Assembly (NCBI GenBank): GCA_001785865.1
Contig: MFUZ01000006.1
Location: 176,880 to 240,879, forward strand
DNA from: Candidatus Nomurabacteria bacterium RIFCSPLOWO2_01_FULL_41_18
Lineage (GTDB): Bacteria; Patescibacteriota; Minisyncoccia; Phycocordibacterales; UBA9973
Reading direction: 5' to 3'
DNA: 64,000 nucleotides
In this document: positions 1 to 64,000 of the stretch, one piece after another
Numbering within the stretch: the stretch's first letter is position 1
Layout of the letters: the number at the start of each line of letters is the position of its first letter
The notes under the pieces: model-generated
Database searches by the model: none
Seen by the model: the letters and a program-made list of their open reading frames with translations, nothing else
What the model was told of the DNA's origin: nothing
Translations under genes and position numbers: made by a program

Positions 1-586
1 CTTTCTTATATTCATTGATTTGTTTCTGAGCATGAGAAAAACTGCTAGTGTCTTCAATGTTGGCAAAGTGCGCATAGATCCCAGAAACTTTTATATTGTT
101 GCATTTTTTTATTTCTGAAAATAAACTCGGCAACTCACTCCATAAAAACCCTTCACGTCCAAGATACGCATCTATGGGAATATGAATCTCTTGTATTTTG
201 TTTAATTTTTTAGATACTTTATTTAATTCTTTTAATTGCCCTAATGAGAAAACAGTCAAAATGCAACCTAATTTTATTGCTCTAGATAAATCTGAATTTT
301 CCACGTATCCTAAAACCAAAGTTTTCTTTTTGCTTACTTTTTGTAAAAGTTCTAATTCTTCCACACTATTTAATTGAAAATAGTTTACATGTGGCTCCAA
401 AATTTTAGCAATTTCATTTTGCCCATGCCCGTAAGCGTTCCCCTTTATAGCCACAGAAAGTTTAGTCCCCCCGCCACGGCGGGCAGGCTTTTTTACTAAA
501 TTCCTAAACTGTTTGATGTTGCGAATCAAATTATTTTTAGAAAGTTCTATGTACGATAGAGGCAGCTTTTTTTTAATATCTTGCAT
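1..586 (-). CDS. alr: Alanine racemase, N-terminal ~195 aa (partial; continues beyond the window start)
   Basis: The reverse-strand ORF starts at ATG 586 and is not in the ORF track because it runs off the edge. Its translation MQDIKKKLPLSYIELSKNNLIRNIKQFRNLVKKPARRGGGTKLSVAIKGNAYGHG... contains the PLP-lysine motif (V/I)K(A/G)NAYGHG. It lies directly downstream of ddl. Confidence 0.7.
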   Translation of the reverse strand, partial: MQDIKKKLPLSYIELSKNNLIRNIKQFRNLVKKPARRGGGTKLSVAIKGNAYGHGQNEIAKILEPHVNYFQLNSVEELELLQKVSKKKTLVLGYVENSDLSRAIKLGCILTVFSLGQLKELNKVSKKLNKIQEIHIPIDAYLGREGFLWSELPSLFSEIKKCNNIKVSGIYAHFANIEDTSSFSHAQKQINEYKK

Positions 587-2930
587 TTTTAATAATTTTT
601 TCTAATAAATCTAATGGGAAAATTTTAGGACTTTCTGCTAGTGCTTGATGGTAAAGGACAGTCGAAGGAGTAAGAGCTGGTAGAGTATTAACCTCGATAA
701 TTATAAGAGCACCAGTTGTTGTATTCATAAAGGCGTCTATTCGTGCATATCCTTGAATTCCAATTTTGATAGCTAATTCTTCTGCTAAAACACAAGTTTT
801 GGAAACAATTTTAGGTTTTATAATTTCAATCGGTGGAGGGGTAATGTTTATACCCGTGCCACCCTGAAATTTTTCTTCTACGGAAAGTACTTCGCCTTCG
901 GCCACAGTCAAACTAGGATTAAAAGCGTGTAATTTATTATTTTCTTCTAAAATTCCAATAGTAACTTCCGCCCAGCCGTCTTTCCTTGTATATTTTAATT
1001 TATTTCCTTTGAAATGTATAATATCTGTTCTAACAAATTTCTCAAATAAAATTTCCTTTATCGCATGATTTGGCATTTCGATGATACTTTTCTGATTAGA
1101 TAAAGTCCCTGTAGGAATGAGGCTTTCATTTTTAAATAAATATTCTAAATAATTCTTTAAGTCAATTTCACTGTATAAATGAGCCACCCCAGTCGAACAT
1201 CCATCATCTTTGGGCTTTACTATCACAGTCTTTGAATCAAGTTCTGATTGGAGCAGATGCCAAAATTCTTTTATTCTGTCTATTTCTATGTCTTTCAAAA
1301 ATACAACTTTCTGTGAAGCAGTGCCTACTCCATTTATCCGTAAATTTCTTATAAATTCCCCTGTCGTAAATTTATCCATACAAAGACGGGAGGTTTTTTC
1401 ATCTGATCCGTTAAATTTTATCTCCTTATCTTGTAACGATTTTTGAAAATTACCATTCTCGCCATCCCCTCCATGTAATCCTAAAAATACAAACGGGGAC
1501 TTGTTTATAAAATCTTCAAAAGATATTTTTCTGGGCATAAAAAATGGTTCAGTTGCTTCTTCGTTTGAAATTAAAAGTTCATTTTTTACTTTTTCTATTA
1601 TATTCTCTGCATTTTTTTGGGTTACTTCAGCATTTTTAGCGTTAGTAATTATTTCTTCTACCGTATGGTTCAAGATCAGAGTGTATGGTAATTCCCACAC
1701 ATTGTTTTCAAAATCGAGCAAATACGGTTTCGGTTTATATATACTAGATTTACGCAATTTGAGCCATACATTAGTTCCACTCATGAGAGACACTTGTCTT
1801 TCCGATGTTTTTCCTCCAAAAATTACAGACACTTGTTTCTTTTCTCCTTCTTTTTGTTTTAAAGATTCTGAAAAATTTATTTTTTGTCTATTACAAGAGT
1901 TTTTAACGACATAACGTAATAAATCGCTATGACTCATGCCGATCCTTGAAGATTGTTGAAAAAGAAAACTATTTTGTTCCATACCTGACAAAGGATTAAA
2001 GTCAGAAAACCAAATTTCACCATTTTTAAGCAACCAACCATCGAAACGAGTAAAATCTTTCATGTCAAAAAGAGAAAACAGTTGCTTGGCTTGTGTTTGT
2101 ATTTTTTCAATTACTTCATTTGGGAACCTTGCTGGACAATGATATTTTACTTGGTTGGTTGGTAAATACTTTTTTCGGAAATCAAAAATCCTGCCTTCGT
2201 GATAAGCCATCTCTATTTCAGAAGGAACCAAGGCAACTGGCATACCGAGCTTGTTTTGTAATATTATGATTGTGAATTCCGTACCTTCTGCAAAAGGTTC
2301 TAGCACCACTCGAGTATCAATTCTTTTAGAGAAAAGAAGATTCACTTTTTCTACAGCTTCTTCCGGAGTATTCACAGAAAAAACTCCAATACTTGAACCA
2401 CTTGCTGCTGGTTTTACAATTGCACGTTTTACGTTATTTTTTATAAAAAACTCCTTGATTATTTTTTCGTTATCTTTAGAATATATTTTTAATAGAACAG
2501 AAGGAAGCGTAAAGAAACCTTTTTCTCGAAGAGTTTTATTTGCCTCATATTTATCGAAGGCCATTTTGCAAGCCTTACTGCTTGATCCAATAAAAGGAAT
2601 TTTATTTTTTTCTAAAAATGTTTGAATTTGTCCATCTTCACCAAATGCACCATGCATCGCAGAAAAAGTTATATCAACTGACTTTAAAAACTTCGCCAAA
2701 GATTTTTGACTTAAGGGTGAAGAATTTTTTGCTAATTTAAAATCAAAATCAGAAGGGTTATTAGAATAAAGATCAGAACAAGAAATTTTGTAAGCTCTTT
2801 TTTTTTGATCAAAATAAATTGGAACGATTTCAATATTTTCACTCGATAGATGATCGAGAACAGACCTAGCGGAATTTAATGATATTCCGCGTTCCAAAGA
2901 CGGACCGCCTGTAAGAAGTGCTATTTTCAT
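573..2930 (-). CDS. ddl: Tandem D-alanine--D-alanine ligase (two complete Ddl/ATP-grasp modules fused, 785 aa)
   Basis: The N-terminal half (MKIALLTGGPSLERGISLNSARSV...IVKPAASGSSIGV) and the C-terminal half (KQVSVIFGGKTSERQVSLMSG...IVKPKDDGCSTGVA...EVNTLPALTPSTV) each carry the Ddl signatures. Confidence 0.8.
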   Translation of the reverse strand: MKIALLTGGPSLERGISLNSARSVLDHLSSENIEIVPIYFDQKKRAYKISCSDLYSNNPSDFDFKLAKNSSPLSQKSLAKFLKSVDITFSAMHGAFGEDGQIQTFLEKNKIPFIGSSSKACKMAFDKYEANKTLREKGFFTLPSVLLKIYSKDNEKIIKEFFIKNNVKRAIVKPAASGSSIGVFSVNTPEEAVEKVNLLFSKRIDTRVVLEPFAEGTEFTIIILQNKLGMPVALVPSEIEMAYHEGRIFDFRKKYLPTNQVKYHCPARFPNEVIEKIQTQAKQLFSLFDMKDFTRFDGWLLKNGEIWFSDFNPLSGMEQNSFLFQQSSRIGMSHSDLLRYVVKNSCNRQKINFSESLKQKEGEKKQVSVIFGGKTSERQVSLMSGTNVWLKLRKSSIYKPKPYLLDFENNVWELPYTLILNHTVEEIITNAKNAEVTQKNAENIIEKVKNELLISNEEATEPFFMPRKISFEDFINKSPFVFLGLHGGDGENGNFQKSLQDKEIKFNGSDEKTSRLCMDKFTTGEFIRNLRINGVGTASQKVVFLKDIEIDRIKEFWHLLQSELDSKTVIVKPKDDGCSTGVAHLYSEIDLKNYLEYLFKNESLIPTGTLSNQKSIIEMPNHAIKEILFEKFVRTDIIHFKGNKLKYTRKDGWAEVTIGILEENNKLHAFNPSLTVAEGEVLSVEEKFQGGTGINITPPPIEIIKPKIVSKTCVLAEELAIKIGIQGYARIDAFMNTTTGALIIIEVNTLPALTPSTVLYHQALAESPKIFPLDLLEKIIKNARY

Positions 2931-2963
2931 ATTTTTTTGCAGAAAATGACCTTAAATCTGCCT

Positions 2964-3707
2964 TTACAGTATAGCACTATTTAGATTTTTAGGGAAGTTA
3001 GTTAAATTCTTATAACCATTTTTTGTTATCAACACCATATCCTCTATTCTTACCCCACCGAAACCTTTCAGGTATATTCCCGGCTCTATAGTCATCACAC
3101 ACCCCACAGGAATAATGTCTTCACTCTTTGGTTTAAAATTTGGCCACTCGTGAATGACAGTGCCGACTCCATGCCCAAGTCCATGTTTAAAATTATTTTT
3201 AAATTTCTTCGCCAAAAAACTTCTAGCAACTCTATCTACTACTTTTGCTTTCTTTTCCCCCTTACTCAACTTCGCTAAAGCACGATTCTGGGCTTCGAGA
3301 ACTACTTGATAAACTTTTTTCTGCTTAGCAGTAGGTTTGCCCCAAAAATAAGTGCGAGTCATGTCTGAACAATAATGATTTATTGTGCATCCAAAATCAA
3401 ACATGATTATATCCGCCCCGCCACGGCGGGTAAACTTTTTTAATTTAGTTTTTCCCGGATTGTGGTGAATATTCGCAGTATTTTTACCAAAAGAAACTAT
3501 TGGTGGAAAGGACAACACATTTACGCCATGGCGTAAATGTGTTTTTTTAATAAAATTTGCAATTTCAAGCTCTGTCACTCCATCCCGTAATTTTTCTATA
3601 GTCTTTTGCAAAACCTTCTCGCTTATCCTCTGCGCTTTTACAATATTTGCCAACTCTTTTTTACTTTTTACCGCCCGTACTTCGTGAATGAGTTTTGTTT
3701 TTTTCAT
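2964..3707 (-). CDS. map: Methionine aminopeptidase type I
   Basis: Metal-ligand motifs DFGCTINHYCSDMTRT, HGLGHGVG, TIEPGIY and RIEDMVLIT. It contains an in-frame GC-rich insertion coding FTRRGG. Confidence 0.9.
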   Translation of the reverse strand: MKKTKLIHEVRAVKSKKELANIVKAQRISEKVLQKTIEKLRDGVTELEIANFIKKTHLRHGVNVLSFPPIVSFGKNTANIHHNPGKTKLKKFTRRGGADIIMFDFGCTINHYCSDMTRTYFWGKPTAKQKKVYQVVLEAQNRALAKLSKGEKKAKVVDRVARSFLAKKFKNNFKHGLGHGVGTVIHEWPNFKPKSEDIIPVGCVMTIEPGIYLKGFGGVRIEDMVLITKNGYKNLTNFPKNLNSAIL

Positions 3708-3790
3708 GGTTCGATTTTGCTCACCATGACCCTGAGAATTTATTCGAATGGGTCATAATTAACTATCCGCATATTCGCGCGAATTAGAGA
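3704..3790 (-). promoter_or_regulatory. Conserved leader element with the start codon embedded in a hairpin (copy 1 of 3), plus an upstream ATTCGCGCGAAT palindrome
   Basis: The minus-sense sequence reads ATGACCCATTCGAAtaaattCTCAGGGTCATGGTGAGcaAAAtCGAACCATG, where the final ATG is the map start codon. The arms ATGACCC/GGGTCAT and CATGGT/ACCATG are self-complementary. Almost the same string lies upstream of the CDSs at 56892 and 57451. Confidence 0.5.
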
Positions 3791-3792
3791 TA

Positions 3793-4908
3793 TCAAAAGA
3801 ATTTAACTATGTCATTAAAGGTCACGAGAACCATAAGCAATATCAGGATGCCGAAGCCGATCATATTGGCTGTATTGGCAACTTTCGGATTGATTCGCGA
3901 ACCCTTTATTTTTTCGATTAACAAGAAGAATAGCCGCCCGCCGTCTAGTGCTGGAAATGGCACCAGGTTGATCACCGCTAGGCTTACAGAGATGAGTGCA
4001 GCAAAAGACAATAAATACCCCACTCCTACGTCAAATACGACTCCAGTGACCTTGGCGAGCCCTACAGGGCCTATCACCGATTCGCGTATGGCCTTTGATT
4101 CCGGACCGCCAAAAACAAGCTTTTTGAGCCCTACAATCGTATCTCGAGAGGTAAGCAAGGTGGTTTGCAGGCCATAATTGATTGACTCAAAAAAATTGAA
4201 TTTTCCAGAGATTAAGGTATAAGGCATGATGCCGATCAAAGCTCGCCCGACTTCATCATTAGCTTCTGGAATCAGATCTACTGATTTTTCTTCGCCACTC
4301 CGCAGATAAGATATACGAATCGTTTCTCCTGGCTTGTCGGTAAAAGCGATGAATTCATCCAAGGTCGGCGTTTCCATTTTTTCATTATTTGTCTCTATAG
4401 CAGTCAAGATGTCTCCCGCTTCCAGTCCCGCTTTTTCCGCCGGACTTTTTGACGCCACTCCGAGCACTACTATCTTTTCTGTCATCTGCTCAAGGGCGCC
4501 TTTAGGAATACTGTCAGTCGCAAGCGGAGAACCAATAAAAAGCGTGCTCGCAAACAAGAGCCACGCCAAAAGGAAATTCATAAAGACTCCAGCAAACAAC
4601 ACTATCGCCTGTTTCCATTTCGCTTTATTGTAAAATTTTCTGTCTTCATCTGGGCCATTAGTATTTCTTGCTCCGTCCTTGGCAGGGTCATCATTTGGAT
4701 TCTCACCAAATATTTTAACAAATCCGCCTATGGGCAGGAGGTTTAGACTATATTCAGTTTCTCCAAATTTCTTGCCGAATATTTTAGGTGGGAAACCAAA
4801 ACCAAATTCATCCACGCGGATGCCGAACTTCTTCGCAGTAAAAAAATGTCCGAACTCGTGGACTAGGACCAGCACTAGTAGAATAATTATGAATATAATA
4901 ATTGACAT
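3793..4908 (-). CDS. rseP: RIP zinc metalloprotease (site-2 protease) with PDZ domain
   Basis: HEFGHFF zinc motif in TM1, an internal PDZ-like segment, and C-terminal TM helices. Confidence 0.8.
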   Translation of the reverse strand: MSIIIFIIILLVLVLVHEFGHFFTAKKFGIRVDEFGFGFPPKIFGKKFGETEYSLNLLPIGGFVKIFGENPNDDPAKDGARNTNGPDEDRKFYNKAKWKQAIVLFAGVFMNFLLAWLLFASTLFIGSPLATDSIPKGALEQMTEKIVVLGVASKSPAEKAGLEAGDILTAIETNNEKMETPTLDEFIAFTDKPGETIRISYLRSGEEKSVDLIPEANDEVGRALIGIMPYTLISGKFNFFESINYGLQTTLLTSRDTIVGLKKLVFGGPESKAIRESVIGPVGLAKVTGVVFDVGVGYLLSFAALISVSLAVINLVPFPALDGGRLFFLLIEKIKGSRINPKVANTANMIGFGILILLMVLVTFNDIVKFF

Positions 4909-4921
4909 GAATTTTTAGCAC

Positions 4922-5473
4922 CTAACCTAAGACTTCCTTCTGCTTTTTCTCGAAGCTTGCTTCCAGACTCTTATTCGCTTCGTCGATAATTTTTTGCAAC
5001 TCGTCTTTTGCTCGAAATTTATCATCATCTGTAAGTTTGCCTTCCTTGTGTTTCACTTCCACATCTTGCCAGACACGTTCTCGCTCACGACGCACCGTAA
5101 TCCTCTGCTCCTCTAATTTATCTTTCAAAACTTTTACGAGGTTTTGTCTTGTTTCTGTGGTTAGTTGTGGAAAAATAACTCTGATGCCCATGTCGTCAGT
5201 AGCTACTGACAATCCTAAATTTGAAGCATTTATAGCTTTCTCTATATCTTTAATTTGATTTTTATCAAAAGGAACAATGCGTATAGTTTTCGGATCTTCG
5301 ATAGATACAGAAGAAACATTCTTGAGTGGAACACGAGAACCATATGTTTCAACCGATACTCCATCCAAAACCATCGGCGAAGCCCGACCGATGTTTAATT
5401 GACTGTATTCCTTCCCCAAAAACTCCCCCACCTTTTTTATCTCTGTCTTAAAATTTGAAAAATTGTACTGCAT
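4922..5473 (-). CDS. frr: Ribosome recycling factor
   Basis: Full-length RRF-like sequence (183 aa) with the characteristic charged C-terminal helix. Confidence 0.9.
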   Translation of the reverse strand: MQYNFSNFKTEIKKVGEFLGKEYSQLNIGRASPMVLDGVSVETYGSRVPLKNVSSVSIEDPKTIRIVPFDKNQIKDIEKAINASNLGLSVATDDMGIRVIFPQLTTETRQNLVKVLKDKLEEQRITVRRERERVWQDVEVKHKEGKLTDDDKFRAKDELQKIIDEANKSLEASFEKKQKEVLG

Positions 5474-5526
5474 AACTTGATTATATCATACTTTTTAATT
5501 TAATAAATGTGCATAAAAAGAGAAAC

Positions 5527-5570
5527 CCGCCAAACGAACGGAGGGTTTCCTGTTCGGGCGGGTCGAATGA
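5527..5570 (-). terminator. GC-rich hairpin (CCCGCC...GGCGGG family) followed by a U-run on the minus strand
   Basis: aacccgccaaacgaacggagggtttcctgttcgggcggg. The minus-sense transcript ends ...hairpin-tttctcttttt. Confidence 0.5.
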
Positions 5571-5574
5571 ATTT

Positions 5575-6090
5575 TCAACTATGTGCTTTTTTTTGAAGCC
5601 TGTCAGCCTCGAAGCAATCTACCAACTGTTCAGCGCCACAGACAAGCACTCGAGCGTTCACTTGCGCAAGTTCCTCGTAAGGCCACCAGAAGCCCAGCCC
5701 ATCCTCTGAAGGACAAAAACAAATCTTTTTTTTGTCCTTTGAAACCTTGCTTGTAAATGCGACGAATCCCATTGACCAATCTCCGTAGCGTGGTACAACG
5801 TAATCAACGCCCCCAACAATTTGCGCCACTCCTGTTTTGGTTTTTGGTTGATGAAAGCTGCACAAGAAATTTGGGAAATAGATTCGCAGATGTCTGAGTG
5901 GGTTGTCGCCAAACTCGAAACATTTGTCAATATAACCCCAGATGTCTTCGAGAACTTGGCTCAGGGTATCGTCAAATTGTTTATCAACAGGATCGAAATC
6001 CTGAAAGGGATCGCCTGAGTAGTTAAGAACCTTGTTCCTTATCGGATACAAGTAATGGTCTTTTGCTTTTTTCATTTTTGGATTCTCCAA
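5575..6090 (-). CDS. Hypothetical protein, GC-rich relative to its neighbours (likely true start MKKAKDHY at about 6075)
   Basis: ORF with no recognisable motif. Its local GC is clearly higher than the flanking genes. It is driven by a consensus TTGACT-17-TATACT promoter. Confidence 0.45.
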   Translation of the reverse strand: MENPKMKKAKDHYLYPIRNKVLNYSGDPFQDFDPVDKQFDDTLSQVLEDIWGYIDKCFEFGDNPLRHLRIYFPNFLCSFHQPKTKTGVAQIVGGVDYVVPRYGDWSMGFVAFTSKVSKDKKKICFCPSEDGLGFWWPYEELAQVNARVLVCGAEQLVDCFEADRLQKKAHS

Positions 6091-6173
6091 AAGTCTCGCG
6101 GACTATCTCACACTTAGGAACATTCCTGTTGAAGCTTTGGTGACAAGCTTATGTTAAAGGACACTACACTTTA

Positions 6174-6202
6174 AGTATAGCATATCTACACCCAAAAGTC
6201 AA
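6174..6202 (-). promoter_or_regulatory. Sigma70 consensus promoter TTGACT-N17-TATACT (minus strand)
   Basis: rc of 6174-6202 = TTGACTtttgggtgtagatatgcTATACT. It is near-identical to the promoter at 60760-60788. Confidence 0.6.
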
Positions 6203-6224
6203 GCTTTTTTGCGGTATATTCAGT

Positions 6225-7925
6225 CTAGTAAACCTCCAACTGATAGCACTTCTCGCAATAAATTATTTTTGATTTATCTGGTGCATAACTTGTTTCAAAA
6301 GAAACCTCACACTTATTTTTATGATCATGATTTTCTTTATCACACATACAAGTTCTAGTCCAAAGTTTATTTGGCCCTCTATTTTGAAAACGTCTTATAT
6401 GCCGGCACTCTGGGCAATTTCTCGGAATCGGTATTTGCATTCTTTTATAAAAACCAAGTTCATCTTCTATAATTCTATAATTCTTTTTGCATTCTAAACA
6501 CACAAAAACTTCTTTACCCACATCAAAATCAGAAGGCAATTCTGAAATAGAATCTGGAAAAGTTTTCCAATCAACAGTTTCTTTTCCATAAGTTCCCCTC
6601 GGGGTATCTTCCCATTTGAAACCTTGCTTTAATGCTTCTTCTTTCGTAAGCGGAAATTCATCCATAACAGATGATTCATTGTAACCAAATGGAGAAAGCT
6701 CTTTTGGAAAGAAATCTCCATAAATCCCTTCTTGTGTCATTTTTGCAATTATTTCTGCGCGTAATTTTTTATATTCTTCTTTACTGTATTGTTTATTTAA
6801 AATACAATAAGAACCTTTTATTAAACCAGCGCAACCGAAACAATCTTTGGAATTTGGACAATTTGCACAATATTCCATAAACTGCGAACCCCAACACATC
6901 GATCCACAAATTACATTCGAGGCTTGTAGTCCTGTATTGTGACTATTGTAAATAAGTTCAGCAGAACGACCTGCTGTATTACAATCCACGCAATCCTTAG
7001 CTCCACGCCACACATGCACAGAATAAGCATTATCTTCTGCTTCATATGAATGAAAACAGTGATGATTGTTTTTTACATTAATCATGTAATTGCCTGTGGA
7101 ATTAACTGCGTTTGTGATTTCGGCAAATTTTCTCGGCTGATCTTTTAGGAAATTTTTATATTCTTTTCTGAAGGCTTCCACCCCAGTGTAAGTATCTAAT
7201 TTAAAAGATTTTAATTTTTTCTCATATTCTTCTTTTGAATATTGTGTATTGAAAATATTATACTTCTGTCCTCGTAAATTTATACAACCCAGACAATTCG
7301 TACAATTTCTGCAATTAAGTAAGAAAAAACTCTCTAGACAGTTGTAACACCCCTTTGAGAAGCGCAAAGAATGCGAGTCATAACAATCATCAACTTCATA
7401 AGAAAGTTCAACTTTATTGGTAAAAGAACAATCAGCTAAATCTTTTGAAAGTTGTATCCAGTGGCAATTTATGCAGTTTTCGTTATTGGAAGATTCCGTA
7501 ATTACATAACAATTTTTGTTGTCAGCTGCAAAATTAAGATAACTTGAATTTACACTTCTTTCATGAATAAGTGAAAGTTTCGGAACTTTATTCCACAACT
7601 CATTAAACTGCTCAAAAAATGTTTTTTCTGAATCATAATTTTGAGCGTATTTTTTGGCGTCCAAATCATCACTCCACCAACAGTCATGACACCAGACAGG
7701 ATAAGTTTTATTGGGGCTAAATATAGAAATGTGATCTTTTTTACAGTTATCACATTTGTGCTTATAAAAAAATCTTTCATTTTTAAAACAAAGCCGGAGT
7801 TGCATTCGGCATTCTGGACAAAGTTTGGGTGGTAACACCTCCATTTTTTCATAAAACCCAAAATCATTCGGCTCAATAGTGAAATCTTTTTTACAGTTTT
7901 GGCAAATTTTTGTTTGTTGATTCAT
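6225..7925 (-). CDS. Cysteine-rich protein with N- and C-terminal CxxC...CPECR zinc ribbons and an internally duplicated CxxC-repeat core
   Basis: N-terminal ICQNCKKDFTIEPNDFGFYEKMEVLPPKLCPECR matches C-terminal VCLECKKNYRIIEDELGFYKRMQIPIPRNCPECR. The core has many [DNG]CxxC units, and its two halves both end in N.QYSKEEY.KKL. Confidence 0.6.
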   Translation of the reverse strand: MNQQTKICQNCKKDFTIEPNDFGFYEKMEVLPPKLCPECRMQLRLCFKNERFFYKHKCDNCKKDHISIFSPNKTYPVWCHDCWWSDDLDAKKYAQNYDSEKTFFEQFNELWNKVPKLSLIHERSVNSSYLNFAADNKNCYVITESSNNENCINCHWIQLSKDLADCSFTNKVELSYEVDDCYDSHSLRFSKGCYNCLESFFLLNCRNCTNCLGCINLRGQKYNIFNTQYSKEEYEKKLKSFKLDTYTGVEAFRKEYKNFLKDQPRKFAEITNAVNSTGNYMINVKNNHHCFHSYEAEDNAYSVHVWRGAKDCVDCNTAGRSAELIYNSHNTGLQASNVICGSMCWGSQFMEYCANCPNSKDCFGCAGLIKGSYCILNKQYSKEEYKKLRAEIIAKMTQEGIYGDFFPKELSPFGYNESSVMDEFPLTKEEALKQGFKWEDTPRGTYGKETVDWKTFPDSISELPSDFDVGKEVFVCLECKKNYRIIEDELGFYKRMQIPIPRNCPECRHIRRFQNRGPNKLWTRTCMCDKENHDHKNKCEVSFETSYAPDKSKIIYCEKCYQLEVY

Positions 7926-7931
7926 AAAACA

Positions 7932-8660
7932 TTATATTTTCTCCGGTATTACCAAAGCCACAGATTCCATCAAGGTCTTAGAGGAACTTCCGGGCATACG
8001 CAAGAATTCACGGACTTTAAAAATGTGCTCAAAAAATCTAGTATCAAAGGGCATCTTTGACATGAACTTATTATGCAAAATAAGTTCTAGCGCATTTAGA
8101 AATTTCAAAGCTTTTGAGCGAGTGGAATCTAAGGCAATAATTTCATTTCCCTCTTCGTCCTCTTCTTCTGATTCAGCTAATAATTCTTTTATAAAATCAA
8201 TTCTTTTTTGCAAAGGCATATTTATAAACTTCTCTACTTCTTTTGTGTCTTCTCCTAATTCCGTAAGGCCTTGCCTTGGGGAGATTACATAAAATCTAGA
8301 AACTAAAGTTTTTAGAAGAGAATTTGTATCTGGCACGACCAGAAAGAAATGTGTATTTTCTATAGGCTCTTCAAACATTTTTAGCAAGACATTCTGCGCA
8401 TCTAAAGAAAAACTATTAACACAAACAACGAAAATTTTTTTAGTAGAAGAGAAACCTTTGTTCGTTGACATCGCACGCAAATCAAACGCCTCATCTATTT
8501 TTAGGTTATCAATTGTGATGTGACAAAAATCAGGATTACCCGAAGTTTTAATACCTAAATCTTCACAAAATCGTAAAATCTCCGGCACAATTTTCTCTCG
8601 TCCTCCTTCTATTAAGTAAGCATGGTGTAAATTATTTTTATCTAAGTGTTTTGAAATCAT
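7932..8660 (-). CDS. holB: DNA polymerase III delta-prime subunit-like (clamp-loader AAA+ fold, no Walker A)
   Basis: HAYLIEG, NVLLKMFEEP (the NALLKTLEEP box) and a SRF-type sensor motif. Confidence 0.65.
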   Translation of the reverse strand: MISKHLDKNNLHHAYLIEGGREKIVPEILRFCEDLGIKTSGNPDFCHITIDNLKIDEAFDLRAMSTNKGFSSTKKIFVVCVNSFSLDAQNVLLKMFEEPIENTHFFLVVPDTNSLLKTLVSRFYVISPRQGLTELGEDTKEVEKFINMPLQKRIDFIKELLAESEEEDEEGNEIIALDSTRSKALKFLNALELILHNKFMSKMPFDTRFFEHIFKVREFLRMPGSSSKTLMESVALVIPEKI

Positions 8661-8677
8661 GTGAATATTTTTTAAAT

Positions 8678-8812
8678 TAATAGCTTCTCTCGAAAAGCAA
8701 TCTATCTGGCAAAGCTTTGCCAGCGAACTGCTCGTCGCTCAAGAAAATAATAATCGGAATACCTATTTTATTTTCTAAGCTTCTGCGCAAGGCTTTTCTT
8801 AAGAACTATTTA
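8678..8812 (-). repeat. Dispersed ~134-bp repeat, copy 1 (inverted relative to copy 2), with an internal 18-bp palindrome CTGGCAAAGCTTTGCCAG
   Basis: The reverse complement of 8678-8812 aligns to 12112-12250 with about 95% identity (roughly 6 mismatches in 134). It is intergenic, between holB and mreB. Confidence 0.75.
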
Positions 8813-8823
8813 ATTTAAAATAA

Positions 8824-9837
8824 CTATTTTTTACTTAAAACTGTTTTCTTATATACATCCAAATGCTCCAATGCTATGCCTGTGCCCTTTACCACACAAA
8901 AAAGAGGATCTTCGGCTAAGGCCGCCTTTACCCCAGTTTTCCTGTAAACCAAATCAGTAAAATTGCGCAATTGAGACGAACCTCCGGTCATAATGATTCC
9001 TTGATCTATGATGTCGGAAGCAAGCTCGGGTGGAGTTTCTTGCAGTACATCTTTGATAGCTTGTATTATTTGTTTTAATTCTCCGTCTATGGCTTTAACT
9101 ATCTCATTTGTACCTACTCGCGCAGAACGAGGCAATCCCTGAATATAATCTCTACCCTTGATAGTAACATTAAGTTCTTCTTCCAAAAGTACAGCCGCAC
9201 CGATTTTTATTTTTACTTCTTCCGCTGTCCTGTCACCTATTGCTAGATTGAAGGTTTTTTTAATATAATCTGCTATTGCTTGATCTATTTTATTTCCGGC
9301 ACATTTAACTGATTTGGAAGAAACTATTCCGCCGAGCGATATAACTGCCACATCCGTCGTTCCTCCACCTATGTCCACTACCATATGCCCTCTAGACTCG
9401 TAAATCGGTATCCCAGCGCCAATAGCAGCCAAAATGGGTTCTTTGACGACATATGCATTCTTTGCACCTGCACGTATTGCGGCCTCTATTACAGCTCTGC
9501 GTTCTGTGCTGGTGACTCCGGCAGGTACTGAAACCATCACATCTGGTTTAAAGAAATTGAATCGCCCCATCGCTTTATTTATAAAATAACGAAGCATGGC
9601 TTCTGTCACACGATAGTCAGCAATCACACCGTCTTTCATCGGACAATAAGTAATGATGGATTCAGGGGTTTTGCCGATCATATCCTTGGCTTCGAAACCG
9701 ATAGCTAGAATCTTGTTGTCTTGCTCAGAAACTGCTACCACCGAAGGCTCGTTTAAGATTATCCCCTTGCCAGGCAAAAATACCAAGGTATTCGCTGTTC
9801 CTAAATCTATGCCTAATTTTTTCGTAAAAATACCCAT
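8824..9837 (-). CDS. mreB: Rod shape-determining protein MreB
   Basis: Actin-fold motifs GIDLGTANT and DIGGGTTD. Confidence 0.9.
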   Translation of the reverse strand: MGIFTKKLGIDLGTANTLVFLPGKGIILNEPSVVAVSEQDNKILAIGFEAKDMIGKTPESIITYCPMKDGVIADYRVTEAMLRYFINKAMGRFNFFKPDVMVSVPAGVTSTERRAVIEAAIRAGAKNAYVVKEPILAAIGAGIPIYESRGHMVVDIGGGTTDVAVISLGGIVSSKSVKCAGNKIDQAIADYIKKTFNLAIGDRTAEEVKIKIGAAVLLEEELNVTIKGRDYIQGLPRSARVGTNEIVKAIDGELKQIIQAIKDVLQETPPELASDIIDQGIIMTGGSSQLRNFTDLVYRKTGVKAALAEDPLFCVVKGTGIALEHLDVYKKTVLSKK

Positions 9838-9875
9838 TTAACTAATATATATTATTTTTGTGTTAAAATCAAAGA

Positions 9876-10229
9876 ATGAAAGATAAGGAACAAGAAGAGA
9901 AAAAAGAAGAAAAAGATCTTGAAAATAATTTAAAAAATCCATTTGCAGGATATTTAGATAATTTAAAAAAACATAAGCAAGCAGTGAACCCTGTTCACGA
10001 AATCGTAAACTGCTATTACAAAATGAACGGCTGGGAAAAGATGCCTAAAGATTTTTATACCGGCCGATATGCCTACAACAAGCTCGCTAGTGAGGCAAAA
10101 AAATTATATATAGCTTGTAGCGAAGAACTTGATGATTGTATTTGGGCGTTAGATAAAATGAAATACTTGGCAGAAAAAGGTGGCTTTGATTGGTCTATAA
10201 TTACCTGCTTGAAACATAAATTGAAATAG
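9876..10229 (+). CDS. Hypothetical protein
   Basis: 117-aa ORF with a Lys/Glu-rich N-terminus and no recognisable motif. Confidence 0.45.
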   Translation: MKDKEQEEKKEEKDLENNLKNPFAGYLDNLKKHKQAVNPVHEIVNCYYKMNGWEKMPKDFYTGRYAYNKLASEAKKLYIACSEELDDCIWALDKMKYLAEKGGFDWSIITCLKHKLK

Positions 10230-10263
10230 TATATATTTTAATAAATCAACCGAAAGGAAAATT

Positions 10264-10446
10264 ATGCTAAGTTGGTTCTTTCCCGCCGAGGGAGAGGGAT
10301 CCGTCCCTCAACACATTGAGTTGTTTGAACGCAAAGTTGTGGAGCATGATTTGGATATTGGAAAACCAGCGGTTCTCGAGGTGTTGAATTCTCATCACGA
10401 CAATCGCCCAGCCCAACGCATTCCCCACGATCTCGAAAGCAAATAA
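10264..10446 (+). CDS. Small hypothetical ORF (60 aa), GC-rich
   Basis: RBS-like aaaggaaa 7 nt upstream, and followed by a hairpin terminator. It could be non-coding. Confidence 0.3.
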   Translation: MLSWFFPAEGEGSVPQHIELFERKVVEHDLDIGKPAVLEVLNSHHDNRPAQRIPHDLESK

Positions 10447-10462
10447 GATCATCTCAATCAAT

Positions 10463-10500
10463 GGACGCACGGAGAACCCGATGCGTCCGCCCTTTTTTAA
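10463..10500 (+). terminator. Rho-independent terminator hairpin GGACGCA...TGCGTCC plus T-run
   Basis: ggacgcacggagaacccgatgcgtcc gcccttttttaa. Confidence 0.55.
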
Positions 10501-10501
10501 G

Positions 10502-10531
10502 TACGTAATGTATTACGTAATACATTACGTA
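10502..10531. repeat. 30-nt perfect palindrome TACGTAATGTATTACGTAATACATTACGTA, overlapping the rsmI stop codon
   Basis: The sequence equals its own reverse complement. It lies in a convergent intergenic region. Confidence 0.7.
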
Positions 10532-11214
10532 ACGATGACTGTAAATTCCCCTCTTTGTTTTTCGGGATTTTTATTAAGATATTCTAAAACTTCAGCAGGT
10601 GAGCCAGTTTTTAATTCTTCATAGATTTTTGTAAGTTCGCGCGCAATGCAGACTTTTTTAGTTGGGCAAAATTTTACAAGCGATTCTAGGGTTTTTAAAA
10701 TTCTGTGAGGGGATTCGTAAAATACCATAGTTCTCTCCGATTCAGCAATTTCTTTAAACAAAGTTTCTCTCCCCTTTTTGTGTGGTAAAAATCCAAGAAA
10801 AGTAAATTCATGCGTTGGCAATCCTGATGCAGAAAGTGCAGCAATGACTGCTGAAGGACCAGGAATCGGAATCACATCTACGCCATGGCTGAAATGCGTT
10901 TTGATCTTGTTTATAAGCATTGCCCCTGGGTCTGATATCCCCGGCGTACCCGCATCCGAAACCAACGCCAGATTTTTCCCCTGCTCTAATAATTCAAAAA
11001 TTTTATCTATCTTTTTAGCATGGCCTGCCCGGCTGTAATCGTCAGACGGGTAGCTCATAGTCGGCTTATTTATATTATATTTATCTAAAATCTTTTTAGT
11101 CTCCCGGGTGTCCTCGCACAATATCAAATCCACGCTTTTGAGCGTCTCTATCGCCCGGAGCGTAATGTCCCCCATATTTCCTATCGGGGTTGCGACGATG
11201 TAGAACTTTGCCAT
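10525..11214 (-). CDS. rsmI: 16S rRNA (cytidine1402-2'-O)-methyltransferase
   Basis: Tetrapyrrole-methylase fold motifs YIVATPIGNMGDIT, EDTRETKKIL and SDAGTPGISDPG. Confidence 0.85.
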   Translation of the reverse strand: MAKFYIVATPIGNMGDITLRAIETLKSVDLILCEDTRETKKILDKYNINKPTMSYPSDDYSRAGHAKKIDKIFELLEQGKNLALVSDAGTPGISDPGAMLINKIKTHFSHGVDVIPIPGPSAVIAALSASGLPTHEFTFLGFLPHKKGRETLFKEIAESERTMVFYESPHRILKTLESLVKFCPTKKVCIARELTKIYEELKTGSPAEVLEYLNKNPEKQRGEFTVIVT

Positions 11215-11624
11215 ATAGAATTTTTACCATTAAATGCAAAAATGAAAATAGCGGCCGCGACAATGAGTATATTCTTGATTATGTATTGCCCTTCCATTGT
11301 GGGCACCAAGAACCCTTGCCAGGCCACCTCGGGCAAGAGAAAAAGCGGCATAGTAATCATCGCGAGATGAGCTGCCAAAAGGAGCATTACAGGCTTGGTA
11401 AATTTTGGTACCAAAAATAATATACCGATCAGCATCTCAAAGATCCCAAAACAAATTATGAAAGTCTCGAAAGACATGAAAGGCATGGTTCTGCCGAGAA
11501 GTTCCGACACCAGCGGATTCGCCGGGCTCTCGTCGAAAACCTTCAGGATTCCGAACCAAAAATATACTAAAAAAATAGCGAAACGCGAGAAAGGTAGTGA
11601 TATTTTTTGAAAAAATCTTTCCAT
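11181..11624 (-). CDS. Integral membrane protein (DoxX/DUF417-like), probable start MERFF
   Basis: Four predicted TM helices. The family assignment is tentative. Confidence 0.45.
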   Translation of the reverse strand: MERFFQKISLPFSRFAIFLVYFWFGILKVFDESPANPLVSELLGRTMPFMSFETFIICFGIFEMLIGILFLVPKFTKPVMLLLAAHLAMITMPLFLLPEVAWQGFLVPTMEGQYIIKNILIVAAAIFIFAFNGKNSIWQSSTSSQPR

Positions 11625-11625
11625 A

Positions 11626-12096
11626 TTACTTTCTATATTTTTTCGTCCTCCACTTGTCTGCAATCTTTACCCGTGTGAGCGAACGCTCGAGCTCGGCTTC
11701 AAAATGCTCAAAGTCCACTGCCCCTTTGTTTTCTATTTGCTTCTTCAATTCTTCCGAACGAGCTTTTGCTTGAGCAATTTTTTCGTCAGAAATTTCTTTT
11801 ATATGTTCAGCAAAATCTGCAAGTACAGCCACTTCTGTAACGCCTTCTCCCCCCCGCCCATCCAGGCGGGGCAAGCCAGTTTTAACTTCCACAAATCCGC
11901 CGACTACAGCCATCGGCACATATTCGCCATTCGTAACAGCGACAACATCTCCGGATTTTAAACCAACAACAAGCGGAACATGTTCCGGCAAAATAGTTAT
12001 CTCGCCTTCCGTAGTCGGCAAGGTAACTTGATCCACCATTTCTTCCAAAACAAGCCGTTCTGGGGTGACTATTTTTAGTTTTAATTGTTTTGACAT
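11626..12096 (-). CDS. atpC: F1 ATP synthase epsilon subunit, with a ~12-aa in-frame GC-rich insertion (TGLPRLDGRGGEG)
   Basis: The N-terminal beta-sandwich and C-terminal helix are typical of epsilon. The insertion is coded by ccccgcc-tggatg-ggcgggg at 11846-11877. Confidence 0.85.
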   Translation of the reverse strand: MSKQLKLKIVTPERLVLEEMVDQVTLPTTEGEITILPEHVPLVVGLKSGDVVAVTNGEYVPMAVVGGFVEVKTGLPRLDGRGGEGVTEVAVLADFAEHIKEISDEKIAQAKARSEELKKQIENKGAVDFEHFEAELERSLTRVKIADKWRTKKYRK

Positions 12097-12111
12097 AATG
12101 TATATTTACTT

Positions 12112-12250
12112 AAAAAACAAATAGTTCTTAAGAAAAGCCTTGCGCAAGAGCTTAGAAAATAAATGAGGTATTCCGAATATTATTTTCTTGAGCGATGAGC
12201 AGTTCGCTGGCAAAGCTTTGCCAGATAGATTGCTTTTCGAGAGAAGCTAT
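12112..12250 (+). repeat. Dispersed ~134-bp repeat, copy 2, forming an inverted pair with copy 1
   Basis: About 95% identical to rc(8678-8812). It is intergenic, between atpD and atpC. Confidence 0.75.
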
Positions 12251-12312
12251 TTATTTTTTAAATTACAGTGCACCCTTCCCATTCTTCGCTAACGCTCATC
12301 AGGACTTCGGCG

Positions 12313-14420
<2,108 letters not shown>

Positions 14421-14460
14421 TTTATGTTATAATTTTAATCTTTCGATTTACTCAAGACTT

Positions 14461-15381
14461 TCAGCTTACAGACGCCATCCCGGCACTAATCTCTGATATT
14501 TCTCTGGTAATGTTCGACTGTCTGGCTTTGTTAAATACCAAAGTCAGATCATCTATCATTTCTCCCGAGGCATCACTCGCATTTTTCATCGCCACCATTC
14601 TGCTCGACTGTTCGGAAGCATTTGATTCTAGCATCATCTGATATATTTGCATTCTGGTCAATTTCTCTGCAAGAGAACCAATCAATTTTACCTTATCACC
14701 TTCTACTAAATAATTTATTGTTTTTTTCTGCAAAGACCCTATTTCCTCAGATTTAATATTTTCCAAAGATTCAATCATTTCTTTTAAATCTGTCCTACTC
14801 ACTGGCAAAATTTGTTTTATATTTGCTCGTTGCGTAAGGGCAGAAATAAAATCAGTATAAGCTACTAGCACTTTATCATATTTCAAAGCGCTGTATTCGT
14901 CTATGGCAAGTTTTGAAATAGGAATAATTTCAGACAAAGAAATGTTGTCATTTAATTCTGTAAAAGAGGCAATTACATTCACGCCGAGTCTGTGCATTGC
15001 CACATCCCCCTTTCTACCAATTGAAATTATGTCAAAGCCCGTCTTTGACATGCTAGATTTTAAGAGACTTAAAGTCTTTTTGATAACTTGCGCATTGTAA
15101 GCTCCACAAAGACCTCTGTTTGAAGTAATGAGAATCAATAAAACTTTACCTGCAGAAGTTTTTTTATCGCGTTCATCAAAAAGTGGATGCGAAATATCTT
15201 GAATACTTTGCGCAATTGAAGTCAAAATTTCCCAAGAATATTCTGCATACAAACGTGAAGCCAAAGTAGAAGCCACCGCACGCTTCATCTTAGAAGCAGC
15301 CACCAGCTCCATCGCTTTGGTGATCTTCTTAGTGCTTTTTACAGATTTTATTCTATTTTTTATTGCTTTACTGTTTGACAT
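14461..15381 (-). CDS. atpG: F1 ATP synthase gamma subunit
   Basis: Gamma-subunit N- and C-terminal coiled-coil helices, with a conserved C-terminus ITREISEISAGMASV. Confidence 0.9.
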   Translation of the reverse strand: MSNSKAIKNRIKSVKSTKKITKAMELVAASKMKRAVASTLASRLYAEYSWEILTSIAQSIQDISHPLFDERDKKTSAGKVLLILITSNRGLCGAYNAQVIKKTLSLLKSSMSKTGFDIISIGRKGDVAMHRLGVNVIASFTELNDNISLSEIIPISKLAIDEYSALKYDKVLVAYTDFISALTQRANIKQILPVSRTDLKEMIESLENIKSEEIGSLQKKTINYLVEGDKVKLIGSLAEKLTRMQIYQMMLESNASEQSSRMVAMKNASDASGEMIDDLTLVFNKARQSNITREISEISAGMASVS

Positions 15382-15399
15382 ATAATTCTTTTAATTTCC

Positions 15400-15440
15400 C
15401 CGCCCGTACCGAACGGTACGTTCGGGCGGGTTTTGTTCCA
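15400..15440 (-). promoter_or_regulatory. Nested GC-rich palindrome CCCGCCCG-GTACCGAACGGTAC-...-CGGGCGGG between atpA and atpG
   Basis: It is not followed by a U-run, so a processing or stability element is more likely than a terminator. Confidence 0.4.
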
Positions 15441-15448
15441 GACATAAA

Positions 15449-16948
15449 TTATTTCACAAAACTTGTTTTAAAATCCGCAATCGCTTTTTTAAGTTGCTCT
15501 TCGCCTTTATCTGTCCACATTTTGCTTTCTTTTACTTCTTTATAGAAAGTTTTAGCATGAGTTTCGGTATAATCAATGAGTCCAGATTCAAATTCTTTTA
15601 TTTTCTCCACTGGCACATCATCCATAAATCCTTTTGTAAGAGCATAAAACGTCACCACTTGGTGTTCTGTTTTTACCGGCGCGTATTGAAGCTGTTTGAG
15701 CATTTCCACTGATCTCTTGCCTCTTTCGAGTTGTTTTTTAGTAGATTCATCAAGATCAGAGCCGAATTGAGAAAAAGCTTCGAGTTCTCGGAACTGTGCA
15801 AGGTCAAGTTTCAAAGTTCCTGCAACTTTTTTCATAGCTTTTATTTGTGCACTAGAACCCACACGGGACACAGAAGAGCCCACGTTGACAGCCGGACGAA
15901 TTCCTTTATAAAAAAGATCTGTTTCAAGGAAAATTTGTCCGTCAGTAATGGAAATAACGTTGGTCGGAATGTAAGCTGAAATATCTCCAGCTTGAGTTTC
16001 AATAATTGGAAATGCGGTAATAGACCCTCCGCCATATTTTGCATTTCGTCTGCACGCACGTTCCAAAAGACGAGAGTGTAAATAAAAAACGTCTCCCGGA
16101 TACGCTTCACGGCCTGGGGGGCGACGAAGAAGCAAAGAAATTTCACGATATGCCACAGCGTGCTTGGAAAGATCATCATAAATAATTAAAACATCTTTTC
16201 CTTGATCCATAAAATATTCTGCAATAGAAACTCCGGCATACGGCGCAATATAAGACATTGAAGCCGCTTCCGATGCTCCTGCAGAAACAATAACCGTGTA
16301 ATCCATAGCCCCACCAGCCTCAAGTCTAGCTCCCAATTTGCGAAGTTTTGAATCTTTTTGACCGATTGACACATACACACAAATCATGTTTTGTCCTTTT
16401 TGATTTAAAATAGCATCGATGGCAAGCGCAGTTTTTCCTGTCTGTCTGTCACCGATGATGAGCTCACGTTGGCCACGACCTACGGGGATAATTGCGTCTA
16501 TGGCTTTGATACCTGTAGCGACTGGTTCAGAAACGCTCTGTCTAGTGACGACGCCCGGAGCTACTTTTTCGATTGGGTAAGTCTTGCCAGCTTTTATAGC
16601 TCCCTTGCCGTCAATCGGCGCGCCGATAGCATTCACCACTCGACCCAAAATACTATCAGAAACTGGTATTTCCAGAATTCTACCAGTAGCTTTGACCTCA
16701 TCCCCTTCTTTTATTTTTGAAAAGTCACCGAGAATAATTACTCCCACTGCATCTTCTTCTAAGTTTAACGCAACACCCGTTTCACCCCCCGGAAAAGTCA
16801 CCATTTCAGAAGATTTAATATCAGACAATCCAGAAACTTTGGCAATACCATCGAAAACTTCCATAACTTGACCCACTTTTTCCACTTTTAATTGGAGTGA
16901 AAAATTATCTATTTCTTTTCTTAAGTTTTCTATAATGTTATTGCTCAT
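15449..16948 (-). CDS. atpA: F1 ATP synthase alpha subunit
   Basis: GDRQTGKT P-loop and [27 protein letters not shown]. Confidence 0.95.
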
Positions 16949-17355
16949 ATGTTTCTTTCTAAATGCTCTTGTAATTTTCCAATTTTATTTTTTACACTCA
17001 AGTCTATCACTTCATTATTCACTTCCAGTTTTATTCCGCCTATCAATTTTTCATCCAACTTTTCTTCTAATATTACTTCTTTGGCGGAATATCTTTTTTT
17101 TAATGAGTGGGTTAAATCTTCTTTTATTTTATGGCTTAATTTTTCTACGCTTGATACTTTGGCTATTATTCTCCCCTCTTCTTTATTTATTATTTTTCTT
17201 AATTGTGAAAGTATTTCGGGAGCTTTTGATAAAAGTCTTTTCCGAAATAAGAAATTAACGACATTTTTCTGATACAGAGATAATTCATGACCATGCTTTT
17301 CTTTTGCTCCTGAATATATCGCGCGAGCTATGTCATTGTTTGATATAACTGTCAT
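16945..17355 (-). CDS. atpH: ATP synthase delta (OSCP) subunit, short form
   Basis: The position in the operon and the C-terminus [18 protein letters not shown]. Confidence 0.7.
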
Positions 17356-17813
17356 AAATTATTTAAATCCTTTTTACTGCTCATTAATTTCTCTGTGGCA
17401 AGCATTGATACACTCACAATTTCTTTGTTTGCTTCTTCTACAATTTTTGTTTTCTCAACCTGAAGACTTTTTTTACCGTTCTCTAAGATAGATGCAACCT
17501 CGATTTTTGCGTTTTCTATCATTTCGTTCTGCTTAGCTTGCACTTCCTTTTTCCCATCTTGAAAAATTTTGTTTGCTTCAATGCGGGCTTTGGCTAGGAT
17601 TTGTTCGGATTCTTTGCTTGTTTTTGCAAGAATTTCAGCATTTACTTTCGCATCATTCACTCCTTTGGAGATCAAATCTCCCCTGTCTTTCATAAGCTTG
17701 CGAAGCGGTTTTGCGGCAAGTAAATAAAACGCCAAAAACACAATCCCGAAGTTGAACAACTGGGCAATCATGAGCTTCCAATCTATGTGAAATGTTTCAA
17801 TAAACTCTTCCAT
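17352..17813 (-). CDS. atpF: F0 ATP synthase b subunit
   Basis: An N-terminal TM helix followed by a long charged helix, plus operon position. Confidence 0.75.
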   Translation of the reverse strand: MEEFIETFHIDWKLMIAQLFNFGIVFLAFYLLAAKPLRKLMKDRGDLISKGVNDAKVNAEILAKTSKESEQILAKARIEANKIFQDGKKEVQAKQNEMIENAKIEVASILENGKKSLQVEKTKIVEEANKEIVSVSMLATEKLMSSKKDLNNL

Positions 17814-17819
17814 TCTTTT

Positions 17820-18128
<309 letters not shown>

Positions 18129-18148
18129 TTAATAATTTTTTACCAACT

Positions 18149-19060
18149 TTAAACACTTGCTAATTTTTCTTCATGACTTTCGTGCTCTTCATGCTCCCCG
18201 CCTGAATGATCTTCAGATCGGGCAGGCTCGTGATCCTGCGATGCTATGGTGAAGTAAACTGTAGCGAGCAAACTGAATATCAATGCCTGAATGAGCCCGA
18301 TGAACACCTCCAGAAACAAAAACGGAGTCGGCAGGATATAAAGAAAAATTGCCCCCATAGAGGCCAATAACACTTCTCCAGCAAATACATTGCCAAAAAG
18401 TCGGAAAGAAAGTGATGCCACCTTTGCCATTTCTCCGATAAGCTCCAAAATACCTACGAAAAATGTAATCGGGGCAACAATTATGACATTTTTATCCTTG
18501 CGGAATTTCGTCACTATTCCTCCGAGCGCTTTTATATTAACATATTTATTGAAAATTTTCCAAATTCCTATAGTTATGATTCCAAAAATATTTGAAGCGA
18601 TAACTATAGCAATACTCAAGGCCAAAGTAGTGTTTATATCAGCTGTGCCAGCTCGAAAGATGGGAATAAAAACAGAATGTCCGGCCTCATTGGCTAAAAA
18701 TCCGACAGAACCGACAATGGGCAAAAGCCCCAGCCAATTGTTTACTAAAATAAAAACAAAAAGCGATATGACGAGAGGGAAAATTTTAAGGGTTATTTTT
18801 CTGTCATTTGTAACTTGATCGCAAAGTGAAAGCGCACCTTCTAAAAGAATTTCAAAAATGTGCTGAACTTTTCCCGGTATTTGTTTTAGGTTCTTTCGAA
18901 GCACCAAGCAAAATACGATAATAACCAAAACTGCGAGCCAAGAATTAAGTAACGAGTTTGTAATTTGAAAACTTCCAACATGGAAAACCGGTTCCGCGTA
19001 AATAGTAGTTTCGTGGACTGGTTCTACTTCAATATTTTGTTCTAAATTATTTGTTGCCAT
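18149..19060 (-). CDS. atpB: F0 ATP synthase a subunit with a His/Glu-rich C-terminal extension
   Basis: Subunit-a TM architecture. The tail reads ...HEPARSEDHSGGEHEEHESHEEKLASV. Confidence 0.85.
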   Translation of the reverse strand: MATNNLEQNIEVEPVHETTIYAEPVFHVGSFQITNSLLNSWLAVLVIIVFCLVLRKNLKQIPGKVQHIFEILLEGALSLCDQVTNDRKITLKIFPLVISLFVFILVNNWLGLLPIVGSVGFLANEAGHSVFIPIFRAGTADINTTLALSIAIVIASNIFGIITIGIWKIFNKYVNIKALGGIVTKFRKDKNVIIVAPITFFVGILELIGEMAKVASLSFRLFGNVFAGEVLLASMGAIFLYILPTPFLFLEVFIGLIQALIFSLLATVYFTIASQDHEPARSEDHSGGEHEEHESHEEKLASV

Positions 19061-19388
19061 TTGTTTTTTCTTCAGCCCGAGGCTGATCTGCCTCTGGCAG
19101 AAATTCTTTTTTATATCCCTTTACTTCCTTATAAATTCCGAAGCAAGTGATGCCGAAACCAATAATCAGAAAAATAAAGAACAAAGTCTGGCTTTCTGTA
19201 AAATTGCCCGCTATCAGACCTATAACCAAAGGCAATATAATCCACGAGGTCGTTTTAACATAAAAAACAATAACTGGTTGCCAGTTCATATGCATACAGT
19301 ATAAGGGAAAAACCATCGGGATGCAAATAAAAACAAAAGCCCCAAGCACCTTGTTGTGATTGGAGCCGCGATGATATAAAAAGATCAA
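19047..19388 (-). CDS. Small membrane protein upstream of atpB (AtpI/AtpZ-like position)
   Basis: Three hydrophobic helices. The 3' end of the ORF is coded by the 5'UTR repeat motif. Confidence 0.35.
   Translation of the reverse strand: MIFLYHRGSNHNKVLGAFVFICIPMVFPLYCMHMNWQPVIVFYVKTTSWIILPLVIGLIAGNFTESQTLFFIFLIIGFGITCFGIYKEVKGYKKEFLPEADQPRAEEKTNGNK
19068..19108 (-). promoter_or_regulatory. Two-hairpin 5'UTR motif (copy 2) immediately upstream of the atpB start
   Basis: Sense: AATTTCTGCCAGAGGCAGATCAGCCTCGGGCTGAAGAAAAAAcaaATG. Confidence 0.5.
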
Positions 19389-19454
19389 AAAGTGTTTTGA
19401 GTGAGGCCGTGTCCTCTCTCGGCTAGGTTTAGTGATTCACGGCACGAAAGTGGA

Positions 19455-19820
19455 TCAACCACCAGCCCCTGGATCACCATAATACTCTTTCGCTTCAGTA
19501 TCAAGAAGAGCCATCTCTGCTTGCTTTGGATCATTCTCGGGAACGACAGTCTCAGTGCTCAGATCTGGGATGGCGTCGATGTCAATGTGCATCCACTTCA
19601 AATATCCAGCTCTTGTTGCCTGATCAAAATTGCCGGTCTGGTTAACCAAGTAAAGACGCTGAAGTAACTTCACCGCTTCAATGGTCTTCGGACCATACAC
19701 TCCGTCAGGTACGATGTTGTAGCCAATTCCTTGAGCCTTCAACATCAATTGCAGAACCAAATTGGCGTGGCGGTCAGTTGATCCCTGATCAAGAGAAGGA
19801 AACGGGAATAGTTTTTTCAT
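19455..19820 (-). CDS. Peptidoglycan-binding domain (PG_binding_1-like) protein
   Basis: LQLMLKAQGIGYNIVPDGVYGPKTIEAVKLLQ matches the PGBD repeat. The gene is GC-rich. Confidence 0.5.
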   Translation of the reverse strand: MKKLFPFPSLDQGSTDRHANLVLQLMLKAQGIGYNIVPDGVYGPKTIEAVKLLQRLYLVNQTGNFDQATRAGYLKWMHIDIDAIPDLSTETVVPENDPKQAEMALLDTEAKEYYGDPGAGG

Positions 19821-19896
19821 ATTAACGAGCTTTCTTTTTTGGACGCGTTTTGCGTCGCTTTATATTTACAATATGAGAAAAGGCGAATTTGTCAAG

Positions 19897-19968
19897 TGAG
19901 TGTGGAAGGAATCGGACCTTCGACCTCTGTCTTATCAGGACAGCGTTCTACCACTGAACTACACACTC
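19897..19968 (-). tRNA. tRNA-Ile (anticodon GAU)
   Basis: rc = GAGTGTGTAGTTCAGTGGTAGAACGCTGTCCTGATAAGACAGAGGTCGAAGGTCCGATTCCTTCCACACTCA. It folds as a cloverleaf with anticodon loop CTGATAA. Confidence 0.85.
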
Positions 19969-20074
19969 AATAGAAAAAACTATAACAAAATAAACAGATT
20001 TCAGCAAACAATAATTTATCAAACATCACTCTACTAATATGCTGTTACTATGTACTAGTACATGAATGCATTTG

Positions 20075-20108
20075 AAAAAATCAAAAAACCGCCGGGAGGC
20101 GGCTTCTT
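20075..20108 (-). terminator. Rho-independent terminator of the RRM gene
   Basis: Minus-sense GCCGCCTCCCGGCGG followed by TTTTTTGATTTTTT. Confidence 0.7.
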
Positions 20109-20130
20109 GATTTTAAAATACAAATTTAAT

Positions 20131-20451
20131 TTAGTATTCTCTTCGTCCGCCTCCTCCCCCATAACCTCCTCGGTCATTGCCTCCACTTCGTGGTGGACGA
20201 GCTTCCATAGGGCGAGCTTCGTTGACAGTAAGTTTGCGTCCTTCGAATTCTTGATCGTTGAACATTGAAATAGCTTTACCAGCCTCATCTTGCGATGACA
20301 TTTCTACGAATCCAAAACCTTTTGAACGACCAGACATCTTGTCCATAATAATCACAGCGGATACTACTGATCCAGCTTGTGCGAAGAGCTCTTTGAGAGC
20401 ACCTTCTTGAGTGCTGTAAGGGAGTCCCCCTACATATAGCTTTGTAGCCAT
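20131..20451 (-). CDS. Glycine-rich RNA-binding protein (RRM domain)
   Basis: RNP2 LYVGGL, RNP1 KGFGFVEM, and a C-terminal RGG/GGYGGGGG tail. Confidence 0.85.
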   Translation of the reverse strand: MATKLYVGGLPYSTQEGALKELFAQAGSVVSAVIIMDKMSGRSKGFGFVEMSSQDEAGKAISMFNDQEFEGRKLTVNEARPMEARPPRSGGNDRGGYGGGGGRREY

Positions 20452-20660
20452 AACTTATTTCTTCCTTTTTTAATAAAAAGGACAAAAAACTATTTATAAA
20501 CCCTCCCAAGGCGGGCGGGCGTAGAAAACTCTTTTTCGCTAAATGAGACCCTACAGGAAAAGCATACCATATCTGAAATGAAAAGCAATAATTGTGTATA
20601 AAAAGGAACAGGTCGCCTGATTTTATTCAAGCAACCCGGTCTTGCAATTCAAAAATCTAA

Positions 20661-21209
20661 TTAAAATTTGCGTTTCCAAACCACAAACAAGCTACGACTT
20701 TGTGTGGTTTGTCCAACCGACGACACAGGGTACTCATCCCTGTACTGAACCTCGATCCCTTTCAGCCACGATCTTTGCCGAAATGAAAAGATATCCAGTT
20801 TCTCCCTCTTGTCTGGGGTTCGGACAGAATTCATCCCTACCCCTTCCCACGCATTTTCCGGCGTTGCTTTTGATAGCATTTCTGCCGACTTTAGCGCTTG
20901 TGCTTCTTCGACGATGTCAGTTTTTGTGAGAAACAATTTCGCCGTCGAAGTCGCCGAAGCAACTGAAACTTTAGGTTTTGGCTGAACCGACGAGGTTTCG
21001 ACTTTCTTCTGCGGAAGCCTGGGTTCATAAAGCACCATTTGCAAGTCCTTCCAGGTTTTTTCATTCCTCATCTCCATCAAGTTCCATGAGGATTGATAGT
21101 CGTTGCTCGCCACAACCACGACTTTGTTTGTGCTCGCTTTCACAGTCACTACGCAAGCAACGAGACCAACCGCAACCAACACCAGCATCCGACTGAATGT
21201 AGTCTTCAT
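20661..21209 (-). CDS. Secreted hypothetical protein (signal peptide), in a GC-rich block
   Basis: N-terminus MKTTFSRMLVLVAVGLVACVVTVKAS. Local GC is about 50%. Confidence 0.5.
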   Translation of the reverse strand: MKTTFSRMLVLVAVGLVACVVTVKASTNKVVVVASNDYQSSWNLMEMRNEKTWKDLQMVLYEPRLPQKKVETSSVQPKPKVSVASATSTAKLFLTKTDIVEEAQALKSAEMLSKATPENAWEGVGMNSVRTPDKREKLDIFSFRQRSWLKGIEVQYRDEYPVSSVGQTTQSRSLFVVWKRKF

Positions 21210-21339
21210 AGTTTTTTCGGTTTAGGGGGTTTAGGTTTGGAACGTCTTGGATTGTCAAAAAGACCAATCTGAGGAATAGTCTAGCACTTTTATAAAAATT
21301 TGCATCTAAATTTTATTAAGAAAATTAATACAAAAAGTA

Positions 21340-21372
21340 AAGGCCGGTTGCTTTCGCAACCGGCCCGAATCA
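21340..21372 (-). terminator. Hairpin GGCCGGTTGC-tttc-GCAACCGGCC downstream of the 395-aa secreted protein gene
   Basis: Perfect 10-bp stem. Confidence 0.55.
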
Positions 21373-21430
21373 TGATAGTCATTATTTTTGGTCTACACTA
21401 GACCATCTCGACTCAAGGTCGAGCACGAGG

Positions 21431-22618
21431 TCACTTTTCCTCAATGATGACTGGCGTAACTGCGCCACTGCCACCACGATACGAATTATATGGAGACTCA
21501 AAGGTCGAGTCTTGGAAATTCCACCAAATCGGGATCACGTGGTATCGCCCGATTGAGAAGTCCAACTCGAGATCCTCGTTCCAATTTATCGGAAACTCAC
21601 CGGAATCGCCTGTTGCGACGTTAACGATGATCACTTTTTGAGCTGTCTCGCCTTCTGAAGTGCGAACCACCAAACGAACACCGCTGACATTAGAGGTGTA
21701 AGTGACTTCCGTCAGGATGTCACTACCTCGCCTGTACTCGGCCTCGGGTCGTATGACGATTGTGTTCACATTGGTCAGGACTTGTGTCCCTTCAATGGTC
21801 GGACGTACGTTCGCATGCACTTCTCCGACTTTGCTTGCTGAACCAGATGGAACATCAAACGCAATTTGATTCCAATTGCTGTCAATGGCAACAATCACCG
21901 ATCTGCTACCGATAACATTCCTTGGAATGAGAAATCCTCCATTGCTGTCGGGAGAAAGCCAGATAGGCTCTCCACCGTCTTCAGGAAAGATTTGTAAATA
22001 GCGAGCGCCGGGAACAGTGACACGAATGTTCTTTGCAATTGTCACTTCAGGATCTTTCCCATACAGAGACCACCGCATTACCCCATTCGTCGGCTGTGGA
22101 TAGTCCTGATACGTGTACTTCTCCGAACTGCCCTCGAAAAGAGCAACCCAGTTTGTATCGAGATATTTCACAGTGACAGTGACCCGCCCACTTGTGGCGA
22201 TTGGAAACGAAACCTCGACGCTTGCAACGGTGTCACTCATCTCGTCGATCGAGGGCGAAAGACTCGAATAACTCCAACCCCAGCTGTAGCCACCGGAGGC
22301 GACCATGACCGGAGATCGGAATTCAAGATCCAAGTTGCTGACTCTCCTCAGCGCCCACGACATAAACGCAGGCTTCGACTGAAACATCCACAGATTGGAT
22401 GCCACGGTTTCAACCGTGAGAATCTGGTTGGACGCCGGCACCGACACCACGTTGGTTGGCAACGTAATTGGGGTCGGCATGTTCCCAAAGCAGGACTGAC
22501 CAGTGGTTACAGAGAACCCGTTGGTCCGATCACCGCAGCCAGGAATTGTTTCGGCGTTGATAGTGAATACCGCGACCGTCATCCCAATGACGGCAACTAA
22601 CGTTTTGATTGCTTTCAT
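21431..22618 (-). CDS. Secreted hypothetical protein (395 aa, signal peptide), GC-rich
   Basis: N-terminus MKAIKTLVAVIGMTVAVFTINAET. No recognisable domain. Confidence 0.55.
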   Translation of the reverse strand: MKAIKTLVAVIGMTVAVFTINAETIPGCGDRTNGFSVTTGQSCFGNMPTPITLPTNVVSVPASNQILTVETVASNLWMFQSKPAFMSWALRRVSNLDLEFRSPVMVASGGYSWGWSYSSLSPSIDEMSDTVASVEVSFPIATSGRVTVTVKYLDTNWVALFEGSSEKYTYQDYPQPTNGVMRWSLYGKDPEVTIAKNIRVTVPGARYLQIFPEDGGEPIWLSPDSNGGFLIPRNVIGSRSVIVAIDSNWNQIAFDVPSGSASKVGEVHANVRPTIEGTQVLTNVNTIVIRPEAEYRRGSDILTEVTYTSNVSGVRLVVRTSEGETAQKVIIVNVATGDSGEFPINWNEDLELDFSIGRYHVIPIWWNFQDSTFESPYNSYRGGSGAVTPVIIEEK

Positions 22619-22678
22619 TTATTTCAGTTCTTGGTTGTATTTCTTTGTTGTTCTTATTTACGGTTTTTTGTCTTGAGT

Positions 22679-22960
22679 TTACTTGTCGCTAAACGTCGGA
22701 CGAGTCCGCGTGTTCACGACGTTTGTTGAGTTGACTGCCACCACCACTGGACCCGTTCCACCCACCGGTGCAAGTTCCTTTTTCAGAAACTCCTCCAGCA
22801 CTGGTGAAGGTGCCACGGAAACTGACACAACCTCCTGTTTTGGTTCAGGCACCGGCGCAGTTTCAGCAACCGGCGAAACCGGCCCCAGGCACGTTGTGTA
22901 CCAGACTCCAACTCCACACAGGGCAGTTAGAATTATCCAGACTTTAGTCGATTTATTCAT
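22679..22960 (-). CDS. Small signal-anchored hypothetical protein (start MNKSTKV preceded by GGAGG), GC-rich
   Basis: An internal Met with a strong RBS. The longer track ORF would overlap prfA. Confidence 0.45.
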   Translation of the reverse strand: MNKSTKVWIILTALCGVGVWYTTCLGPVSPVAETAPVPEPKQEVVSVSVAPSPVLEEFLKKELAPVGGTGPVVVAVNSTNVVNTRTRPTFSDK

Positions 22961-23078
22961 AATTTCCTCCGTTCGGTTCCAACAGTCCTCACAGACACAA
23001 AAACACACTCCTTGATCGCCAAGCGAAAAGAAGTTGTCTTTATCGAGCCCTAAAGTCAAGGGCAAAATACCCTTCATT

Positions 23079-24047
23079 TTAGTCGCTTTCCTCGTTTCCA
23101 ACCACCCCAGAATCTATAGCTGTAATGATATCCCCGATATCGCCTTCCATTATTTTAGGCAGATTATGCCAGGATTTCTTTATACGATGATCTGTCACCC
23201 GGTCTTGTGGAAAATTGTAGGTGCGGATTTTTTCTGATCTGTCAGCTGTGCCTATTTGCTCTTTGCGATCACCCGCATATTTCTTTGCTTCTTTCTCTTC
23301 TTCAAGTTGCTGAAGTTTAGCTGTCAAAATAGCCATCGCCTTTTCTCTGTTTGCAAGCTGACTTCGTTCATTTGTGGAACGCACATCGAGCCCTGTCGGC
23401 TTGTGGATGATACGCACAGCCGTCTCAACTTTGTTTACATTTTGTCCGCCCTTTCCGCCAGAGCGAGAATATTCCATTTCAAATTCTGAAGGATCAATTT
23501 TTACTGTAACTTTTTTCCTAATGGGTAGAACTGCCACCGACGCAGTGGAAGTGTGTATCCTGCCATTTTTTTCAGTCGCAGGCATTCTCTGCACTCTATG
23601 CACGCCCGTTTCATAACGCATTTTATCGTAAATATTTTTTCCTTTTATTTCAAAACTCGCCTCCTTGTAGCCATTCAAATCACTTTTAGATTCATAGTTG
23701 ACTCTCCACTGCCAACCTTGAGCTTCTGAAAACTTCTCATACATATGCGCGAGCTCCCACGCAAAAAGAGATGCCTCGTCTCCGCCGGCGCCTGCCCGCA
23801 CTTCTAGTACTATCTCATTAGTTATCTCTTCTTCTATTTTTTCTTTATCTAAAATTTCTTGAACTTGTTTTTCTATTCTTTCTCTTTCTTCTTGAATAAA
23901 TTTTAATTCTTTTGCTGCCATTTCGTGCAAGCTGTCATCACCCGAGAGCATCTCTCGCACTTCAGCTTCTTCTCGCAAAATTTTTTCTAGCATTTCTGCT
24001 AGATAATTTGTTCTGTGATCTTTCTTAAGTTCAGATATGTCCAACAT
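23079..24047 (-). CDS. prfA: Peptide chain release factor 1
   Basis: PAT tripeptide (RMPATEKNGRIHTS) and GGQ motif (SGGKGGQNVNK). Confidence 0.9.
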   Translation of the reverse strand: MLDISELKKDHRTNYLAEMLEKILREEAEVREMLSGDDSLHEMAAKELKFIQEERERIEKQVQEILDKEKIEEEITNEIVLEVRAGAGGDEASLFAWELAHMYEKFSEAQGWQWRVNYESKSDLNGYKEASFEIKGKNIYDKMRYETGVHRVQRMPATEKNGRIHTSTASVAVLPIRKKVTVKIDPSEFEMEYSRSGGKGGQNVNKVETAVRIIHKPTGLDVRSTNERSQLANREKAMAILTAKLQQLEEEKEAKKYAGDRKEQIGTADRSEKIRTYNFPQDRVTDHRIKKSWHNLPKIMEGDIGDIITAIDSGVVGNEESD

Positions 24048-24266
24048 TTACTTCTTAGCTTTTGCAGTGGCCGCTTTTCTCTTATTGAAACGTTCCACAC
24101 GTCCAGCGGTGTCCATGATCTTTTCATTGCCAGTATAGAAAGGATGACATTGACTACAAATTTCCATCTCGATACTCGCCATAGTCGAACCAACTTCAAA
24201 TACCGCCCCGCAAGCGCAGGTTGCTTTTGTTTTTATATCGTATTTTGGGTGTATATCTTTTTTCAT
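24048..24266 (-). CDS. rpmE: 50S ribosomal protein L31
   Basis: MKKDIHPKY and a CxxC...CxxC zinc ribbon. Confidence 0.9.
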
Positions 24267-24289
24267 TGCTCCGAAACATTATCATAAAT

Positions 24290-25669
24290 TTATGATGAAA
24301 GCAAATCGATGTTGGCCTGGATGGAAGCTTTCAGCCTTGCCACACTTTGGCTGTATGAGCAGGAGATTCCTCCGGAACCGTAATATTTGCACGCGGCAAT
24401 ATTTTGAGCGCTGGCGCTCGTACCTATGCCCCCTAGATCCGTCAAGTACATGGAAGAAGCCATGAAAGCATCTTTCGGTTCCCAAGGACTCGCGTCGCGG
24501 CCAAGCAAATTTCGGAGGCGCCCTTCAAACAAAGTCCAGGTAGTAGGAATGAATTGCGCAGGACCCATGGCGCCTCCGTATCCTGCCACTCCCGCGATCG
24601 GACAAGAAATTGCGGTCTGGTTCCAGACTAGGCCGAGCTTTGAAGTGATGCGAAGGAAGTCTTCCACATCCCCTTTTCTTCCTGGCATACCCATCGGTTT
24701 CATGACATTCGAGAAAGGCGTTCCAGTGTTCTTGCCTATCCCCGCTCCAGTCGTCTGGTTTGTGAGATAGCATTGTCCGACGTTTGAACCCAGATTGCTC
24801 TCCTGTGTAAGAATTGCGAGAAGAAAAGCGGGCTCAATGCCGGTAAGTTTTTGAGCCTCTTGCGCGTAAGCAAGCGCTGTGCCAAATTCAATCTTCTGCG
24901 AAGTGTTTGCGAGCGGGAACAAAGCGCTCCTAATCCTGTCGGCCCTTGCTTTCTTTTCTGCAGCCAACTTTTGATAAGCAGCTTCGGTCTGCTGGGAAAT
25001 AGAGAGAAGTTGCCTCTTTTCAGCTTCAGAAACAGCTACTTTTTTTTGAGCGCTTTCGAGCTCCGCTTTCGCGTCAGTCTCTGCATTTTGCTTTTTCTCC
25101 AGATCCTGCTTGGCGACTTCGGTCTCTTGCTTAACCCCTTTGATCATATCCACTGAATCTTTTACTGCTGCCTTGAGTGAAGTATAGGATTCGAGATCAT
25201 TATAAAAATTAGAAAGATTGTCGTCAGAAAGAATGAGGTGCACTATATTTTCATTATCATACTCATTTGTATTCCGCAATAATTGGGCCAAGGATTCATA
25301 TTCGCGTTCTATCTTGCTCGAAAGAGAATTGATAGTTTTGGCTTTCTCGGTGATATTGATCTTCAGTTGAGCAATCACGAGCCCCCTCGCCTTGATTTTG
25401 GCTTTTAGGGCATTTATCTGGCTGTTTAAATAATTCACATCTCCGGTCAAGGTACCGGTTTGCTTTTGCTGCTGTTTCTGTAAGTCAAGTAACTTGGCGA
25501 GTTCCGCTTCTATCTGCGAAAGTTCGTTCTTGCAATAATTTTTATCTGACTCGCTTGAAGAAGGAGTGAGTTTAAGACAATCAAAAGCAGCCTCTCCTCT
25601 CACTAAGGGAAAGATTAATAATCCACTAAACAGTAAAAAGCTAACAAAAAATACGGTATTTCTAACCAT
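24290..25669 (-). CDS. Secreted coiled-coil protein with a C-terminal lytic transglycosylase (SLT-like) domain
   Basis: Signal peptide, a long Q/K/E-rich coiled coil, and a C-terminal FLLAILTQESNLG (catalytic Glu) domain. Confidence 0.6.
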   Translation of the reverse strand: MVRNTVFFVSFLLFSGLLIFPLVRGEAAFDCLKLTPSSSESDKNYCKNELSQIEAELAKLLDLQKQQQKQTGTLTGDVNYLNSQINALKAKIKARGLVIAQLKINITEKAKTINSLSSKIEREYESLAQLLRNTNEYDNENIVHLILSDDNLSNFYNDLESYTSLKAAVKDSVDMIKGVKQETEVAKQDLEKKQNAETDAKAELESAQKKVAVSEAEKRQLLSISQQTEAAYQKLAAEKKARADRIRSALFPLANTSQKIEFGTALAYAQEAQKLTGIEPAFLLAILTQESNLGSNVGQCYLTNQTTGAGIGKNTGTPFSNVMKPMGMPGRKGDVEDFLRITSKLGLVWNQTAISCPIAGVAGYGGAMGPAQFIPTTWTLFEGRLRNLLGRDASPWEPKDAFMASSMYLTDLGGIGTSASAQNIAACKYYGSGGISCSYSQSVARLKASIQANIDLLSS

Positions 25670-25690
25670 ATTTTTATTATATCACAAATC

Positions 25691-26392
25691 TTATTTTTTC
25701 TCGGCTTTTTCCCCGCCTGCGTGTGCAGGTTCCTTGGCAGCGACAGTAACGGCATCTGCGGCCGGAACTCCTTCCTCCTCTTTCTTGCCTTTCTTCTCAA
25801 CTTCAATTGCAGTCAAATCAGGCGCTACGACAACTTCCTCTTTTTCTTCCACTTGAGCAACGACAGATGCGACAACATCACCGGCAGATGTGATAGCCAC
25901 GACTCCAGATGGCAATTTGATATCAGAAACTAAAATATTATTATCTAAAGTTTCAAGCTTTGATATGTCAACAGAAAGATTGTGCGGTAAATGAGCAGGC
26001 AGAGCTTCGATTTCTATTTCATGAAGAACTTTTACAAGGTTTCCTATGCCAGTTTTAACTGCATTTGATATACCTTCAAAGACAAGAGGTACTTTAACTT
26101 TTATTTTCTTTTTCATGTCAATAGCCAAAAAGTCTACATGAATAGGTTCGTCTGTCACTGGATCTACTTGTACTTCGTGAATGAGCACATCTATGTCTCC
26201 ATCTGATGTGGCAACTTTAACAGCTGAAGATTCCCCTGCCTCCCTCCAGACTTTCTTGAATTCAATATTTGAAATAACAATGGAAGTGGTATCTTGTCCC
26301 GCACCGTAAAAAACAGCTGGGATTTTCCCAGATTTTCTTAAAACACCTAATTTCGTATCCAAATCTCGCTTGGAAGCTTTAATTACAAACAT
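25691..26392 (-). CDS. rplY: 50S ribosomal protein L25 / general stress protein Ctc form
   Basis: L25 N-terminal beta-barrel plus a Ctc-type C-terminal extension with an acidic/Lys tail. Confidence 0.8.
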   Translation of the reverse strand: MFVIKASKRDLDTKLGVLRKSGKIPAVFYGAGQDTTSIVISNIEFKKVWREAGESSAVKVATSDGDIDVLIHEVQVDPVTDEPIHVDFLAIDMKKKIKVKVPLVFEGISNAVKTGIGNLVKVLHEIEIEALPAHLPHNLSVDISKLETLDNNILVSDIKLPSGVVAITSAGDVVASVVAQVEEKEEVVVAPDLTAIEVEKKGKKEEEGVPAADAVTVAAKEPAHAGGEKAEKK

Positions 26393-26427
26393 AGGAACAG
26401 TATATAGAAAAAAAATAAAAATGCAAA

Positions 26428-28182
26428 TCAGACCTTATGCTTCGCGTCATGCTCGATAGCAATATGGTCTGTGATATATTTTTTTGTTCCTTCCTCTTCA
26501 GTAGGCACTTTTTTCCCTGGATTTAAAATGTTTAACGGATCGAAAATTTTCTTTATTTCCGCAAAGAGCCGTATTATCTCTTTTGGATACATTTTGTCGA
26601 GATATGGAGTGCGGATGATGCCATCATTGTGCTCCGCAGTAATTGAGCCATGGTATCTCCCCACCAAGTCATAGACTTTGTCTGAAAGCTCCATAATAAT
26701 CTTAGCGGTACCTGGACGCTTGAAATCCATCAGCGGAATGATATGGAAATTCCCGTCTCCGGCATGGCCGGCTAAGGTAAACATAAGATCGTATCCGCTT
26801 AATATCGCGTTTAACTCCGGAAGGAACTTCGGCAAAAATTCTGGGCGAACGATCACATCATCGATAAATGGAGCAGTACGCATACCTTTGACATGCTTCC
26901 GAAGGAGCGCAAAGCTCTCTCGGCGGATATCCCAATATTTATTCGCTTCAATTTCTGATTTAGTTATATGAACTTTCAACCCCGACGCATTAGGTTGGGA
27001 TCCCGACTTTATGTCGGGATTAAAAATTTTCAACCTTGATTTTAATACTTGGCATTTTTTATCAACTTCCTTTTCATCATTACCGGCAAACTCAGCCAGA
27101 ATAATTAATTTAGGAAAACCATCTTTAAGCATAAGAAGCGCTTCCGGCAAAAAACTCCACATGAATTTAAGCATTCCCAAAATTCCTTTGTTCTTGAGAA
27201 AATCCGGGAAAAATTTGACCGCTAGCTTCATAGTCTTGTCATCATATGTTTCGAGAGTTTCCGGGTTGAGGGTGAGGATCTCTTCCACCAAGCGCCCGAG
27301 CGGGCCTATGTCGTTCACAAAGATGGCCACAAGCTTGGAATATTTGTTCTCTGGGATCACCTTGAAAGTAATCTCTGTGACAATACCCAAAGTGCCCTGT
27401 GAACCGACTAATAATTTATTGAGATCAAATGCATACCCTTCGGCTCCGCTCAGGGTCTTTGGCTTTTGGCCTTCGACATTCCAAATATAATATCCAGCAG
27501 AATTCTTGCTTACTTTTGGTTTTGCGTGTTGTATTTCTGATTCATTATTTTGTATTAATGAAAATATATTTTTATAAACATTCCCCTCAAAATCGTTCTG
27601 AGTAATCTTTTTATTTAATTCTTGTTTATTGAGTGGCTTTACGACATATTCATTACCATCAGCAAAGACCACTTTGGCTTCTAAAATATAATTTTCAGTT
27701 TGACCGTATTTTAAAGTTCTCTCGCCAGCAGAATTGTTTCCAAACATGCCACCCATGGCATTTATACTTTTTGAAGCCGTGTAGCACGGCAAAATCATTC
27801 CTTTTTCTAAAGTTATTTTTTCAAAATCTCTATAAAACATCCCGGGTTGAACGGCAATTTCCCATATAGACTTTGTTTTCATGGGTAATGGCCCGCCAAT
27901 TAATTTATTCATGTACCGAGTGAAATCCAAAATAATAGATTCACCTATCGCTCCCCCCGACATATCGGTTCCGGCACACCTCGCTGTGATAGAAAGATCC
28001 GGATACTTTTGTTTATTTTCATTTACCCATTTAACTAAATTTTTCACATCTTCCGAATCTTTTGGAAAAAGCACAATTTTAGGCCGCACTTCAAGTAAGC
28101 TCGCATCATGCGAATATTTTAAAAGCGTTTCTGCATCATCCTCCACATCTCCCCTAAAAAATTTTTGTATTTCGGGTTTCAT
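26428..28182 (-). CDS. FAD-linked oxidoreductase (GlcD / D-lactate dehydrogenase family)
   Basis: PCMH-type FAD-binding N-terminal domain and a C-terminal FAD-oxidase domain (HAGDGNFH). Confidence 0.7.
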   Translation of the reverse strand: MKPEIQKFFRGDVEDDAETLLKYSHDASLLEVRPKIVLFPKDSEDVKNLVKWVNENKQKYPDLSITARCAGTDMSGGAIGESIILDFTRYMNKLIGGPLPMKTKSIWEIAVQPGMFYRDFEKITLEKGMILPCYTASKSINAMGGMFGNNSAGERTLKYGQTENYILEAKVVFADGNEYVVKPLNKQELNKKITQNDFEGNVYKNIFSLIQNNESEIQHAKPKVSKNSAGYYIWNVEGQKPKTLSGAEGYAFDLNKLLVGSQGTLGIVTEITFKVIPENKYSKLVAIFVNDIGPLGRLVEEILTLNPETLETYDDKTMKLAVKFFPDFLKNKGILGMLKFMWSFLPEALLMLKDGFPKLIILAEFAGNDEKEVDKKCQVLKSRLKIFNPDIKSGSQPNASGLKVHITKSEIEANKYWDIRRESFALLRKHVKGMRTAPFIDDVIVRPEFLPKFLPELNAILSGYDLMFTLAGHAGDGNFHIIPLMDFKRPGTAKIIMELSDKVYDLVGRYHGSITAEHNDGIIRTPYLDKMYPKEIIRLFAEIKKIFDPLNILNPGKKVPTEEEGTKKYITDHIAIEHDAKHKV

Positions 28183-28874
28183 ATTCTGTCTCGATATTTT
28201 ATGAAATCATTAATAAATAATCTATATAATGCGGGAGTAATTTTTTTTATCTCTTCCGCCCACTTTCGTACAATTTCCATTTCGCTATTAAAATTAACCC
28301 TAGACATATAAAAAAGAGTTGCGAAAGGAATAAGATCTGGTTCGTCTTTCAATCTTTCAATTTTTTCATCTTCTGAAACCATTAAAACTTGTGGCTTTAT
28401 TCTATCTCTATATGCTCCTACAGTTTTGGGATATATTTTATCGTATGCTTCAATCGCTGTTTGCGGTAAGCCAGACATTCTACCCATTTCCCAATAAATT
28501 TCTGGATCTCTTTCATGATTACCATAATCGGGCCTAGACCAAAAATGTGATATTAAATCTAAGTCCTTTTGATTATTTGCAACAAGACAAATTTTACCCG
28601 GTCTTGATCCTCGTATTCTTATATTCAATACTGGACCTTCATTAAACAACATACCAGCCTTTTCAACTCTTTCTTTCAAGTCACGTAACACTGATTCTGG
28701 CATGCCAAGTTCAAGAGATACCGCAGTGGCTGTTTTTAACCCCTTCCAAACAAGCACAAGAAAAACTCTATCTTTTGGCTCTAAATGTTGAAAACTCTCC
28801 AACGAAGTTGCTATTTTGTGTTCTTCTGCATTTAATTCTCTTTTTTGTTGTCCAACACTATCAGGTGTTTTCAT
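28179..28874 (-). CDS. Hypothetical protein with a sigma-70 region-4-like HTH
   Basis: The segment LEPKDRVFLVLVWKGLKTATAVSLELGMPESVLRDLKERV. Confidence 0.4.
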   Translation of the reverse strand: MKTPDSVGQQKRELNAEEHKIATSLESFQHLEPKDRVFLVLVWKGLKTATAVSLELGMPESVLRDLKERVEKAGMLFNEGPVLNIRIRGSRPGKICLVANNQKDLDLISHFWSRPDYGNHERDPEIYWEMGRMSGLPQTAIEAYDKIYPKTVGAYRDRIKPQVLMVSEDEKIERLKDEPDLIPFATLFYMSRVNFNSEMEIVRKWAEEIKKITPALYRLFINDFIKYRDRI

Positions 28875-29446
28875 AATTTTTTATTTAAATACTTTAAAAT
28901 CACAGCCACACTTCTGTCCTCCTTCATTTTACCAGATAGTGCTAATTCTTTTAATTCATCTTTAGAGATTTTTTTGACTTCTATTTTTTCATGTTCTTCT
29001 AGTTTCTGTCCAACTTGTTCATATTTTTTAATTACAAAATAATACAAATCCCACTCAAAACTACCTCCGCATTTAGAAATACAAAAAAATTCCATTTCAA
29101 TAGGTTTTACGCCCACTTCTTCCATTCCTTCTCTGATAACAGCAACTTTCACTTTTTCTAGAATTTCTTTTTGATTTTTTGGGTCTTTCTGTTTTACTAA
29201 AAAATCATTGTACTCAATCAAGGAATCAAAAACTTTTCCACCTGGTAATCTAAAATCTATACCTAAACCAAATCTTTCTTCTTTGCTTATTAAAAATTCA
29301 CCATCTGGGGTTTCGATAATTAATCGCACTCCTGGAGCCCTGCGTCCTTTTTCTAACACAATTTCTTTACCATTTGGAAAAAGAGTCTCGTGAACTATTT
29401 CTATCATTTTTCCTTGATAAACTATTTTTTGATTTTTACTTTGCAT
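28871..29446 (-). CDS. NUDIX hydrolase
   Basis: Nudix box ...REGMEEVGV. Confidence 0.75.
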   Translation of the reverse strand: MQSKNQKIVYQGKMIEIVHETLFPNGKEIVLEKGRRAPGVRLIIETPDGEFLISKEERFGLGIDFRLPGGKVFDSLIEYNDFLVKQKDPKNQKEILEKVKVAVIREGMEEVGVKPIEMEFFCISKCGGSFEWDLYYFVIKKYEQVGQKLEEHEKIEVKKISKDELKELALSGKMKEDRSVAVILKYLNKKL

Positions 29447-29495
29447 ATTTGTATCCTAAATTTCATCTTTAGTCCTTTCGGATAAATGTATGAAA

Positions 29496-30368
29496 TTACT
29501 TCATCCCGCTAAAGAGTTTTAGTCGAGCTTCTACAACTTTCTCTACTGCATCTACAGCAGGAGGCAAATATTTATAAGGGGTAATTTCTTCAGGACTATC
29601 ATTCAGAGCTTTCCTTAATGCCTTAGTAAAGGCAACACGAATCTCAGTATTGATATGAACTATGTCCACACCTTCCTTTATGCAAGCGATGAAGTCTTCA
29701 TCCATTGAACCAGAACCACCATGCAATACTAATGGTATACCCGTAGCTTTGCGGATATCTTTGACGCGCTCAGGATGTAATCTAGGATTACCACTTTTAA
29801 CCATACCATGCACATTGCCAATAGAAGGTGCTAAAAGATCAATACCAGTTTCATCCACAAAATGCTTTGCATCTTCTGGGGTTGTCATCGTAGCTTCTGA
29901 AACTCCATCTGGAATTTTATCTAGAATTTTTGAAGATGAACCAATGAAACCAAGCTCTGCCTCTATTAAAATCTCTCTATTCTCTTTTTTAGAAAGCTCA
30001 CGAGCATACTCCACGCATTGTTTAGTAATTTTTATATTTTCTTCTAGTGGAAGTTTAACCAGATCGATAACGGCCGAATCAAAACCAGCATCTAGCGAAT
30101 TTTTTACCGCCTCAAAACTGTAATGATGGTCCGCATTCAAAAATATCGGATAATTGTCTCTGGCGCGCAACGCTCGCACGACAGCCACTGCCTCATTTTT
30201 TCCGAAAAATTCTTCTTCCCCTTCGGAGAGTCCAATAATAATCGGCACGCCTAATTTTTTTGCCGCGTTGTAAATACCGTGTAGCGCTTCTAGATTTGAA
30301 ATATTAAAATGACCCATCGCAATGCCTTTCTTATCCGCCTCTAAAATATATTCTTTATATGTTTTCAT
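29496..30368 (-). CDS. fba: Class II fructose-bisphosphate aldolase
   Basis: Class II aldolase metal ligands and overall alignment (GHFNISNLE...HGGSGS). Confidence 0.85.
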   Translation of the reverse strand: MKTYKEYILEADKKGIAMGHFNISNLEALHGIYNAAKKLGVPIIIGLSEGEEEFFGKNEAVAVVRALRARDNYPIFLNADHHYSFEAVKNSLDAGFDSAVIDLVKLPLEENIKITKQCVEYARELSKKENREILIEAELGFIGSSSKILDKIPDGVSEATMTTPEDAKHFVDETGIDLLAPSIGNVHGMVKSGNPRLHPERVKDIRKATGIPLVLHGGSGSMDEDFIACIKEGVDIVHINTEIRVAFTKALRKALNDSPEEITPYKYLPPAVDAVEKVVEARLKLFSGMK

Positions 30369-30372
30369 TCTT

Positions 30373-31848
30373 TTATTTTAACATTTCTATTAAAATTTGC
30401 TTTGTAACTACTGGATTTACAGAACCTTTTGTCTCTTTCATTATTTGGCCAACGAGAGACATCAATGCTTGCTCTTTGCCCCTTTTGTAATCTGCTACAA
30501 CCTTTGGATTAGCATCTATAATCTTTTGTGCTATTTGTTTTAACGCCCTTGTGTCATTACTCTGAAGTAAATTCTGTTCTGTAGCTATTTTAAGCGGTGA
30601 TTCATCTTTTGTGACTAAAGTTGCTAAAATATCTTTGGCCACACGAGAAGAAATCTTATTTTCTCCAACTAAATTTATAAGCTCTGAAAAATTGTTTTCA
30701 CTTGGAAGCTTTGCATTTTTTTCAGACTTTTTAATACCTATATAATCTGTCGTAATATAATTCGATGCTATTTTTATTTTATCCTTATCTTTTAAAACCT
30801 TTGCAACTTTTTCAAACCAAGCACTAAGCGTAGGGTCATTTATGTAAACTTCAATATCTTCGTCTTTTATTCGAAAATCTTTTTTATACCTAGAGCGCTT
30901 AGCAACAGGCAATTCCGGCAATTCTTTCTTCATCTTTTCTAAATCAAATGCTTCGTGCAGTTTCAATTTAGGAAGATCGGGTTCAGGAAAATAGCGGTAG
31001 TCGGCGCTTCCCTCCTTCTTTCTCTGTGAAAAAGTCTTTTGTTTATTTTCATCCCAGCCACGAGTTTCCTGTACTATTTCTGACTCTTTACCACTCTCTA
31101 GTAATTCAGTCATTCTATCAAGCTCATATTTTATGGCACGCTCCACACTTCTGAACGAATTTAGATTCTTCACTTCCACTTTTGTGCCTAATTTTTTAGA
31201 GTCCGTAGAAATAGAAATATTCGCCTCAACTCGCATTTCGCCTTTTTCCATATTTGCTTCCGACACGCCGAGATACCAGAGCAAGAGCTGAAATTCTTTT
31301 GCGAATTTTGTCGCGCCCAAAGCCGCCTCATCCGCTTTTTGAAATGTGGTCGATTCGGTGACCAGCTCCATTAACGGCATTCCGGCTCTATTAAAATCTA
31401 CTAAACTATACCTTCCGAGATCGCCTGCCCCGTAGGAAGTACTCTTTCCTTCGGGGTGTTTGTTGTTCGCAGTATCTTCCTCTAAGTGCACTCGGGTGAT
31501 ATCGAAATCCACCAAATGTCCGCCGGAGACTATCGGATACTTGTATTGCGAGATCTGATACCCCTTCGGGATGTCGGGATAAAAATAATTCTTGCGGTCA
31601 AATTCGGAGAAGTCCGCAATGTTGCCACCAATCGCGAGACCGACCTTGATGACATTTTCTATTGCTTGTTTGTTCGCGACAGGAAGAGCGCCGGGGTGCG
31701 CCATGCATACCGGGCAAATATTTGTATTCGGCCTCTCCTCGTCCGGGTCGTTCTTGCAAACACAAAACATTTTCGTCAGTGTTTTGAGTTCGGCGTGGAC
31801 CTCGAGACCGATCGTTGGGTAATATTTTTTATCCATAGGCAATATCAA
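30373..31848 (-). CDS. gatB: Asp/Glu-tRNA amidotransferase subunit B
   Basis: PTIGLEVHAEL, CPVCMAHPGALPV and a C-terminal GatB/YqeY domain. Confidence 0.9.
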   Translation of the reverse strand: MILPMDKKYYPTIGLEVHAELKTLTKMFCVCKNDPDEERPNTNICPVCMAHPGALPVANKQAIENVIKVGLAIGGNIADFSEFDRKNYFYPDIPKGYQISQYKYPIVSGGHLVDFDITRVHLEEDTANNKHPEGKSTSYGAGDLGRYSLVDFNRAGMPLMELVTESTTFQKADEAALGATKFAKEFQLLLWYLGVSEANMEKGEMRVEANISISTDSKKLGTKVEVKNLNSFRSVERAIKYELDRMTELLESGKESEIVQETRGWDENKQKTFSQRKKEGSADYRYFPEPDLPKLKLHEAFDLEKMKKELPELPVAKRSRYKKDFRIKDEDIEVYINDPTLSAWFEKVAKVLKDKDKIKIASNYITTDYIGIKKSEKNAKLPSENNFSELINLVGENKISSRVAKDILATLVTKDESPLKIATEQNLLQSNDTRALKQIAQKIIDANPKVVADYKRGKEQALMSLVGQIMKETKGSVNPVVTKQILIEMLK

Positions 31849-31883
31849 TATAATATCATAAACAACATCAACGTGCGTATGGA

Positions 31884-32564
31884 TTACTGCCTTTGAATTC
31901 TTTCTTGGACAATTTTTCCGTCGTCCAAATGAACTATGCGCTCGGCGAATTTGCTGTATTCTTCCTCGTGAGTCACCATAATGATAGTCTGGCCTCCTTT
32001 ATGTAGTTCTTTAAAAATATTCATGATGATACGGGAGGATTCGTTGTCGAGATTCGCTGTCGGCTCGTCGGCAAACAATATCTGCGGTTCATGTGCGATC
32101 GCCCGAGCGATGCTCACTCTCTGCTGTTCTCCGCCGGAGAGCTGGCTCGGCAAATTAAAAAGCTTTTTATCTAGTCCGATTTTTGAGAGAGCCTCGCCCG
32201 CCTTTTTATAGGCCTGCTTTTCCGAAATATTCTGCATCAAGAGAGGCAGAGCCACATTTTCGATTGCATTCATTTCAGGCAGGAGCGCATAGTCCTGAAA
32301 AACATACCCTAACTTGGAAAGACGAAAGTATGTCTTTTCACTGATTGAGAGTGAGTTCATATTTTTATTGTCTATATAAATATCCCCCTCGGTTGGCTCG
32401 TCGAGTAGGCTCATCTGGTAAAGAAAAGTGCTTTTCCCTGCACCGGAACGGCCCATGATTGCGATGAACTCCCCGCCTTTCGCTACAAAATTAATTCCTT
32501 TCAGAACTTCTGTCACAGTTTCTCCATCTTTGAATAATTTTTTTAAATTTTTTACTTCAATCAT
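31884..32564 (-). CDS. ABC transporter ATP-binding protein (MacB/LolD-type)
   Basis: Walker A GRSGAGKST, signature LSGGEQQR, Walker B ILFADEPT. Confidence 0.85.
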   Translation of the reverse strand: MIEVKNLKKLFKDGETVTEVLKGINFVAKGGEFIAIMGRSGAGKSTFLYQMSLLDEPTEGDIYIDNKNMNSLSISEKTYFRLSKLGYVFQDYALLPEMNAIENVALPLLMQNISEKQAYKKAGEALSKIGLDKKLFNLPSQLSGGEQQRVSIARAIAHEPQILFADEPTANLDNESSRIIMNIFKELHKGGQTIIMVTHEEEYSKFAERIVHLDDGKIVQERIQRQ

Positions 32565-32569
32565 ATAAT

Positions 32570-33826
32570 TTAATTTCTGCCTAAAATGGAATCTAATGTA
32601 TTTTTACGGACGATGAGACGCGCGGGGATAAACCCGGCCACTATCGTGGTAAACATCAATAACCCCACTCTAAATAACGTACCACCGACCGGGGCTACCA
32701 ATATACCGTCGCTGAAAGGAAAATCTATCGGATGCGCCGCGATAAATGGTTGGAGCACACCGTAAAGCACGAGAATGCCTATGACGGAACCGCAAAAAGC
32801 ATAAAAGAAGGATTGTAATATATAGGAGATCTCGATTGCCCTCTCATTGATGCCGATTCCTTTCAAAATTCCAATAAATTTTCTTCTGGTAATTGCATTG
32901 ATGAAAATCACAATGAAAATAGTGATCGAGGCGACGACCAGACCGATGGAAGAAAGCATGTTTCCGAGCAGAGCAAACGTGTCGATCATATCTTTTATGA
33001 ACTTCGGCTGCGCATCGGCATATGTTTGGACCTTGGCTACGCGGTCGATCCCATTCTGTTTGAGAATATCGCGGACAACTTCTGGATCGGTGCCAGGTTT
33101 CAGTTTGATGGATATTTCATCTACGTTGTAATCATTGCGCCCGATAATGCTGCGAAGCTGAGAATCCACCATGAAGACCCGGAGGCTGACTTCATCCACT
33201 TTCGCTTTAATGATGCCCTTGATAGTGACTTCTCGCTCGATACCGTGCACATTGATACGGATTTTCACGCCAGGAGCCACATTGTAAAGAGTTGTAAATC
33301 CTGGAGAATCGATCGGCAAATATTCGCTATCAAGATAAGCACCAAGCATGACTTGATCATAGTCTGTGGGCGAGAGGTATTCCCCTTCGACTATGAACTT
33401 CGAGAGATTGGTAACCTCGTCCTCAGCCACTGGATCAATGCCGGTCACTGAGGCGACAGCAGTGTTAGGTTTCTCTTTGTCATTGGTTCGCGTCTTGTAA
33501 TTGGCCTCGAGAGTACCGCCTTCCAGATATCGCGCCGAGACGGCTTCCACCTGTGGCAAAGAATTCACAATACTCATAATTTCCGGACTACTCTCTATGT
33601 AAGTTTTGTTATTTAAGGTAGATATGATGACATCACTCGTATAATGGCTACGCACAGCGACTATCGCCCCTTGGATGAGTCCCACCAAGATTCCGCTCAC
33701 CACCACTAAATTAATGAAGGTGAAAAACATTACGAAAATGATAAGAATTGTAGTCCATATACTAGACCTTCTGATTTGCCGTTTCGCCAGAAAAAATCCT
33801 ATTCGAATATTCAATAAAGAAAACAT
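32570..33826 (-). CDS. ABC transporter permease (FtsX/MacB-like)
   Basis: An N-terminal TM helix, a large extracytoplasmic domain, and three C-terminal TM helices. Confidence 0.75.
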   Translation of the reverse strand: MFSLLNIRIGFFLAKRQIRRSSIWTTILIIFVMFFTFINLVVVSGILVGLIQGAIVAVRSHYTSDVIISTLNNKTYIESSPEIMSIVNSLPQVEAVSARYLEGGTLEANYKTRTNDKEKPNTAVASVTGIDPVAEDEVTNLSKFIVEGEYLSPTDYDQVMLGAYLDSEYLPIDSPGFTTLYNVAPGVKIRINVHGIEREVTIKGIIKAKVDEVSLRVFMVDSQLRSIIGRNDYNVDEISIKLKPGTDPEVVRDILKQNGIDRVAKVQTYADAQPKFIKDMIDTFALLGNMLSSIGLVVASITIFIVIFINAITRRKFIGILKGIGINERAIEISYILQSFFYAFCGSVIGILVLYGVLQPFIAAHPIDFPFSDGILVAPVGGTLFRVGLLMFTTIVAGFIPARLIVRKNTLDSILGRN

Positions 33827-33828
33827 AA

Positions 33829-35364
33829 TTATTCGACTGGCGGGAGGGTTGGGTTGAGCACAACCATTTCCCCTACTTCCAGTCCTGACACAACCTCGAC
33901 TTGCCCCAAAGAAGAAATGTCCCCGAGTACCACCTCTCTGTCATTTATTTCTTTACCATTTTTTACCTGCACGAATTTTTTTCCGTCTTTTCCAAAGACG
34001 ACCCCTCCCGGCACAGTTATGACGTCCGGTTTGCTGAAAATTACTATGAGAACATTGGCGGTCATACCAGATTTTAGCCGGTCATCCTTTTCAACGAATT
34101 GGAGTTGGATCTTATAATTGGCGACGCCGTCCCGCACTGTTTCGGCTTGATCGATAGACACTACCTCCGCGTTGAAGGTCTCATTTTCTCCGTAGGCATC
34201 GAGAGTCACCAGAGCTTTGTCGTGAAGTTTAATAAGAGGAATATTTATTTCCGGGACGTAACTTTCTATGAGAAAAGTACCGGTACTTATCATTGTAATA
34301 AGAGGCTCATTCGTAGAAGCTATTTCCCCAACTTCTTTTTCGGTGTTTGTGATCAAGCCATCGAAAGGCGCGTAAATAGTGTTTTTCTTTATTTCTGCGT
34401 GTATTTTTTCAATTTCAGCGTCTAAAATGGAGGACGAACCGTCATTTTTCTCCGTTAAAAGCTTTTGATAATCCGACTCTGCATTTTTAATTGCCAAATC
34501 ACGCTCATCTTTTGCTTCATTGTAAGCATTCAGGTTTGTACCGTAAGAAGAACTGGTTTTATTGGGAATATCCAGGTACCAAGTCGTTCCCTCATAAGAA
34601 GATAGGCCAGGATCGTCGGGAAAAAAAATATAGAGCCCCCTCGTGCCGAGCAGTGTCGAGCCTTGTTTGTTAATGACTCTTTTTGTGTTTTCTAAATTAA
34701 AAGTGAAAAGCACATAATTAGGCAGAGTTACATTTTCTTTATCAATATAAATTTTATATCTTCCTTCCGCGCCTTTATAAATCCCTCCCAAAGTCGGCGG
34801 ATCTACACCATAGTCATTGACCTCTGGAATTAATTCCAAATCTTCTGTAAGCAAAGCTTGGTAAGTATTGTCGACTTTTGTATCTTCCTGATTTCGTACT
34901 TTTTCTAATACTTCTTTTGCGTCTTCCAGATCCACATTGGAAGTTCTGGAATTTATTTCTTTTATTTTAAGATCCGCGAGAAGATCTGTAATTTCAAGCT
35001 GCGCTAAAATCTGTCCAGCTTTGACATTCTGGTTCTCCTTTACAAAAATCCTACCTATCCGGCCGGAATCCGCAAAACCGAGCTCCGCTCTGCTAGATGT
35101 CTCCACTTTTCCAGAAACAGAAACTTGATTCACGAAAAGCGAACGCTTAACCATGATTGTTTCTCCTGATATTTCCCGTCTAGTCAAGAAGAAAATTACC
35201 ACAATAACAAAGAGGAACGCCCCGATCGCATAATAAAGATATTTCTTATTTAGCTTTGAAAAAATGGTCATGTTGGTATGAATATTAGCACAAAATCCCT
35301 TTTCTGCAAAATAAAAAACCCTTACTGACTTATTAAATTTATTTAACGGGAGATAATTCTGCAA
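33829..35364 (-). CDS. Periplasmic adaptor / membrane-fusion protein (HlyD/MacA-like)
   Basis: TM anchor, coiled-coil hairpin, and a lipoyl/beta-barrel C-terminal domain. It is the first gene of the ABC trio. Confidence 0.6.
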   Translation of the reverse strand: MQNYLPLNKFNKSVRVFYFAEKGFCANIHTNMTIFSKLNKKYLYYAIGAFLFVIVVIFFLTRREISGETIMVKRSLFVNQVSVSGKVETSSRAELGFADSGRIGRIFVKENQNVKAGQILAQLEITDLLADLKIKEINSRTSNVDLEDAKEVLEKVRNQEDTKVDNTYQALLTEDLELIPEVNDYGVDPPTLGGIYKGAEGRYKIYIDKENVTLPNYVLFTFNLENTKRVINKQGSTLLGTRGLYIFFPDDPGLSSYEGTTWYLDIPNKTSSSYGTNLNAYNEAKDERDLAIKNAESDYQKLLTEKNDGSSSILDAEIEKIHAEIKKNTIYAPFDGLITNTEKEVGEIASTNEPLITMISTGTFLIESYVPEINIPLIKLHDKALVTLDAYGENETFNAEVVSIDQAETVRDGVANYKIQLQFVEKDDRLKSGMTANVLIVIFSKPDVITVPGGVVFGKDGKKFVQVKNGKEINDREVVLGDISSLGQVEVVSGLEVGEMVVLNPTLPPVE

Positions 35365-35728
35365 TTAAAGAATCTAACATTCTATTAGCTATATCTACAT
35401 CCTCTTCCGTGTAAAATCTTTCAGTACCCCGAAGGGTGTCGCAAAACCTGGAAAATTCTTCGCATTGTTTCTTAACTTCAGGATTATTTATCAATTCATG
35501 TGTATTTAAAACCATAATGACCCCCAATACATTACTAAAGAACACAGTTCGACATTTATACCTTTGATAATTTGGCATTTCAGGTCGCAATCTTTTAGAA
35601 GGAATTTCCTCTATATAATCAAACCTTAAAACATTAAGAAGCTTCAAATATTCTTCTCTTATTTTCGAAATTTTTTCAGGACTCGGAGTTACTTTTATTT
35701 TTTGGAATTGTTTAAAATTTTCATCCAT
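35339..35728 (-). CDS. Hypothetical protein
   Basis: 129-aa ORF with no recognisable motif. Confidence 0.4.
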   Translation of the reverse strand: MDENFKQFQKIKVTPSPEKISKIREEYLKLLNVLRFDYIEEIPSKRLRPEMPNYQRYKCRTVFFSNVLGVIMVLNTHELINNPEVKKQCEEFSRFCDTLRGTERFYTEEDVDIANRMLDSLIAELSPVK

Positions 35729-35740
35729 GGTAAATTTTGG

Positions 35741-36751
35741 TTACTTTTTCTTTAAAATCTTTACCAGTGCATCTTGAAACTTCTTCACAGCTTTATCATC
35801 AAATAAAGATAAAGTAAATACGTTTTTACTTATTTTCTTAAATTCTGCTACTTTTTTTAGGACGACTTTCGGATCATCTATTACATCACTTTTTGTTAAA
35901 ATAATTATTTCTTCTTTCTCTGATAAACCTTCTACTCCTAAATCTAAGCTTTGATCGTATTTTGCCAACTCTTTGCGAATTTCTTTGTAGCTCTTCATCA
36001 TGCCCGTCGAACCTCTGGATAAATTCTCGAACGAGATCAAGTGCGCGAGCATCTTGGTGCGCTTGATGTGACGTAAAAATTTGACCCCGAGCCCCTTGCC
36101 CTCGGACGCCCCTTCTATAAGTCCTGGAATATCGGCAATGATGTAACCGAAAAAATCTCCCAGATTTGGATCAAGTGTGGTAAAAGGATAATCTCCCACT
36201 TTCGCTTCAGCATTTGTAAGCGCGTTTAAGAGCGAAGACTTGCCTGCATTCGGAAGCCCGATAAATCCAATATCTGCAAAAAGCTCCAGCTCTATTTTAA
36301 AATTCCCGCTTTCTCCGGGTCCTCCGATGTTTGATTCATGTGGAGTAGTATTGATCGAGCTTTTGAAATGCTCATTTCCAAAACCTCCAAAGCCGCCCTT
36401 CAAAATAAGTATTTTCTCTCCTTCTTTTGTTAATTGCCATTTCTCATTAGTATCGAAATTGGTAATAATAGAACCCACTGGCAATTTTAGAACAAAATCT
36501 TCTCCATTTGCTCCATGTAAACTTTTACTTCCGCCGTCCTCTCCTCTCCCAGCGACAAAACTTTTTTTGGTTTTGTATTTTGAAAGAATATGAACGTCAC
36601 GCACTGACTGTACGTAAAAATTCCCACCCTTGCCAGCGTCACCTCCGGCTGGTCCGCCTTTCGGTTCAAATTTCTGGCGATGCCAGCGCACGACGCCGTT
36701 TCCGCCGTGCCCCGCCTCCGCATATATTTGTATTTCATCAATAAAGGCCAT
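35741..36751 (-). CDS. obgE: GTPase Obg
   Basis: Obg fold with a Gly-rich N-terminus (AEAGHGGNGVVRWHRQKF), G1 GLPNAGKSSL, and G3 DIPGLIEGA. Confidence 0.9.
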   Translation of the reverse strand: MAFIDEIQIYAEAGHGGNGVVRWHRQKFEPKGGPAGGDAGKGGNFYVQSVRDVHILSKYKTKKSFVAGRGEDGGSKSLHGANGEDFVLKLPVGSIITNFDTNEKWQLTKEGEKILILKGGFGGFGNEHFKSSINTTPHESNIGGPGESGNFKIELELFADIGFIGLPNAGKSSLLNALTNAEAKVGDYPFTTLDPNLGDFFGYIIADIPGLIEGASEGKGLGVKFLRHIKRTKMLAHLISFENLSRGSTGMMKSYKEIRKELAKYDQSLDLGVEGLSEKEEIIILTKSDVIDDPKVVLKKVAEFKKISKNVFTLSLFDDKAVKKFQDALVKILKKK

Positions 36752-36770
36752 CTTGAATAGGCTCTAGGCT

Positions 36771-37700
36771 TTAGGCACTAGGCGTTAACTTATAATCTAA
36801 GGCAAGTTGTGATAATTTGATGGCTCCCTCTTTTGATTTTGCTACCGCGAGGAAAAGAGCCCGATGGCAGAATACAGCATCCTGGACACCGGTAAGTTCC
36901 TGTAATTTTTTGTCCATAAGCCCAGCCCAGGATGCAGGAAGATCTTTTCTGTTTCCAAAGCTGTTTTTTGTTTTTCTCATAGCTACTGCAGACCATTTTT
37001 CATTGTCACCAAATACGGCGAATAAGGGTTCGGTAAAATTTTGCAAAGCATCCCAGATCTCAAATTTAGAAACTTTCGGCTCATCTATCACAATCAATCT
37101 TTTATCTTTTGCTTTTTTATAAAAACCTTTGATAATTTGGGCGACTTCTATTTGATCGTTCGCTTTCTTTATTTCTCTTTGAAGAATTTCTTTGCCCCAA
37201 GCAAACGCTTTTAAAAACTGTTTGTCTTTTTCCATATCTTCCAGAGAAGTCGGTGAAAAAATGGCGAAAACATCCTGTAAAGTATATGCCGAAATATTTG
37301 GAAAATTATTTTTATATAAATCAATCCCATTATCATTGGCATCTATCGGCATTGCAAGTTTGTGCTCGATAAAATCCGCAACTTCTTTGTTGCCGGCAAC
37401 TTCCACACCAAATTTTTTCCATACCAGACCAAAAGAGGAATAGGGTATTCCTTCCCTTTCACCTGCCCCGTCCGTTTGATGATGATCAAACCTATTTAAT
37501 TTTGCATCATATATTCCCCCCACATCAAAAACATAGTCCGCGTCATGTATGGTTTCTTTATCTCTCGTGCGAATTACTTCAAATTTCTCCCGCTTTTTCT
37601 CAAGCAATAAAGACAGCGTTGCGTAGGCAAAAATGTCATCCGCGTGAAAAGACCCGTCATGGGTAATTAGTTTTAATTTTTTTTCTTTCTTGCCCATCAT
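36771..37700 (-). CDS. MYG1/UPF0160 family metal-dependent hydrolase
   Basis: HDGSFHADD motif. Confidence 0.7.
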   Translation of the reverse strand: MMGKKEKKLKLITHDGSFHADDIFAYATLSLLLEKKREKFEVIRTRDKETIHDADYVFDVGGIYDAKLNRFDHHQTDGAGEREGIPYSSFGLVWKKFGVEVAGNKEVADFIEHKLAMPIDANDNGIDLYKNNFPNISAYTLQDVFAIFSPTSLEDMEKDKQFLKAFAWGKEILQREIKKANDQIEVAQIIKGFYKKAKDKRLIVIDEPKVSKFEIWDALQNFTEPLFAVFGDNEKWSAVAMRKTKNSFGNRKDLPASWAGLMDKKLQELTGVQDAVFCHRALFLAVAKSKEGAIKLSQLALDYKLTPSA

Positions 37701-37703
37701 AAT

Positions 37704-38153
37704 TTAAAAAAGACTGTCCACGACTGCTTTTACCACCATCCCGTCTGCTTTGCCTTTTAGTTCTTTCATAAGAGCTGACATGAGCATTCCCTTCTTTGCG
37801 GCATCTGTGATTTTAAGTTCCTCTTTTTTAATACGAGCAATTTTTTCCACTTCACCCCTATCCATCATTTTTGGCAAATAAGTTTCAAGTATCGCCAGCT
37901 CGGATTCTTCTTCTTTTACTAAATCCTCTCTATTTCCCTTTTTAAATTGCTCTATTGAGTCTTTTCTTTGTTTTGCGAGTTTAGTTATAACAGAAATAGC
38001 TTCGGGGTCTGTGAGCATTTCTTGTGGTTTTCTATTTTTGGCGACAAGCTCGTTGGTAAATGCGGCAGACATGGCCCGGAAAGCTTTCAAGCGCAAAACG
38101 TCTTTTGCCATCATTGCTTCTTTTATTCCATTTTTAATTTGTTCGTGTAGCAT
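37704..38153 (-). CDS. GatB/YqeY domain protein
   Basis: YqeY-like helical repeat sequence. The probable start is MLHEQ. Confidence 0.65.
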   Translation of the reverse strand: MLHEQIKNGIKEAMMAKDVLRLKAFRAMSAAFTNELVAKNRKPQEMLTDPEAISVITKLAKQRKDSIEQFKKGNREDLVKEEESELAILETYLPKMMDRGEVEKIARIKKEELKITDAAKKGMLMSALMKELKGKADGMVVKAVVDSLF

Positions 38154-38191
38154 TGCTTGATTATAACAAAGAAATATTGTTTTAGAAAGCC

Positions 38192-38262
38192 TTGCACAGG
38201 CGGGTAGCCGAGCAGTTCGCCCTGCCAAGCTTGCAGGGATAGATTGCTTTATAAAATAATAT
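38192..38262 (+). repeat. Partial third copy of the ~134-bp repeat, with a covarying palindrome around AAGCTT
   Basis: gagcagttcgcc-ctgccaagcttgcaggg-atagattgcttt compared with gagcagttcgc-tggcaaagctttgccag-atagattgcttt in copies 1 and 2. Confidence 0.6.
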
Positions 38263-38284
38263 TTCTTTGTGGTAATATAGTAAG

Positions 38285-39001
38285 ATGGCTAAGCTAATAT
38301 TTTTTGATACGGAGACCACGGGCAATGAACAGAAGGACTCCCTATGCCAAATTGCTTATAAAAGTGGTGATGAAAGTTTTACTGGCCTTTACAAGCCTCC
38401 ACTAAAAATTCCACCCGAAGCTTCTGCTGTACACCATATAACCAATAAGATGGTCGCCGACAAACCATCTTTTGCTGAAAGTGGGGATTTGTCTAAAATT
38501 AAAAAACTTTTTGAAGATAAAGACATCGTCGTCGTGGCTCACAACGCGCCTTTTGATTTGATGATAGTCGAAAAAGAAGGAATCAAGCCGCAAAAATTTA
38601 TTTGCACTTTACGGGTTGCCAGACATTTAGACCCAGAGGGAAAAATAGAAAGATATAACTTACAATATTTGCGTTACTTACTCGAAATAGAAATAGATGC
38701 CACTGCTCATGACGCGCTTGGTGATGTGTTGGTCTTAGAAAAACTTTTTGAGCGATTGAAAAATAAATTAATTCAGAGCGAGAATGTAAGCGAAGATGAA
38801 GCGATAAATAAAATGATTGAAATCTCTTCGCACCCTTCACTTCTGCGTTCATTCAACTTTGGCAAACATACTGGTAAAAAAATAGAAGAAGTAGCGAAAG
38901 TAGATAGAGGCTATCTGGAATGGCTACTAGCCCAAAAACTCGAAAGCGATCAAATAGATGAGGATTGGATTTATACGTTGAAACATTATTTGGGGAAATA
39001 A
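38285..39001 (+). CDS. DnaQ-like 3'-5' exonuclease with a C-terminal DUF3820-like domain
   Basis: Exo I FFDTETTG, Exo II VVAHNAPFDL, and C-terminus KHTGKKIEEVAKVDRGYLEWLL. Confidence 0.75.
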   Translation: MAKLIFFDTETTGNEQKDSLCQIAYKSGDESFTGLYKPPLKIPPEASAVHHITNKMVADKPSFAESGDLSKIKKLFEDKDIVVVAHNAPFDLMIVEKEGIKPQKFICTLRVARHLDPEGKIERYNLQYLRYLLEIEIDATAHDALGDVLVLEKLFERLKNKLIQSENVSEDEAINKMIEISSHPSLLRSFNFGKHTGKKIEEVAKVDRGYLEWLLAQKLESDQIDEDWIYTLKHYLGK

Positions 39002-39004
39002 TCA

Positions 39005-39052
39005 CCACCCCCTACCCCCGCCTTAATCAAGGAGGGGGTTAGGGGGTGGTAA
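39005..39052 (+). terminator. G/C-rich hairpin CCACCCCCTACCCCC...GGGGGTTAGGGGGTGG
   Basis: Imperfect 15-bp stem immediately after the stop codon. Confidence 0.5.
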
Positions 39053-39074
39053 TTCTGAATTCGGAAGGAAAAAC

Positions 39075-39106
39075 TTGACAATAGCTGTGTGTGTGTGTGT
39101 TAAATT
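39075..39106 (+). promoter_or_regulatory. TTGACA promoter with a (TG)7 dinucleotide tract in the spacer (20-nt spacer to TAAATT)
   Basis: ttgaca-atagc-(tg)7t-taaatt. Losing one or two TG units would give 18 or 16 nt, close to the optimal 17-nt spacing (candidate slipped-strand switch). Confidence 0.4.
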
Positions 39107-39140
39107 TTCAATCGAAAAGAAAACCCAACGAAAGGCTGTT

Positions 39141-39350
39141 ATGCTAGTACAAATTGTAAGTGCCCCTACAGGTTTAAGTTTGGTGGGAATAATGCACGTA
39201 GGTGCAGTCCACACCGGCAAGGCAATCGTCTGTATTAATGAACAACAAGGTTTGTTGGAAATTCACAACGGAGACGACAACGACCTTAAGACGTTGCGAG
39301 AAAAGGCAAGAATCACCTTGCAACAAGTTCCCAGCGAAAAAAGAGTGTGA
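39141..39350 (+). CDS. Small hypothetical protein (69 aa)
   Basis: RBS aaagg is 6 nt upstream. It is followed by repeated terminator module A. Confidence 0.35.
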   Translation: MLVQIVSAPTGLSLVGIMHVGAVHTGKAIVCINEQQGLLEIHNGDDNDLKTLREKARITLQQVPSEKRV

Positions 39351-39371
39351 AAAAGTGTGCATTCTGCCGCT

Positions 39372-39420
39372 TGTGAGGAGCCGAGCTTCCACAGGCGGCT
39401 TCTTATTTTTATTTAAATAA
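39372..39420 (+). terminator. Repeated terminator module (copy A): GCCGCTTGT-loop-ACAGGCGGC plus TTCTTATTTTTATTT
   Basis: About 55 nt, almost identical to 40525-40580. Confidence 0.65.
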
Positions 39421-39447
39421 ATGTGGTAAAATAAATTGGAAACTTGA

Positions 39448-39481
39448 TTACCTAACTTTTCCGACCGGTAGAGTTAGGTAA
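39448..39481. repeat. 34-bp palindrome TTACCTAAC-N16-GTTAGGTAA (copy 1), overlapping the 3' end of the PaaX-like CDS
   Basis: Perfect 9-bp arms. It codes the last 9 residues (LPNSTGRKS) and the stop codon. Confidence 0.65.
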
Positions 39482-40087
39482 ATTGAAAGTTTTTCGCAAA
39501 TGCCAATCATTTTCTAATTTTTCTACTATCATATACAAAACATCTTTTCCTATCTTAAAATCCGCTTTTAATAAAGAAATCAGATCCTCGCAATCATACG
39601 GATATAGCCAGACACTATTTTGAAGCCGAATAAAGCCTATTTGAGAAAGTGTTTGCCTTAAAAGAAATCTGGTTTTACTCCTTGATTCTTTTATATCAAA
39701 AATAACTACCCTCCAACGACCATCCCATTTTTTTGGAATTTTTAATTTAAAATTATGCTTATCAAGAAAATCCAACTTACTTTCCCCTTTCCTTGTAATA
39801 CGGGCAACTTTTTTCCCATTTATTTCAATTATTTCAATAAAGCCTTTTTCTCTAAGACGTGTAAAGGAATCATTTATGGAGTACTTTAAATTCTTTTTTC
39901 TTTTAAAAGAACTCTCAAGTTTTTTAATAGCTGATAAAACATTGGGAGCAACCAGAGCAACTCCAAGCATGCCAGCGGTAAAAACTGTGTTTAAAATTAT
40001 TTTTTGAATATTTTTGCGTTTATCCTTCTTTTTGATTTCTTGTTCTAAATTTCCCATATATTGATAACTACGTAAATTATAATCCAC
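39452..40087 (-). CDS. PaaX-family transcriptional regulator-like protein
   Basis: N-terminal winged-helix region (RLREKGFIEI...ARITRKGESKL). C-terminal WDGRWRVVIFDIKESRSKTRFLLRQTLSQIGFIRLQNSVWLYP matches the PaaX_C pattern. Confidence 0.55.
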   Translation of the reverse strand: MDYNLRSYQYMGNLEQEIKKKDKRKNIQKIILNTVFTAGMLGVALVAPNVLSAIKKLESSFKRKKNLKYSINDSFTRLREKGFIEIIEINGKKVARITRKGESKLDFLDKHNFKLKIPKKWDGRWRVVIFDIKESRSKTRFLLRQTLSQIGFIRLQNSVWLYPYDCEDLISLLKADFKIGKDVLYMIVEKLENDWHLRKTFNLPNSTGRKS

Positions 40088-40097
40088 AAATATAAAA

Positions 40098-40131
40098 TTA
40101 CCTAATTATTCCGACCGGTAGAGTTAGGTAA
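40098..40131. repeat. 34-bp palindrome TTACCTAAT-N16-GTTAGGTAA (copy 2), 11 nt upstream of the PaaX-like start codon
   Basis: Differs by one base from copy 1. It is a candidate operator. Confidence 0.65.
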
Positions 40132-40211
40132 TTTAGCAAAGTAAAAAATTGACACCTTACGCCTGAAGTGTTAGTTTTTAAGGGATAATCAACTAGTTCA
40201 CCAAAGGACAT

Positions 40212-40511
40212 ATGAAACAAAATGAAAAAGAAGTTACTGTTGTCGCAGACTGCACGAGTTGCGACGGCACTGGACTCTTTGGGTTTCGAGACAAACTCGG
40301 AGTTACCTGTTGGGATTGTGAAGGCAGTGGAAAAATGTCCATAACTTACACACCCTTCATCGAGCGAAAATTACGCCACGAGTGGCAAATCACAGAGGTA
40401 TGCCAAAGAAGTTCCCTCAGTATGAGATTGGGAACACCCATCAGCTACAAGGAGTTCCTGGAGGGTAAGTTCCCTGAGACACCTATCGAACCAGAAATAC
40501 CCAAAGATTAG
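40212..40511 (+). CDS. Small protein with two DnaJ-type CxxCxGxG zinc-finger motifs
   Basis: CTSCDGTG and CWDCEGSG. It has its own TTGACA promoter (40149-40178) and terminator module B. Confidence 0.5.
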   Translation: MKQNEKEVTVVADCTSCDGTGLFGFRDKLGVTCWDCEGSGKMSITYTPFIERKLRHEWQITEVCQRSSLSMRLGTPISYKEFLEGKFPETPIEPEIPKD

Positions 40512-40524
40512 TGTGCGTAATTGC

Positions 40525-40580
40525 CGCTTGTAGGAAGCCGAGCTTCCACAGGCGGCTTCTTATTTTTATTTAAAATGCTA
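40525..40580 (+). terminator. Repeated terminator module (copy B)
   Basis: gccgcttgtaggaagccgagcttccacaggcggcttcttatttttatttaaa. Confidence 0.65.
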
Positions 40581-40590
40581 AAATACTCTT

Positions 40591-41640
40591 ATGCAAATTC
40601 TTTGGATAATATTAGCTTTAGTTGCAGGAGTAACAATTGCCTATTTTGCTTTTGGGCGTAGAAAAGAAGAAAAGAAAGATGATAGTTTGGGGTTAAATTT
40701 AATACTCACTCAAATAAACGAACTTTCCAGAACTGTAGACAATAAAATCGGAGAATCGCATAAACAAGTCAACGAAAGTTTGAAATTCCATTCTAGCGAA
40801 TCAAATAAAATTATTAGAGATGTTACAGAAAGATTGACCAGATTGGACGAGACAAATAAACAAGTCATTTCTTTTGCAGACCAATTGCAAAGTTTGGAAA
40901 ATATTTTAAAGAATCCGAAACAACGCGGAATTCTCGGTGAATATTATTTAGAAACAGTTTTAAAAAATGTCCTTCCTCCCGGTAGCTACCAAATGCAATA
41001 CGAATTTGAAGATAAAACTATTGTGGACGCTGTAGTTTTCGTAAAAGATAAAATTATTCCCATAGACTCAAAATTCTCTCTGGAAAATTATAATAAAATG
41101 GTGGAAGAAAGGGATGCCGTAGAAAAGAAAAGACTAGAAGCAATCTTTGTGGGAGACTTAAAAAATAGAATCACTGAAACTGCAAAATATATTCAGCCAA
41201 CAAAAGGCACTACTGATTTTGCTTTTATGTTTATCCCCCACGAAGCTATTTATTATGATTTGCTCACAAATAAAGTGGGCGCGTTGGCATCGGAAGAAAA
41301 TGAGAACTTGATCCAACGCGCGGCAGGAAAATATAAAGTCATCATCACCTCCCCCACTTCATTCCTCGCATATTTGCAAACTGTCTTGCAAGGATTGAAG
41401 GCACTCAAAATAGAAGAATCCGCGAAAGAAATAATTAAAAAAGTGGAAGATTTGGGAAAACATTTAAAATCTTACGACGAATATCATAATAAACTCGGGA
41501 ATGCGCTCGGCACTGTGGTGAACCATTACAATGCTTCCAATAAGGAATTGAAGAAAATAGACAAGGATGTGCTCCGGATTGCTGGATCATCGCCGGAATT
41601 GGCATTATTAGAAGTCGAAAAACCCCGCCCGAACGACTGA
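40591..41640 (+). CDS. rmuC: DNA recombination protein RmuC
   Basis: N-terminal TM helix, a long coiled coil, and a C-terminal RmuC nuclease-like domain. It ends in TGA. Confidence 0.8.
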   Translation: MQILWIILALVAGVTIAYFAFGRRKEEKKDDSLGLNLILTQINELSRTVDNKIGESHKQVNESLKFHSSESNKIIRDVTERLTRLDETNKQVISFADQLQSLENILKNPKQRGILGEYYLETVLKNVLPPGSYQMQYEFEDKTIVDAVVFVKDKIIPIDSKFSLENYNKMVEERDAVEKKRLEAIFVGDLKNRITETAKYIQPTKGTTDFAFMFIPHEAIYYDLLTNKVGALASEENENLIQRAAGKYKVIITSPTSFLAYLQTVLQGLKALKIEESAKEIIKKVEDLGKHLKSYDEYHNKLGNALGTVVNHYNASNKELKKIDKDVLRIAGSSPELALLEVEKPRPND

Positions 41641-41687
41641 TCGTTCAGTCGGGCAGGCGAAATTAGAAGAATAATTAATAAATCAAG

Positions 41688-41906
41688 ATGTTTAAAAATT
41701 TTTTATTAAAAAAGATGTTGCGAACCCAAGGCGTGCCAGAAGCTCAGATCGACATGTTCATTAATATGATGGAAAAGAATCCTGAGCTTTTCAAAAAAAT
41801 TGCGGAGGAAGTAAAAGTAAAGATGGATCAGGGCGTAGATCAACAGACTGCGTCTCTCACTGTCATGAAAAAATACGAGCAGGAACTGAAAAAATTGGCG
41901 CAATGA
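41688..41906 (+). CDS. Hypothetical small protein
   Basis: 72-aa ORF that overlaps the msrB start by 4 nt. Confidence 0.4.
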
Positions 41907-42259
41907 ATAATTTAACTCCGGAAGAAAAAAGAGTAATAATCGACAAAGGCACGGAAGCGCCATTTGTGGGTGAATATGTGAACAATAAAGAAACTGGTGT
42001 GTATGTCTGCCGACAATGCGGATCCCCTCTTTATAATTCCAAAGATAAATTTGAATCTACTTGTGGCTGGCCAAGCTTTGATGATGAAATAAAAGGCGCA
42101 GTTAAAAAAAGCGTAGATGCTGACGAAATGCGAACAGAAATAACTTGCGCAAAATGCGGTGGGCATCTCGGACATGTCTTTACTGGAGAACACCTGACCG
42201 ACAAAAACGTCCGCCATTGCGTGAACTCGATCTCGATGAAATTTATTCCCGGAAAGTAG
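41903..42259 (+). CDS. msrB: Peptide methionine sulfoxide reductase MsrB
   Basis: Two CxxC pairs ([20 protein letters not shown]) and the catalytic RHCVNS. Confidence 0.9.
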
Positions 42260-42277
42260 TTAATTATTTAAAACGCC

Positions 42278-42769
42278 ATGACCAAAAAAATAGTATTAGC
42301 AGGAGGATGTTTTTGGGGACTCCAGGATTTGATCCGGAAACAGACGGGTGTGATACAGACGCGCGTAGGCTATACCGGCGGCAAAATCATCAATCCTACC
42401 TACACAAACCATGAAGGCCATGCGGAGGCTGTGGAAATAGAATATGACACAGAAAAAACTTCTTACAAAAATCTGCTGGATTTTTTCTTTCAAATCCACA
42501 ATCCTACAACATTGAACCAGCAAGGCAACGACCGAGGCACTTCTTACCGTTCAGCTATTTTTTATGGTAGCGATGAAGAGAAAAAGGAAGCCCAGAATTT
42601 CATAGACATCGTGAATAAGTCAAAAAGATGGAAAGACCCCGTCGTCACCACCCTTGAGCCTTTGGATAAATTTTATCTTGCCGAAGATTATCACCAAGAT
42701 TATCTAGAAAAGAATCCGGGTGGCTACACCTGCCACGCTATTTATTTTGATAGCTATTTGAAACCATAA
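42278..42769 (+). CDS. msrA: Peptide methionine sulfoxide reductase MsrA
   Basis: GCFWG active-site motif. Confidence 0.9.
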
Positions 42770-42853
42770 ATTCCCTATTCGCCTATTCGCGCGAATTAGA
42801 GAATAGAAAAGCTGGGCTGTGATTATACGTATATGAATACGTATAAAGTCGTG

Positions 42854-42925
42854 TGACCCTACGCGGAATCGGACCGCGATTTAAGCCTTGAGAAGGCCTT
42901 GTCCTAACCGTTAGACGATAGGGCC
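42854..42925 (-). tRNA. tRNA-Glu (anticodon CUC)
   Basis: rc = GGCCCTATCGTCTAACGGTTAGGACAAGGCCTTCTCAAGGCTTAAATCGCGGTCCGATTCCGCGTAGGGTCA. It folds as a cloverleaf. Confidence 0.8.
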
Positions 42926-43000
42926 GTAGCAAAAATATAACATTTTTAATAAAAAATTGAAAATTATCTCATCTGATATAGAATTTGTTATAATAATCTT

Positions 43001-43252
43001 ATGATCAAGAACAAGATAGCCACTGGCACAGTACACAAAGTACCAGCGGATTTGAGAAAGGCCGTTACTTCTGACAAAACGGTGCTAAAAACTTGGGAAG
43101 ACATCACTCCGCTCGCGCGCAACGAATGGATCTGCTGGGTTACATCTGGCAAAAAAGTAGAAACCAGAAATATCCGTATCAAAAAGGCACTCTCAAAGCT
43201 AAAAGGCGGAATACGTCGGCCTTGCTGTTGGGCTGGTTGTATTCATCGTTAA
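43001..43252 (+). CDS. YdeI/OmpD-associated (OmdA)-like small protein
   Basis: TPLARNEWICWVTSGKKVETRNIRI resembles the OmdA-family core. Tentative. Confidence 0.4.
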   Translation: MIKNKIATGTVHKVPADLRKAVTSDKTVLKTWEDITPLARNEWICWVTSGKKVETRNIRIKKALSKLKGGIRRPCCWAGCIHR

Positions 43253-43286
43253 AACCCCCTAAAACCCTGTAAAATCGATCAATCCC

Positions 43287-43321
43287 ATCAAAATCAGCTC
43301 GATTTTGATGGGATTCGCCCA
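43287..43321 (+). terminator. Perfect 15-bp hairpin AATCCCATCAAAATC-agctc-GATTTTGATGGGATT
   Basis: It is the first of several perfect hairpins in a 300-nt non-coding stretch. Confidence 0.45.
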
Positions 43322-43564
43322 AAAACAACAAAACCCACGTCCGGATAGTCGAACGTGGGTGTAAACGATTTACACAGACAAAAAAAGTGAAGCTGGGTTG
43401 CAACCTCTGGCTGTTGGTTGCAGAATGCTGAATTTCCCGTGGAGGAAAAGCCTTCCAGCAGAGCAGAAGATCCAACAACTGATCATCGGTGAAGAACAAC
43501 CCAACTTCGATAAATTTATATCACAACAAAAACAAAAAGCAAATTTGTGTTATAATATGAGTCT

Positions 43565-43879
43565 ATGATCAAATATTTAATCATTTTAGGCCTTATACTT
43601 CTCGCTTGGTGTCCGTGGCTGACAGCAGAAGAAGCCTCAAATATTATTGATAACAGAGTCGCAGAAATGCAGGAAGCGAACCCGGATCTTTGCGCTATGG
43701 AAATAAACAAGGACTCGATCCGCAAAGTACCGTTTGGCTATACGGAAGAAGTTTCTTACGACTGTTCGGTCTCTGATCCTATCTACGGAGTCTTCCAATC
43801 GACAGAAATAGTGTTTATAACATTCTATAAAGGACTGATCGGCATGCCAAACCGAAAAGTTTTACAGAATTTTGATTAA
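43565..43879 (+). CDS. Small secreted hypothetical protein
   Basis: Signal peptide MIKYLIILGLILLAWCPWLTAEE. An extended -10 TGtTATAAT ends 8 nt before the ATG (leaderless-type). Confidence 0.45.
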   Translation: MIKYLIILGLILLAWCPWLTAEEASNIIDNRVAEMQEANPDLCAMEINKDSIRKVPFGYTEEVSYDCSVSDPIYGVFQSTEIVFITFYKGLIGMPNRKVLQNFD

Positions 43880-43901
43880 GACTGGATTTAATTATAAGTA
43901 G

Positions 43902-44144
43902 ATGCAAAAAAATATTAAAAAGGCTGCCATACTCACCGCTGGAATCGTCTTCCTCACACTCGGATTACTCGGCTTGGTGTTGCCCTTTCTGCAAGGAATT
44001 CTTTTTTTGGCTATCGGGCTCATTCTGGTCTCGTTCAGCTCACCAAAGATCCGTCTGTGGATAAATAAACACACGGCAAAATACCCTCACTTGTCTTCGG
44101 TAATAGGAAAAGTTGAGACCTGGATCACTAAATTTATCGGATAA
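43902..44144 (+). CDS. DUF454/YbaN-like inner-membrane protein
   Basis: GLLGLVLPFLQGILFLAIGLILVSFSSPK pattern. Confidence 0.5.
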   Translation: MQKNIKKAAILTAGIVFLTLGLLGLVLPFLQGILFLAIGLILVSFSSPKIRLWINKHTAKYPHLSSVIGKVETWITKFIG

Positions 44145-44147
44145 GAA

Positions 44148-45449
44148 TTATTTTTTACCGAGCCAGGCATCGTCTTGACGCACTAGGATTTTATTTTTGT
44201 TTTCCTTATCGAGAATTATAGCTTCCACCACCCGCTCGAGGCGCATTTTTTGAGAACCTTTCACTAAGATGAAATCGTTCTTTTTTACAAATGTTTTCAT
44301 AAATTCGCCTGCATCCGCCGCATCTTTGAATTCAAGAATGTTATTCGGATCCATTCCTGCATCTATGGCGCCGGACTTGATAGCTTGCGCCCGCTGTCCC
44401 ACTACGATCAATATATCGCAGTTGTCCTTGGCTAGCCTGCCCACTTTTTCATGCGCTTCTACTGTATGTTTCCCGAGTTCGAGCATGTCTCCGAGCACTG
44501 CGATCTTCCTGTTCTTCGCTCTCACTTCTCCCAGGGTCTTCACCGCTCCCTCACAGGCAAAAGGAGAAGAATTGTAGGTATCATCGATGATCATCGAGTC
44601 GTTTATGCCCTTTAGTAGGCGCATGCGTCCCGGTGGTGCATCGTATTTCTGAAGAGCGTCGATGGCATTGATGACGTTCAGCTTGAGCCCGAAAGCGAGA
44701 GCAATTGAAGCGAGCGAGGCGTATTTGTGATTTTTACCGAATGCTCCGCCGATCACTACCGGCAGACTATTGCCTCCTTTTTCATCCTCTACTCTGAAAA
44801 TTATTCCTTCCGGATCCTCCGAAGCATTGTACAAAATACTCTCCTGAGTTCCCAATACGTCGGCGCCTGGCTTGAATCCAAAAGTAGTCACCAAGCTTTT
44901 AGTTTTGCTCCTCATTTCTGAGACATCTTCGTCGTCGTAATTCAATATCAAGAGGCCGTCTTTTTTTAAAGTTTTAATGAGCTTGGTCTTTTCTTCTATC
45001 AAGCTTTTGCGAGAGGTAAAAAATTCAATATGAGCGGGAGTTTCTCCGATCGTAGTAATGATCACCACGTCGGTCTTGAGCCATAGTGCGGTCTTCTGCA
45101 TATCCCCTTCTTTCCCCACCCCCACTTCGAGAACCAACCATTTCGGATATTTATGAGGGAATAAAAATAGAGACAATCCTTTTAAAATATTCGAAAACCA
45201 AATCCAGGGATTGTTCCAGCCGTTCGGAATGCCTAAAATAGTAAGCGGCAGACCGATTTCGCTATTGTAACTTTTCTCGCTCTTCCTCACATGGGAGACT
45301 CCGGAGAGGACAGCATACACCGCATCCTTGGTGGAAGTTTTTCCGACACTGCCGGTAATGGCAATGATCTTCGGCTTGTACTTGGCGAGTACCAGTCGGG
45401 ATTCCATCTGCAATATGTAGGCTATAATTTTTCTAAATGTTGTTTTCAC
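44148..45449 (-). CDS. murF: Mur ligase, MurF-like (UDP-MurNAc-peptide D-Ala-D-Ala adding enzyme)
   Basis: ITGSVGKTSTKD P-loop, a Mur ligase central domain, and a C-terminal domain. It is the last gene of the dcw cluster. MurE is not excluded. Confidence 0.65.
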   Translation of the reverse strand: MKTTFRKIIAYILQMESRLVLAKYKPKIIAITGSVGKTSTKDAVYAVLSGVSHVRKSEKSYNSEIGLPLTILGIPNGWNNPWIWFSNILKGLSLFLFPHKYPKWLVLEVGVGKEGDMQKTALWLKTDVVIITTIGETPAHIEFFTSRKSLIEEKTKLIKTLKKDGLLILNYDDEDVSEMRSKTKSLVTTFGFKPGADVLGTQESILYNASEDPEGIIFRVEDEKGGNSLPVVIGGAFGKNHKYASLASIALAFGLKLNVINAIDALQKYDAPPGRMRLLKGINDSMIIDDTYNSSPFACEGAVKTLGEVRAKNRKIAVLGDMLELGKHTVEAHEKVGRLAKDNCDILIVVGQRAQAIKSGAIDAGMDPNNILEFKDAADAGEFMKTFVKKNDFILVKGSQKMRLERVVEAIILDKENKNKILVRQDDAWLGKK

Positions 45450-45455
45450 GTTTGA

Positions 45456-47216
45456 TTATGAACGGTCCGGCGGAACATCGTAATAATTTAATAAAAATTC
45501 TGTGATATCTACAAAGGGGTTTCCCCAGGTAGTTGCGGCATAGGACACGCCTTTCGGATTTACGGCATAAAGGAAAACAATAAACTTCGGCTCATAAGCC
45601 GGAAAATAACCGACAAATGAATGAATGTGCACGTCCTTATAATAGCCTCCAGTGGTATGGTCCGCAACTTGCGCCGTGCCTGTTTTTATCGCCACACTAA
45701 AATTATCTATTTTCCCTTGTCCGCTCTTCATCGTCTTATCCATGACACCGACCAGCATCCTGGTTATCTCTTCGGAAGTTTCCTCGCTTATTTTCGTGCG
45801 CGTGGTCGGGTAAGTGAGTTTCTTGGAACCGCCAGTCATGTATCTGATCTCTTTGATGACATGAGGCACCACTAGATTCCCGCCATTTGCGAGCGAAGCT
45901 AGAGCTCGGGTCATCTCGATCGGAGTGAGAGCTATTCCTTGGCCGAAAGCAGCGTTGGCATATTCTATTTCTCGAATATTTTTCAAATTGCTGGTAATAT
46001 TTTTCATCAAGCCACTGGTTTCATTTGGCAGGTCAATGCCAGTTTTTTCATCTAATCCATAGGAGAGCAAGTAGTCGTGCATATTTTGTTTACCCAATTT
46101 GCGAAAAACATAAACCATTCCTGTGTTCAATGATTGATTCAAAACTTCTTGCATGCTTGTACCAGGGCCACGACCTTTTTTGTCAAAATTAGTAATAGGT
46201 TTATTAGTATCTACCATCACCGAACCCTTGTCGTCATAAGTAGTGTTTGCGTTTAATACTCCCGCATCGATCGCCCCCGCCATAACGAGAGGCTTTACCA
46301 CCGATCCGAACTCCATCACGTTTTCTACCAGAGGGTTGGAAAACACAGAGATCTTGTTTTTAGAAAAATCATTCGGATTAAAGTCCGGTTTGGCTCCTAG
46401 CGCATAGATCGATCCGTCCATCGGATCCATAATTATCCCGCCGATAGAATCCACTTTATATCTTTCTTGCACCTCGGTTAATTTCTTTTCCAAAAAACTC
46501 TGCACTTCTGGTTCGATAGTGGTGACCACGTCTCCGCCTCTGTCCGACTGTCTGAATGGGCTGATGTTTGAAAAGACCTCTGCAAAGAAATTCACATACG
46601 GCTTGTCATTATTGTGAGCGAGGACTTCTTCATACTGTCTCTCGAGTCCATAACGCCCGCCCAAATCATTTCCCTTGTAACCGACAAAGCCGAGGGTGTG
46701 GGAAGCGAGCAAACCCCCGGGGTAAAAACGCCATTTCTCCTTGAAGACACTGACACCCGAAATTTTCAGAGCCGTCACCGCATCGGCTTTATCCTTGGAA
46801 AGGCGGTACGCGACTTCTTCGTAAGGATCGCCGACTTTGGATGCCTTCGCGATGAAATCTTCCTGGTCGAGAACTATTATTTTTGACAATTTCAGATAGG
46901 CGGCCTCTTTGTCAGTTATTTTGCTAGGATTGATTGTGACCTTGAATCCGGTGACTTGAGTGGCAGCTGCAATCAGATGCCCTTCTTTGCCATCCCGGCT
47001 TCTGTTTTGAAAGAAAATAGTTCCACGCTCATAAATATTACTTCCGGGCGTGACATACTGACGGTCGGCAGAAGCCGAGTACGTTTCCCCGTGCACCACC
47101 TGCACCATAAATAGCCTCGCGCTCAAGACCAGACTAAAAGCTACGATGAATAAAAGCGTAACTCTTGATCTATTGATGAAACTAAAGGTCATTTTGGACA
47201 ATTTTTGCTCTATCAA
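45456..47216 (-). CDS. ftsI: Penicillin-binding protein (FtsI/PBP2-type transpeptidase)
   Basis: TM anchor, a dimerisation domain, and transpeptidase motifs SVVKP, SNT and KTGTA. Confidence 0.85.
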   Translation of the reverse strand: MIEQKLSKMTFSFINRSRVTLLFIVAFSLVLSARLFMVQVVHGETYSASADRQYVTPGSNIYERGTIFFQNRSRDGKEGHLIAAATQVTGFKVTINPSKITDKEAAYLKLSKIIVLDQEDFIAKASKVGDPYEEVAYRLSKDKADAVTALKISGVSVFKEKWRFYPGGLLASHTLGFVGYKGNDLGGRYGLERQYEEVLAHNNDKPYVNFFAEVFSNISPFRQSDRGGDVVTTIEPEVQSFLEKKLTEVQERYKVDSIGGIIMDPMDGSIYALGAKPDFNPNDFSKNKISVFSNPLVENVMEFGSVVKPLVMAGAIDAGVLNANTTYDDKGSVMVDTNKPITNFDKKGRGPGTSMQEVLNQSLNTGMVYVFRKLGKQNMHDYLLSYGLDEKTGIDLPNETSGLMKNITSNLKNIREIEYANAAFGQGIALTPIEMTRALASLANGGNLVVPHVIKEIRYMTGGSKKLTYPTTRTKISEETSEEITRMLVGVMDKTMKSGQGKIDNFSVAIKTGTAQVADHTTGGYYKDVHIHSFVGYFPAYEPKFIVFLYAVNPKGVSYAATTWGNPFVDITEFLLNYYDVPPDRS

Positions 47217-47559
47217 AAGACTCGCCCGGAGAAAGCAGGCCGAGAGTCTTGCGAGTTGCGAATGTCGCTTGAGTATTTTTGAATCCTAAAGAATACGAAA
47301 GGGTCAGATCGACTTTGTTCGACATGGATAGATAGGTGACTTCCAGATCTCGGACTTCATTGACAAGAGTGCGGGCGCTCGACTCCAAGCTTTGTCGTTC
47401 TACGATATTTTTGACCATATTGCCTAGGAGCAATACATATACCAAAGTAAGGAATCCGAGGGACCAAAAAATAAAACTGAACAAGGAGCGTTCAAAATTA
47501 TTGGTAACAATATTCAAACTCTTCACATGCATATATAATTTTGAACTGAGCTGCAACAT
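47182..47559 (-). CDS. ftsL: FtsL/DivIC-like cell division protein
   Basis: Short cytoplasmic tail, a single TM, and a periplasmic coiled coil. It lies between rsmH and ftsI. Confidence 0.5.
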   Translation of the reverse strand: MLQLSSKLYMHVKSLNIVTNNFERSLFSFIFWSLGFLTLVYVLLLGNMVKNIVERQSLESSARTLVNEVRDLEVTYLSMSNKVDLTLSYSLGFKNTQATFATRKTLGLLSPGESFDRAKIVQNDL

Positions 47560-47562
47560 ATT

Positions 47563-48495
47563 TTATTTTTTTTCTAAGATCCTTAATTTTGCGCTTCTGG
47601 ATCTCGGATTATTTTTAATTTCACTTTCCCCTGCTAATATTACTTTTTTGTTGATCAATTCTCCTTCTCCTTTCGCAACTTTCTCTTTATAAAATCTCTT
47701 AACTATCCTGTCTTCCAGACTATGAAAAGATATGACCGACATTCTTCCTCCATTTTTCAAAAATTGAAACCCTTTCTCCAACCCTTCCGCGAGCGCTCCC
47801 AGTTCATCGTTGACCGCTATCCTGATCGCTTGGAAAGTCTTGGTAGCAAAATGAATTCGTCTCTTATTCCCCTTGCGAAACTTTGCCGGAATAGCTTGCT
47901 CTATAATCTTTACTAAATCAAAAGTGGTTTTAATCTCCTGCTTCTTTCTAAACTCCACTATTTCCTTAGCGATTCTCCGAGCTTGCTTTTCCTCGCCGTA
48001 GCCGTAGATTATATCGGCTAGGCTTTCTTCTTCCCAAGTATTTACCACATCCTGGGCTGTAATATCTTCTGAAGAAGGATTTTCTTTCATGGTCATGAGT
48101 AGCGGCTCATCGATCAAAAAAGAAAATCCTCGTCCAGATCCACCGGCTAGCGGACTCAACTGATCCGAACTCAAACCTAAATCAAAAATAATACCGTCAA
48201 CTTTTTCTATCCCCTCTTTTTCCAAAACTTTATCTACATTTCTGAAATTGTCGTTAATAAAAGTAAAATCACAATTTAATTCTTTGAATTTACTTTCAAC
48301 TCTCTCTAAAGTGCTTTTGTCTTGGTCAAGAGCTAGTATTTTCACGCTCGGATATCTTCGGCAAATCTCGGAGCTGTGTCCTCCGCCCCCGAACGTCGCA
48401 TCCACAATCACCAATTTCTCATTCCCCACCTTGTGCGGAGCAAGCAAACCATCTATAGCTTCATTTAAAAGAACTGTCTTGTGTATACTCGTCAT
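47563..48495 (-). CDS. rsmH: 16S rRNA m4C1402 methyltransferase RsmH (MraW)
   Basis: DATFGGGGHS SAM motif, and DLGLSS. Confidence 0.9.
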   Translation of the reverse strand: MTSIHKTVLLNEAIDGLLAPHKVGNEKLVIVDATFGGGGHSSEICRRYPSVKILALDQDKSTLERVESKFKELNCDFTFINDNFRNVDKVLEKEGIEKVDGIIFDLGLSSDQLSPLAGGSGRGFSFLIDEPLLMTMKENPSSEDITAQDVVNTWEEESLADIIYGYGEEKQARRIAKEIVEFRKKQEIKTTFDLVKIIEQAIPAKFRKGNKRRIHFATKTFQAIRIAVNDELGALAEGLEKGFQFLKNGGRMSVISFHSLEDRIVKRFYKEKVAKGEGELINKKVILAGESEIKNNPRSRSAKLRILEKK

Positions 48496-48935
48496 TTTTG
48501 TCCGTTTCCGAGCGCTTCCGCTAATTGTTCCGCCTGCTTCTCGACAACTGCTTTATTTTCCGCCCAAACCTTGTCGTTCCAAACCTCCACTCTGTCCCTC
48601 ACGCCGACGATTGCCGCAGAACTGGAGAGCCCAATCCTTGCCTTCAGGAAATCCGGAATGAGAATCCTGCCGATCGAATCTATCTCCACTTCCGCCGCAC
48701 GTCCGAACATGTAGCGGTTGAAATTTCTCTGGTCAGCTTTCAGGAAAGACAGATCTGAATCCGAGTCAGAAAGTTTCTTGCTAACTTTTTCCCATTCTTT
48801 AGCTGTAAAAATGAACAAGCAAGCGCCCAACCCCGGTGTGATGATAATTTTTTTCCCAAGCTCCTTGCGGAACTTTGCCGGCATGGAAACCCTGTTTTTG
48901 TCATCTATTGTGTGTATGTATTCGCCGATCAACAT
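48492..48935 (-). CDS. mraZ: Transcriptional regulator MraZ
   Basis: Two SpoVT/AbrB-like halves with DxxxR motifs (DDKNRVSMPAKFR, DSIGRILIPDFL). Confidence 0.9.
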   Translation of the reverse strand: MLIGEYIHTIDDKNRVSMPAKFRKELGKKIIITPGLGACLFIFTAKEWEKVSKKLSDSDSDLSFLKADQRNFNRYMFGRAAEVEIDSIGRILIPDFLKARIGLSSSAAIVGVRDRVEVWNDKVWAENKAVVEKQAEQLAEALGNGQK

Positions 48936-48956
48936 AAATTTTGTAAAAATTATTAT

Positions 48957-48996
48957 TTCCCACTTCTTCCCACTTGATATACATTGTAAACCACTA
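48957..48996 (-). promoter_or_regulatory. MraZ box: direct GTGGG repeats (10-bp spacing) upstream of mraZ
   Basis: Minus-sense AGTGG-N21-AGTGGGaagaaGTGGGaaa. MraZ is known to bind GTGGG direct repeats upstream of its own promoter. Confidence 0.55.
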
Positions 48997-49042
48997 ACAA
49001 AATAACGCCAAGCCCCACCTGTGGATAACTTTTAGTGTCGCT

Positions 49043-49071
49043 GTTGACTTCTGTTGATTTAGGTTTTATAA
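49043..49071 (+). promoter_or_regulatory. Perfect sigma70 consensus promoter TTGACT-N17-TATAAT (plus strand, divergent from mraZ)
   Basis: ttgact-tctgttgatttaggttt-tataat. Confidence 0.6.
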
Positions 49072-49077
49072 TTAGAA

Positions 49078-49142
49078 TGTTTGGTTCCCCGAGGGGGGTC
49101 GTACCTGCGTGCATTTCAGGCCGACCTCCCTCACTTTTCTTG
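49078..49142 (+). ncRNA. Candidate ~65-nt small RNA: consensus promoter followed directly by an 11-bp GC hairpin and a U-run
   Basis: GAGGGGGGTCG-loop20-CGACCTCCCTC then ACTTTTCTT. There is no ORF downstream on the plus strand. Confidence 0.35.
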
Positions 49143-49250
49143 AAAAAAATACAAGAAAAAGGTGTCTAAAAAACGCCCATATCAAAATGATGTCCCGAGA
49201 ATCCCTGTGGTTCACGGGCATTTTCTATTTTTGGATAATTTTTACTCTTT

Positions 49251-49463
49251 TTATTTTGGTTTAAGCGCTCTAAGTCTAGCTATTTCTGTTTCAGCTTGAA
49301 TTTTCTTTGTATTTAAATATTCAAGTAAAGTCTTATCTTTGCTACCGGCTTCATTCAATTTAGCAATCTGCGAAACTGCAAATTCCAACATAGACTCTAA
49401 TTCTTCAATTGTTCTTGTAGGAGTTTTTTCTCTTGTTTCTGATTTTGATGACTTTCGTTCCAT
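49251..49463 (-). CDS. Small hypothetical protein downstream of lysS
   Basis: 70-aa ORF with a helical, charged composition. Its start overlaps the lysS stop. Confidence 0.35.
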   Translation of the reverse strand: MERKSSKSETREKTPTRTIEELESMLEFAVSQIAKLNEAGSKDKTLLEYLNTKKIQAETEIARLRALKPK

Positions 49464-49464
49464 G

Positions 49465-50931
49465 TTATTTTGGCTTCATTGTTGGAAAAAGAATAACTTC
49501 TTTTATGTTTTTCGCGCCTGATAAAAACATGACAAGTCTATCAATTCCTATGCCAATTCCCCCATTTGGAGGCATGCCATATTCCATAGCTTCTAAATAT
49601 GCCATATCGGTCGGTGAGATCTCTTCTGCCCCTTTTTTTGCTTTATTATCCTGATCGAGATAGCGCTCTTTTTGGTCGATAGGATTATTGAGCTCGGTAA
49701 ACGCATTTACCAACTCGAGACCTGAAATGACTAACTGGAAGCGATCGATAATGGATGGATCATCTTCTTTTCTTTTTGCAAATGGATTAAAAGCTACGGG
49801 ATAATCTATGATGAATGTAGGCTGAAGCAAATTTGAGCGACACAGCTTCTTGTACACAGAATCTAGAATATTCTCTTTCGATTCATCGGGTTCAATTTTG
49901 ATGCTATTTTTTTCTGCAAAGGCGGCCAATTCTTTTTCTGAGATATTTTCTGGATCTTTTATCCCTGAATATTTCTTTATCAAATCGTAAAACGTAATTA
50001 CCTCGAATTTTTTAGAAAAATCCAATGCAGTTTCCCCTATCACAACTTTATCTTGCTGAAAAATCTCCTTGATTAAATATTTAAATAGTTTTTCTGTAAA
50101 ATCTCTCTGGGTTTCGGCATCGCCATAGACTTCTTGAGACTCAAGCATGGTAAATTCGGGATTATGGGTGGTATCAATCCCTTCATTCCTGAATTTCCTT
50201 CCGATCTCGTAAATCTTTGTAAAACCTCCGACCAAGAGCATCTTCAAATATAATTCTTGCGCGATGGTAAGAAAAAAATCTGCATCTAGGGCATTGTGAT
50301 GCGTAATAAAAGGCTTGGCGATGGCACCGCCAGCAACTGTCTGCAATCTCGGAGTTTCTACTTCTATATAACCATTGTCGTTATAGAACTTGCGCACTAA
50401 GACAACGGCACGAGAACGTAAAAGCAACCTGTCCTTCGCTTCTTCATTCATCAAAATATCCAAATATCTCTTTCTAAATCTCTCTTCCACATCTTGCAAT
50501 CCGTGCCATTTTTCAGGCAAAGGTCGGAGGCTTTTTGAGAGCATTCGCCAATCTTTGGCCTCTACTGTCTTCTCTCCTCTTTTTGTTGTGAAAAAACCAC
50601 CTTGAATTTCTACAAAGTCCCCAATATCCACTATTTCATTAAAGAAATTAAATTTTTCTTCAGAAAGGACATCTTTTTTTAATAAACCCTGAAAAGTTGC
50701 AGTGCCATCATTTAAAGTTATGAAAATAATTGCGCCTTGCCCGCGAATAGACATGATTCTGCCGGCTATCCATTTCACTTCCTTACTTTTCTCCAGATTC
50801 TCAAAATTTAGGACAGCTTCACTGATGGCGAGCTCCCTTTTTGACTCCGCCGGATACGGATTCACACCCTTTTTCTTTAAGAGCTCAAGTTTTTTTATCC
50901 TGGCATCCCTAATTTCATCAATTGAAGACAT
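49465..50931 (-). CDS. lysS: Lysine--tRNA ligase, class II
   Basis: Anticodon-binding OB fold and class II motifs (FRNEG, GGIGIGIDR). Confidence 0.95.
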   Translation of the reverse strand: MSSIDEIRDARIKKLELLKKKGVNPYPAESKRELAISEAVLNFENLEKSKEVKWIAGRIMSIRGQGAIIFITLNDGTATFQGLLKKDVLSEEKFNFFNEIVDIGDFVEIQGGFFTTKRGEKTVEAKDWRMLSKSLRPLPEKWHGLQDVEERFRKRYLDILMNEEAKDRLLLRSRAVVLVRKFYNDNGYIEVETPRLQTVAGGAIAKPFITHHNALDADFFLTIAQELYLKMLLVGGFTKIYEIGRKFRNEGIDTTHNPEFTMLESQEVYGDAETQRDFTEKLFKYLIKEIFQQDKVVIGETALDFSKKFEVITFYDLIKKYSGIKDPENISEKELAAFAEKNSIKIEPDESKENILDSVYKKLCRSNLLQPTFIIDYPVAFNPFAKRKEDDPSIIDRFQLVISGLELVNAFTELNNPIDQKERYLDQDNKAKKGAEEISPTDMAYLEAMEYGMPPNGGIGIGIDRLVMFLSGAKNIKEVILFPTMKPK

Positions 50932-50935
50932 ATTT

Positions 50936-50990
50936 TTCAGCCTGAAGCTGATACTCCTTCAAAGGCGGACACAGCGCCTCCAGAGGAAAG
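50936..50990 (-). promoter_or_regulatory. Two-hairpin 5'UTR motif (copy 3) immediately upstream of the lysS start
   Basis: Sense: ...GTCCGCCTTTGAAGGAGTATCAGCTTCAGGCTGAAAAATATATG. Confidence 0.45.
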
Positions 50991-51458
50991 TTAAGAAACA
51001 TCGAGAATTTTATAATTTACTTTTCCACCCGGAGCAGTGAAAGAAACATTTTCACCTTTTTTTTTGCCAAAAAGGGCTTCTCCAAAAGGAGATCTGTTTG
51101 AGACCTTGCCCTTCCCCATATCAGCCTCTTCGGAACCCACTATAGTATAAGTCCTTTTGTCTTGGCTACCCACTTTCTGCACAATGACATTCGAGCCAAC
51201 TTCTATCAAATCTCCCCCACCTCCGGAAACAGTCTCTGAAGACTGCAAGATTTTTTCTATTTTTACGATGCGTCCTTCGAGCTTGCCTTGATCTTCGCGA
51301 GTCTGATGGTATTCCGCATTCTCCGACAGATCACCCAAAGATTTTGCATACTCCAAACTAGCCAAGATTTCTTTTCTTTTCGGCCCTTTCAAATCTTCTA
51401 ATTCCTTCAACAACTCTTCTCTTTTTTCTTTGGTTATATAGTTAGCTGCTTGGTCCAT
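50991..51458 (-). CDS. greA: Transcription elongation factor GreA
   Basis: N-terminal coiled coil with acidic tip residues (DLSEN), and a C-terminal FKBP-like domain. Confidence 0.9.
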   Translation of the reverse strand: MDQAANYITKEKREELLKELEDLKGPKRKEILASLEYAKSLGDLSENAEYHQTREDQGKLEGRIVKIEKILQSSETVSGGGGDLIEVGSNVIVQKVGSQDKRTYTIVGSEEADMGKGKVSNRSPFGEALFGKKKGENVSFTAPGGKVNYKILDVS

Positions 51459-51534
51459 AATTGTTTATAGTATCTTTTTTACCAAAAAAGTCAATACATT
51501 TTACAAAAAATCATTTATATGATAGTCTCTCTGT

Positions 51535-51768
51535 ATGGCAAACACCGTAATCGAAATAAAGAAAAATCCAAACGAGAACAATTCCAGCGTTCTGCGTCGT
51601 TTTTCACGCCGGATCCTGGAGTCAGGCATCATCCGCAAAATAAAAGGGGCTCGCTACAACGTGCGACAAGAATCCAAACTCAAGATAAAAAAAAGCGCGC
51701 TCAAGAGAATGGCTCGCAGGAAAGAAATCGAGCACTTAAAAAAACTCGGCAAAATGGTCACGAAATAG
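51535..51768 (+). CDS. rpsU: 30S ribosomal protein S21
   Basis: Basic 77-aa protein with the ARYNVRQESKLKIKKSALKRMARRKE pattern. Confidence 0.85.
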   Translation: MANTVIEIKKNPNENNSSVLRRFSRRILESGIIRKIKGARYNVRQESKLKIKKSALKRMARRKEIEHLKKLGKMVTK

Positions 51769-51772
51769 AGTC

Positions 51773-52114
51773 ATGCATTTCAAAAAATTAAAAAACGACA
51801 TTCTAGGAAAAGACTATTCCCTGTCGATTGCTTACGTAGACGAAAAGAAATCAGAAGAGATAAATAAAAAATATAGAGGCAAAGACAAACCGACAAACGT
51901 CTTGTCTTTTGCTTTGCGCAAAAATGAAGGCGAACTCGTGTTGTGCAAACCTGTCATCAGAAGAGAAGCGAAAAATTTCAATAAGACTTTCAGTCAGTTC
52001 CTGGGCTTTTTAGTTATCCACGGCATGCTTCATTTGAAAGGCCTCAAACATGGCAAAAAAATGGAAAAACTAGAGAAAAAATACTTGTCCCGTACTAAAT
52101 TTTTGATTAAGTGA
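51773..52114 (+). CDS. ybeY: rRNA maturation endoribonuclease YbeY
   Basis: HGMLHLKGLKH zinc motif (H..H....H). Confidence 0.8.
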   Translation: MHFKKLKNDILGKDYSLSIAYVDEKKSEEINKKYRGKDKPTNVLSFALRKNEGELVLCKPVIRREAKNFNKTFSQFLGFLVIHGMLHLKGLKHGKKMEKLEKKYLSRTKFLIK

Positions 52115-52154
52115 TATAATAATAAGTATTAGTAAATAAAATTTTAGTACTGGG

Positions 52155-53321
52155 ATGATAAGAAATATTTCAGTCGGAATAGACGTCGGATCAGGAACGA
52201 CCAGAGTCGTGGTGGGAGAATTCACAAAGGGAGAAAAAAATCCTAGGATTGTTGGCGTGGGCGAAGGAGAAACATTCGGCGTTCGCAGCGGTTATGTGGT
52301 AGATCCAAATGAAGCGCTAGAATCGGTCAGGAAAGCTGTCAGCATGGCGGAAAAATCTGCTGGAATAAAAATCAAGCGCGCCTTCATCTCAGTCGGAGGC
52401 TTGAGCTTGCGCGGAGAAGCCAGTTCTGGTTCGACCATCATTTCCAAGGCTGACGGCGAAGTAACCAACCTCGATGTAAATAAGGCTCTGCAGGACTGCG
52501 AGGATAATCTTAATCTGACCAACAAAAAAATCATCCAGATGTTCCATAGCTCTTCTCGGCTAGATGGAAAAGAAGTGTTGGGGCGCTTGGAAGGCATGCG
52601 AGGAACTCGGCTCGAGGTCAAAGCTTTTTTCATCACCTATTCCCTGCAACATCTAGAGGACTTGATAGAAATCATCGCCCAAGCGGGAGTGGAAACCATC
52701 GACGTGGTCGCTTCCCCCATCGCTATCGCTGAAATCACCCTATCTAAAAAACAAAAGATCGCCGGTGTCGGCCTGGTAAACATCGGACACCGCACCACTA
52801 CGCTAGCGGTATTTGAAAATGGAGTACCGACAGCGCTCCATACTTTTTCGATCGGCGGAGCCGACATCACCAATGACATTGCGCTTGGATTCAAAGTTCC
52901 GCTCGAGACTGCAGAGTCCTATAAACAAGGAAATAATATGGAAGAGAACTTTTCTAAAAAGAAATTAGACGAGATCATTGAAGCGAGGCTCTCGGATATT
53001 TTTGAACTCATAGAGAATCACTTGAGAAAAATAAAACGGAACGAACTTTTGCCGGCCGGGATAGTGTTTGTCGGCGGGGGCTCGAACACGCCAAAGCTTG
53101 TCGAGCTTTCGAAATCTATATTGAAGCTCCCTTCCGGATTGGGAACGACTGAAATTTTTGGGAACAATAAAACAAAACTTCGCGACTCTGCCTGGTTTAC
53201 AGCCATTGGTCTGGTCATCTCTGGACGAAACAACGATGACTATTCCGAAGGATCATTAAAAAACTTATTCAAGGACGTAAAAAATACTATAAAATCAAGC
53301 ATCAAGCAGTTGATGCCGTAA
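52155..53321 (+). CDS. ftsA: Cell division protein FtsA
   Basis: Actin-like ATPase motifs GIDVGSGTT and VFVGGGS. Confidence 0.9.
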   Translation: MIRNISVGIDVGSGTTRVVVGEFTKGEKNPRIVGVGEGETFGVRSGYVVDPNEALESVRKAVSMAEKSAGIKIKRAFISVGGLSLRGEASSGSTIISKADGEVTNLDVNKALQDCEDNLNLTNKKIIQMFHSSSRLDGKEVLGRLEGMRGTRLEVKAFFITYSLQHLEDLIEIIAQAGVETIDVVASPIAIAEITLSKKQKIAGVGLVNIGHRTTTLAVFENGVPTALHTFSIGGADITNDIALGFKVPLETAESYKQGNNMEENFSKKKLDEIIEARLSDIFELIENHLRKIKRNELLPAGIVFVGGGSNTPKLVELSKSILKLPSGLGTTEIFGNNKTKLRDSAWFTAIGLVISGRNNDDYSEGSLKNLFKDVKNTIKSSIKQLMP

Positions 53322-53351
53322 AGATTTGCTTTTTTTTACGCCAGTGCTAAG

Positions 53352-54572
53352 ATGATGGATATGCCAAAAATAAACCAAGAAATACAAACTTTCGCTCGCA
53401 TTATGGTCATTGGGGTAGGAGGATCGGGGAAAAACGCAGTCAATCATATGATAAACTCGAAGGTCAAAGGAGTATCCTTCATCTGCATGAATACCGACAC
53501 CCAAGACCTACATCACTCTCTCGCTGATAAGAAGATCCATATCGGAAAAAATCTTACCAAGGGTCTCGGCGCCGGAATGGATCCAGAGACCGGCAAGAAA
53601 GCGGCCGAAGAAACAAAATCCGAGATCCAAGACGTCATCAAAGGAGCTGACATGATCTTTATCGCCTGCGGAATGGGCGGAGGCACTGGCACTGGCGCAG
53701 CCCCGATAATAGCTCGCGCAGCTAGAGAGCAAGGGATACTCACTGTCGCCGTCACGACCAAGCCTTTCTTCTTTGAAGGAAATTATAGAATGAAAATAGC
53801 AGAAAAAGGAATCGAGGAACTCGCAAAGGAAGTGGATGCGATCATTGTCATTCCAAATGACAAACTTCTTCAATTGTCGGACAAAAATACCAACTTCAAA
53901 GATGCATTCAGCAACTGTGACAATATCCTACGCCAGGCGGTAGAGGGAATCTCAGACCTTATCACCACTCCCGGAGTCATCAACGTAGACTTCGCAGATA
54001 TCAAAGCTGTCATGCGAGATGCGGGAAGCGCGCTTATGGGCATCGGACTTGCCTCCGGCGAAAAGCGCGCTGAAAAAGCCGCCCTTATGGCGATAAATTC
54101 CCCTCTCCTCGAAATTTCGATCCACGGCGCCAAAGGAGTGCTGTTTGCTATCTCTGGCGGAGATGACCTGACTATTCACGAGATACAGGAAGCAGCGAAA
54201 ATAATCACTGAATCTATCGACAAGGATGCCAAAGTCATATTCGGTACGATACGTGATGAAAATATGAAAAAAGGCGAGTTGAAAGTGACTGTCATCGCCA
54301 CAAACTTCCCTGCTGATATGCCCAGGAAGAGTCTCTTTGGCAGCACTGGAGCTACACAGCCCGGCCCATTGCTCAAAGAAGATAATGCACTCATGGCAAA
54401 AAAAGATATAAACAGTAGCATCAATAGCGCCAAAGGTGGCAATACAAATATAAGCAACAATGATTTCATAAAGAAGGGAGACAAGAAATCTGACCCTATC
54501 GAAGATATAGTGATCGAAGACAATACTGATGACTGGAGCGCTGTTCCAGCATTTCTACGAAGGAAGAAATAG
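53352..54572 (+). CDS. ftsZ: Cell division GTPase FtsZ
   Basis: GGGTGTG tubulin signature and a variable C-terminal linker. Confidence 0.95.
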   Translation: MMDMPKINQEIQTFARIMVIGVGGSGKNAVNHMINSKVKGVSFICMNTDTQDLHHSLADKKIHIGKNLTKGLGAGMDPETGKKAAEETKSEIQDVIKGADMIFIACGMGGGTGTGAAPIIARAAREQGILTVAVTTKPFFFEGNYRMKIAEKGIEELAKEVDAIIVIPNDKLLQLSDKNTNFKDAFSNCDNILRQAVEGISDLITTPGVINVDFADIKAVMRDAGSALMGIGLASGEKRAEKAALMAINSPLLEISIHGAKGVLFAISGGDDLTIHEIQEAAKIITESIDKDAKVIFGTIRDENMKKGELKVTVIATNFPADMPRKSLFGSTGATQPGPLLKEDNALMAKKDINSSINSAKGGNTNISNNDFIKKGDKKSDPIEDIVIEDNTDDWSAVPAFLRRKK

Positions 54573-54606
54573 GAAAAAACTTGACGCTTAGTATATAATG
54601 TAAGAT

Positions 54607-55551
54607 ATGACTTACGATTTGATAATAATTGGTGGTGGGCCGGCTGGGGCGGCTGCTGCTGTTTACGCTTCTCGTAAAAAACTTCAAACACTTTTTATAA
54701 CTGCCGAATGGGGAGGGCAATCTGTCGTGTCTGAAAAGATTTTTAACTGGATCGGGACAACTTCCCTTTCGGGTAATGAGCTCGCGGACAATTTCAAAAA
54801 ACATGTTTTAGCTAATGCTAAAAGCGCTGAAAACACAAATCCTACTTTAGAAGTAAAAGAAGGCGAGAAAGTAACTAGTATAGAAAGACAGGGAGAATTA
54901 TTTTTAGTCAAAACAGAGTCTGGTCAAGAATTTTTAAATAAAACTGTTCTCATAACCAGTGGCAGTGGACGCAGAAAGCTTATGGCAAAAAATGCAGACA
55001 GACTGGAGCACAAAGGCCTCACTTATTGTGCTTCTTGTGATGGACCTCTTTTTGAAGGGCAAGATGTAATAGTTATTGGTGGAGGCAATGCAGGCTTTGA
55101 ATCTGCTGCTCAGCTCCTCGCCTATTGTAAATCTGTAACACTTTTGCACAGAAGTGAGAATTTCCGTGCGGACGAAATAACTGTGGAAAAGGTTCTAAAG
55201 AATCCAAGGATGAAGGCTATTAAAAATCTGGATATTTTGGAAGTAAAAGGCGATAAATTTGTGGAAGGAATAGTTTATAAAGACAAAATTACAGGTGAAC
55301 AAACAGAACTAAAAGTCTCAGGAATTTTTGTTGAAATAGGACAGATTCCAAATACTGATTTCATAAAGGACCTTGTTCCACTTGATTCCATTGGGCGTAT
55401 TAAAATAAATCCACTAAACCAAAAAACAGAAGTTCCGGGCATTTGGGCGGCTGGCGACTGCACTGATGTCCTCTATCATCAAAACAACATCGCTGCCGGC
55501 GACGCTGTGCGGGCACTTGAAGATATTTATCTTGCGATACATGCAAAGTAG
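54607..55551 (+). CDS. trxB: Thioredoxin reductase
   Basis: GGGPAGAAAA FAD motif, the redox-active CASCDG, and an NAD(P)H motif GGGNAG. Confidence 0.9.
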   Translation: MTYDLIIIGGGPAGAAAAVYASRKKLQTLFITAEWGGQSVVSEKIFNWIGTTSLSGNELADNFKKHVLANAKSAENTNPTLEVKEGEKVTSIERQGELFLVKTESGQEFLNKTVLITSGSGRRKLMAKNADRLEHKGLTYCASCDGPLFEGQDVIVIGGGNAGFESAAQLLAYCKSVTLLHRSENFRADEITVEKVLKNPRMKAIKNLDILEVKGDKFVEGIVYKDKITGEQTELKVSGIFVEIGQIPNTDFIKDLVPLDSIGRIKINPLNQKTEVPGIWAAGDCTDVLYHQNNIAAGDAVRALEDIYLAIHAK

Positions 55552-55562
55552 CATTTACACAA

Positions 55563-55590
55563 AAAAACACCCTGAAGGTGTTTTTTTGTG
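55563..55590. terminator. Bidirectional terminator ACACCCTGAAGGTGT flanked by A-run and T-run
   Basis: aaaaaaacaccctgaaggtgttttttt. Confidence 0.65.
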
Positions 55591-55606
55591 TGTGTAATCT
55601 ATAAAT

Positions 55607-55777
55607 TTATTTCTTATCCTCCATTCCATGCCCCTTTGGATCTGCCATGCAACATTGGCCTACTGGTTTGCCAGATCCACAAAAACACTTTTCCATCATT
55701 CCACAGCACGCTCCGTACATTTTTCCAGATCCACATTTGCAATCCTCCATTAATTTTGCTTTTTGTGTTTCGTCCAT
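55607..55777 (-). CDS. Unannotated 56-aa protein with two tandem SEC-C metal-binding motifs
   Basis: Hand translation of the reverse strand gives MDETQKAKLMEDCKCGSGKMYGACCGMMEKCFCGSGKPVGQCCMADPKGHGMEDKK. The two motifs are CxCGSGKxxxxCC. It is below the 60-aa cutoff of the ORF track. Confidence 0.55.
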   Translation of the reverse strand: MDETQKAKLMEDCKCGSGKMYGACCGMMEKCFCGSGKPVGQCCMADPKGHGMEDKK

Positions 55778-55940
55778 ACTTTTTAAATAAATTAAATTAT
55801 AATTGTAATTGTACCGAGAGATACGAGTGACTAAGACGCATCTATCATACTCGTCTATTATACCATAAATTGACTAGAGATTTTTTTTAGGATAATCTTT
55901 TAGAGAAAACAAGCAGTCAACCCTTAACGGAGACAAAAAC

Positions 55941-56552
55941 ATGATCTTTAAGCAAGCACTCAACAGGCGGAAGTTTGTTCGGAATTTCGGCATCCTGTCG
56001 ACAACTCTTTTAGCACACAAGGGAGTCGCCAGCATCACCAATTTGGTTTCGTCTCGACTGAAATACGAAAAAGTGGTGGTCAACGGCACGGAGATTTTCC
56101 GAGTTGTTGCAACACCTTCACCAACAAATTCAGTTTGGGAACTGCAACAGTCTCTGGATGCAGGAACGTCATGGACGACTATCACAAACGCCACTTCTAT
56201 TGGTGGGGGCAAAATCCAATGGGATGCGTCGTCGATAAAAAAAGCCGAATTTTTTCGGGCAAAGATAGTCACAGCAACAATCACGGTCCCAAACAATACT
56301 CCTTATGACATCCCTTTGATTGAGGGGCAAAAGTTATTTGACGCCATGGAAAGCCTTAAATTGGTTATTCCATCGTTCACTTTCACCTCCCAGTTTCACA
56401 CTGGTCTCGGTCAGTTTGTGACCAGCATCAATGGGACGAGCCAAGGAGGAGGCTTGAAGTGGATCCTATTCGTCAACGGAGTCTCCTCGACCAAAGGAAG
56501 CTCACAATTAGCGCTAAACGCAGGCAACCATATGGAATGGCGCTTAATCTAA
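55941..56552 (+). CDS. Secreted protein with a Tat-like signal (RRKFVRNFG) and a C-terminal DUF4430-like domain
   Basis: C-terminus GQFVTSINGTSQGGGLKWILFVNG...NAGNHMEWRL. It has its own TTGACT promoter and a GGAG RBS. Confidence 0.5.
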   Translation: MIFKQALNRRKFVRNFGILSTTLLAHKGVASITNLVSSRLKYEKVVVNGTEIFRVVATPSPTNSVWELQQSLDAGTSWTTITNATSIGGGKIQWDASSIKKAEFFRAKIVTATITVPNNTPYDIPLIEGQKLFDAMESLKLVIPSFTFTSQFHTGLGQFVTSINGTSQGGGLKWILFVNGVSSTKGSSQLALNAGNHMEWRLI

Positions 56553-56569
56553 TCGGTTTTATCGGTAAC

Positions 56570-56610
56570 AAACACGGCTGGTAAGGGTTTCCCTTGCCAG
56601 CCTGTTCTTT
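56570..56610 (+). terminator. Rho-independent terminator GGCTGGTAAGGG-tttc-CCTTGCCAGCC plus T8
   Basis: 12-bp stem followed by TTCTTTTTTTT. Confidence 0.7.
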
Positions 56611-56816
56611 TTTTTACTTGCAACTATTTTTAAAGAGAATATAATATGTTTACTGTTATATGGTGGAAATGAGGTTAGATTCCTCTACTGTGCCGCAACG
56701 GTAATATCATAAATTTTATGATTAGTCCGGTCTTCATGTAACAGAGCTTCCGAGCAGAAGATTTTTTCATAGAAACTTTTATGATATCTTCCCGCCCGGG
56801 TAAGATATTTTTTTTA

Positions 56817-56894
56817 TGTGACCCTTCTAAATAATCAGGCCTTCGCTCTGAGACTCAGGCTCGAAGAGGTCATGGTGAGTAAAACCGAACCATG
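56817..56894 (+). promoter_or_regulatory. Start-codon-embedding leader element (copy 2 of 3), expanded form
   Basis: TGACCC...CTCAGGcTCgaagaGGTCATGGTGAGtaAAAcCGAACCATG. The final ATG is the CDS start. Confidence 0.5.
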
Positions 56895-57401
56895 AAAAAT
56901 CCAAAAAAACTATATATTGAAACAATTATTTTATTATTTTTTTGTGTTGTTATATTTTTTGTATATACAAAAGAAGAGAAAATCACCACCCCGTCTCAAG
57001 TAAAAACCGAAGCTCCCCTCCTTGATAAGGAGGGGGTTCCGGCTGGTAATTTAAAAAAGAACCACCTCGCCTCTGGCACTCCTCCTCAACAAGGAAGAGA
57101 GGAAACTATCCCAGAAAATACTCAATCTGCAACTGTCCTAGCTGGAGAAATGAACATAAATTTATCATTTCTCCCAAATACTATTTTCTATGATGCACTC
57201 ATACAAGCAAGAGATGCTAATAAAATAACATTTTCCGGTAAAAATTATCCTGGGCTTGGATTTTTTGTAACCGACATCGGCACCCTGCATGCAGGCAGTA
57301 GAAAATACTTGATTTATTACATTAATGGGAAGGAGGCGACCGTCGGCGTCTCGGCTTATACACTCAAAAAGGGCGACGTCATCGAGTGGAAATTGGAATA
57401 A
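56892..57401 (+). CDS. Secreted protein with a C-terminal DUF4430-like domain
   Basis: Signal-anchor MKNPKKLYIETIILLFFCVVIFFVY. C-terminus GFFVTDIGTLHAGSRKYLIYYINGKEATVGVSAYTLKKGDVIEWKL. Confidence 0.5.
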   Translation: MKNPKKLYIETIILLFFCVVIFFVYTKEEKITTPSQVKTEAPLLDKEGVPAGNLKKNHLASGTPPQQGREETIPENTQSATVLAGEMNINLSFLPNTIFYDALIQARDANKITFSGKNYPGLGFFVTDIGTLHAGSRKYLIYYINGKEATVGVSAYTLKKGDVIEWKLE

Positions 57402-57402
57402 C

Positions 57403-57453
57403 ATGACCCATTCGAGAAAACCTCAGGGTCATGGTGAGTATAATCGAACCATG
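57403..57453 (+). promoter_or_regulatory. Start-codon-embedding leader element (copy 3 of 3), with a perfect TATAAT 7 nt before the ATG
   Basis: ATGACCCATTCGAGaaaacCTCAGGGTCATGGTGAGtaTAAtCGAACCATG. It starts 2 nt after the upstream stop codon. Confidence 0.55.
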
Positions 57454-59526
57454 ACAAATATATTAAAATTGAGTTTGTTGTGTCTGATGGTGTTTAGTTT
57501 TACTGTAAATATTTATGCAGAAGATACTGAAATAGTTGATCCAGAACCAGTACTCCCTCCAGCCGAAATTCCTCTAGATCCAATTCCAGATCCCGTGCCA
57601 GAACCTGATCCAGCACCAACAGTTACATTTATAATTAGAAATGGTGATACATTGATCTACCAAGACACAACCCCTCTTCCTGACATAGAAAATGATAGAA
57701 ATGTATTATCAGTTTTGCAATCTATTGATGAATCAAGTGATGCATTTTCTATAACAAACATTCAAGAATTTTCTTTCGGTAAATATTTAAAATGCATATT
57801 ACCAACTGATGCGACAGAGCTATGCGACAATTGGCAATACGCCGTCGGAAATTTGACGCCTTTCTCGAGCATAGATACTACAATGCTCGTAGGCGGCGAA
57901 ACAGTAGGCATATATTTCGGCACATCGCACCAGCTCGTCTTGAGCAACGAACGCATTACTGAAGGCGGATCATTGACTGCCACTGCTCAAAAATATAATT
58001 ATGAAACCAACGCATGGGATATATTGGAAGGTGTCTCCGTGGGCGTGACCCTGCCAAATCCCGATGACGCCTGGAATCCGATAGTGGTCTCGACCCACCC
58101 TGTCGATGATGTGGGAATAGCAACTATCACCATCGCCGAAGAAAACACATTCACACTCGGCATCGTGGAAGATTTTTACTTTCCTTCATACACCGTAGTC
58201 GTCGAAAAATCCGAAGAAGACGGCGAAAATGGAAGCGAGAATGAGGGAACGAACGGAAGCAACCCTACCCCACACTCTTTCAGCACCGCAGACGCTTTGT
58301 CGTATCTGAAAAGCATGCAAAGCGAAGACGGATCATTCGGAGACTCCGATCTGTACACAGACTGGGCAGGAATTGCTTTTGGATCTATGAATGTAGGCGG
58401 AAGTTCAAAAACTAAAATTCTTTCTTATTTTGAATCTAATAACGAAATTAGTTCCCTTTTGACCGACAATGAAAGGCGTGCGATGACACTTCTCGCGCTT
58501 GATAAAAATCCATATTCTTTTGGTGATGATGAAGTAAATTACATAAAAGCTATTGTGGATGAGTTTGATGGTGAACAGTTTGGTGATGCAGACTTAGTTA
58601 ATGATGATATTTTTGCTTTGATTCCACTTCAAAATGCTGGTTACAATGAAAACGACGATATGATTATAGAAGACATCACTTTTATAATTTCAAAACAAAA
58701 AAGTAACGGCTCATGGGAAGAAAGCGTAGACGTCACAGCGGCAGCTATCCAAGCACTTGAAGCTTTTGATGGAGTAGATGGGGTTTCAAATGCACTCTCG
58801 CAAGCAAGTGCTTATCTCGAAAATGAACAAAACAGTGACGGTGGTTGGGGTAATGTTTCTTCTACAAGTTGGGCAATGCAAGCAGAAAGTGCGCTAAATA
58901 CGTCATGGTCAAAAAATGGAAAAGATGGACTTGATTATCTAGCGACAGGGCAAGAAGAAGACGGCGCAGTTTCCCCTACCGAAGAGACACTTGAAAATCG
59001 CATTTGGGCAACGAGTTATGCAGTTGCCGGAGCTTCGGGAAAGTCATGGGGTGAAATTATGAATTCAGTTTCAAAACCATCAAATCAAGAAGAGAATTCT
59101 GGGAATAATAATGAAAATGATTCAGATGATGAAAATGATTCTAGAGATGACACAGAAGATGAAATAGAGGATGTTGCTCCAGAAGAAACCCAAATTAAAA
59201 CAGTTGTCTGCCCTGTCGGAGATTTTTTTAACGCGACGACTGGAGAGTGGTGCACCGAATTTGTGGTGATAAATAATCCACCAATTATTAAACAAGAAAC
59301 AAAAATAGTAAAAAAAATAGAGATAGTGGAAACTCTAGCGGAAGAAAAAACATTAGGAGAACAAACTTTAACAACAACAGAGACCCTGACAGCAACAGCT
59401 ATCGGTACATTACCTACCGAGCAAAGTGTGCCACCGGAAAAAACTTCCAGTACGACCCCGATTGTTCTCGGAACTCTCGGAGGAATCGTTCTTCTTTATA
59501 TTGCCGCTAAGTTTTTGATCAAATAA
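57451..59526 (+). CDS. Large surface protein with an N-terminal DUF4430-like region, prenyltransferase/squalene-oxidase-type alpha-alpha toroid repeats, an acidic linker, and a Thr-rich C-terminal anchor (TM plus basic tail)
   Basis: The likely true start is MTNILKLSLLCLMVFSFTVNIYA (a signal peptide). The track ORF starts 42 codons earlier and runs through the leader element. Repeats: SEDGSFGDSD..., QKSNGSWEES..., EQNSDGGWGN... and GQEEDGAVSP.... C-terminus ...TLPTEQSVPPEKTSSTTPIVLGTLGGIVLLYIAAKFLIK. Confidence 0.6.
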   Translation: MTNILKLSLLCLMVFSFTVNIYAEDTEIVDPEPVLPPAEIPLDPIPDPVPEPDPAPTVTFIIRNGDTLIYQDTTPLPDIENDRNVLSVLQSIDESSDAFSITNIQEFSFGKYLKCILPTDATELCDNWQYAVGNLTPFSSIDTTMLVGGETVGIYFGTSHQLVLSNERITEGGSLTATAQKYNYETNAWDILEGVSVGVTLPNPDDAWNPIVVSTHPVDDVGIATITIAEENTFTLGIVEDFYFPSYTVVVEKSEEDGENGSENEGTNGSNPTPHSFSTADALSYLKSMQSEDGSFGDSDLYTDWAGIAFGSMNVGGSSKTKILSYFESNNEISSLLTDNERRAMTLLALDKNPYSFGDDEVNYIKAIVDEFDGEQFGDADLVNDDIFALIPLQNAGYNENDDMIIEDITFIISKQKSNGSWEESVDVTAAAIQALEAFDGVDGVSNALSQASAYLENEQNSDGGWGNVSSTSWAMQAESALNTSWSKNGKDGLDYLATGQEEDGAVSPTEETLENRIWATSYAVAGASGKSWGEIMNSVSKPSNQEENSGNNNENDSDDENDSRDDTEDEIEDVAPEETQIKTVVCPVGDFFNATTGEWCTEFVVINNPPIIKQETKIVKKIEIVETLAEEKTLGEQTLTTTETLTATAIGTLPTEQSVPPEKTSSTTPIVLGTLGGIVLLYIAAKFLIK

Positions 59527-59530
59527 AATG

Positions 59531-59615
59531 CGGAGATGGTGAGATTTGAACTCACGATACCTTGCGGTATGCCGGTTTTCGAAACCGGTGCTTTAAACCT
59601 CTCAGCCACATCTCC
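59531..59615 (-). tRNA. tRNA-Ser (anticodon CGA)
   Basis: rc = GGAGATGTGGCTGAGAGGTTTAAAGCACCGGTTTCGAAAACCGGCATACCGCAAGGTATCGTGAGTTCAAATCTCACCATCTCCG. It has a long variable arm, which is typical of Ser tRNAs. Confidence 0.85.
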
Positions 59616-59650
59616 ATGTCTTTTAATCTAGCATTTTTTAAAATTTTGGC

Positions 59651-59680
59651 TAGAAATTAAACAAGGCTTGGAGTTGTACT
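59651..59680. terminator. Perfect 13-bp hairpin CAAGGCTTGGAGT-tgt-ACTCCAAGCCTTG
   Basis: It lies between tRNA-Ser and a GC-rich non-coding stretch. Confidence 0.5.
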
Positions 59681-60097
59681 CCAAGCCTTGCGATGATAAA
59701 ACCCTGATACCCTATTTACCATACTTACCGTCCTACGAGTGAAAGCACCTGACTCTGGAACCGAAGTCCCGTGCCAGTGATCCCTTCATCGGAAACCTTC
59801 GTATTAGTAACGAATGGCATCCAATCCCCTTGCCTTGAACTGTAAACTGCGTTCCACGCCTTCTGTGCAAGTGACGTGAAATATTGTGGGTGTGAGATTG
59901 TTTTCTCGTGCATTTTTGGTTTTAGTTGGGTTTTTGGTTGTTGGGTTGTGCTATGAATTCTCCTCCCGAAGAATCCACAGCGGGTGAACATTAAAACTAC
60001 AAAAATATCCTAGCACGCTTGCTAATTTTTGTCAAGTGTTGTGAAATAATAAAATTAAATTTGTTTTTTTAAAAAAAATGTTATAGTATCCAACATT

Positions 60098-60169
60098 GGC
60101 CCTATCGTCTAACGGTTAGGACAACGGGTTTTCAATCCGTTAATCGCAGTTCGATTCTGCGTAGGGTCA
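60098..60169 (+). tRNA. tRNA-Glu (anticodon UUC)
   Basis: GGCCCTATCGTCTAACGGTTAGGACAACGGGTTTTCAATCCGTTAATCGCAGTTCGATTCTGCGTAGGGTCA. It shares its 5' half with the Glu-CUC tRNA at 42854-42925. Confidence 0.8.
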
Positions 60170-60341
60170 CAGCTACATAAAACAAACCCACTGCTGGGCT
60201 TTTTTATGTGCTGTGACGACCGCAGTGATGTTTTGTCAGTAGACAAAACCACGAGGAGCGGACTGCGAAAATTCTGAGTGACGAAGAAGAATTATTTGTG
60301 GTCACATTTTTGTAAAAAATTGCAAAAAAAAGTGGCCTGCG

Positions 60342-60366
60342 TTTTCCACGCAGGCCAGTGCACCCA
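60342..60366 (-). terminator. Hairpin GGCCTGCGT-tttcc-ACGCAGGCC with a U-run on the minus strand
   Basis: Minus sense: ...GGCCTGCGTGGAAAACGCAGGCCACTTTTTTTTGC. Confidence 0.5.
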
Positions 60367-60759
60367 ATTTGTAGTTATACGAACCTACTGCTTACGCAAA
60401 CCTCATCACCCGATCCTGATCACCACTCCTCCTCCAGTCGGCGACAATGCCACGACTGGTTGGACGAGAAATCAATCTCGGATCATGCCACGTCCTGAAT
60501 CTGATGGTGGGACGATCCAAGCGAACAGGATTTGCTGAGGTTTCTTTGAGACCCTGCCTTACTGCAGGCGCCGTTGCGTTTTGCGTTTGCATTTTTTTTG
60601 TTTTTCGTTTTTGGTTTTACGTTGCTGCTCTTGGTTGAGGAACCAATATGTCGGTGGAGAACCGACACCGAAGAACAGCTTCAAAAAGACTGTACCACAT
60701 CTTCTTTAATAAAGCAATTTTTCCACAATCCCTTTAAAAATAAGCCTAAAAATCAGTGA

Positions 60760-60788
60760 TTGACTTTTGAGTATGAATATGCTATACT
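60760..60788 (+). promoter_or_regulatory. Sigma70 consensus promoter TTGACT-N17-TATACT (plus strand), a twin of the promoter at 6174-6202
   Basis: ttgact-tttgagtatgaatatgc-tatact. Confidence 0.6.
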
Positions 60789-60862
60789 GTAGAGAGTAGG
60801 TAGTAAATAGTTCAAACAACGGTCTCCTTAAAATGGGGACTGCAACAATTCAACCGAAAGAG

Positions 60863-61057
60863 ATTATGAAGTCAAAAAATTCACTCAATGCGAAGTGGTC
60901 TCGGCAAAGATACGAAGACAACAACGAGATCATGAGACTTGGGATATGGGGCATGGCATCGGCTACAGCAGTTTGGTTCACAATCTGCGCCACTTGTAGC
61001 AACGAGTCGGCAACGCATCTGGTGGACTGCTTCCGACACATCGTCGCCAACTGGTAA
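60863..61057 (+). CDS. GC-rich small ORF (about 63 aa) between a consensus promoter and a hairpin terminator. It could alternatively be an ncRNA.
   Basis: RBS gaaagag is 5 nt upstream. Terminator at 61080-61120 (GAGCGCCAAGG...CCTTCGGCGCT plus a T-run). Confidence 0.3.
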   Translation: MMKSKNSLNAKWSRQRYEDNNEIMRLGIWGMASATAVWFTICATCSNESATHLVDCFRHIVANW

Positions 61058-61144
61058 TCTCATGAAAACATCAAATCGTCGAGCGCCAAGGTTCTATTCC
61101 TTCGGCGCTTTACTGTTTTTATATATACTTTATAATCATACTTA

Positions 61145-61741
61145 ATGACTAAAAAAGAAGAACTAGAGAATTTACATAATAAATGGAAACAAGAATGCTC
61201 GTGCGAACTTAAAAAAACAGCCACGCAGGCAGTGCCAGGGGCTGGCAGCCCTGATGCAGAGATAGTCTTTATCGGAGAAGCGCCAGGAAAGAAGGAAGAC
61301 GAACTCGGAATCCCATTTGTCGGATCTGCGGGGAAATTCTTGGACGAAATGCTAGGGTTGATAAATTTAAAAAGAGAAGATATATACATCACAAACGTAG
61401 TAAAGTACCGCCCGCCAAACAATCGCGATCCTAGCCCCGAAGAAAAAAGTGCCTGCCGAGAATGGCTCTTGGAAGAGCTTAAAATAATTTCCCCAAAACT
61501 CATAATCTTCCTCGGGCGTCATGCAATGAACAATTTCTTTCCAGAACTCCAGATATCCGGCGCGCATGGTAAATTATTAATCAAATCTTTCAAAGATATA
61601 TCTACAAAATATTTCTTCCCTCTTTATCATCCAGCAGCTGCTCTGTATGACGGCTCTATGCGTGAAACTTTAAAAGACGATTTTAAAAAAATTCCGAAAG
61701 TCTTGAAGGAGATAGAGAAACGTGAAGAAAAAGCAAATTAG
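61145..61741 (+). CDS. udg: Uracil-DNA glycosylase, family 4
   Basis: GEAPGKKEDELGIPFVGSAGKFLD motif (GE[AG]PG...G.PF.G.AG). Confidence 0.8.
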   Translation: MTKKEELENLHNKWKQECSCELKKTATQAVPGAGSPDAEIVFIGEAPGKKEDELGIPFVGSAGKFLDEMLGLINLKREDIYITNVVKYRPPNNRDPSPEEKSACREWLLEELKIISPKLIIFLGRHAMNNFFPELQISGAHGKLLIKSFKDISTKYFFPLYHPAAALYDGSMRETLKDDFKKIPKVLKEIEKREEKAN

Positions 61742-62511
61742 TGTATAATCTTGAGACAATGTCAGATAAAATAAAAATCGTAATTTTAGCGGCGGGCAAG
61801 GGCAAAAGGATGCAAAGCGCACTGCCGAAGGTTTTGATTCCCTTCAAAAATAAACCCCTAATTTTCCATGTTCTGGATAGCGTAAAAAAATCCGGAGTGG
61901 ATCACAGGCCGACGATCGTCGTTGGACAACAGCGTGAATTGGTGATGAAAACCCTCGGAAATGATTACAATTATATAATACAAGAAGACCAGAAAGGCAC
62001 CGGGCACGCAGTCATCATCGCCCAAAAAACTCTAGAGAATGATGCAGATCACATAGTCGTGCTTTATGGAGACCACCCTTTTGTAAGTCCGGAAACCATA
62101 AAAAAATTAGTGCAGAAACATTTGGACTCTCACGGAAAAATAACATTGGCAACAGTCAAGCTTCCAGACTTCGAGGATTGGCGATCAGTGTTTGCTAAAA
62201 GTTTTTCCCGCATCATTAGAGACGAAAATGAAAATATAATAAAAGATGTACAGTATAAAGATACAACTCTCGAAGAGAGAAAAGTGACTGAAGTAAATCC
62301 ATGCTATTTTTGTTTCGAAGCAAAATGGCTTTGGGAGAAACTTAAAACCTTAAATACAAATAATGCTCAAAAGGAATATTATCTGACTGATTTAGTAAAA
62401 ATAGCTATGCAAGAAAAAATAAAAATAGCATCAATAAATATAGATCCAAAAGAAGCTTTGGGTGTAAACTCTAAAGAAGAATTGGAAGTATTAAATAATT
62501 TGGCAATATAA
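61741..62511 (+). CDS. Sugar nucleotidyltransferase (GlmU N-terminal-like, lacking the acetyltransferase domain)
   Basis: LAAGKGKRMQSALPKVL and YGDHPF motifs. The probable start is MSDKIKIV (61762). Confidence 0.65.
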   Translation: MYNLETMSDKIKIVILAAGKGKRMQSALPKVLIPFKNKPLIFHVLDSVKKSGVDHRPTIVVGQQRELVMKTLGNDYNYIIQEDQKGTGHAVIIAQKTLENDADHIVVLYGDHPFVSPETIKKLVQKHLDSHGKITLATVKLPDFEDWRSVFAKSFSRIIRDENENIIKDVQYKDTTLEERKVTEVNPCYFCFEAKWLWEKLKTLNTNNAQKEYYLTDLVKIAMQEKIKIASINIDPKEALGVNSKEELEVLNNLAI

Positions 62512-62518
62512 TCATCAT

Positions 62519-63769
62519 ATGCATCCCCCACACAATCCATTTGAAAACGCGATGGCCCAGCTCGACCTCGCCGCAAAGCTAAGAAACTTTGACGACAGTT
62601 TTATTGACAGCCTGAGGGAACCGAACCGCGACATCAGAGTCTCGATCAAAGTAAAAATGGATAATGGGGGGACGGAAATATTTGAAGGATATCGGGTGGA
62701 ATACAACAATTCCCTCGGGCCCTACAAGGGCGGAATAAGGTATCATCCTAAAACAGAGATAAATGAAGTGAAGGCTCTCGCCTTCTGGATGACGCTCAAA
62801 TGCGCCGTAGTAGGCATCCCGATGGGCGGAGGCAAAGGCGGAATAACTGTCGAGCCAAAAAATTTATCAAAATCGGAATTAGAGAGACTTTCCCGCGGGT
62901 GGGTAGAGAGCCTTTCTGACGTCTTGGGGCCATACAAGGACATCCCTGCTCCGGATATAAACACTACTCCGGAGATAATGGCGTGGATGGCAGATGAATT
63001 TGCAAAAATATCCGGCGACAAAACTCTCGCCACCTTTACCGGCAAACCGATGGCGAAAGGAGGCTCAGAGGGGCGAAATGAAGCCACCGGCCTAGGCGGG
63101 TTTTACGTTTTAGAAACACTACGCAAAGAAATAGGATTACCGGAAAAATGCGAGGTAGCTATCCAAGGATTTGGAAACGTGGGCAGTAATGCGGCGAAAA
63201 TTTTTATTGATCATGGGCATAAAGTGACAGCCGTTTCAGATTCTCAAAGCGGAATTTATAACCCGAACGGTCTCGATATCAAAAAAGTCTTGGAATTTAA
63301 AAAAAATACCGGAACCCTATTAAATTTTTCAAAAGAAAATCCGGAATGTAAGAACATTACCAACGAAGAACTCCTTGAATTGCCTTGTGATATTCTCATC
63401 CCGGCCGCCTTTGAAAATGTCATCACCGGCTCTAACGCCGACAAAATACAGGCACGAGCGATTCTGGAGCTCGCTAATGGGCCGGTCACTCCGGAAGCGG
63501 ACGAGATCCTATTTAAAAAAAACATCCCCGTCATACCGGACATATTGGCCAATGCTGGCGGAGTGACAGTGTCTTATTTTGAATGGGAGCAAAATCTAAA
63601 GGGTGAGCATTGGACACCAGAGCAAATTTTTGAAAAATTAAGACCAATAATGGAAACCGCTTCCAGTGAAATATTTAACAAAGCCAAAGATGTCAATACT
63701 TCTCTCCGCATGGGAGCTTTTATAGTGGCTCTTGAAAGAATTCAGCGAAAAAAATTAAGTAGCATTTAG
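62519..63769 (+). CDS. gdhA: Glutamate dehydrogenase
   Basis: GPYKGGIRYHP and GGGKGG motifs, and a C-terminal Rossmann motif GFGNVG. Confidence 0.9.
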   Translation: MHPPHNPFENAMAQLDLAAKLRNFDDSFIDSLREPNRDIRVSIKVKMDNGGTEIFEGYRVEYNNSLGPYKGGIRYHPKTEINEVKALAFWMTLKCAVVGIPMGGGKGGITVEPKNLSKSELERLSRGWVESLSDVLGPYKDIPAPDINTTPEIMAWMADEFAKISGDKTLATFTGKPMAKGGSEGRNEATGLGGFYVLETLRKEIGLPEKCEVAIQGFGNVGSNAAKIFIDHGHKVTAVSDSQSGIYNPNGLDIKKVLEFKKNTGTLLNFSKENPECKNITNEELLELPCDILIPAAFENVITGSNADKIQARAILELANGPVTPEADEILFKKNIPVIPDILANAGGVTVSYFEWEQNLKGEHWTPEQIFEKLRPIMETASSEIFNKAKDVNTSLRMGAFIVALERIQRKKLSSI

Positions 63770-64000
63770 TTAATTTAAAAATACTTATAAATCTGCGATA
63801 GCAGAAACATAAGTAACTTTATTTTTTAAACATGTAACCTTTTGCTAATTTGAAAGTTTTCAACCCATCTTTAATACCTATACTTTCCACATATTCCAAA
63901 AATTCCCTTGGAAGAGGTGAAGGTCCCACCCATACACTTTTCTGAATCATTAAATAATTGAACTTTTTTAGGTGCCAGCGAAGCCATTCCCTTTCAGCTT

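Follow-up and report, generated by a model that had tools for sequence, protein, structure and literature searches.

Transcribed palindromic repeats are represented in bacteria by the ERIC/IRU and Correia types of Enterobacteria and Neisseria, and also by BOX and bcr1. Repeats of the ERIC/Correia type are co-transcribed and fold as RNA hairpins, and the Correia hairpins are cut by RNase III; Correia repeats, like most MITEs, are bounded by terminal inverted repeats of conserved sequence and have a target duplication (TA). REPINs consist of two inverted REP 20-40-mers with a GTAG tag, in which the stem is conserved and the loop is variable, and are mobilised by RAYT transposases. The R1-R5 sites of phage T7 are intercistronic RNase III processing hairpins, which are not mobile repeats and are without a conserved multi-helix cap. 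Patescibacteria have genomes among the smallest and most streamlined of all bacteria, and to our knowledge almost no non-coding RNA families specific to them have been described. The analyses presented here revealed a large and apparently undescribed family of non-coding intergenic elements in Patescibacteria (Nomurabacteria/Paceibacteria lineage). In a comparison by description, its behaviour would be closest to that of ERIC, Correia, BOX or bcr-type repeats and REPINs, and it appears to belong to no named family.

The window (the whole 64-kb stretch of DNA that was analysed) contains three copies of the element, numbered 1 to 3 along it (Table 1), and no further copies or relatives were detected in it beyond these three, all of type I. 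Three sequence blocks are common to all copies, namely GAAAGCCTTGC, CGAGCAGTTCGC and GATAGATTGCTTT, the first of them lying upstream of the other two, while the stems in between differ and keep their complementarity. The central part reads GAGCAGTTCGC-TGGCAAAGCTTTGCCA-GATAGATTGCTTT in copy 1 (minus strand) and copy 2 (plus strand), and GAGCAGTTCGC-CCTGCCAAGCTTGCAGG-GATAGATTGCTTT in copy 3 (plus strand). Exact GAGCAGTTCGC and ATAGATTGCTTT flank the P3 palindrome with constant spacing and have three matches each in the 64 kb; in shuffled sequences, with up to one mismatch allowed, 0.5 and 1.1 matches were found, respectively. Copies 1 and 2 are inverted relative to each other and 92% identical over 150 nt. 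Copy 3 has only the three blocks in common with them, and these are surrounded by an inverted repeat of its own (I6; 38 nt, 82% complementary). The sequence bears out the first-pass annotation as to three copies with exact flanking blocks and differing self-complementary arms. Its repeat length of 134 bp was too short, and the segment that it had delimited (38192-38262) lies inside copy 3 and is only a part of it; the hairpin that it described is P3, which is just one of four helices.

Table 1. Coordinates of the three window copies, of the parts of copy 3 and of the type II/III relatives in loci (L) from other assemblies.
Feature	Position	Strand	Evidence or remark
Copy 1, whole element	8664-8828	-	Inverted repeats I1 and I21; fold; covariance model; Pfam neighbours
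Copy 1, P3 palindrome CTGGCAAAGCTTTGCCAG	8706-8723	-	
Copy 2, whole element	12110-12261	+	Fold; covariance model; Pfam neighbours
Copy 2, P3 palindrome CTGGCAAAGCTTTGCCAG	12207-12224	+	
Copy 3, whole element	38153-38283	+	Inverted repeat I6; RNA fold; model R1; Pfam neighbours
Copy 3, P1 5' arm	38153-38190	+	Ends AAAGC (38186-38190), paired with GCTTT (38246-38250)
Copy 3, P2	38192-38215	+	Alignment A1, pair counts
Copy 3, P2a	TTGC 38192-38195 with GCAG 38212-38215	+	Followed by internal loop ACA/GA
Copy 3, P2b hairpin GGC-GGGTA-GCC	38199-38209	+	
Copy 3, J2/3, TTCG	38216-38219	+	Identical in all type I copies collected (the scan required these bases)
Copy 3, P3 hairpin CCCTGC-CAAGCTT-GCAGGG, palindrome CCCTGCCAAGCTTGCAGGG	38220-38238	+	Palindrome of the first-pass annotation
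Copy 3, J3/1, ATAGATT	38239-38245	+	Conserved unpaired junction
Copy 3, P1 3' arm	38246-38283	+	Inverted repeat, fold
Type II/III relative	L004:1898-2001	-	
Type II/III relative	L035:3582-3686	-	
Type II/III relative	L037:2191-2293	-	
Type II/III relative	L099:1024-1128	-	
Type II/III relative	L108:626-726	+	
Type II/III relative	L090:3154-3294	-	
Type II/III relative	L037:1562-1651	-	

Identification of the neighbouring genes by Pfam placed the three copies in different contexts. Copy 1 lies between mreB (stop TAG at 8824-8826) and the gene of DNA polymerase III delta' (start at 8660), is co-directional with both, and contains the mreB stop codon in its 5' arm. Copy 2 is located within the atp operon, between atpD (end at 12313) and atpC (start at 12096), and is antisense to both. 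Copy 3 fills the entire spacer from the start of yqeY (38153, minus strand) to that of an RNase_T/ExoX-like exonuclease gene (38285). From 1 to 38153 of the window all open reading frames but one are on the minus strand, and the strand switch falls exactly at copy 3 (38285 onward).

All three copies are predicted to fold in the same order: P1, one unpaired C, P2a (UUGC/GCAG), an internal loop (GCA or ACA opposite GA), P2b, UUCG, P3, AUAGAUU and the 3' arm of P1. The P3 stem of copy 3 has 6 bp (CCCTGC/GCAGGG) and a 7-nt loop, and that of copies 1 and 2 has 7 bp around AGCU. The P2b hairpin measures 11 nt in copy 3 and approximately 48 nt in copies 1 and 2, where P2 is expanded (about 52 nt in copy 1); at its base, copy 2 has an A-U pair (12147/12196) and copy 1 has G-C at the equivalent place. 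The RNA fold of copy 3 has an energy of -50.5 kcal/mol (z = -5.6), and z-scores of -4.3 and -3.6 were obtained for the same strand of the other two copies. Model R1 scored copy 3 at 87.6 bits, and its opposite strand at 18.6 bits. A covariance model built without copies 1 and 2 recovered them both, with 58.2 bits (E=4.6e-14) and 56.2 bits (E=1.8e-13), respectively.

The size of the family was estimated by scanning one genome per GTDB species with the pattern AGCAGTTCGC-N(10-30)-GATAGATTGC, which fixes 20 core bases by exact AGCAGTTCGC and GATAGATTGC, so that their invariance is partly by construction. The scan revealed at least 115 loci; among the matches listed, about 105 also have the third block upstream and are true copies, and about 10 are chance matches in high-GC genomes with other spacings. 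The true copies come from at least about 70 assemblies among the matches listed, and nearly all are in MAGs labelled Nomurabacteria, Paceibacterota, Minisyncoccia or Patescibacteria. The labels of locus L032 (JBAYGQ010000387, Bacteroidota) and of many 'Candidatus Saccharibacteria' TPA MAGs disagree with the Nomurabacteria-like gene content near the element, which points to mis-binning of contigs or to automatic labelling. Where both neighbour genes are visible (103 copies), at least 65 distinct flanking-gene pairs, that is, intergenic sites, are represented, and the genes at these sites are diverse and ordinary housekeeping genes. P2 is short in half of the copies listed and expanded in the other half, reaching about 140 nt in two. 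No copies were found in IMG/VR (pattern scan), INPHARED phages or PLSDB plasmids. At gathering score, Rfam 15 detected only four tRNAs in the whole window, and at E up to 10 only chance-level matches to unrelated families were returned for copies 3 and 1, L056 (the best-scoring short form) and L035 (type II). No description of the element was found in the full-text literature searched on CPR/Patescibacteria RNA motifs, MITEs and REPINs.

The architecture common to the family is an outer stem of 20-40 bp (P1) closed by a conserved three-helix junction that carries P2 and P3. The folding strand reads GCCUUGC...GAGCAGUUCGC...GAUAGAUUGC, in which P2a is followed by a GCA/GA internal loop and by a P2b in the form of a 4-bp hairpin or, when expanded, of 52 to about 140 nt, J2/3 is UUCG, P3 has 7 bp with an AGCW tetraloop, and J3/1 is AUAGAUU. 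Approximately 30 junction and loop bases are near-invariant, and the four helices around them (P1, P2a, P2b and P3) covary freely: P3 alone has 52 distinct versions in about 105 copies listed (for example CTGGCGAAGCTTCGCCAG, CTCCGCAAGCTTGCGGAG, CTAGCCCAGCAGGGCTAG and CTGGAATAACAATTCCAG). Pairs were counted for a structure written by hand on a plain MAFFT alignment of 52 short-form copies (A1). In this alignment, 93.1% of the cells form a standard pair, compared to 75.0% in shuffles, and both sides have changed in 22 of the 33 pairs, compared to 16.3. The covariation score was 0.464, against 0.145 in shuffles, and none of 500 shuffles reached the observed value; when partners were slid by 1-3 columns, 36-50% of the cells were paired. 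Double compensatory changes occur in 6 of the 7 pairs of P3 (98.6% of cells paired), in 3 of the 4 pairs of P2b and in 13 of the 18 pairs of P1. For 52 long-form copies, RNAalifold independently predicted the same architecture, with 45 pairs of which 27 have compensatory changes, the P2 expansion included. In orthologous copies at one site (L084 vs L058), the outer arms stay complementary via paired changes.

P2a is invariant in the pattern-selected set. In bystander copies, which were found by the covariance model only, it switches from G-C to U-A (UUUC/GAAG; L095, L101 and L039); these copies also keep UUCG, and their core bases change rarely and mostly with compensation. The switch rules out a competing pairing between blocks 2 and 3, that of GAGCAGUU with GAUUGCU in the minimum-free-energy fold of copy 3, since the C-to-A change of the GAGAAG variants is compensated in block 1 (UUUC) and not in block 3. 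Two further readings were rejected: in a hammerhead reading of GGCUGACGAGCC...GAA, the CUGA/GACG bases fall in a variable tetraloop (GACG, GGCG, GUCG, GGGUA) and stem II cannot form, and a small reverse-strand peptide would have an open frame without ATG in which, by inspection, the stems covary regardless of codons.

The first-pass annotation had argued for selection on a hairpin rather than on primary sequence, and had proposed a covariation analysis of all genomic copies. With more than 100 copies and covariation in every helix, this view is upheld: the stem does not drift at random, and the repeat is a functional element family and not a chance duplication. The AAGCTT on which the annotation centred its palindrome is not conserved across the family, in which the centre is the AGCW tetraloop with a covarying closing pair; the self-complementarity itself is retained. 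As to the choice that it left between an RNA stem-loop and a dyad-symmetric protein-binding site, a duplex-DNA site is disfavoured by freely varying stems, an asymmetric core and the mismatch counts that follow.

In 101 of 104 copies the sense strand gives a more stable fold than its complement, by a mean of 8.3 kcal/mol, which is partly due to a constant U.G pair in P2a. For the variable P1 stem, transition mismatches were counted under a scoring scheme in which G.U and A.C have equal weight. G.U-type mismatches exceeded A.C-type ones (124 vs 39, p=1.6e-11), although some positions are inherited within subfamilies and the counts are not all independent. An excess of G.U was found in 63 copies and an excess of A.C in 5, and the ratio was in the same direction in all four flanking-gene contexts (30:12, 41:12, 29:8 and 20:5) and at P1 pair positions from 25 outwards, the far end of the stem (22:3). 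A palindrome of duplex DNA would lack such an asymmetry, and thus one strand folds: folding of the element is strand-specific. Compensatory changes in the helices and this strand asymmetry are both what a structured RNA in general displays. The folded species is probably RNA, and its main rival is single-stranded DNA.

The orientation of the element is unrelated to the flanking genes. Among 99 copies listed, 40 were antisense to both neighbours, 23 were in convergent pairs, 21 in divergent pairs and 15 were sense to both, counts that are inflated by orthologous copies of the same site; the same inflation applies to the excess of antisense over sense copies in co-directional pairs (40 vs 15), by which the sense RNA of many copies would be an antisense transcript. 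P1 abuts or overlaps the flanking stop codons (median gap of -4 to +5 nt), and several convergent pairs have their two stop codons base-paired with one another (TAA...TTA). The distance from the end of P1 to an adjacent start codon has a median of 8-27 nt, and copy 3 abuts both neighbour starts. The element usually occupies the whole spacer, with no obvious space for a promoter of its own. A consensus promoter scan for own or outward promoters in the arms gave nothing above background, and AT-rich -10-like boxes near the starts were indistinguishable from base composition. The elements are not canonical intrinsic terminators, in which a G+C-rich stem precedes a U-tract: they were absent from the terminator scan and had no consistent T run 3' of P1. 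In the window, the genes adjoining the elements (8661-8680, 12097-12112, 38154-38165 and 38270-38284) are without a Shine-Dalgarno-like sequence, and AT-rich -10-like boxes, such as TGTTATAAT and TGGTAATAT, lie 3-7 nt before their ATG; their mRNAs may be leaderless or use SD-independent initiation.

Comparison of orthologous sites revealed behaviour like that of a mobile element, or of one that is often gained and lost. The mreB-holB site is filled in the window, in L019 and, in the opposite orientation, in L013; L030 and L050 have no element there and a spacer of 2-5 nt, and L059 has only a remnant of the 5' arm. At the rpmE-prfA site the two genes of the window are separated by 0 nt, but L007, L037 and L102 have an element between them, with both orientations and both forms of P2 represented. 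At the atpD-atpC site the element is antisense in 6 genomes and sense in 3. Several more filled/empty pairs were found, and one site carries type I in L101 and type III in L090. No direct repeats indicative of target duplication were found at the borders when filled and empty versions of the mreB-holB and rpmE-prfA sites and of sites 2 and 5 were compared. Each subfamily has inverted-repeat arms of conserved sequence that are not the same in other subfamilies, and the outer portions of the arms vary from site to site. Terminator hairpins already present at the insertion points were considered as the source of these site-specific outer portions and rejected, as the empty spacers are of 0-21 nt and without a palindrome, except for a short one in L064.

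The identity of copy 2 with the atp-site copies of other genomes is 79-90%, and the cap and the P2 expansion are 80-94% identical between genomes, compared to 55-75% for the HolB and AtpC proteins there. This higher identity of the element, together with copies 1 and 2 being 94% identical and thus closer to each other than to orthologues elsewhere, indicates that it is constrained, and homogenised or recently copied within the genome. These two copies are 3.3 kb apart and in opposite orientation within a run of same-strand genes, which leaves no simple replication-strand rule; the GC skew of the window merely mirrors gene strand, and no origin could be called from it.

The family resembles ERIC and Correia repeats in being formed by imperfect palindromes of 100-170 nt that fill spacers within as well as between operons, lie in either orientation and are polymorphic for presence or absence. 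It differs from them in its patescibacterial host, with at least about 70 species-level genomes, and in covariation in four helices; unlike in Correia repeats and MITEs, the arms vary, the apical cap is conserved and no duplication was seen. Of the features of classical DDE-type MITEs, many copies (at no fewer than 65 sites) and presence/absence polymorphism at orthologous sites were found, and target-site duplication was not. The likeness to T7 R1-R5 is in long duplex hairpins placed exactly between cistrons, known here from sequence and predicted fold.

The explanation that we favour, with moderate confidence, is that of a mobile-like family whose RNA-folded strand is read from its neighbours. 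The element would be transcribed by read-through from neighbouring genes or from adjacent AT-rich promoters and yield a folded RNA. Its long perfect P1 duplex (20-40 bp) would be a hairpin between cistrons that serves for processing of the RNase III type or for insulation, and the invariant cap would be a module recognised by a protein or by the machinery for copying the element; it would be this cap that keeps the family conserved. The usual lack of room for a promoter and the frequent antisense placement in co-directional pairs count against this explanation.

It is possible, if rather unlikely, that the element is mobile as folded single-stranded DNA, its cap and stem being the substrate of an HUH or tyrosine recombinase acting in trans and its RNA structure incidental, for which REPIN/RAYT, IS200/IS605-derived elements, integron attC sites and the CTX-phage attP hairpin are models. 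Strand-specific folding with G.T tolerated would fit, as would the many copies with gain, loss and within-genome homogenisation, an orientation independent of transcription with no space for a promoter, and the lack of target-site duplication between filled and empty sites, as in HUH-type transposition. With REP/REPIN the family also shares hairpin-forming intergenic repeats and long persistence. However, a conserved central cap with variable stems is the reverse of REP and attC, in which conservation lies in the stem or outer boxes and variation in the centre. The family also differs from REP/REPIN, in which a conserved palindromic unit of 20-40 nt with a GTAG or CGTC tag is paired in inverted orientation around a variable spacer: on reading of the alignments, no GTAG tag is apparent in the conserved blocks. 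No transposase or recombinase gene, RAYT included, was found beside any of the 103 copies in the 8-kb blocks around the matches, and no autonomous version with an open reading frame in P2 was found among the copies listed, where the largest P2 is about 140 nt. The opposed copies 1 and 2 likewise speak against it. A more speculative extension, to which we give a low probability, is that the three-helix cap would be the active module of a new kind of mobile element, either as a new self-cleaving or otherwise catalytic RNA or as the folded single strand on which an unrecognised machinery for recombination or copying acts, and that the elements would spread through the tiny patescibacterial genomes without fixed terminal repeats or target duplications.

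It seems improbable that the cap is a catalytic or ligand-binding RNA, such as a new class of self-cleaving ribozyme carried on a small repeat in the manner of dispersed hammerhead and twister copies, although the two share a three-helix junction with invariant junction nucleotides (about 30 near-invariant bases here), covarying stems and many copies in either orientation relative to genes. The apparent deficit of sense copies in co-directional pairs would be expected if sense RNA disrupted operon mRNAs, but sense copies are tolerated in the atp operon of 3 genomes. The junction lengths and sequences differ from those of hammerhead and twister, no Rfam 15 ribozyme or riboswitch matched four representative copies at E up to 10, CUGANGA/GAAA-like strings occupy variable positions, and the relatives of types II and III have other sequences at the junction. 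A cis-regulatory leader, riboswitch or dyad-symmetric operator for neighbouring replication genes (the dnaQ-like exonuclease gene and holB), suggested by copies 1 and 3 ending immediately upstream of these genes in the same orientation, is highly improbable and was rejected as a 5' leader of the dnaQ-like gene, since copy 2 is antisense inside the atp operon, the 99 copies listed have neither a constant orientation nor a coherent gene set, with unrelated housekeeping neighbours in each of the four orientation classes, an orthologous site may be occupied in either orientation or empty depending on the genome, and freely varying stems are incompatible with a protein operator.

The covariance model also retrieved relatives of two further types, II and III, which have P1 and a UUGCGCAGG-hairpin-CCGAGCA module as in type I (in a variant, UUUCGAGG...CCGAGAA) and differ in P3 and J3/1. 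This suggests that types I-III form a superfamily. In L037, one element of each type is found in three successive spacers. The loci L099 (400-1400) and L114 (700-3900) have the same two flanking genes, presumably a small gene for a possible pterin dehydratase (by reading of its sequence) and a gene for a membrane permease, and both loci have elements next to these genes; in L114, compared to L099, one gene and its element are inverted and three genes are inserted between. Elements may thus mark rearrangement points at these loci.

Other repeats were observed in the window. A second small repeated hairpin, GGTCATGGTGAGTAAAACCGAACCATGA, is located at 3693-3741 (-), 56868-56909 (+) and 57417-57468 (+); its 3' arm holds an ATG that apparently starts the downstream open reading frames, and these hairpins may be a family of translation-masking stem-loops. 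Terminator-like hairpins (TGCCGCTTGT..ACAGGCGGC with a T-rich tail) at 39365-39417 and 40522-40574 are 94% identical and 1.16 kb apart. Near-identical palindromes (ATTACCTAAC...CCGACCGG...GTTAGGTAAT) at 39447-39484 and 40097-40134 bracket an open reading frame (39452-40057, minus strand) and look like operator sites or element ends. Directly 3' of the exonuclease gene there is a G+C-rich near-perfect hairpin (38997-39057), with a short (TG)n run at about 39086-39100. In addition, two similar tRNA genes are inverted and 17 kb apart, at 42854-42925 (-) and 60098-60169 (+), with 85% complementarity over 74 nt.

If three copies per 64 kb are typical, extrapolation gives roughly 0.5-1% of the genome to this element. 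It sits inside essential operons (atp, rpmE-prfA and mreB-holB) and is more conserved than the surrounding proteins. It would be either a very successful genomic parasite with an unusual structure-based spread or an RNA module on which the cells depend for transcript processing or insulation. With over 100 sequences and covariation in four helices, this well-defined new motif provides a basis for tests of ribozyme activity, ligand binding and protein binding, and the element may serve as a marker of genome dynamics in uncultured CPR lineages.

Follow-up and report, generated by a model that had tools for sequence, protein, structure and literature searches.

Matching palindromes, predicted operators, bracket a PaaX-like regulator gene between two slots for small gene cassettes in Nomurabacteria

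We analysed a 64,000-nt stretch of DNA (the window) from Candidatus Nomurabacteria bacterium RIFCSPLOWO2_01_FULL_41_18, in which an earlier note had marked an islet of two small genes flanking a PaaX-like regulator. The islet lies between an exoX-like gene, encoding an RNase_T/ExoX-like exonuclease by Pfam, and rmuC (ATG 40591). Its anatomy is clear: a downstream slot next to exoX holds the small gene ORF1, an upstream slot next to rmuC holds the small gene ORF2, and between them the regulator gene lies on the opposite strand, with one copy of a palindrome at each end. Every element of that note (the terminator module, the palindrome pair, ORF1, ORF2, the PaaX_M gene and the neighbours) was present within a few bases of where it had been placed. 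The 53-nt terminator repeat and the 34-38-nt palindrome repeat are the top repeats of the whole window, and an Rfam search of 38900-40700 at a permissive E-value returned only chance hairpin matches.

The left edge of the downstream slot is a G-rich hairpin with a 20-bp stem (38997-39057, + strand; -39.4 kcal/mol, z = -6.2), found as an inverted repeat directly past the exoX-like stop codon. The same element occurs in the other slot in two loci of relatives (L015 and L049), and it is a shuffled module. ORF1 (39141-39350, +) encodes a 69-aa Family-1 small cassette protein that has no Pfam or NCBIfam match and no PADLOC match, and a word-index search recovered only the protein itself. Homologues 44-49% identical to it occupy the opposite slot in L015, L026, L049 and L057; that is, Family 1 is found in the upstream slot in relatives and in the downstream slot in the window. 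The ORF1 promoter module (39075-39106, +) comprises a -35 TTGACA (39075-39080), a (TG)7 run (39086-39099) and TGT-TAAATT (39098-39106), and its spacer is 19-20 nt long because of the (TG)7 run. We considered and rejected phase variation at this tract, as the six contigs compared from the same species agree at 100% and none differs in the length of the run.

Each small gene is followed by a copy of the terminator module, at 39365-39417 (+; hairpin of -26.3 kcal/mol, z = -4.5, with a T-rich tail) and at 40522-40574 (+; hairpin of -25.9 kcal/mol, z = -3.6). The two form a 53-nt direct repeat, 94% identical, in which a 15-bp bulged hairpin is followed by TTCTTATTTTTATTT. Copy 1 is 89% identical to the terminator of the upstream-slot cassette of L026. 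At its 3' end the ORF1 cassette still carries TGTGGTAAAAT (39422-39432, +), a copy of the rmuC extended -10, and positions 409-491 of the window's downstream slot match positions 459-541 of the L026 upstream slot, a stretch that in L026 runs into the rmuC start.

In the upstream slot, ORF2 (40212-40511, +) encodes a 99-aa small zinc-ribbon protein with two CxxCxGxG motifs and weak matches to DnaJ_CXXCXGXG and anti-TRAP. PADLOC gave no match and a word-index search again found only the protein itself; HMMER found 169 relatives, mostly of about 85-100 aa and 35-48% identical, in cluster records without names. None lies in the upstream slot of other loci, and the sole homologue whose context we examined (L128) lies in an unrelated one. 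The ORF2 promoter module (40149-40177, +; TTGACA at 40149-40154, 17-nt spacer, TGT-TAGTTT at 40169-40177) is of the family seen in relatives. The rmuC extended -10, TGCTAAAAT (40576-40584, +), is retained past the cassette terminator and ahead of the rmuC ATG, and TG(C/T)TAAAAT is found just before rmuC in relatives' filled and empty slots alike. The promoters had been described as duplicated. Both small genes do have TTGACA with a TG-extended weak -10, a module that recurs across relatives, but no repeat is detectable between the two promoters and a simple consensus scan calls neither.

The central gene (39452-40057, -) encodes a 201-aa PaaX-like regulator, here PaaXl, in which a putative wHTH precedes a Cas2-like PaaX_M domain. 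Its start is most likely ATG 40057 rather than GTG 40087, because the homologues are all ~201 aa long and begin MG(N/I)LE and because a conserved TATAAT (40076-40081, -) sits downstream of the GTG. We fixed the start codon by exact look-up, in which the 201-aa form is on record and the 211-aa GTG-start form is absent. The TATAAT is the predicted -10 of the PaaXl promoter, with the -35 position at ~40099-40104, and a TATAAT or TATAAT-like box stands at the same spacing in L011-L014 and in most Nomura-clade loci.

PaaX_M (PF20803) matches PaaXl residues 119-190 (E = 1.2e-18; 67.4 bits, cutoff 24). We found 950 homologues; among the 120 listed, nearly all have the PaaX_M domain precomputed and most are 201 aa long. 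TIGR02277 scores 30.1 bits, far below its cutoff of 264.55, with its positions 38-137 aligned to PaaXl residues 62-163 (E = 3e-7). The Pfam PaaX N-domain gave no match at E <= 0.1, and the PaaXl profile aligns weakly with residues 58-116 of PaaX in PDB 8A39 (E = 0.1). An AlphaFold 2 model (mean pLDDT 55) shows a helix, a beta-hairpin and a helix at residues 58-100 (pLDDT 50-57); as the model is of low confidence at the N terminus (pLDDT 30-40 over the first 65 residues), the wHTH assignment rests on these weak alignments (E ~0.1 to 3e-7). PaaX_C was not found by Pfam, and the chain stops ~10 residues past the Cas2-like domain. A fold search of the PDB placed PaaX (8A39) first, followed by Cas2 structures (Foldseek target-normalised TM-score 0.5-0.68). 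The cas2 model TIGR01573 gives 26.0 bits (cutoff 24.5), a marginal and partial match to ~38 residues (115-152), and because it scores above the cutoff databases routinely mis-annotate the family as 'CRISPR-associated endonuclease Cas2'. The Cas2 catalytic position is occupied by an invariant residue, Asp121. A second PaaX_M paralogue, of a different subfamily, lies in L014 (8213+) with its 3' end off the locus; we found no comparable palindrome upstream of it.

The earlier note had counted the regulator as part of a cassette. Wherever the neighbourhood is readable in the Nomurabacteria-clade loci recovered, PaaXl instead sits between rmuC and exoX, in loci that were retrieved through PaaXl itself, so that empty sites lacking the regulator are not recoverable. 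The divergence of the PaaXl unit is similar to that of the neighbouring genes.

The palindrome, TTACCTAA(C/T)-N16-GTTAGGTAA, occurs at 39448-39481 (pal_D) and 40098-40131 (pal_U). Its arms of 8-9 bp stand 16 nt apart, within a dyad that extends to 16-nt arms about a 2-nt centre, and in their long form (39447-39484 and 40097-40134) the two copies are 92% identical. With 3 mismatches allowed, the 64 kb hold exactly these two copies, against a chance expectation of 0.07. pal_D, a predicted second operator, overlies the last 9 codons of PaaXl (LPNSTGRKS) and the stop. pal_U, a predicted autoregulatory operator, lies between the divergent promoters of PaaXl and ORF2/rmuC and covers the -35 position of the PaaXl promoter. 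With the PaaXl start placed at ATG 40057, pal_U ends 40 nt before the start codon and not 11 nt as first thought. No regulon is visible beyond the locus, because there is no third copy in the window; a regulator that regulates only itself would be odd. In relatives, pal_U and the cassette -35 stand anywhere from ~17 to 70 nt apart, a looseness that speaks against direct, phased control of these promoters.

Both palindromes are conserved, co-vary and are constrained at the DNA level. We compared 72 distinct loci from Nomura-, Adler- and Kaiserbacteria and other Paceibacteria (PaaXl identity 38-100%), scoring ungapped matches of at least 13 between the upstream 130 nt and the stop-proximal 180 nt. 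In 62 of the 72, a palindrome at the promoter or start codon is paired with a matching copy at or just past the stop; the other 10 have no second copy detectable by the ungapped test within 130 nt, and two within-gene controls gave 0/72 (maximum 11). The sequence of the palindrome varies by lineage, yet the two copies of one locus match, and in L047 and L113 they are identical. In the Nomura clade, both palindromes are in place in the 29 distinct loci having both gene ends, and copies from the same locus agree at 29.4/34 positions versus 27.3/34 for non-self pairs (permutation p = 1e-4). Changes within the clade's palindromes are symmetric (CCGGTCGG / GCGGTCGC / ACGGTCGT), L023 carries an arm change in both copies, and the PaaXl recognition-helix motif tracks palindrome class; this co-variation, of copy with copy and of copies with PaaXl subfamily, is partly confounded by phylogeny. 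When all 10-codon windows of the gene are ranked by synonymous conservation (0.87 under pal_D versus 0.59), the first five fall under pal_D. Counterparts of pal_U in distant lineages overlap the -10 and the start codon. The 3' copy occurs regardless of whether the following gene converges on the regulator or runs in its direction, and is thus a property of the regulator unit rather than of a neighbour's promoter. These comparisons support the earlier proposals that pal_U is an autoregulatory operator and that its 3' duplicate, with its kept position, would be a second one.

It is barely credible that the second copy is a functionless by-product of duplication or gene conversion in a recently rearranged intergenic region. 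Such a process would leave little reason for the pair to be kept in 62/72 loci across very deep divergence, or for the excess of synonymous conservation under pal_D. Terminator modules are more alike within one genome than between genomes, which shows that copies at this locus do get homogenised or duplicated, but the Nomura-clade palindromes show stable U-specific and D-specific differences (AATAATTAGG versus AAAAGTTAGG), and each copy is therefore conserved separately rather than constantly converted.

The palindromes might instead act as nucleic-acid structures to which PaaXl binding is irrelevant, such as a bidirectional hairpin terminator, insulator or mRNA-end stabiliser between the convergent genes, and a cruciform-prone element between the divergent promoters. 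Both copies fold as RNA (pal_D at -15.3 and -20.7 kcal/mol on the two strands, z about -4), and in L018 and L024 pal_D is the sole structure between convergent genes 4 nt apart. The symmetric compensatory changes keep the palindrome paired, as would be equally expected of a hairpin or cruciform. A hairpin, however, needs only self-complementarity and not a sequence shared with the promoter-proximal copy, as is seen in lineages at 38-92% protein identity, and one would not expect RNA to contain the upstream copy, which overlaps the -35 or -10 and precedes or coincides with the transcription start. The stems are moreover AT-rich with internal mismatches. We also rejected pal_D as an intrinsic terminator: T content in the following 12 nt is not enriched (4.8 for the 3' copy versus 4.2 for the 5' copy), and a consensus terminator scan calls neither palindrome, although it does not call the real terminator modules either, because of their bulge. 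Overall, we regard a purely structural role as unlikely.

The small genes behave differently from the regulator, and here the cassette-like character proposed for them stands: the corresponding slots of relatives are empty, differently filled or swapped. The upstream slot ranges from 107 to 1077 nt and the downstream slot from 4 to 801 nt; together they hold small ORFs of >15 unrelated families, and it is common for a slot to be empty. The same cassette family can occupy either slot, and L012 and L013 have families 2 and 3 in exchanged slots. Modules are shared as well. Of the relatives' 30 filled slots, 14 contain the promoter module T[TAG]GACA-N-TGnTA.., and its density in slots is ~17-fold that of the background (0.81 versus 0.048 per kb). 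Cassette GC is 0.44 versus 0.32-0.38, and exceeds that of all flanking genes in 24/30 filled slots. Pfam gave no matches for 10 cassette proteins of relatives. The units thus have their own promoter and terminator, an atypical composition, and presence or absence between conserved flanking genes. A single rearrangement from an L015/L026-like layout to that of the window was considered and set aside, as the change is not accounted for by a simple inversion or by unequal crossing-over between the palindromes. The earlier note had weighed its cassette reading against conservation of the whole locus; we find a regulator unit that is conserved and syntenic, with no extra palindromes, and flanking small genes that are highly variable.

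That note had also raised the possibility that the palindromes are attC-type cassette boundaries. A broader form of this idea, in which they are recombination sites (attC- or dif-like, or the ends of a selfish pal-gene-pal unit with the Cas2-like protein) and the flanks a capture hot spot, strikes us as very unlikely. The arms ACCTAAC ... GTTAGGT do fit the attC core consensus RYYYAAC / GTTRRRY in the window and in most Nomura-clade loci (a 7-mer match arises by chance at ~1e-3), but the fit is clade-specific, being lost in L023 and absent from the palindromes of the family's other lineages. The palindromes evolve together with the gene between them, in the manner of transposon ends, in several lineages they abut the ORF exactly, and Asp121 is invariant; the flanking DNA is hypervariable, with modules moved between slots, and in distant lineages the genomic context of the PaaXl unit differs. 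Against this, the unit is fixed between rmuC and exoX in the readable Nomura-clade loci, the 64 kb hold no further copy of it, and the near-perfect dyads bracket the regulator rather than the variable genes, whose boundaries do not match the palindromes (gaps of 17-70 nt). We found no integrase, recombinase or transposase within +-6 kb or among 40 further ORFs of the window, 7 of which have no Pfam match. Viral collections contained neither a palindrome match nor a PaaXl homologue, and a prophage-repressor origin of PaaXl is for that reason also unsupported.

We therefore favour, as probable, an explanation in two layers: two cognate operators, rather than attC sites, that serve PaaXl autoregulation by looping and/or roadblock, and a separate cassette hot spot. 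PaaXl would be a vertically inherited, autoregulated mini-PaaX, with a wHTH and a dimerisation domain of the Cas2-like type, and its own ~34-bp operators would lie at both ends of its gene; that it recognises the palindromes is suggested by comparison of the loci. The upstream operator would lie over the -35 of the PaaXl promoter or, in other lineages, over the -10 and a leaderless start, and because of this position a bound PaaXl dimer would exclude RNA polymerase. The 3'-end operator may be bound by the same protein, cooperatively with the upstream copy. This could form a ~640-bp loop enclosing the PaaXl gene, or PaaXl could act as a roadblock at the gene end, truncating or insulating transcription (in this clade ahead of the stop codon) much as LacI does at lacO3. 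In the second layer, the two intergenic slots, towards rmuC and towards exoX, would be a hot spot of small, self-contained transcription units. Such a unit would comprise a promoter module, an ORF of 60-130 aa and a terminator module, with a GC content above that of the host DNA. These units would be gained, lost, pseudogenised and moved between the slots, probably as the promoter and terminator modules they share undergo homologous recombination, rather than by site-specific events at the palindromes.

A more radical idea, which we consider a long shot, is that PaaXl would do more than repress: its wHTH would target the Cas2-like domain, with the invariant Asp, to the palindromes, where it would nick or remodel DNA and so turn the slots into a dedicated capture-and-shuffle site for promoter-ORF-terminator mini-genes. 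If true, CPR bacteria would have a new kind of cassette system that needs no integrase, and this could bear on how a Cas2-like protein came to act at palindromic repeats.

The two-layer explanation has consequences of its own. Regulators of CPR/Patescibacteria are almost wholly uncharacterised, and our analysis predicts a sequence-defined operator for each subfamily of a family now filed under Cas2. The predicted conserved two-operator bracket around the regulator's own gene would be a compact autoregulatory or insulating design. The flanking slots appear to be a chromosomal hot spot at which species-specific small proteins turn over while promoter and terminator modules are reused, and may thus offer a handle on the acquisition and exchange of accessory micro-genes in ultra-small genomes. 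Even the ordinary reading alone would give a useful re-annotation and a clear-cut instance in nature of an auxiliary operator at a gene's 3' end.

Parts of this arrangement resemble known systems. PaaXl shares with Cas2 a ferredoxin-like fold and a 'VVIFDI' beta-1 motif with an invariant Asp at the catalytic position, but it is fused to a putative wHTH, and we found no cas1 or other cas genes among the neighbours or the 40 further ORFs and no CRISPR array (interspaced repeats) in the window. A literature search found nothing joining PaaX with Cas2.

To our knowledge, PaaX has not been described as having a further operator where its own gene ends. PaaXl is colinear with PaaX of E. coli W (8A39) in the recognition helix, the wing, the 'WDG-W' linker and the Cas2-like domain. 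The E. coli protein recognises a pair of inverted half-sites set far apart, TGATTC-N27-GAATCA, and keeps RNA polymerase off its own promoter, which it thereby represses (PMC9493321). The operators predicted here from sequence have the same architecture, inverted half-sites with a long spacer over the protein's own promoter. In contrast, the spacer is 16 nt rather than 27 nt, PaaXl has 201 aa rather than 316 aa and lacks the C-terminal ligand (phenylacetyl-CoA) domain, its TIGR02277 score is below the equivalog cutoff, and there are no paa genes among the neighbours or the 40 further ORFs.

Integron attC sites are 57-141-nt imperfect palindromes that follow each promoterless cassette ORF. The palindromes here are likewise imperfect, with arms that are attC-like in this clade and small variable genes adjoining, but they are 34 bp long and bracket an invariant gene, no IntI was found, and the small genes have their own promoters and terminators. 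Closer parallels for the cassettes are phage 'morons' and Neisseria 'minimal mobile elements', which are exchanged between conserved flanking genes. Like these, the units are stand-alone, with their own promoter, intrinsic terminator and atypical GC, and different cassettes or none stand between the same flanking genes in different species. Unlike morons, they lie outside a prophage, in two slots flanking a regulator, and unrelated cassettes have modules in common that are better conserved than the ORFs.

In phage lambda, two operator regions, OL and OR, flank the CI repressor gene region, and cooperative looping sharpens autoregulation. Those operators are multipartite, 2.4 kb apart and follow an octamer/tetramer logic in a phage, whereas the PaaXl sites are single palindromes ~640 bp apart in a chromosomal housekeeping context with no phage link found. 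The Lac repressor likewise has an auxiliary operator, O3, over the end of its own coding region, and its cooperative looping with a promoter-proximal operator is what we would expect of PaaXl. The truncated LacI product was reportedly described by Abo et al. in 2000 as tagged by tmRNA; our literature search found nothing joining LacI with tmRNA and roadblock. LacI bound at O3 blocks its own transcription ahead of the stop codon (PMC3711431). The promoter-proximal lac operator controls the neighbouring operon and not the lacI promoter, whereas the PaaXl sites bracket the regulator gene itself, in a pairing kept across the whole protein family.

Our analysis confirms that the islet between the exoX-like and rmuC genes, which the earlier note had described as two small genes around a PaaX-like regulator (PaaXl) bracketed by palindromes, is real. 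Proteins identical to those encoded here are recorded from Candidatus Nomurabacteria (Patescibacteria/CPR), the group to which the window belongs. No other repeats of the 64-kb window rank above its terminator repeat (53 nt, 94%) and its palindrome repeat (38 nt, 92%), and the palindrome pattern occurs twice in the window with three mismatches allowed, against 0.07 occurrences expected. Along the forward strand, the exoX-like gene (RNase_T and ExoX-like_C domains) ends at 39001, and a strong G-rich hairpin (38997-39057; 20-bp stem, -39.4 kcal/mol), found once in the window, lies directly 3' of its stop codon. ORF1 (39141-39350; 69 aa) has a TTGACA/TG-extended promoter (39075-39106) in which a (TG)7 run (39086-39099) gives a spacer of 19-20 nt, and is followed by terminator copy 1 (39365-39417) and, at the 3' end of this cassette, by TGTGGTAAAAT (39422-39432), a second, displaced rmuC extended -10. 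The paaXl gene (39452-40057) lies on the minus strand, with palindrome pal_D (39448-39481) at its 3' end and a TATAAT box (40076-40081) and palindrome pal_U (40098-40131) upstream; its start is probably the ATG at 40057 and not, as proposed before, the GTG at 40087, and its transcription is predicted to begin near 40069. ORF2 (40212-40511; 99 aa, two CxxCxGxG motifs) has a TTGACA/TG-extended promoter (40149-40177) and is followed by terminator copy 2 (40522-40574), the rmuC extended -10 (40576-40584) and the rmuC start at 40591. The two cassette promoters, previously called duplicated, share motifs but form no repeat with each other within the window.

The 201-aa PaaXl contains a PaaX_M (Cas2-like) domain (E = 1.2e-18) and aligns to PaaX in part, including the recognition helix, wing and WDG-W linker. 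Among solved structures it matches E. coli PaaX (8A39) best, with many Cas2 structures next. A domain search of the protein, which is one third shorter than PaaX, detected no PaaX_C domain, and we regard PaaXl as related to PaaX at the domain level and not as its orthologue. Homologues are frequently named "CRISPR-associated endonuclease Cas2" in databases; PaaXl scores barely above the cutoff of the cas2 model, in a match of 38 residues, and no cas genes or CRISPR array were found in the window.

In collections of genomes and metagenomes we recovered 57 loci encoding close PaaXl homologues (the Nomura clade; 71-95% identity), 29 of them distinct and with both gene ends. Wherever flanking genes are readable, the homologue lies between rmuC and an exoX-like gene in unchanged orientation, and yqeY, MYG1 and obg lie farther out; exoX was undetected in one locus (L021) and its near-identical copies. 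PaaXl divergence resembles that of its neighbors (RmuC, 71-93%; ExoX, 65-82%). Within this sample, fetched entirely through PaaXl itself and hence not reaching sites empty of it, paaXl is a fixed core gene, and the idea that the regulator is a cassette was not borne out. Variability among relatives was found in the flanking small genes, while PaaXl and its palindromes are conserved and syntenic. One relative (L014) carries a second, divergent PaaX_M paralogue (8213-8606) ~3.6 kb from the first, past obg; the 140 nt upstream of it contain no comparable palindrome, and its 3' end lies off the locus.

The two small genes, by contrast, do behave as cassettes, their slots being empty, differently filled or swapped among relatives. 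Among Nomura-clade loci, the slot next to rmuC is as short as 107 nt (an empty slot with two divergent promoters and pal_U only) and as long as 1077 nt, and the slot next to exoX measures between 4 nt (empty) and 801 nt. More than 15 small ORF families, mutually unrelated and without Pfam match, were counted in the filled slots, and in 24 of 30 of these slots the cassette is richer in GC than every flanking gene (0.44 versus 0.32-0.38). Families 2 and 3 are found on opposite sides of paaXl in L012 and L013, and the ORF1 family, on the exoX side in the window, is on the rmuC side in L015, L026, L049 and L057. The 3' end of the window's ORF1 cassette is 89% identical over 83 nt to the terminator-rmuC junction of L026, and a near-identical G-rich hairpin lies in the other slot in L015 and L049, flanked there by the cassette terminator and the rmuC -10. 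The rmuC -10 copy at 39422-39432 is oriented towards pal_D and antisense to paaXl, and could drive antisense transcription.

Many cassettes carry a promoter/5'-UTR module (T(T/A/G)GACA, TG-rich spacer, TGTGTTA(A/G)nTTTT, CGAAAGG), present in 14 of 30 filled slots and ~17-fold above background, and many have the terminator module in common, often with a small conserved hairpin separating it from the stop codon. Between species, these non-coding modules are conserved better than the adjoining ORFs, and the two terminators of one genome are nearly identical. At least one filled slot holds a remnant: in the rmuC-side slot of L011 (3506-4000), the family-2 ORF is frameshifted and its promoter and terminator modules are intact. 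The simplest reading of these comparisons is that the slots form a recombination hot spot, at which autonomous, moron-like micro-genes would be swapped by homologous recombination via shared flanking modules. About 17 to 70 nt separate pal_U from the cassette -35, depending on the locus, and this variation makes direct, phased control of cassette promoters by PaaXl doubtful.

Several further features of the cassettes are worth recording. In relatives, the small hairpin that precedes the terminator has a GGGTC/GACCC stem and loop CATCTCACGA (slots L012 4606-5190, L013 4606-5095, L017 3523-4000 and L014 4606-4860), and it is not present in the window's two cassettes. TG runs are shorter in several related cassettes, whose spacers are ~17 nt. 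The (TG)7 tract has the same length in six metagenome contigs of the same species, so phase variation there is without support. ORF2 belongs to a widespread zinc-ribbon family (169 HMMER matches, mostly about 85-100 aa). In another genome, a homologue with 44% identity (L128, 3001-3297) is found next to a tRNA gene, in an unrelated context and with signals that differ. It adjoins a NUDIX-GDH-NTP_transferase block, and the end of the window (61741-63769) is itself NTP_transferase-GDH; the ancestral site of the family may lie just past the window's end.

The shuffled flanks of PaaXl, together with an intact Cas2-like catalytic aspartate (Asp121, invariant across 34 homologues), leave some room for a recombination or mobile-unit role of the palindromes, which we consider unlikely. 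The attC-type cassette boundaries envisaged earlier are not supported, since the 34-bp sites flank the invariant gene and the cassettes have their own promoters; resemblance to an attC core (ACCTAAC/GTTAGGT) is confined to one clade, and an integron was discarded as a candidate. The search for a recombinase in the surrounding DNA revealed no integrase or transposase within ±6 kb of the locus or among 40 further window ORFs, all of which are housekeeping or lack a Pfam match. As far as can be seen, the islet is not phage-derived, and it matches no known RNA family.

The window holds other repeats as well. A 43-nt direct repeat (3757-3799 and 42769-42811; 81% identity) contains the palindrome TATTCGCGCGAATA, with one copy just 3' of msrA, near a tRNA gene (42854-42925), and may represent a further family of operators or terminators. 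A 42-nt repeat (56868-56909 and 57427-57468; 83% identity; GGTCATGGTGAGTA.AA.CGAACCATGA) is found where a DUF4430 gene begins and again near the beginning of the adjacent 733-aa ORF, and is a candidate shared regulatory element of the two. The short hairpin motif TTTTTCAGCCTGAGGCTGAT (18069-18095, 19068-19094 and 50933-50959), near gene ends in the ATP synthase region and at lysS/greA, is probably a recurrent terminator-like element. The 785-aa ORF at 573-2930 contains two D-Ala-D-Ala ligase units, N and C domains each matching twice, and looks like a tandem Ddl fusion.

The paired palindromes extend across the PaaXl family. Their positions are constant in every Nomura-clade locus: pal_U lies 21-58 nt 5' of the ATG, over the -35, and pal_D overlaps the final nine codons and stop, so that the C-terminal tail LPNSTGRKS* is the translation of pal_D itself. 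Distant homologues (38-57% identity; Adlerbacteria, Kaiserbacteria and other Paceibacteria) have very different palindromes, such as ATATTCAAA..ACGACCGT..TTTGAATAT, TACATTAA..GCTATAGC..TTAATGTA and GTACTTATAACAGCTATAGCTGTTATAAGTAC. Their upstream copy ends at the ATG or a few bases off, with a -10-like hexamer six bases upstream, which points to a leaderless transcript and places the operator over both the -10 and the start; a second, matching copy begins 0-67 nt 3' of the stop. The ungapped match score between upstream and stop-proximal copies is at least 13 in 62 of 72 distinct loci (median 21), compared to none of the 72 for two within-gene control segments (maximum 11). Palindrome centers are 574-746 bp apart (median 639), roughly the gene length. 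The second copy accompanies both convergent (ThrRS, TyrRS, exoX) and co-directional (dnaE, NUDIX, membrane protein) next genes, and is therefore part of the regulator unit.

The two copies also change together. In the Nomura clade, same-genome copies agree at 29.4 of 34 positions versus 27.3 between genomes (permutation p = 1e-4), center changes are symmetric (CCGGTCGG, GCGGTCGC and ACGGTCGT), and the L023 lineage has altered arms in both copies. Differences specific to pal_U or pal_D are stable across species, indicating that each copy is conserved separately and not merely homogenized. Synonymous codon identity is 0.87 under pal_D versus 0.59 in the remaining gene, and the best five 10-codon windows all overlap pal_D; judged by these codons, selection acts on the pal_D DNA (or RNA) itself. 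The putative recognition helix varies by subfamily in step with palindrome class, a correlation confounded by phylogeny. The main rival to protein binding is a structural role for the palindromes; the predicted stability of the RNA hairpin is moderate. A T-tract is no commoner after the 3' copy than after the 5' copy, making a classical intrinsic terminator unlikely.

We favor the reading that pal_U is an autoregulatory operator and its duplicate a second one, both bound by PaaXl, which we consider reasonably probable. E. coli PaaX represses its own promoter through RNA polymerase exclusion, at an operator of two inverted hexamers 27 nt apart (PMC9493321), and the PaaXl palindrome, with 8-9-bp arms and a 16-nt spacer over the -35, matches this type. 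PaaXl dimers would bind both palindromes: the promoter-proximal site would give direct autorepression, and the 3' site would add cooperativity with the ~640-bp gene looped out. The 3' site may also serve as a roadblock at the gene end; in the Nomura clade and lineages whose site abuts the stop, RNA polymerase would stall ahead of the stop codon, much as LacI autoregulates with a roadblock ahead of its stop codon at lacO3 (PMC3711431). In L018 and L024, paaXl and exoX are convergent and 4 nt apart, and an occupied 3' site in such loci would insulate the two genes from each other. The core of this finding, an autoregulated repressor with an auxiliary operator, is of a known kind. What is new is that, across the family, a regulator gene is bracketed by two co-evolving copies of its own palindrome, that one clade has incorporated this palindrome into coding sequence, and that the gene adjoins a two-slot hot spot of modular micro-gene cassettes, which we liken to the minimal mobile elements found between conserved genes in naturally transformable bacteria.

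Follow-up and report, generated by a model that had tools for sequence, protein, structure and literature searches.

A conserved tandem SEC-C miniprotein of CPR bacteria with a possible role in redox or metal stress

The SecA-type metal-binding domain (MBD), or SEC-C domain, is among the most widespread small bacterial metal sites, and its role beyond SecB docking is debated both as to its metal, iron or zinc, and as to whether it is structural or regulatory. The SecA ligand set is CXCX8C(H/C), with a conserved serine that favours iron. YecA (AscA) and YchJ copurify with iron, and in the crystal structure of the YchJ N-terminal motif four equivalent cysteines coordinate zinc. The YecA MBD is an iron-binding domain with both SecB and ribosomes as docking partners. 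A basic KKYK cluster marks the SecB-binding subclass rather than the SEC-C domain as such, and the YchJ N-terminal MBD, which also lacks KKYK, has been described as missing the residues for SecB binding. A 2026 report describes YchJ (UPF0225) of Salmonella as a transcription factor that senses ROS (PMC13377102; PDB 9L6B, 9VXG), with its C-terminal SEC-C cysteines forming a reversible ROS-sensing disulfide switch.

Here we describe a 56-residue protein carrying two such motifs, encoded within a stretch of 64 kb, referred to below as the window, from Candidatus Nomurabacteria bacterium RIFCSPLOWO2_01_FULL_41_18, a CPR bacterium of the Parcubacteria type from groundwater. Both of its predicted metal-binding knuckles share with the SecA tail the CXCX8C(C/H) spacing, the G-S-G-K core and a serine equivalent to SecA Ser-889. 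Knuckle 1 has an aromatic at the position of Tyr-893, one that varies across the family, and knuckle 2 is preceded by a SecA-like G-x-x-E-x lead-in. Whereas the SecA domain is the tail of an 800–900 residue ATPase, the miniprotein is free-standing and duplicated. Its fourth ligand would be cysteine rather than histidine, a variant known in some SecA proteins, KKYK is missing and knuckle 2 has valine or alanine in place of the aromatic. YchJ is the only characterised protein with two CxC...CC-type SEC-C motifs, and provides the best Foldseek and phmmer PDB matches to the miniprotein. However, in YchJ a central domain exceeding 100 residues separates the motifs, while those of the miniprotein lie 5 residues apart with no such domain between them, and YchJ binds DNA through a basic C-terminal patch that the miniprotein lacks. 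The NCBIfam YchJ-type models (equivalogs) score it at only 9–17 bits against cut-offs of 120–158. YecA has a SecA-like MBD too, in its case a single one with the basic cluster and a UPF0149 chaperone domain, which are missing here. The tandem miniprotein is an unstudied architecture of a known domain, with members already named in databases: NCBI labels them "SEC-C (metal-binding) domain-containing protein" and JGI labels several of them 'uncharacterized protein YchJ'. No dedicated family model was found in the databases, and our literature search found nothing on free-standing SEC-C proteins of tandem architecture.

A small gene under strong purifying selection

The coding sequence occupies 55607..55777 on the reverse strand, with its ATG at 55777-55775 and its TAA at 55609-55607, and is supported by translation, public copies and dN/dS. 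It translates to MDETQKAKLMEDCKCGSGKMYGACCGMMEKCFCGSGKPVGQCCMADPKGHGMEDKK, identical to the translation given in an earlier, sequence-only reading of this DNA; (K)MYGACCGMMEK and CFCGSGKPVGQCCMADPK are two of its peptides. Its residues are 14% cysteine, and there are seven methionines and a conserved His50. The gene lies between a convergent TrxB-like gene (54607-55551, forward strand) and a divergent DUF4430 gene (55941-56552, forward strand). When the whole window is translated in six frames, CxCGSG turns up twice, each time inside this frame, compared with a chance expectation of 0.01 per shuffled window. The window contains no SecA gene.

By itself the 56-codon frame is no evidence for a gene because short frames abound in DNA as A+T-rich as this, where a 7.5 kb stretch is overlapped by 77 ORFs of ≥30 residues, one of them an 80-residue antisense ORF (55588-55830, forward strand). 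Orthologues share 63–91% identity with the miniprotein and give dN/dS of 0.04–0.10 at dS of 0.9–1.9, where synonymous sites are near saturation. Substitutions fall mostly at codon position 3 (e.g. 0/4/15). The antisense candidate was rejected, as every antisense frame runs into stops in several orthologues. Given a Pfam match above threshold, a frame conserved at this dN/dS and the loss of the antisense frames, the reading frame is more than chance and represents a genuine gene under strong purifying selection. The sequence-only reading had named lack of frame conservation in relatives as the outcome that would count against the gene. The frame was instead recovered in 10 close homologues at first pass. 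Thirteen species-level CPR genomes carry it, as do a further 17 loci from metagenomes, and it is intact in ~30 loci. That reading was also right that a genuine small gene had been missed by a 60-residue ORF cut-off. Its description of the gene as unannotated was a product of that cut-off alone, since the gene for an identical protein has already been called in public data, on at least 12 contigs, with a precomputed SEC-C match.

Putative transcription signals flank the gene on both sides. An intrinsic terminator hairpin at 55560..55588, comprising an A-tract, a 13-bp stem and a T-tract (−14 kcal/mol, z = −4.8 against shuffles), is common to the miniprotein gene and the convergent trxB-like gene. 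Among the first 16 orthologous loci inspected, 13 have an equivalent hairpin and T-run straight after the stop codon, and the same is seen in further loci. With its own terminator, the small gene is probably monocistronic. Sequence and upstream alignment point to a candidate promoter with an extended −10 element, TGgTATAAT, at 55857..55865 on the reverse strand, ~80 nt upstream of the ATG, and orthologues carry a TATAAT or TACAAT box at a similar distance. A consensus scan yields a different candidate, TTGACT-17-GATTAT at 55920-55892. An alternative, proximal −10-like TATAAT lies at 55796..55801 on the reverse strand, 19 nt before the ATG, and is kept as TATTAT or TATAAC in two loci sharing the synteny of the window. 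The host genome has essentially no Shine-Dalgarno sequences and many of its genes have TATAAT 6–8 nt from the ATG. Members from Deltaproteobacteria and Actinomycetia carry perfect GAAAGGAGGTG Shine-Dalgarno sequences. Rfam searches of leader and tail in the window, and of two orthologous leaders, returned only noise at E up to 10 for riboswitches and known RNAs.

Predicted fold and distribution of the tandem module

The miniprotein is predicted to begin with a short helix (55747..55771, reverse strand), assigned by DSSP to residues 3–10 within the region 3–11, ETQKAKLME. The helix is modelled by AlphaFold2 at a pLDDT of ~90 and appears in the alignments, where it is conserved as MDExQKAKLMA in the CPR subfamily. 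Knuckle 1 (55703..55741, reverse strand) reads C13-K-C15-G-S17-G-K-M-Y21-G-A-C24-C25. It contains the best Pfam SEC-C stretch, residues 13–26, and aligns residue by residue with the SecA MBD (1TM6, 1OZB) and the C-terminal motif of YchJ (9L6B_C). After a five-residue linker, G-M-M-E-K, similar to G-R-N-E/D-P of SecA, knuckle 2 (55649..55687, reverse strand) reads C31-F-C33-G-S35-G-K-P-V39-G-Q-C42-C43 and forms the second Pfam stretch. Each knuckle has the form CXCX8CC. Together they score 27.5 bits against PF02810, where the gathering score is 20.4 (E = 2.9e-6), which bears out the earlier claim of two SEC-C motifs. SEC-C is the sole Pfam domain above threshold in the protein. The AlphaFold2 model (pLDDT 86, pTM 0.67) has two equivalent bridge-plus-turn knuckles, 16–18 residues of which Foldseek aligns to the YchJ knuckles at 0.6–1.0 Å, with E = 5–8 for so tiny a unit.

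Across 74 family members seven of the eight cysteines, the putative ligands, are invariant (C13, C15, C24, C31, C33, C42 and either C25 or C43), with conservation of ≥90% for at least one position of the C25/C43 pair, and 72 of the 74 keep the CXCX8C(H/C) ligand motif. The linker is five residues long in 67 of 72. S35 is invariant and S17 is at least 90% conserved, both aligning with SecA Ser-889 and the YchJ serine. The position of SecA Tyr-893 is Y21 in knuckle 1, with Y, F, A or N across the family, and V39 in knuckle 2, with A, V or M in relatives. Outside the subfamily Phe or Tyr takes the place of Met44, which is therefore a core residue rather than a ligand. In the CPR subfamily residues 13–47 are nearly invariant and almost the whole surface of this segment is conserved, which argues for a specific macromolecular partner over bulk metal buffering. 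From the motifs and their conservation the protein probably binds two metal ions, and the sequence-only suggestion of a metal-binding module fits the retention of the cysteines and of both Ser-889-equivalent serines across the family.

The hallmark of the family is a fixed module of 31 residues, CxC-x8-CC-x5-CxC-x8-CC, carried by proteins ~45–75 residues long from CPR phyla, Deltaproteobacteria, Omnitrophica and Actinomycetia. The module is either free-standing or a C-terminal appendage, the latter on DUF378 and DUF4383 membrane proteins and on an RNase_H_2-type exonuclease. Deltaproteobacterial and Omnitrophica members carry an additional terminal CC, recalling the metal-transfer tail of MerA. 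Several other candidates proved unrelated. Multi-stretch profile matches of 572–811 residues were NHL-type repeats (FCGDGGPA...) or low-complexity sequence, ~23 genome and ~60 metagenome loci from pattern scans were ordinary SecA C-termini, among them those of Pelagibacter and planctomycetes, or the ends of other proteins that carry just one motif, and a weak similarity to the C-terminal region of influenza B PB1 was due to chance. Assignment as a defence or phage protein was also rejected, the PADLOC and PHROGs matches being sub-threshold and to SEC-C tails of larger proteins.

Gene neighbourhoods and the proposed function of the miniprotein

Clustering of immediate neighbours across ~30 loci revealed no universal operon partner. 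Redox genes recur nonetheless across phyla. The TrxB-like gene is convergent in the window and at two further loci; elsewhere a NorW/HcaD-like NADH flavoprotein gene lies 100 bp downstream on the same strand, or an Fe/Mn SOD gene directly downstream. In three Deltaproteobacteria, genes for SoxA/TsdA-type and multihaem cytochromes follow directly, with Crp/Fnr regulators upstream in two. A member from Actinomycetia is surrounded by glutaredoxin, Crp/Fnr, MerR, HMA-ATPase and PrdB/GrdB-like reductase genes. Metal genes also occur: two CPR loci have a cupredoxin, DsbD_2 and CopA-type cluster downstream, and HMA-domain proteins or P-type ATPases are encoded within a few kb at these two loci, at one in Deltaproteobacteria and at the actinomycetial locus with its MerR regulator. 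A post hoc tally over 13 dereplicated contexts with 26 immediate neighbours counts ~5 redox enzymes, for which a rough binomial p of ~0.01–0.06 varies with the assumed background. The commonest CPR neighbourhood, a divergent DUF5671 membrane protein and UPF0102 (11 loci), carries no redox meaning, and the window holds no DUF5671 homologue. Other non-redox contexts include a Hint-domain protein, a PBP with a hibernation factor, restriction-modification systems and a Mur ligase. The restriction-modification genes, found beside three loci, resemble insertions adjoining a well-terminated gene.

The best reading of these data, to which we assign a probability of roughly 45%, is that of a miniprotein with two metal-thiolate sites whose task lies in redox or metal stress and not in SecB docking. 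The gene at 55607-55777 would be expressed as a monocistronic unit. Its product would be a compact cytosolic metalloprotein formed by the short N-terminal helix and two SecA-type knuckles at a fixed five-residue spacing. Each knuckle may hold one iron or zinc ion through four cysteines (CxC...CC), with the conserved serine adjoining the metal site as in the SecA, YecA and YchJ domains. As there is no other domain, any activity must come from this pair of metal-thiolate centres and from the conserved surface around them. Two modes can be envisaged. The protein could be a rubredoxin-like one-electron carrier, with pyridine-nucleotide flavoproteins, for example the TrxB-like enzyme encoded next to it, as its partners. 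Alternatively, it could be a thiol or metal switch whose state changes upon cysteine oxidation or metal loss, for which the YchJ disulfide switch is a precedent. Rubredoxin genes often adjoin those for NAD(P)H flavoprotein reductases and oxygen-stress enzymes. The miniprotein resembles rubredoxin, by functional analogy only, in its length of ~50 residues, in that its function would lie in four-Cys metal centres and in its NorW-like, SOD and TrxB-like neighbours. Rubredoxin has one Fe centre, two CxxCG knuckles and a three-stranded sheet as opposed to the CxC and CC motifs here, Pfam gave no rubredoxin match at E up to 10, and no rubredoxin was found among the Foldseek PDB matches. A redox or metal-stress role is suggested by the recurrent neighbours, and several observations weigh against it. 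Besides the prevalent DUF5671 context, trxB is convergent, separately transcribed and linked solely in the closest relatives of the window, a terminator of its own in almost every CPR locus means the gene has no operon partner, and the SecA MBD itself is structural and serves docking, not electron transfer.

The most durable competitor to the redox or metal-stress reading, though an unlikely one, is that the tandem knuckles dock on the ribosome or on another MBD-recognised machine, the protein being a small ribosome-associated factor or a competitor for MBD sites with purely structural metals. SecA and AscA/YecA both bind ribosomes in an MBD-dependent manner, MBDs are also present on methionine aminopeptidases and a eukaryotic ribosomal protein, and the appearance of the tandem module at the C-terminus of unrelated proteins is the behaviour of a generic targeting tag. 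The highly conserved surface is consistent with docking, as are the strong expression signals, namely the perfect Shine-Dalgarno sequences in Deltaproteobacteria and Actinomycetia. The basic residues of the docking face, however, are largely missing. Where SecA, YecA and the YchJ C-terminus have GKKYKQ, GKKYKH or GKKFKK, the miniprotein has GKMYGA and GKPVGQ, with one lysine per motif. Its apo net charge is ~+1 compared with +5 for the SecA tail, whose sequence was taken in part from the 1TM6 alignment. Carrying two divalent ions on its eight thiolates, the holo protein would be acidic, a poor fit to rRNA or to the acidic patch of SecB. A ribosome hibernation factor adjoins the gene in one CPR lineage, but as CPR genomes are dense in translation genes this single neighbour means little.

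Sequestration or transfer of Zn, Cu(I) or Cd by a metallothionein-like protein, using the eight cysteines and, in some members, the extra C-terminal CC pairs, appears distinctly improbable. The cysteine, methionine and His50 content would suit a metal buffer, as would the additional terminal CC and the HMA-domain proteins and P-type ATPases near the gene in three phyla. By functional analogy only, bacterial metallothioneins of the SmtA/BmtA type are similar in size and cysteine density, and metal-efflux genes are found close to some members of the tandem family. The non-Cys positions of metallothioneins change rapidly in evolution, whereas in the miniprotein the non-Cys positions are as conserved as the cysteines and the site architecture is fixed and symmetrical. 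Pfam returned no metallothionein match at E up to 10, Met44 belongs to the core, and metal genes are missing from most contexts. At one of the two copper-cluster loci the terminator of the small gene, followed by a new promoter, lies between it and the cluster.

A role as a secretion accessory, with docking on the Sec machinery or a SecB-like chaperone in the manner of the SecA C-terminus, has a very low probability. SecA uses the same motif to bind SecB, and knuckle 2 with its lead-in is so SecA-like that DNA pattern scans caught dozens of SecA C-termini from Pelagibacter and planctomycetes. The KKYK cluster is nevertheless missing from both knuckles, as it is from the YchJ N-terminal motif, and no Sec gene recurs as a neighbour, SecY lying 3 kb away at one locus only. 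SecB is known mainly from Proteobacteria and is not known from CPR bacteria. The sequence-only proposal of a SecB-like chaperone interactor is not supported: each motif has a single lysine at the place of KKYK or KKFKK in SecA, YecA and the YchJ C-terminus, and the apo protein is near neutral while the SecA tail has a charge of +5. That there is no functional protein gene here, only a chance ORF, a decaying SecA-tail fragment or the precursor of a Cys-rich modified peptide, might be argued from the abundant short ORFs and the longer antisense ORF, and is a negligible prospect that is in practice refuted by the substitution pattern, with the ~30 intact frames, the terminator and promoter-like boxes, the interrupted antisense frames and the lack of any radical-SAM or other maturase gene, as for a SCIFF/ranthipeptide-like RiPP precursor, in ~13 distinct neighbourhoods all pointing the same way.

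A protein made of two knuckles alone is a minimal natural system for asking what the SEC-C domain does by itself. It is under strong purifying selection in stripped-down CPR genomes, recurs in at least four other phyla and is a concrete case of conserved small proteins hidden by ORF length cut-offs. In a bolder reading, which we regard as improbable, the family could be an unrecognised class of iron-thiolate redox miniproteins and an independent second solution to the job of rubredoxin, either shuttling electrons with two irons for TrxB-like and NorW-like NAD(P)H flavoproteins or working as a ROS or metal switch. It would have been retained in minimal CPR genomes and, in most CPR lineages, be controlled through rAAAGGTCGCGG, a dedicated element of the 5′ leader that lies shortly after the −10 box. 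In that case the metal-binding domain of SecA, YecA and YchJ may have arisen as a redox sensor, or may double as one.

A conserved gene for a tandem SEC-C miniprotein

The small gene at 55607-55777(-) is real, conserved and separately transcribed, and codes for a 56-aa tandem SEC-C protein. Its frame runs from ATG to TAA with the product MDETQKAKLMEDCKCGSGKMYGACCGMMEKCFCGSGKPVGQCCMADPKGHGMEDKK, exactly reproducing the translation and the two CxCGSGKxxxxCC units claimed by the sequence-only reading. The two SEC-C motifs are arranged as C13-x-C15-x8-C24-C25 (knuckle 1) and C31-x-C33-x8-C42-C43 (knuckle 2). By itself a 56-codon ORF means little, as 77 ORFs of 30 aa or more fall on a 7.5 kb stretch and one of 80 aa lies antisense to the small gene. 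Translated in six frames, the 64 kb window has two CxCGSG motifs, both within the small gene, with 0.01 expected per shuffled window. A word-indexed search of 5.8 billion proteins recovered an identical protein from at least 12 contigs of up to 313 kb, together with nine relatives of 63-91% identity. All are 56-82 aa long, and their alignment leaves all eight Cys, F32, P47 and H50 invariant. Across four orthologous DNA sequences dN/dS is 0.039-0.097 at a dS of 0.93-1.9, with differences by codon position of, for example, 0/4/15, while in several orthologues stops arise in all three antisense frames.

The frame is unbroken in 13 species-level CPR genomes, from Candidatus Staskawiczbacteria, MAGs labelled Saccharibacteria and a 'Nomurabacteria' genome that shares the ftsA-ftsZ-trxB synteny of the window and 88% identity. 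It is also encoded at 17 metagenome loci, several of which duplicate genome loci, and is intact wherever the contig spans the gene, one contig truncating its 5' end. Conservation of the frame in relatives, on which the sequence-only reading had staked its case, therefore held. The same reading called the gene unannotated; it was indeed skipped by that reading's 60-aa cut-off, to which alone the label is due, since public assemblies already include it among their called genes.

A free-standing pair of SecA-type metal-binding domains

The proposed SEC-C identity is borne out by Pfam PF02810, which scores 27.5 bits over two stretches against a gathering score of 20.4; every NCBIfam model falls well short of its cut-off. 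Sequence matches in the PDB are to the SecA C-terminal metal-binding domain (MBD; 1TM6, 1SX0, 1OZB), both YchJ SEC-C motifs (9L6B, 9VXG) and 2JQ5/2I9W, and run residue by residue over the knuckle. A weak gapped match of residues 19-52 to the influenza B PB1 C-terminal region (4WRT_B, 6QWL_K, 6F5O_B; CCNLFEACF...KPVGQ; E ~0.005-0.14) was judged to be chance. SecA-like MBDs are defined by CXCX8CH (CXCX8CC in some bacteria), a nearly invariant Ser-889 and an aromatic Tyr-893. The ligand spacing and the serine are present in both knuckles; the aromatic residue is Y21 in knuckle 1, with Val at that place in knuckle 2. A confident AlphaFold2 model built from 74 family sequences (pLDDT 86, pTM 0.67) predicts a helix at residues 3-10 followed by two equivalent bridge-plus-turn knuckles. 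Within the PDB, Foldseek matched the model to YchJ knuckles alone, superposing 16-18 residues at 0.6-1.0 A; the E-value is not significant, owing to the small size of the unit.

A profile search run exhaustively over 1.84 billion representatives returned 103 clusters at E <=1e-3, 16 of them at E <=1e-10, mostly of 37-100 aa; long multi-stretch profile matches were discarded as NHL-type repeats. A further indexed search gave a list of 100 proteins at E <=1e-5. Among 74 aligned members (median length 54 aa) the tandem pattern is found in 72, with a five-residue linker in 67 of these; the 31-residue core CxC-x8-CC-x5-CxC-x8-CC is exact in 64 of the 74 and exactly eight Cys occur in 52. The hosts span Staskawicz-, Vogel-, Buchanan-, Parcu- and Peregrinibacteria, Deltaproteobacteria, Omnitrophica and Actinomycetia. 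Members from Deltaproteobacteria and Omnitrophica end in an additional pair of vicinal Cys (...ECC, ...GCC, ...ACC), listed for loci L051, L056 and L057 and proteins P0034, P0040, P0174, P0180 and P0188, although P0135, from L051, itself lacks it.

Each knuckle has the profile score, ligand spacing and serine of a SecA-like MBD. The miniprotein lacks the central domain of YchJ, scoring 9-17 bits against cut-offs of 120-158, and does not qualify as a YecA, rubredoxin, metallothionein or RiPP precursor. It is therefore an architectural variant of a known domain, in which the free-standing, fixed-spacing tandem is what is new; the copy in the window is an ordinary member. Database names, where given, are 'SEC-C domain-containing protein', 'SEC-C metal-binding domain-containing protein', 'hypothetical protein' or (JGI) 'uncharacterized protein YchJ'. 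We found no Pfam or NCBIfam model or paper devoted to the tandem architecture, and the family, labelled automatically, is otherwise undescribed and unstudied.

Expression signals and genomic neighbourhoods

A terminator hairpin at 55560-55588 (13-bp stem flanked by A- and T-tracts; -14 kcal/mol, z = -4.8) lies between the small gene's stop codon and that of the convergent trxB-like gene. An equivalent terminator immediately follows the stop codon at 13 of the first 16 orthologous loci, and likewise at further loci; with its own terminator across loci, the small gene is therefore monocistronic wherever found. A candidate extended -10 box, TGgTATAAT at 55865-55857(-), lies some 80 nt ahead of the ATG; another candidate, TATAAT, is 19 nt away from the ATG on the same strand. 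Shine-Dalgarno sequences are nearly absent genome-wide (3 weak matches among 41 gene starts in the window), and the small gene is normal in having none. Many window genes carry TATAAT 6-8 nt before the ATG (e.g. starts 54607, 5473, 25669, 61145, 62519), a placement that would imply widespread leaderless mRNAs. Near-perfect GAAAGGAGGTG stands 5-7 nt from the ATG in four of four family members examined in Shine-Dalgarno-using phyla (Deltaproteobacteria and Actinomycetia; L051, L052, L056, L057), which suggests high translation rates for these members.

A leader element, rAAAGGTCG(C/T)gG-AAAA, is conserved in orthologues 8-16 nt downstream of a TATAAT box. It lies 33-49 nt before the ATG in ~15 of 26 distinct CPR loci (examples are L019:5958, L017:3098, L024:5968, L072 at ~1297, L068, L071, L075, L058 and L059), and further upstream in four more, with repeat-like insertions between. 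It is non-palindromic, and Rfam has no match to it; AAGGTC[GC] occurs elsewhere 38 times in 2 x 212 kb. The window (at 55778-55940) and the other loci of its synteny group (L011, L020) lack the element and share a different conserved leader, ATAGAT...TTAGTC...TCTCGGTACAATTA. Repeat-rich, MITE-like insertions of ~100-170 nt separate the promoter or leader element from the ATG at several loci (L026:5800-5995; upstream regions of L022, L023, L067, L070/L073 and L076), so this leader appears to tolerate, or attract, insertions.

No universal gene partner emerged across the loci compared. In the window, its population variants, L011 and L020, ftsA-ftsZ-trxB-like genes are convergent and DUF4430 divergent, in line with the placement between trxB and a surface-protein cluster in the sequence-only reading. 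The name trxB did not survive. The product of 54607-55551(+) scores 267.5 bits on TIGR01292, under the 343-bit equivalog cut-off, and does just as well on the C-terminal half of AhpF (266 bits); TrxB-like is the cautious label. This gene appears leaderless, with TATAAT 7 nt before its ATG. Two DUF4430 proteins, of 203 and 169 aa, make up the surface-protein cluster at 55941-59526(+) together with a 733-aa protein. The latter combines a squalene-hopene-cyclase/prenyltransferase-like alpha-toroid segment with acidic low-complexity linkers and is anchored in the membrane by its C-terminus. At its start the 733-aa ORF overlaps the gene before it; public callers favour versions of 679-707 aa. Eukaryotic cobalamin carriers consist of two halves, DUF4430 and an alpha/alpha toroid, and the cluster may therefore be a surface ligand-capture system, possibly for corrinoids.

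Eleven other CPR loci pair the gene with a divergent DUF5671 membrane protein and UPF0102; the window has no homologue of the DUF5671 protein. In a further CPR context a Hint-domain protein lies upstream (four loci) and a ribonucleotide reductase large subunit 0.4-1.5 kb downstream (four loci). Elsewhere in CPR the neighbours are a PBP and a ribosome hibernation factor, a glutamine amidotransferase and a Mur-type ligase, or, in Vogelbacteria, a peptidoglycan-binding protein and restriction-modification genes. Restriction-modification genes abut the small gene at three unrelated loci (L007:313-4108, L012:3485-5109, L053:4446-7130), with N6_N4 methylases and ResIII, EcoO109I-like or BsaWI-like nucleases, and AbiEii in L007; this adjacency probably reflects insertion beside a strongly terminated gene and not a functional link.

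Other neighbours have a redox or metal theme. A Fe/Mn superoxide dismutase lies directly downstream at one CPR locus, a NorW/HcaD-like NADH flavoprotein 100 bp downstream on the same strand at another, with a predicted hairpin between the genes, and a copper cluster (membrane protein, HMA-DsbD_2-cupredoxin, cupredoxin, CopA-type ATPase) beyond the small gene's own terminator and a fresh promoter. In three Deltaproteobacteria (L051, L056, L057) a SoxA/TsdA-like cytochrome c and a multihaem cytochrome follow directly, with a Crp/Fnr regulator upstream in two and AhpC or hemerythrin nearby. The Actinomycetia member is surrounded by HMA-ATPase, MerR, glutaredoxin, Crp/Fnr and a PrdB/GrdB-like reductase. 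Redox enzymes (TrxB-like, NorW-like, SOD, cytochrome c, PrdB-like) make up ~5 of 26 immediate neighbours in 13 dereplicated contexts, an excess over expectation for such genomes with a rough p of ~0.01-0.06, counted after seeing the data.

Possible roles of the miniprotein

SecA-like MBDs bind Zn in vitro and prefer iron, a preference that needs the serine; iron copurifies with SecA, YecA and YchJ, and in the N-terminal YchJ motif the four equivalent Cys coordinate Zn in a crystal structure (PMC13377102). By analogy, the four Cys of each knuckle very probably hold one Fe or Zn ion. The protein may, tentatively, act in redox or metal stress as a rubredoxin-like electron carrier or a thiol/metal switch, given the redox theme of its neighbours, the invariant iron-favouring serine, the reversible ROS-sensing disulfide formed by the vicinal Cys of the YchJ C-terminal SEC-C motif and the almost complete conservation of surface residues 13-47. 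Such a surface suggests a specific partner rather than bulk buffering.

A docking module, binding the ribosome as SecA and AscA MBDs do, is a serious alternative. In its favour, the tandem module also serves as a C-terminal tag on larger proteins (DUF378 and DUF4383 membrane proteins, an RNase_H_2-type exonuclease and others). Against it, the basic face is missing and the charge is near neutral: the apo form is +1 where the SecA tail is +5, and binding of two divalent ions by eight thiolates would make it more negative still. A metallothionein-like role is less likely, as non-Cys residues are conserved as well as Cys. Of the two functions floated by the sequence-only reading, the metal-binding module is thus favoured and SecB docking is unlikely, the KKYK basic cluster being absent from both knuckles in the residue alignment.

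These data show no new mechanism. The miniprotein is a minimal natural system for asking what SecA-type MBDs sense, and is among the small proteins that CPR bacteria retain despite genome reduction.
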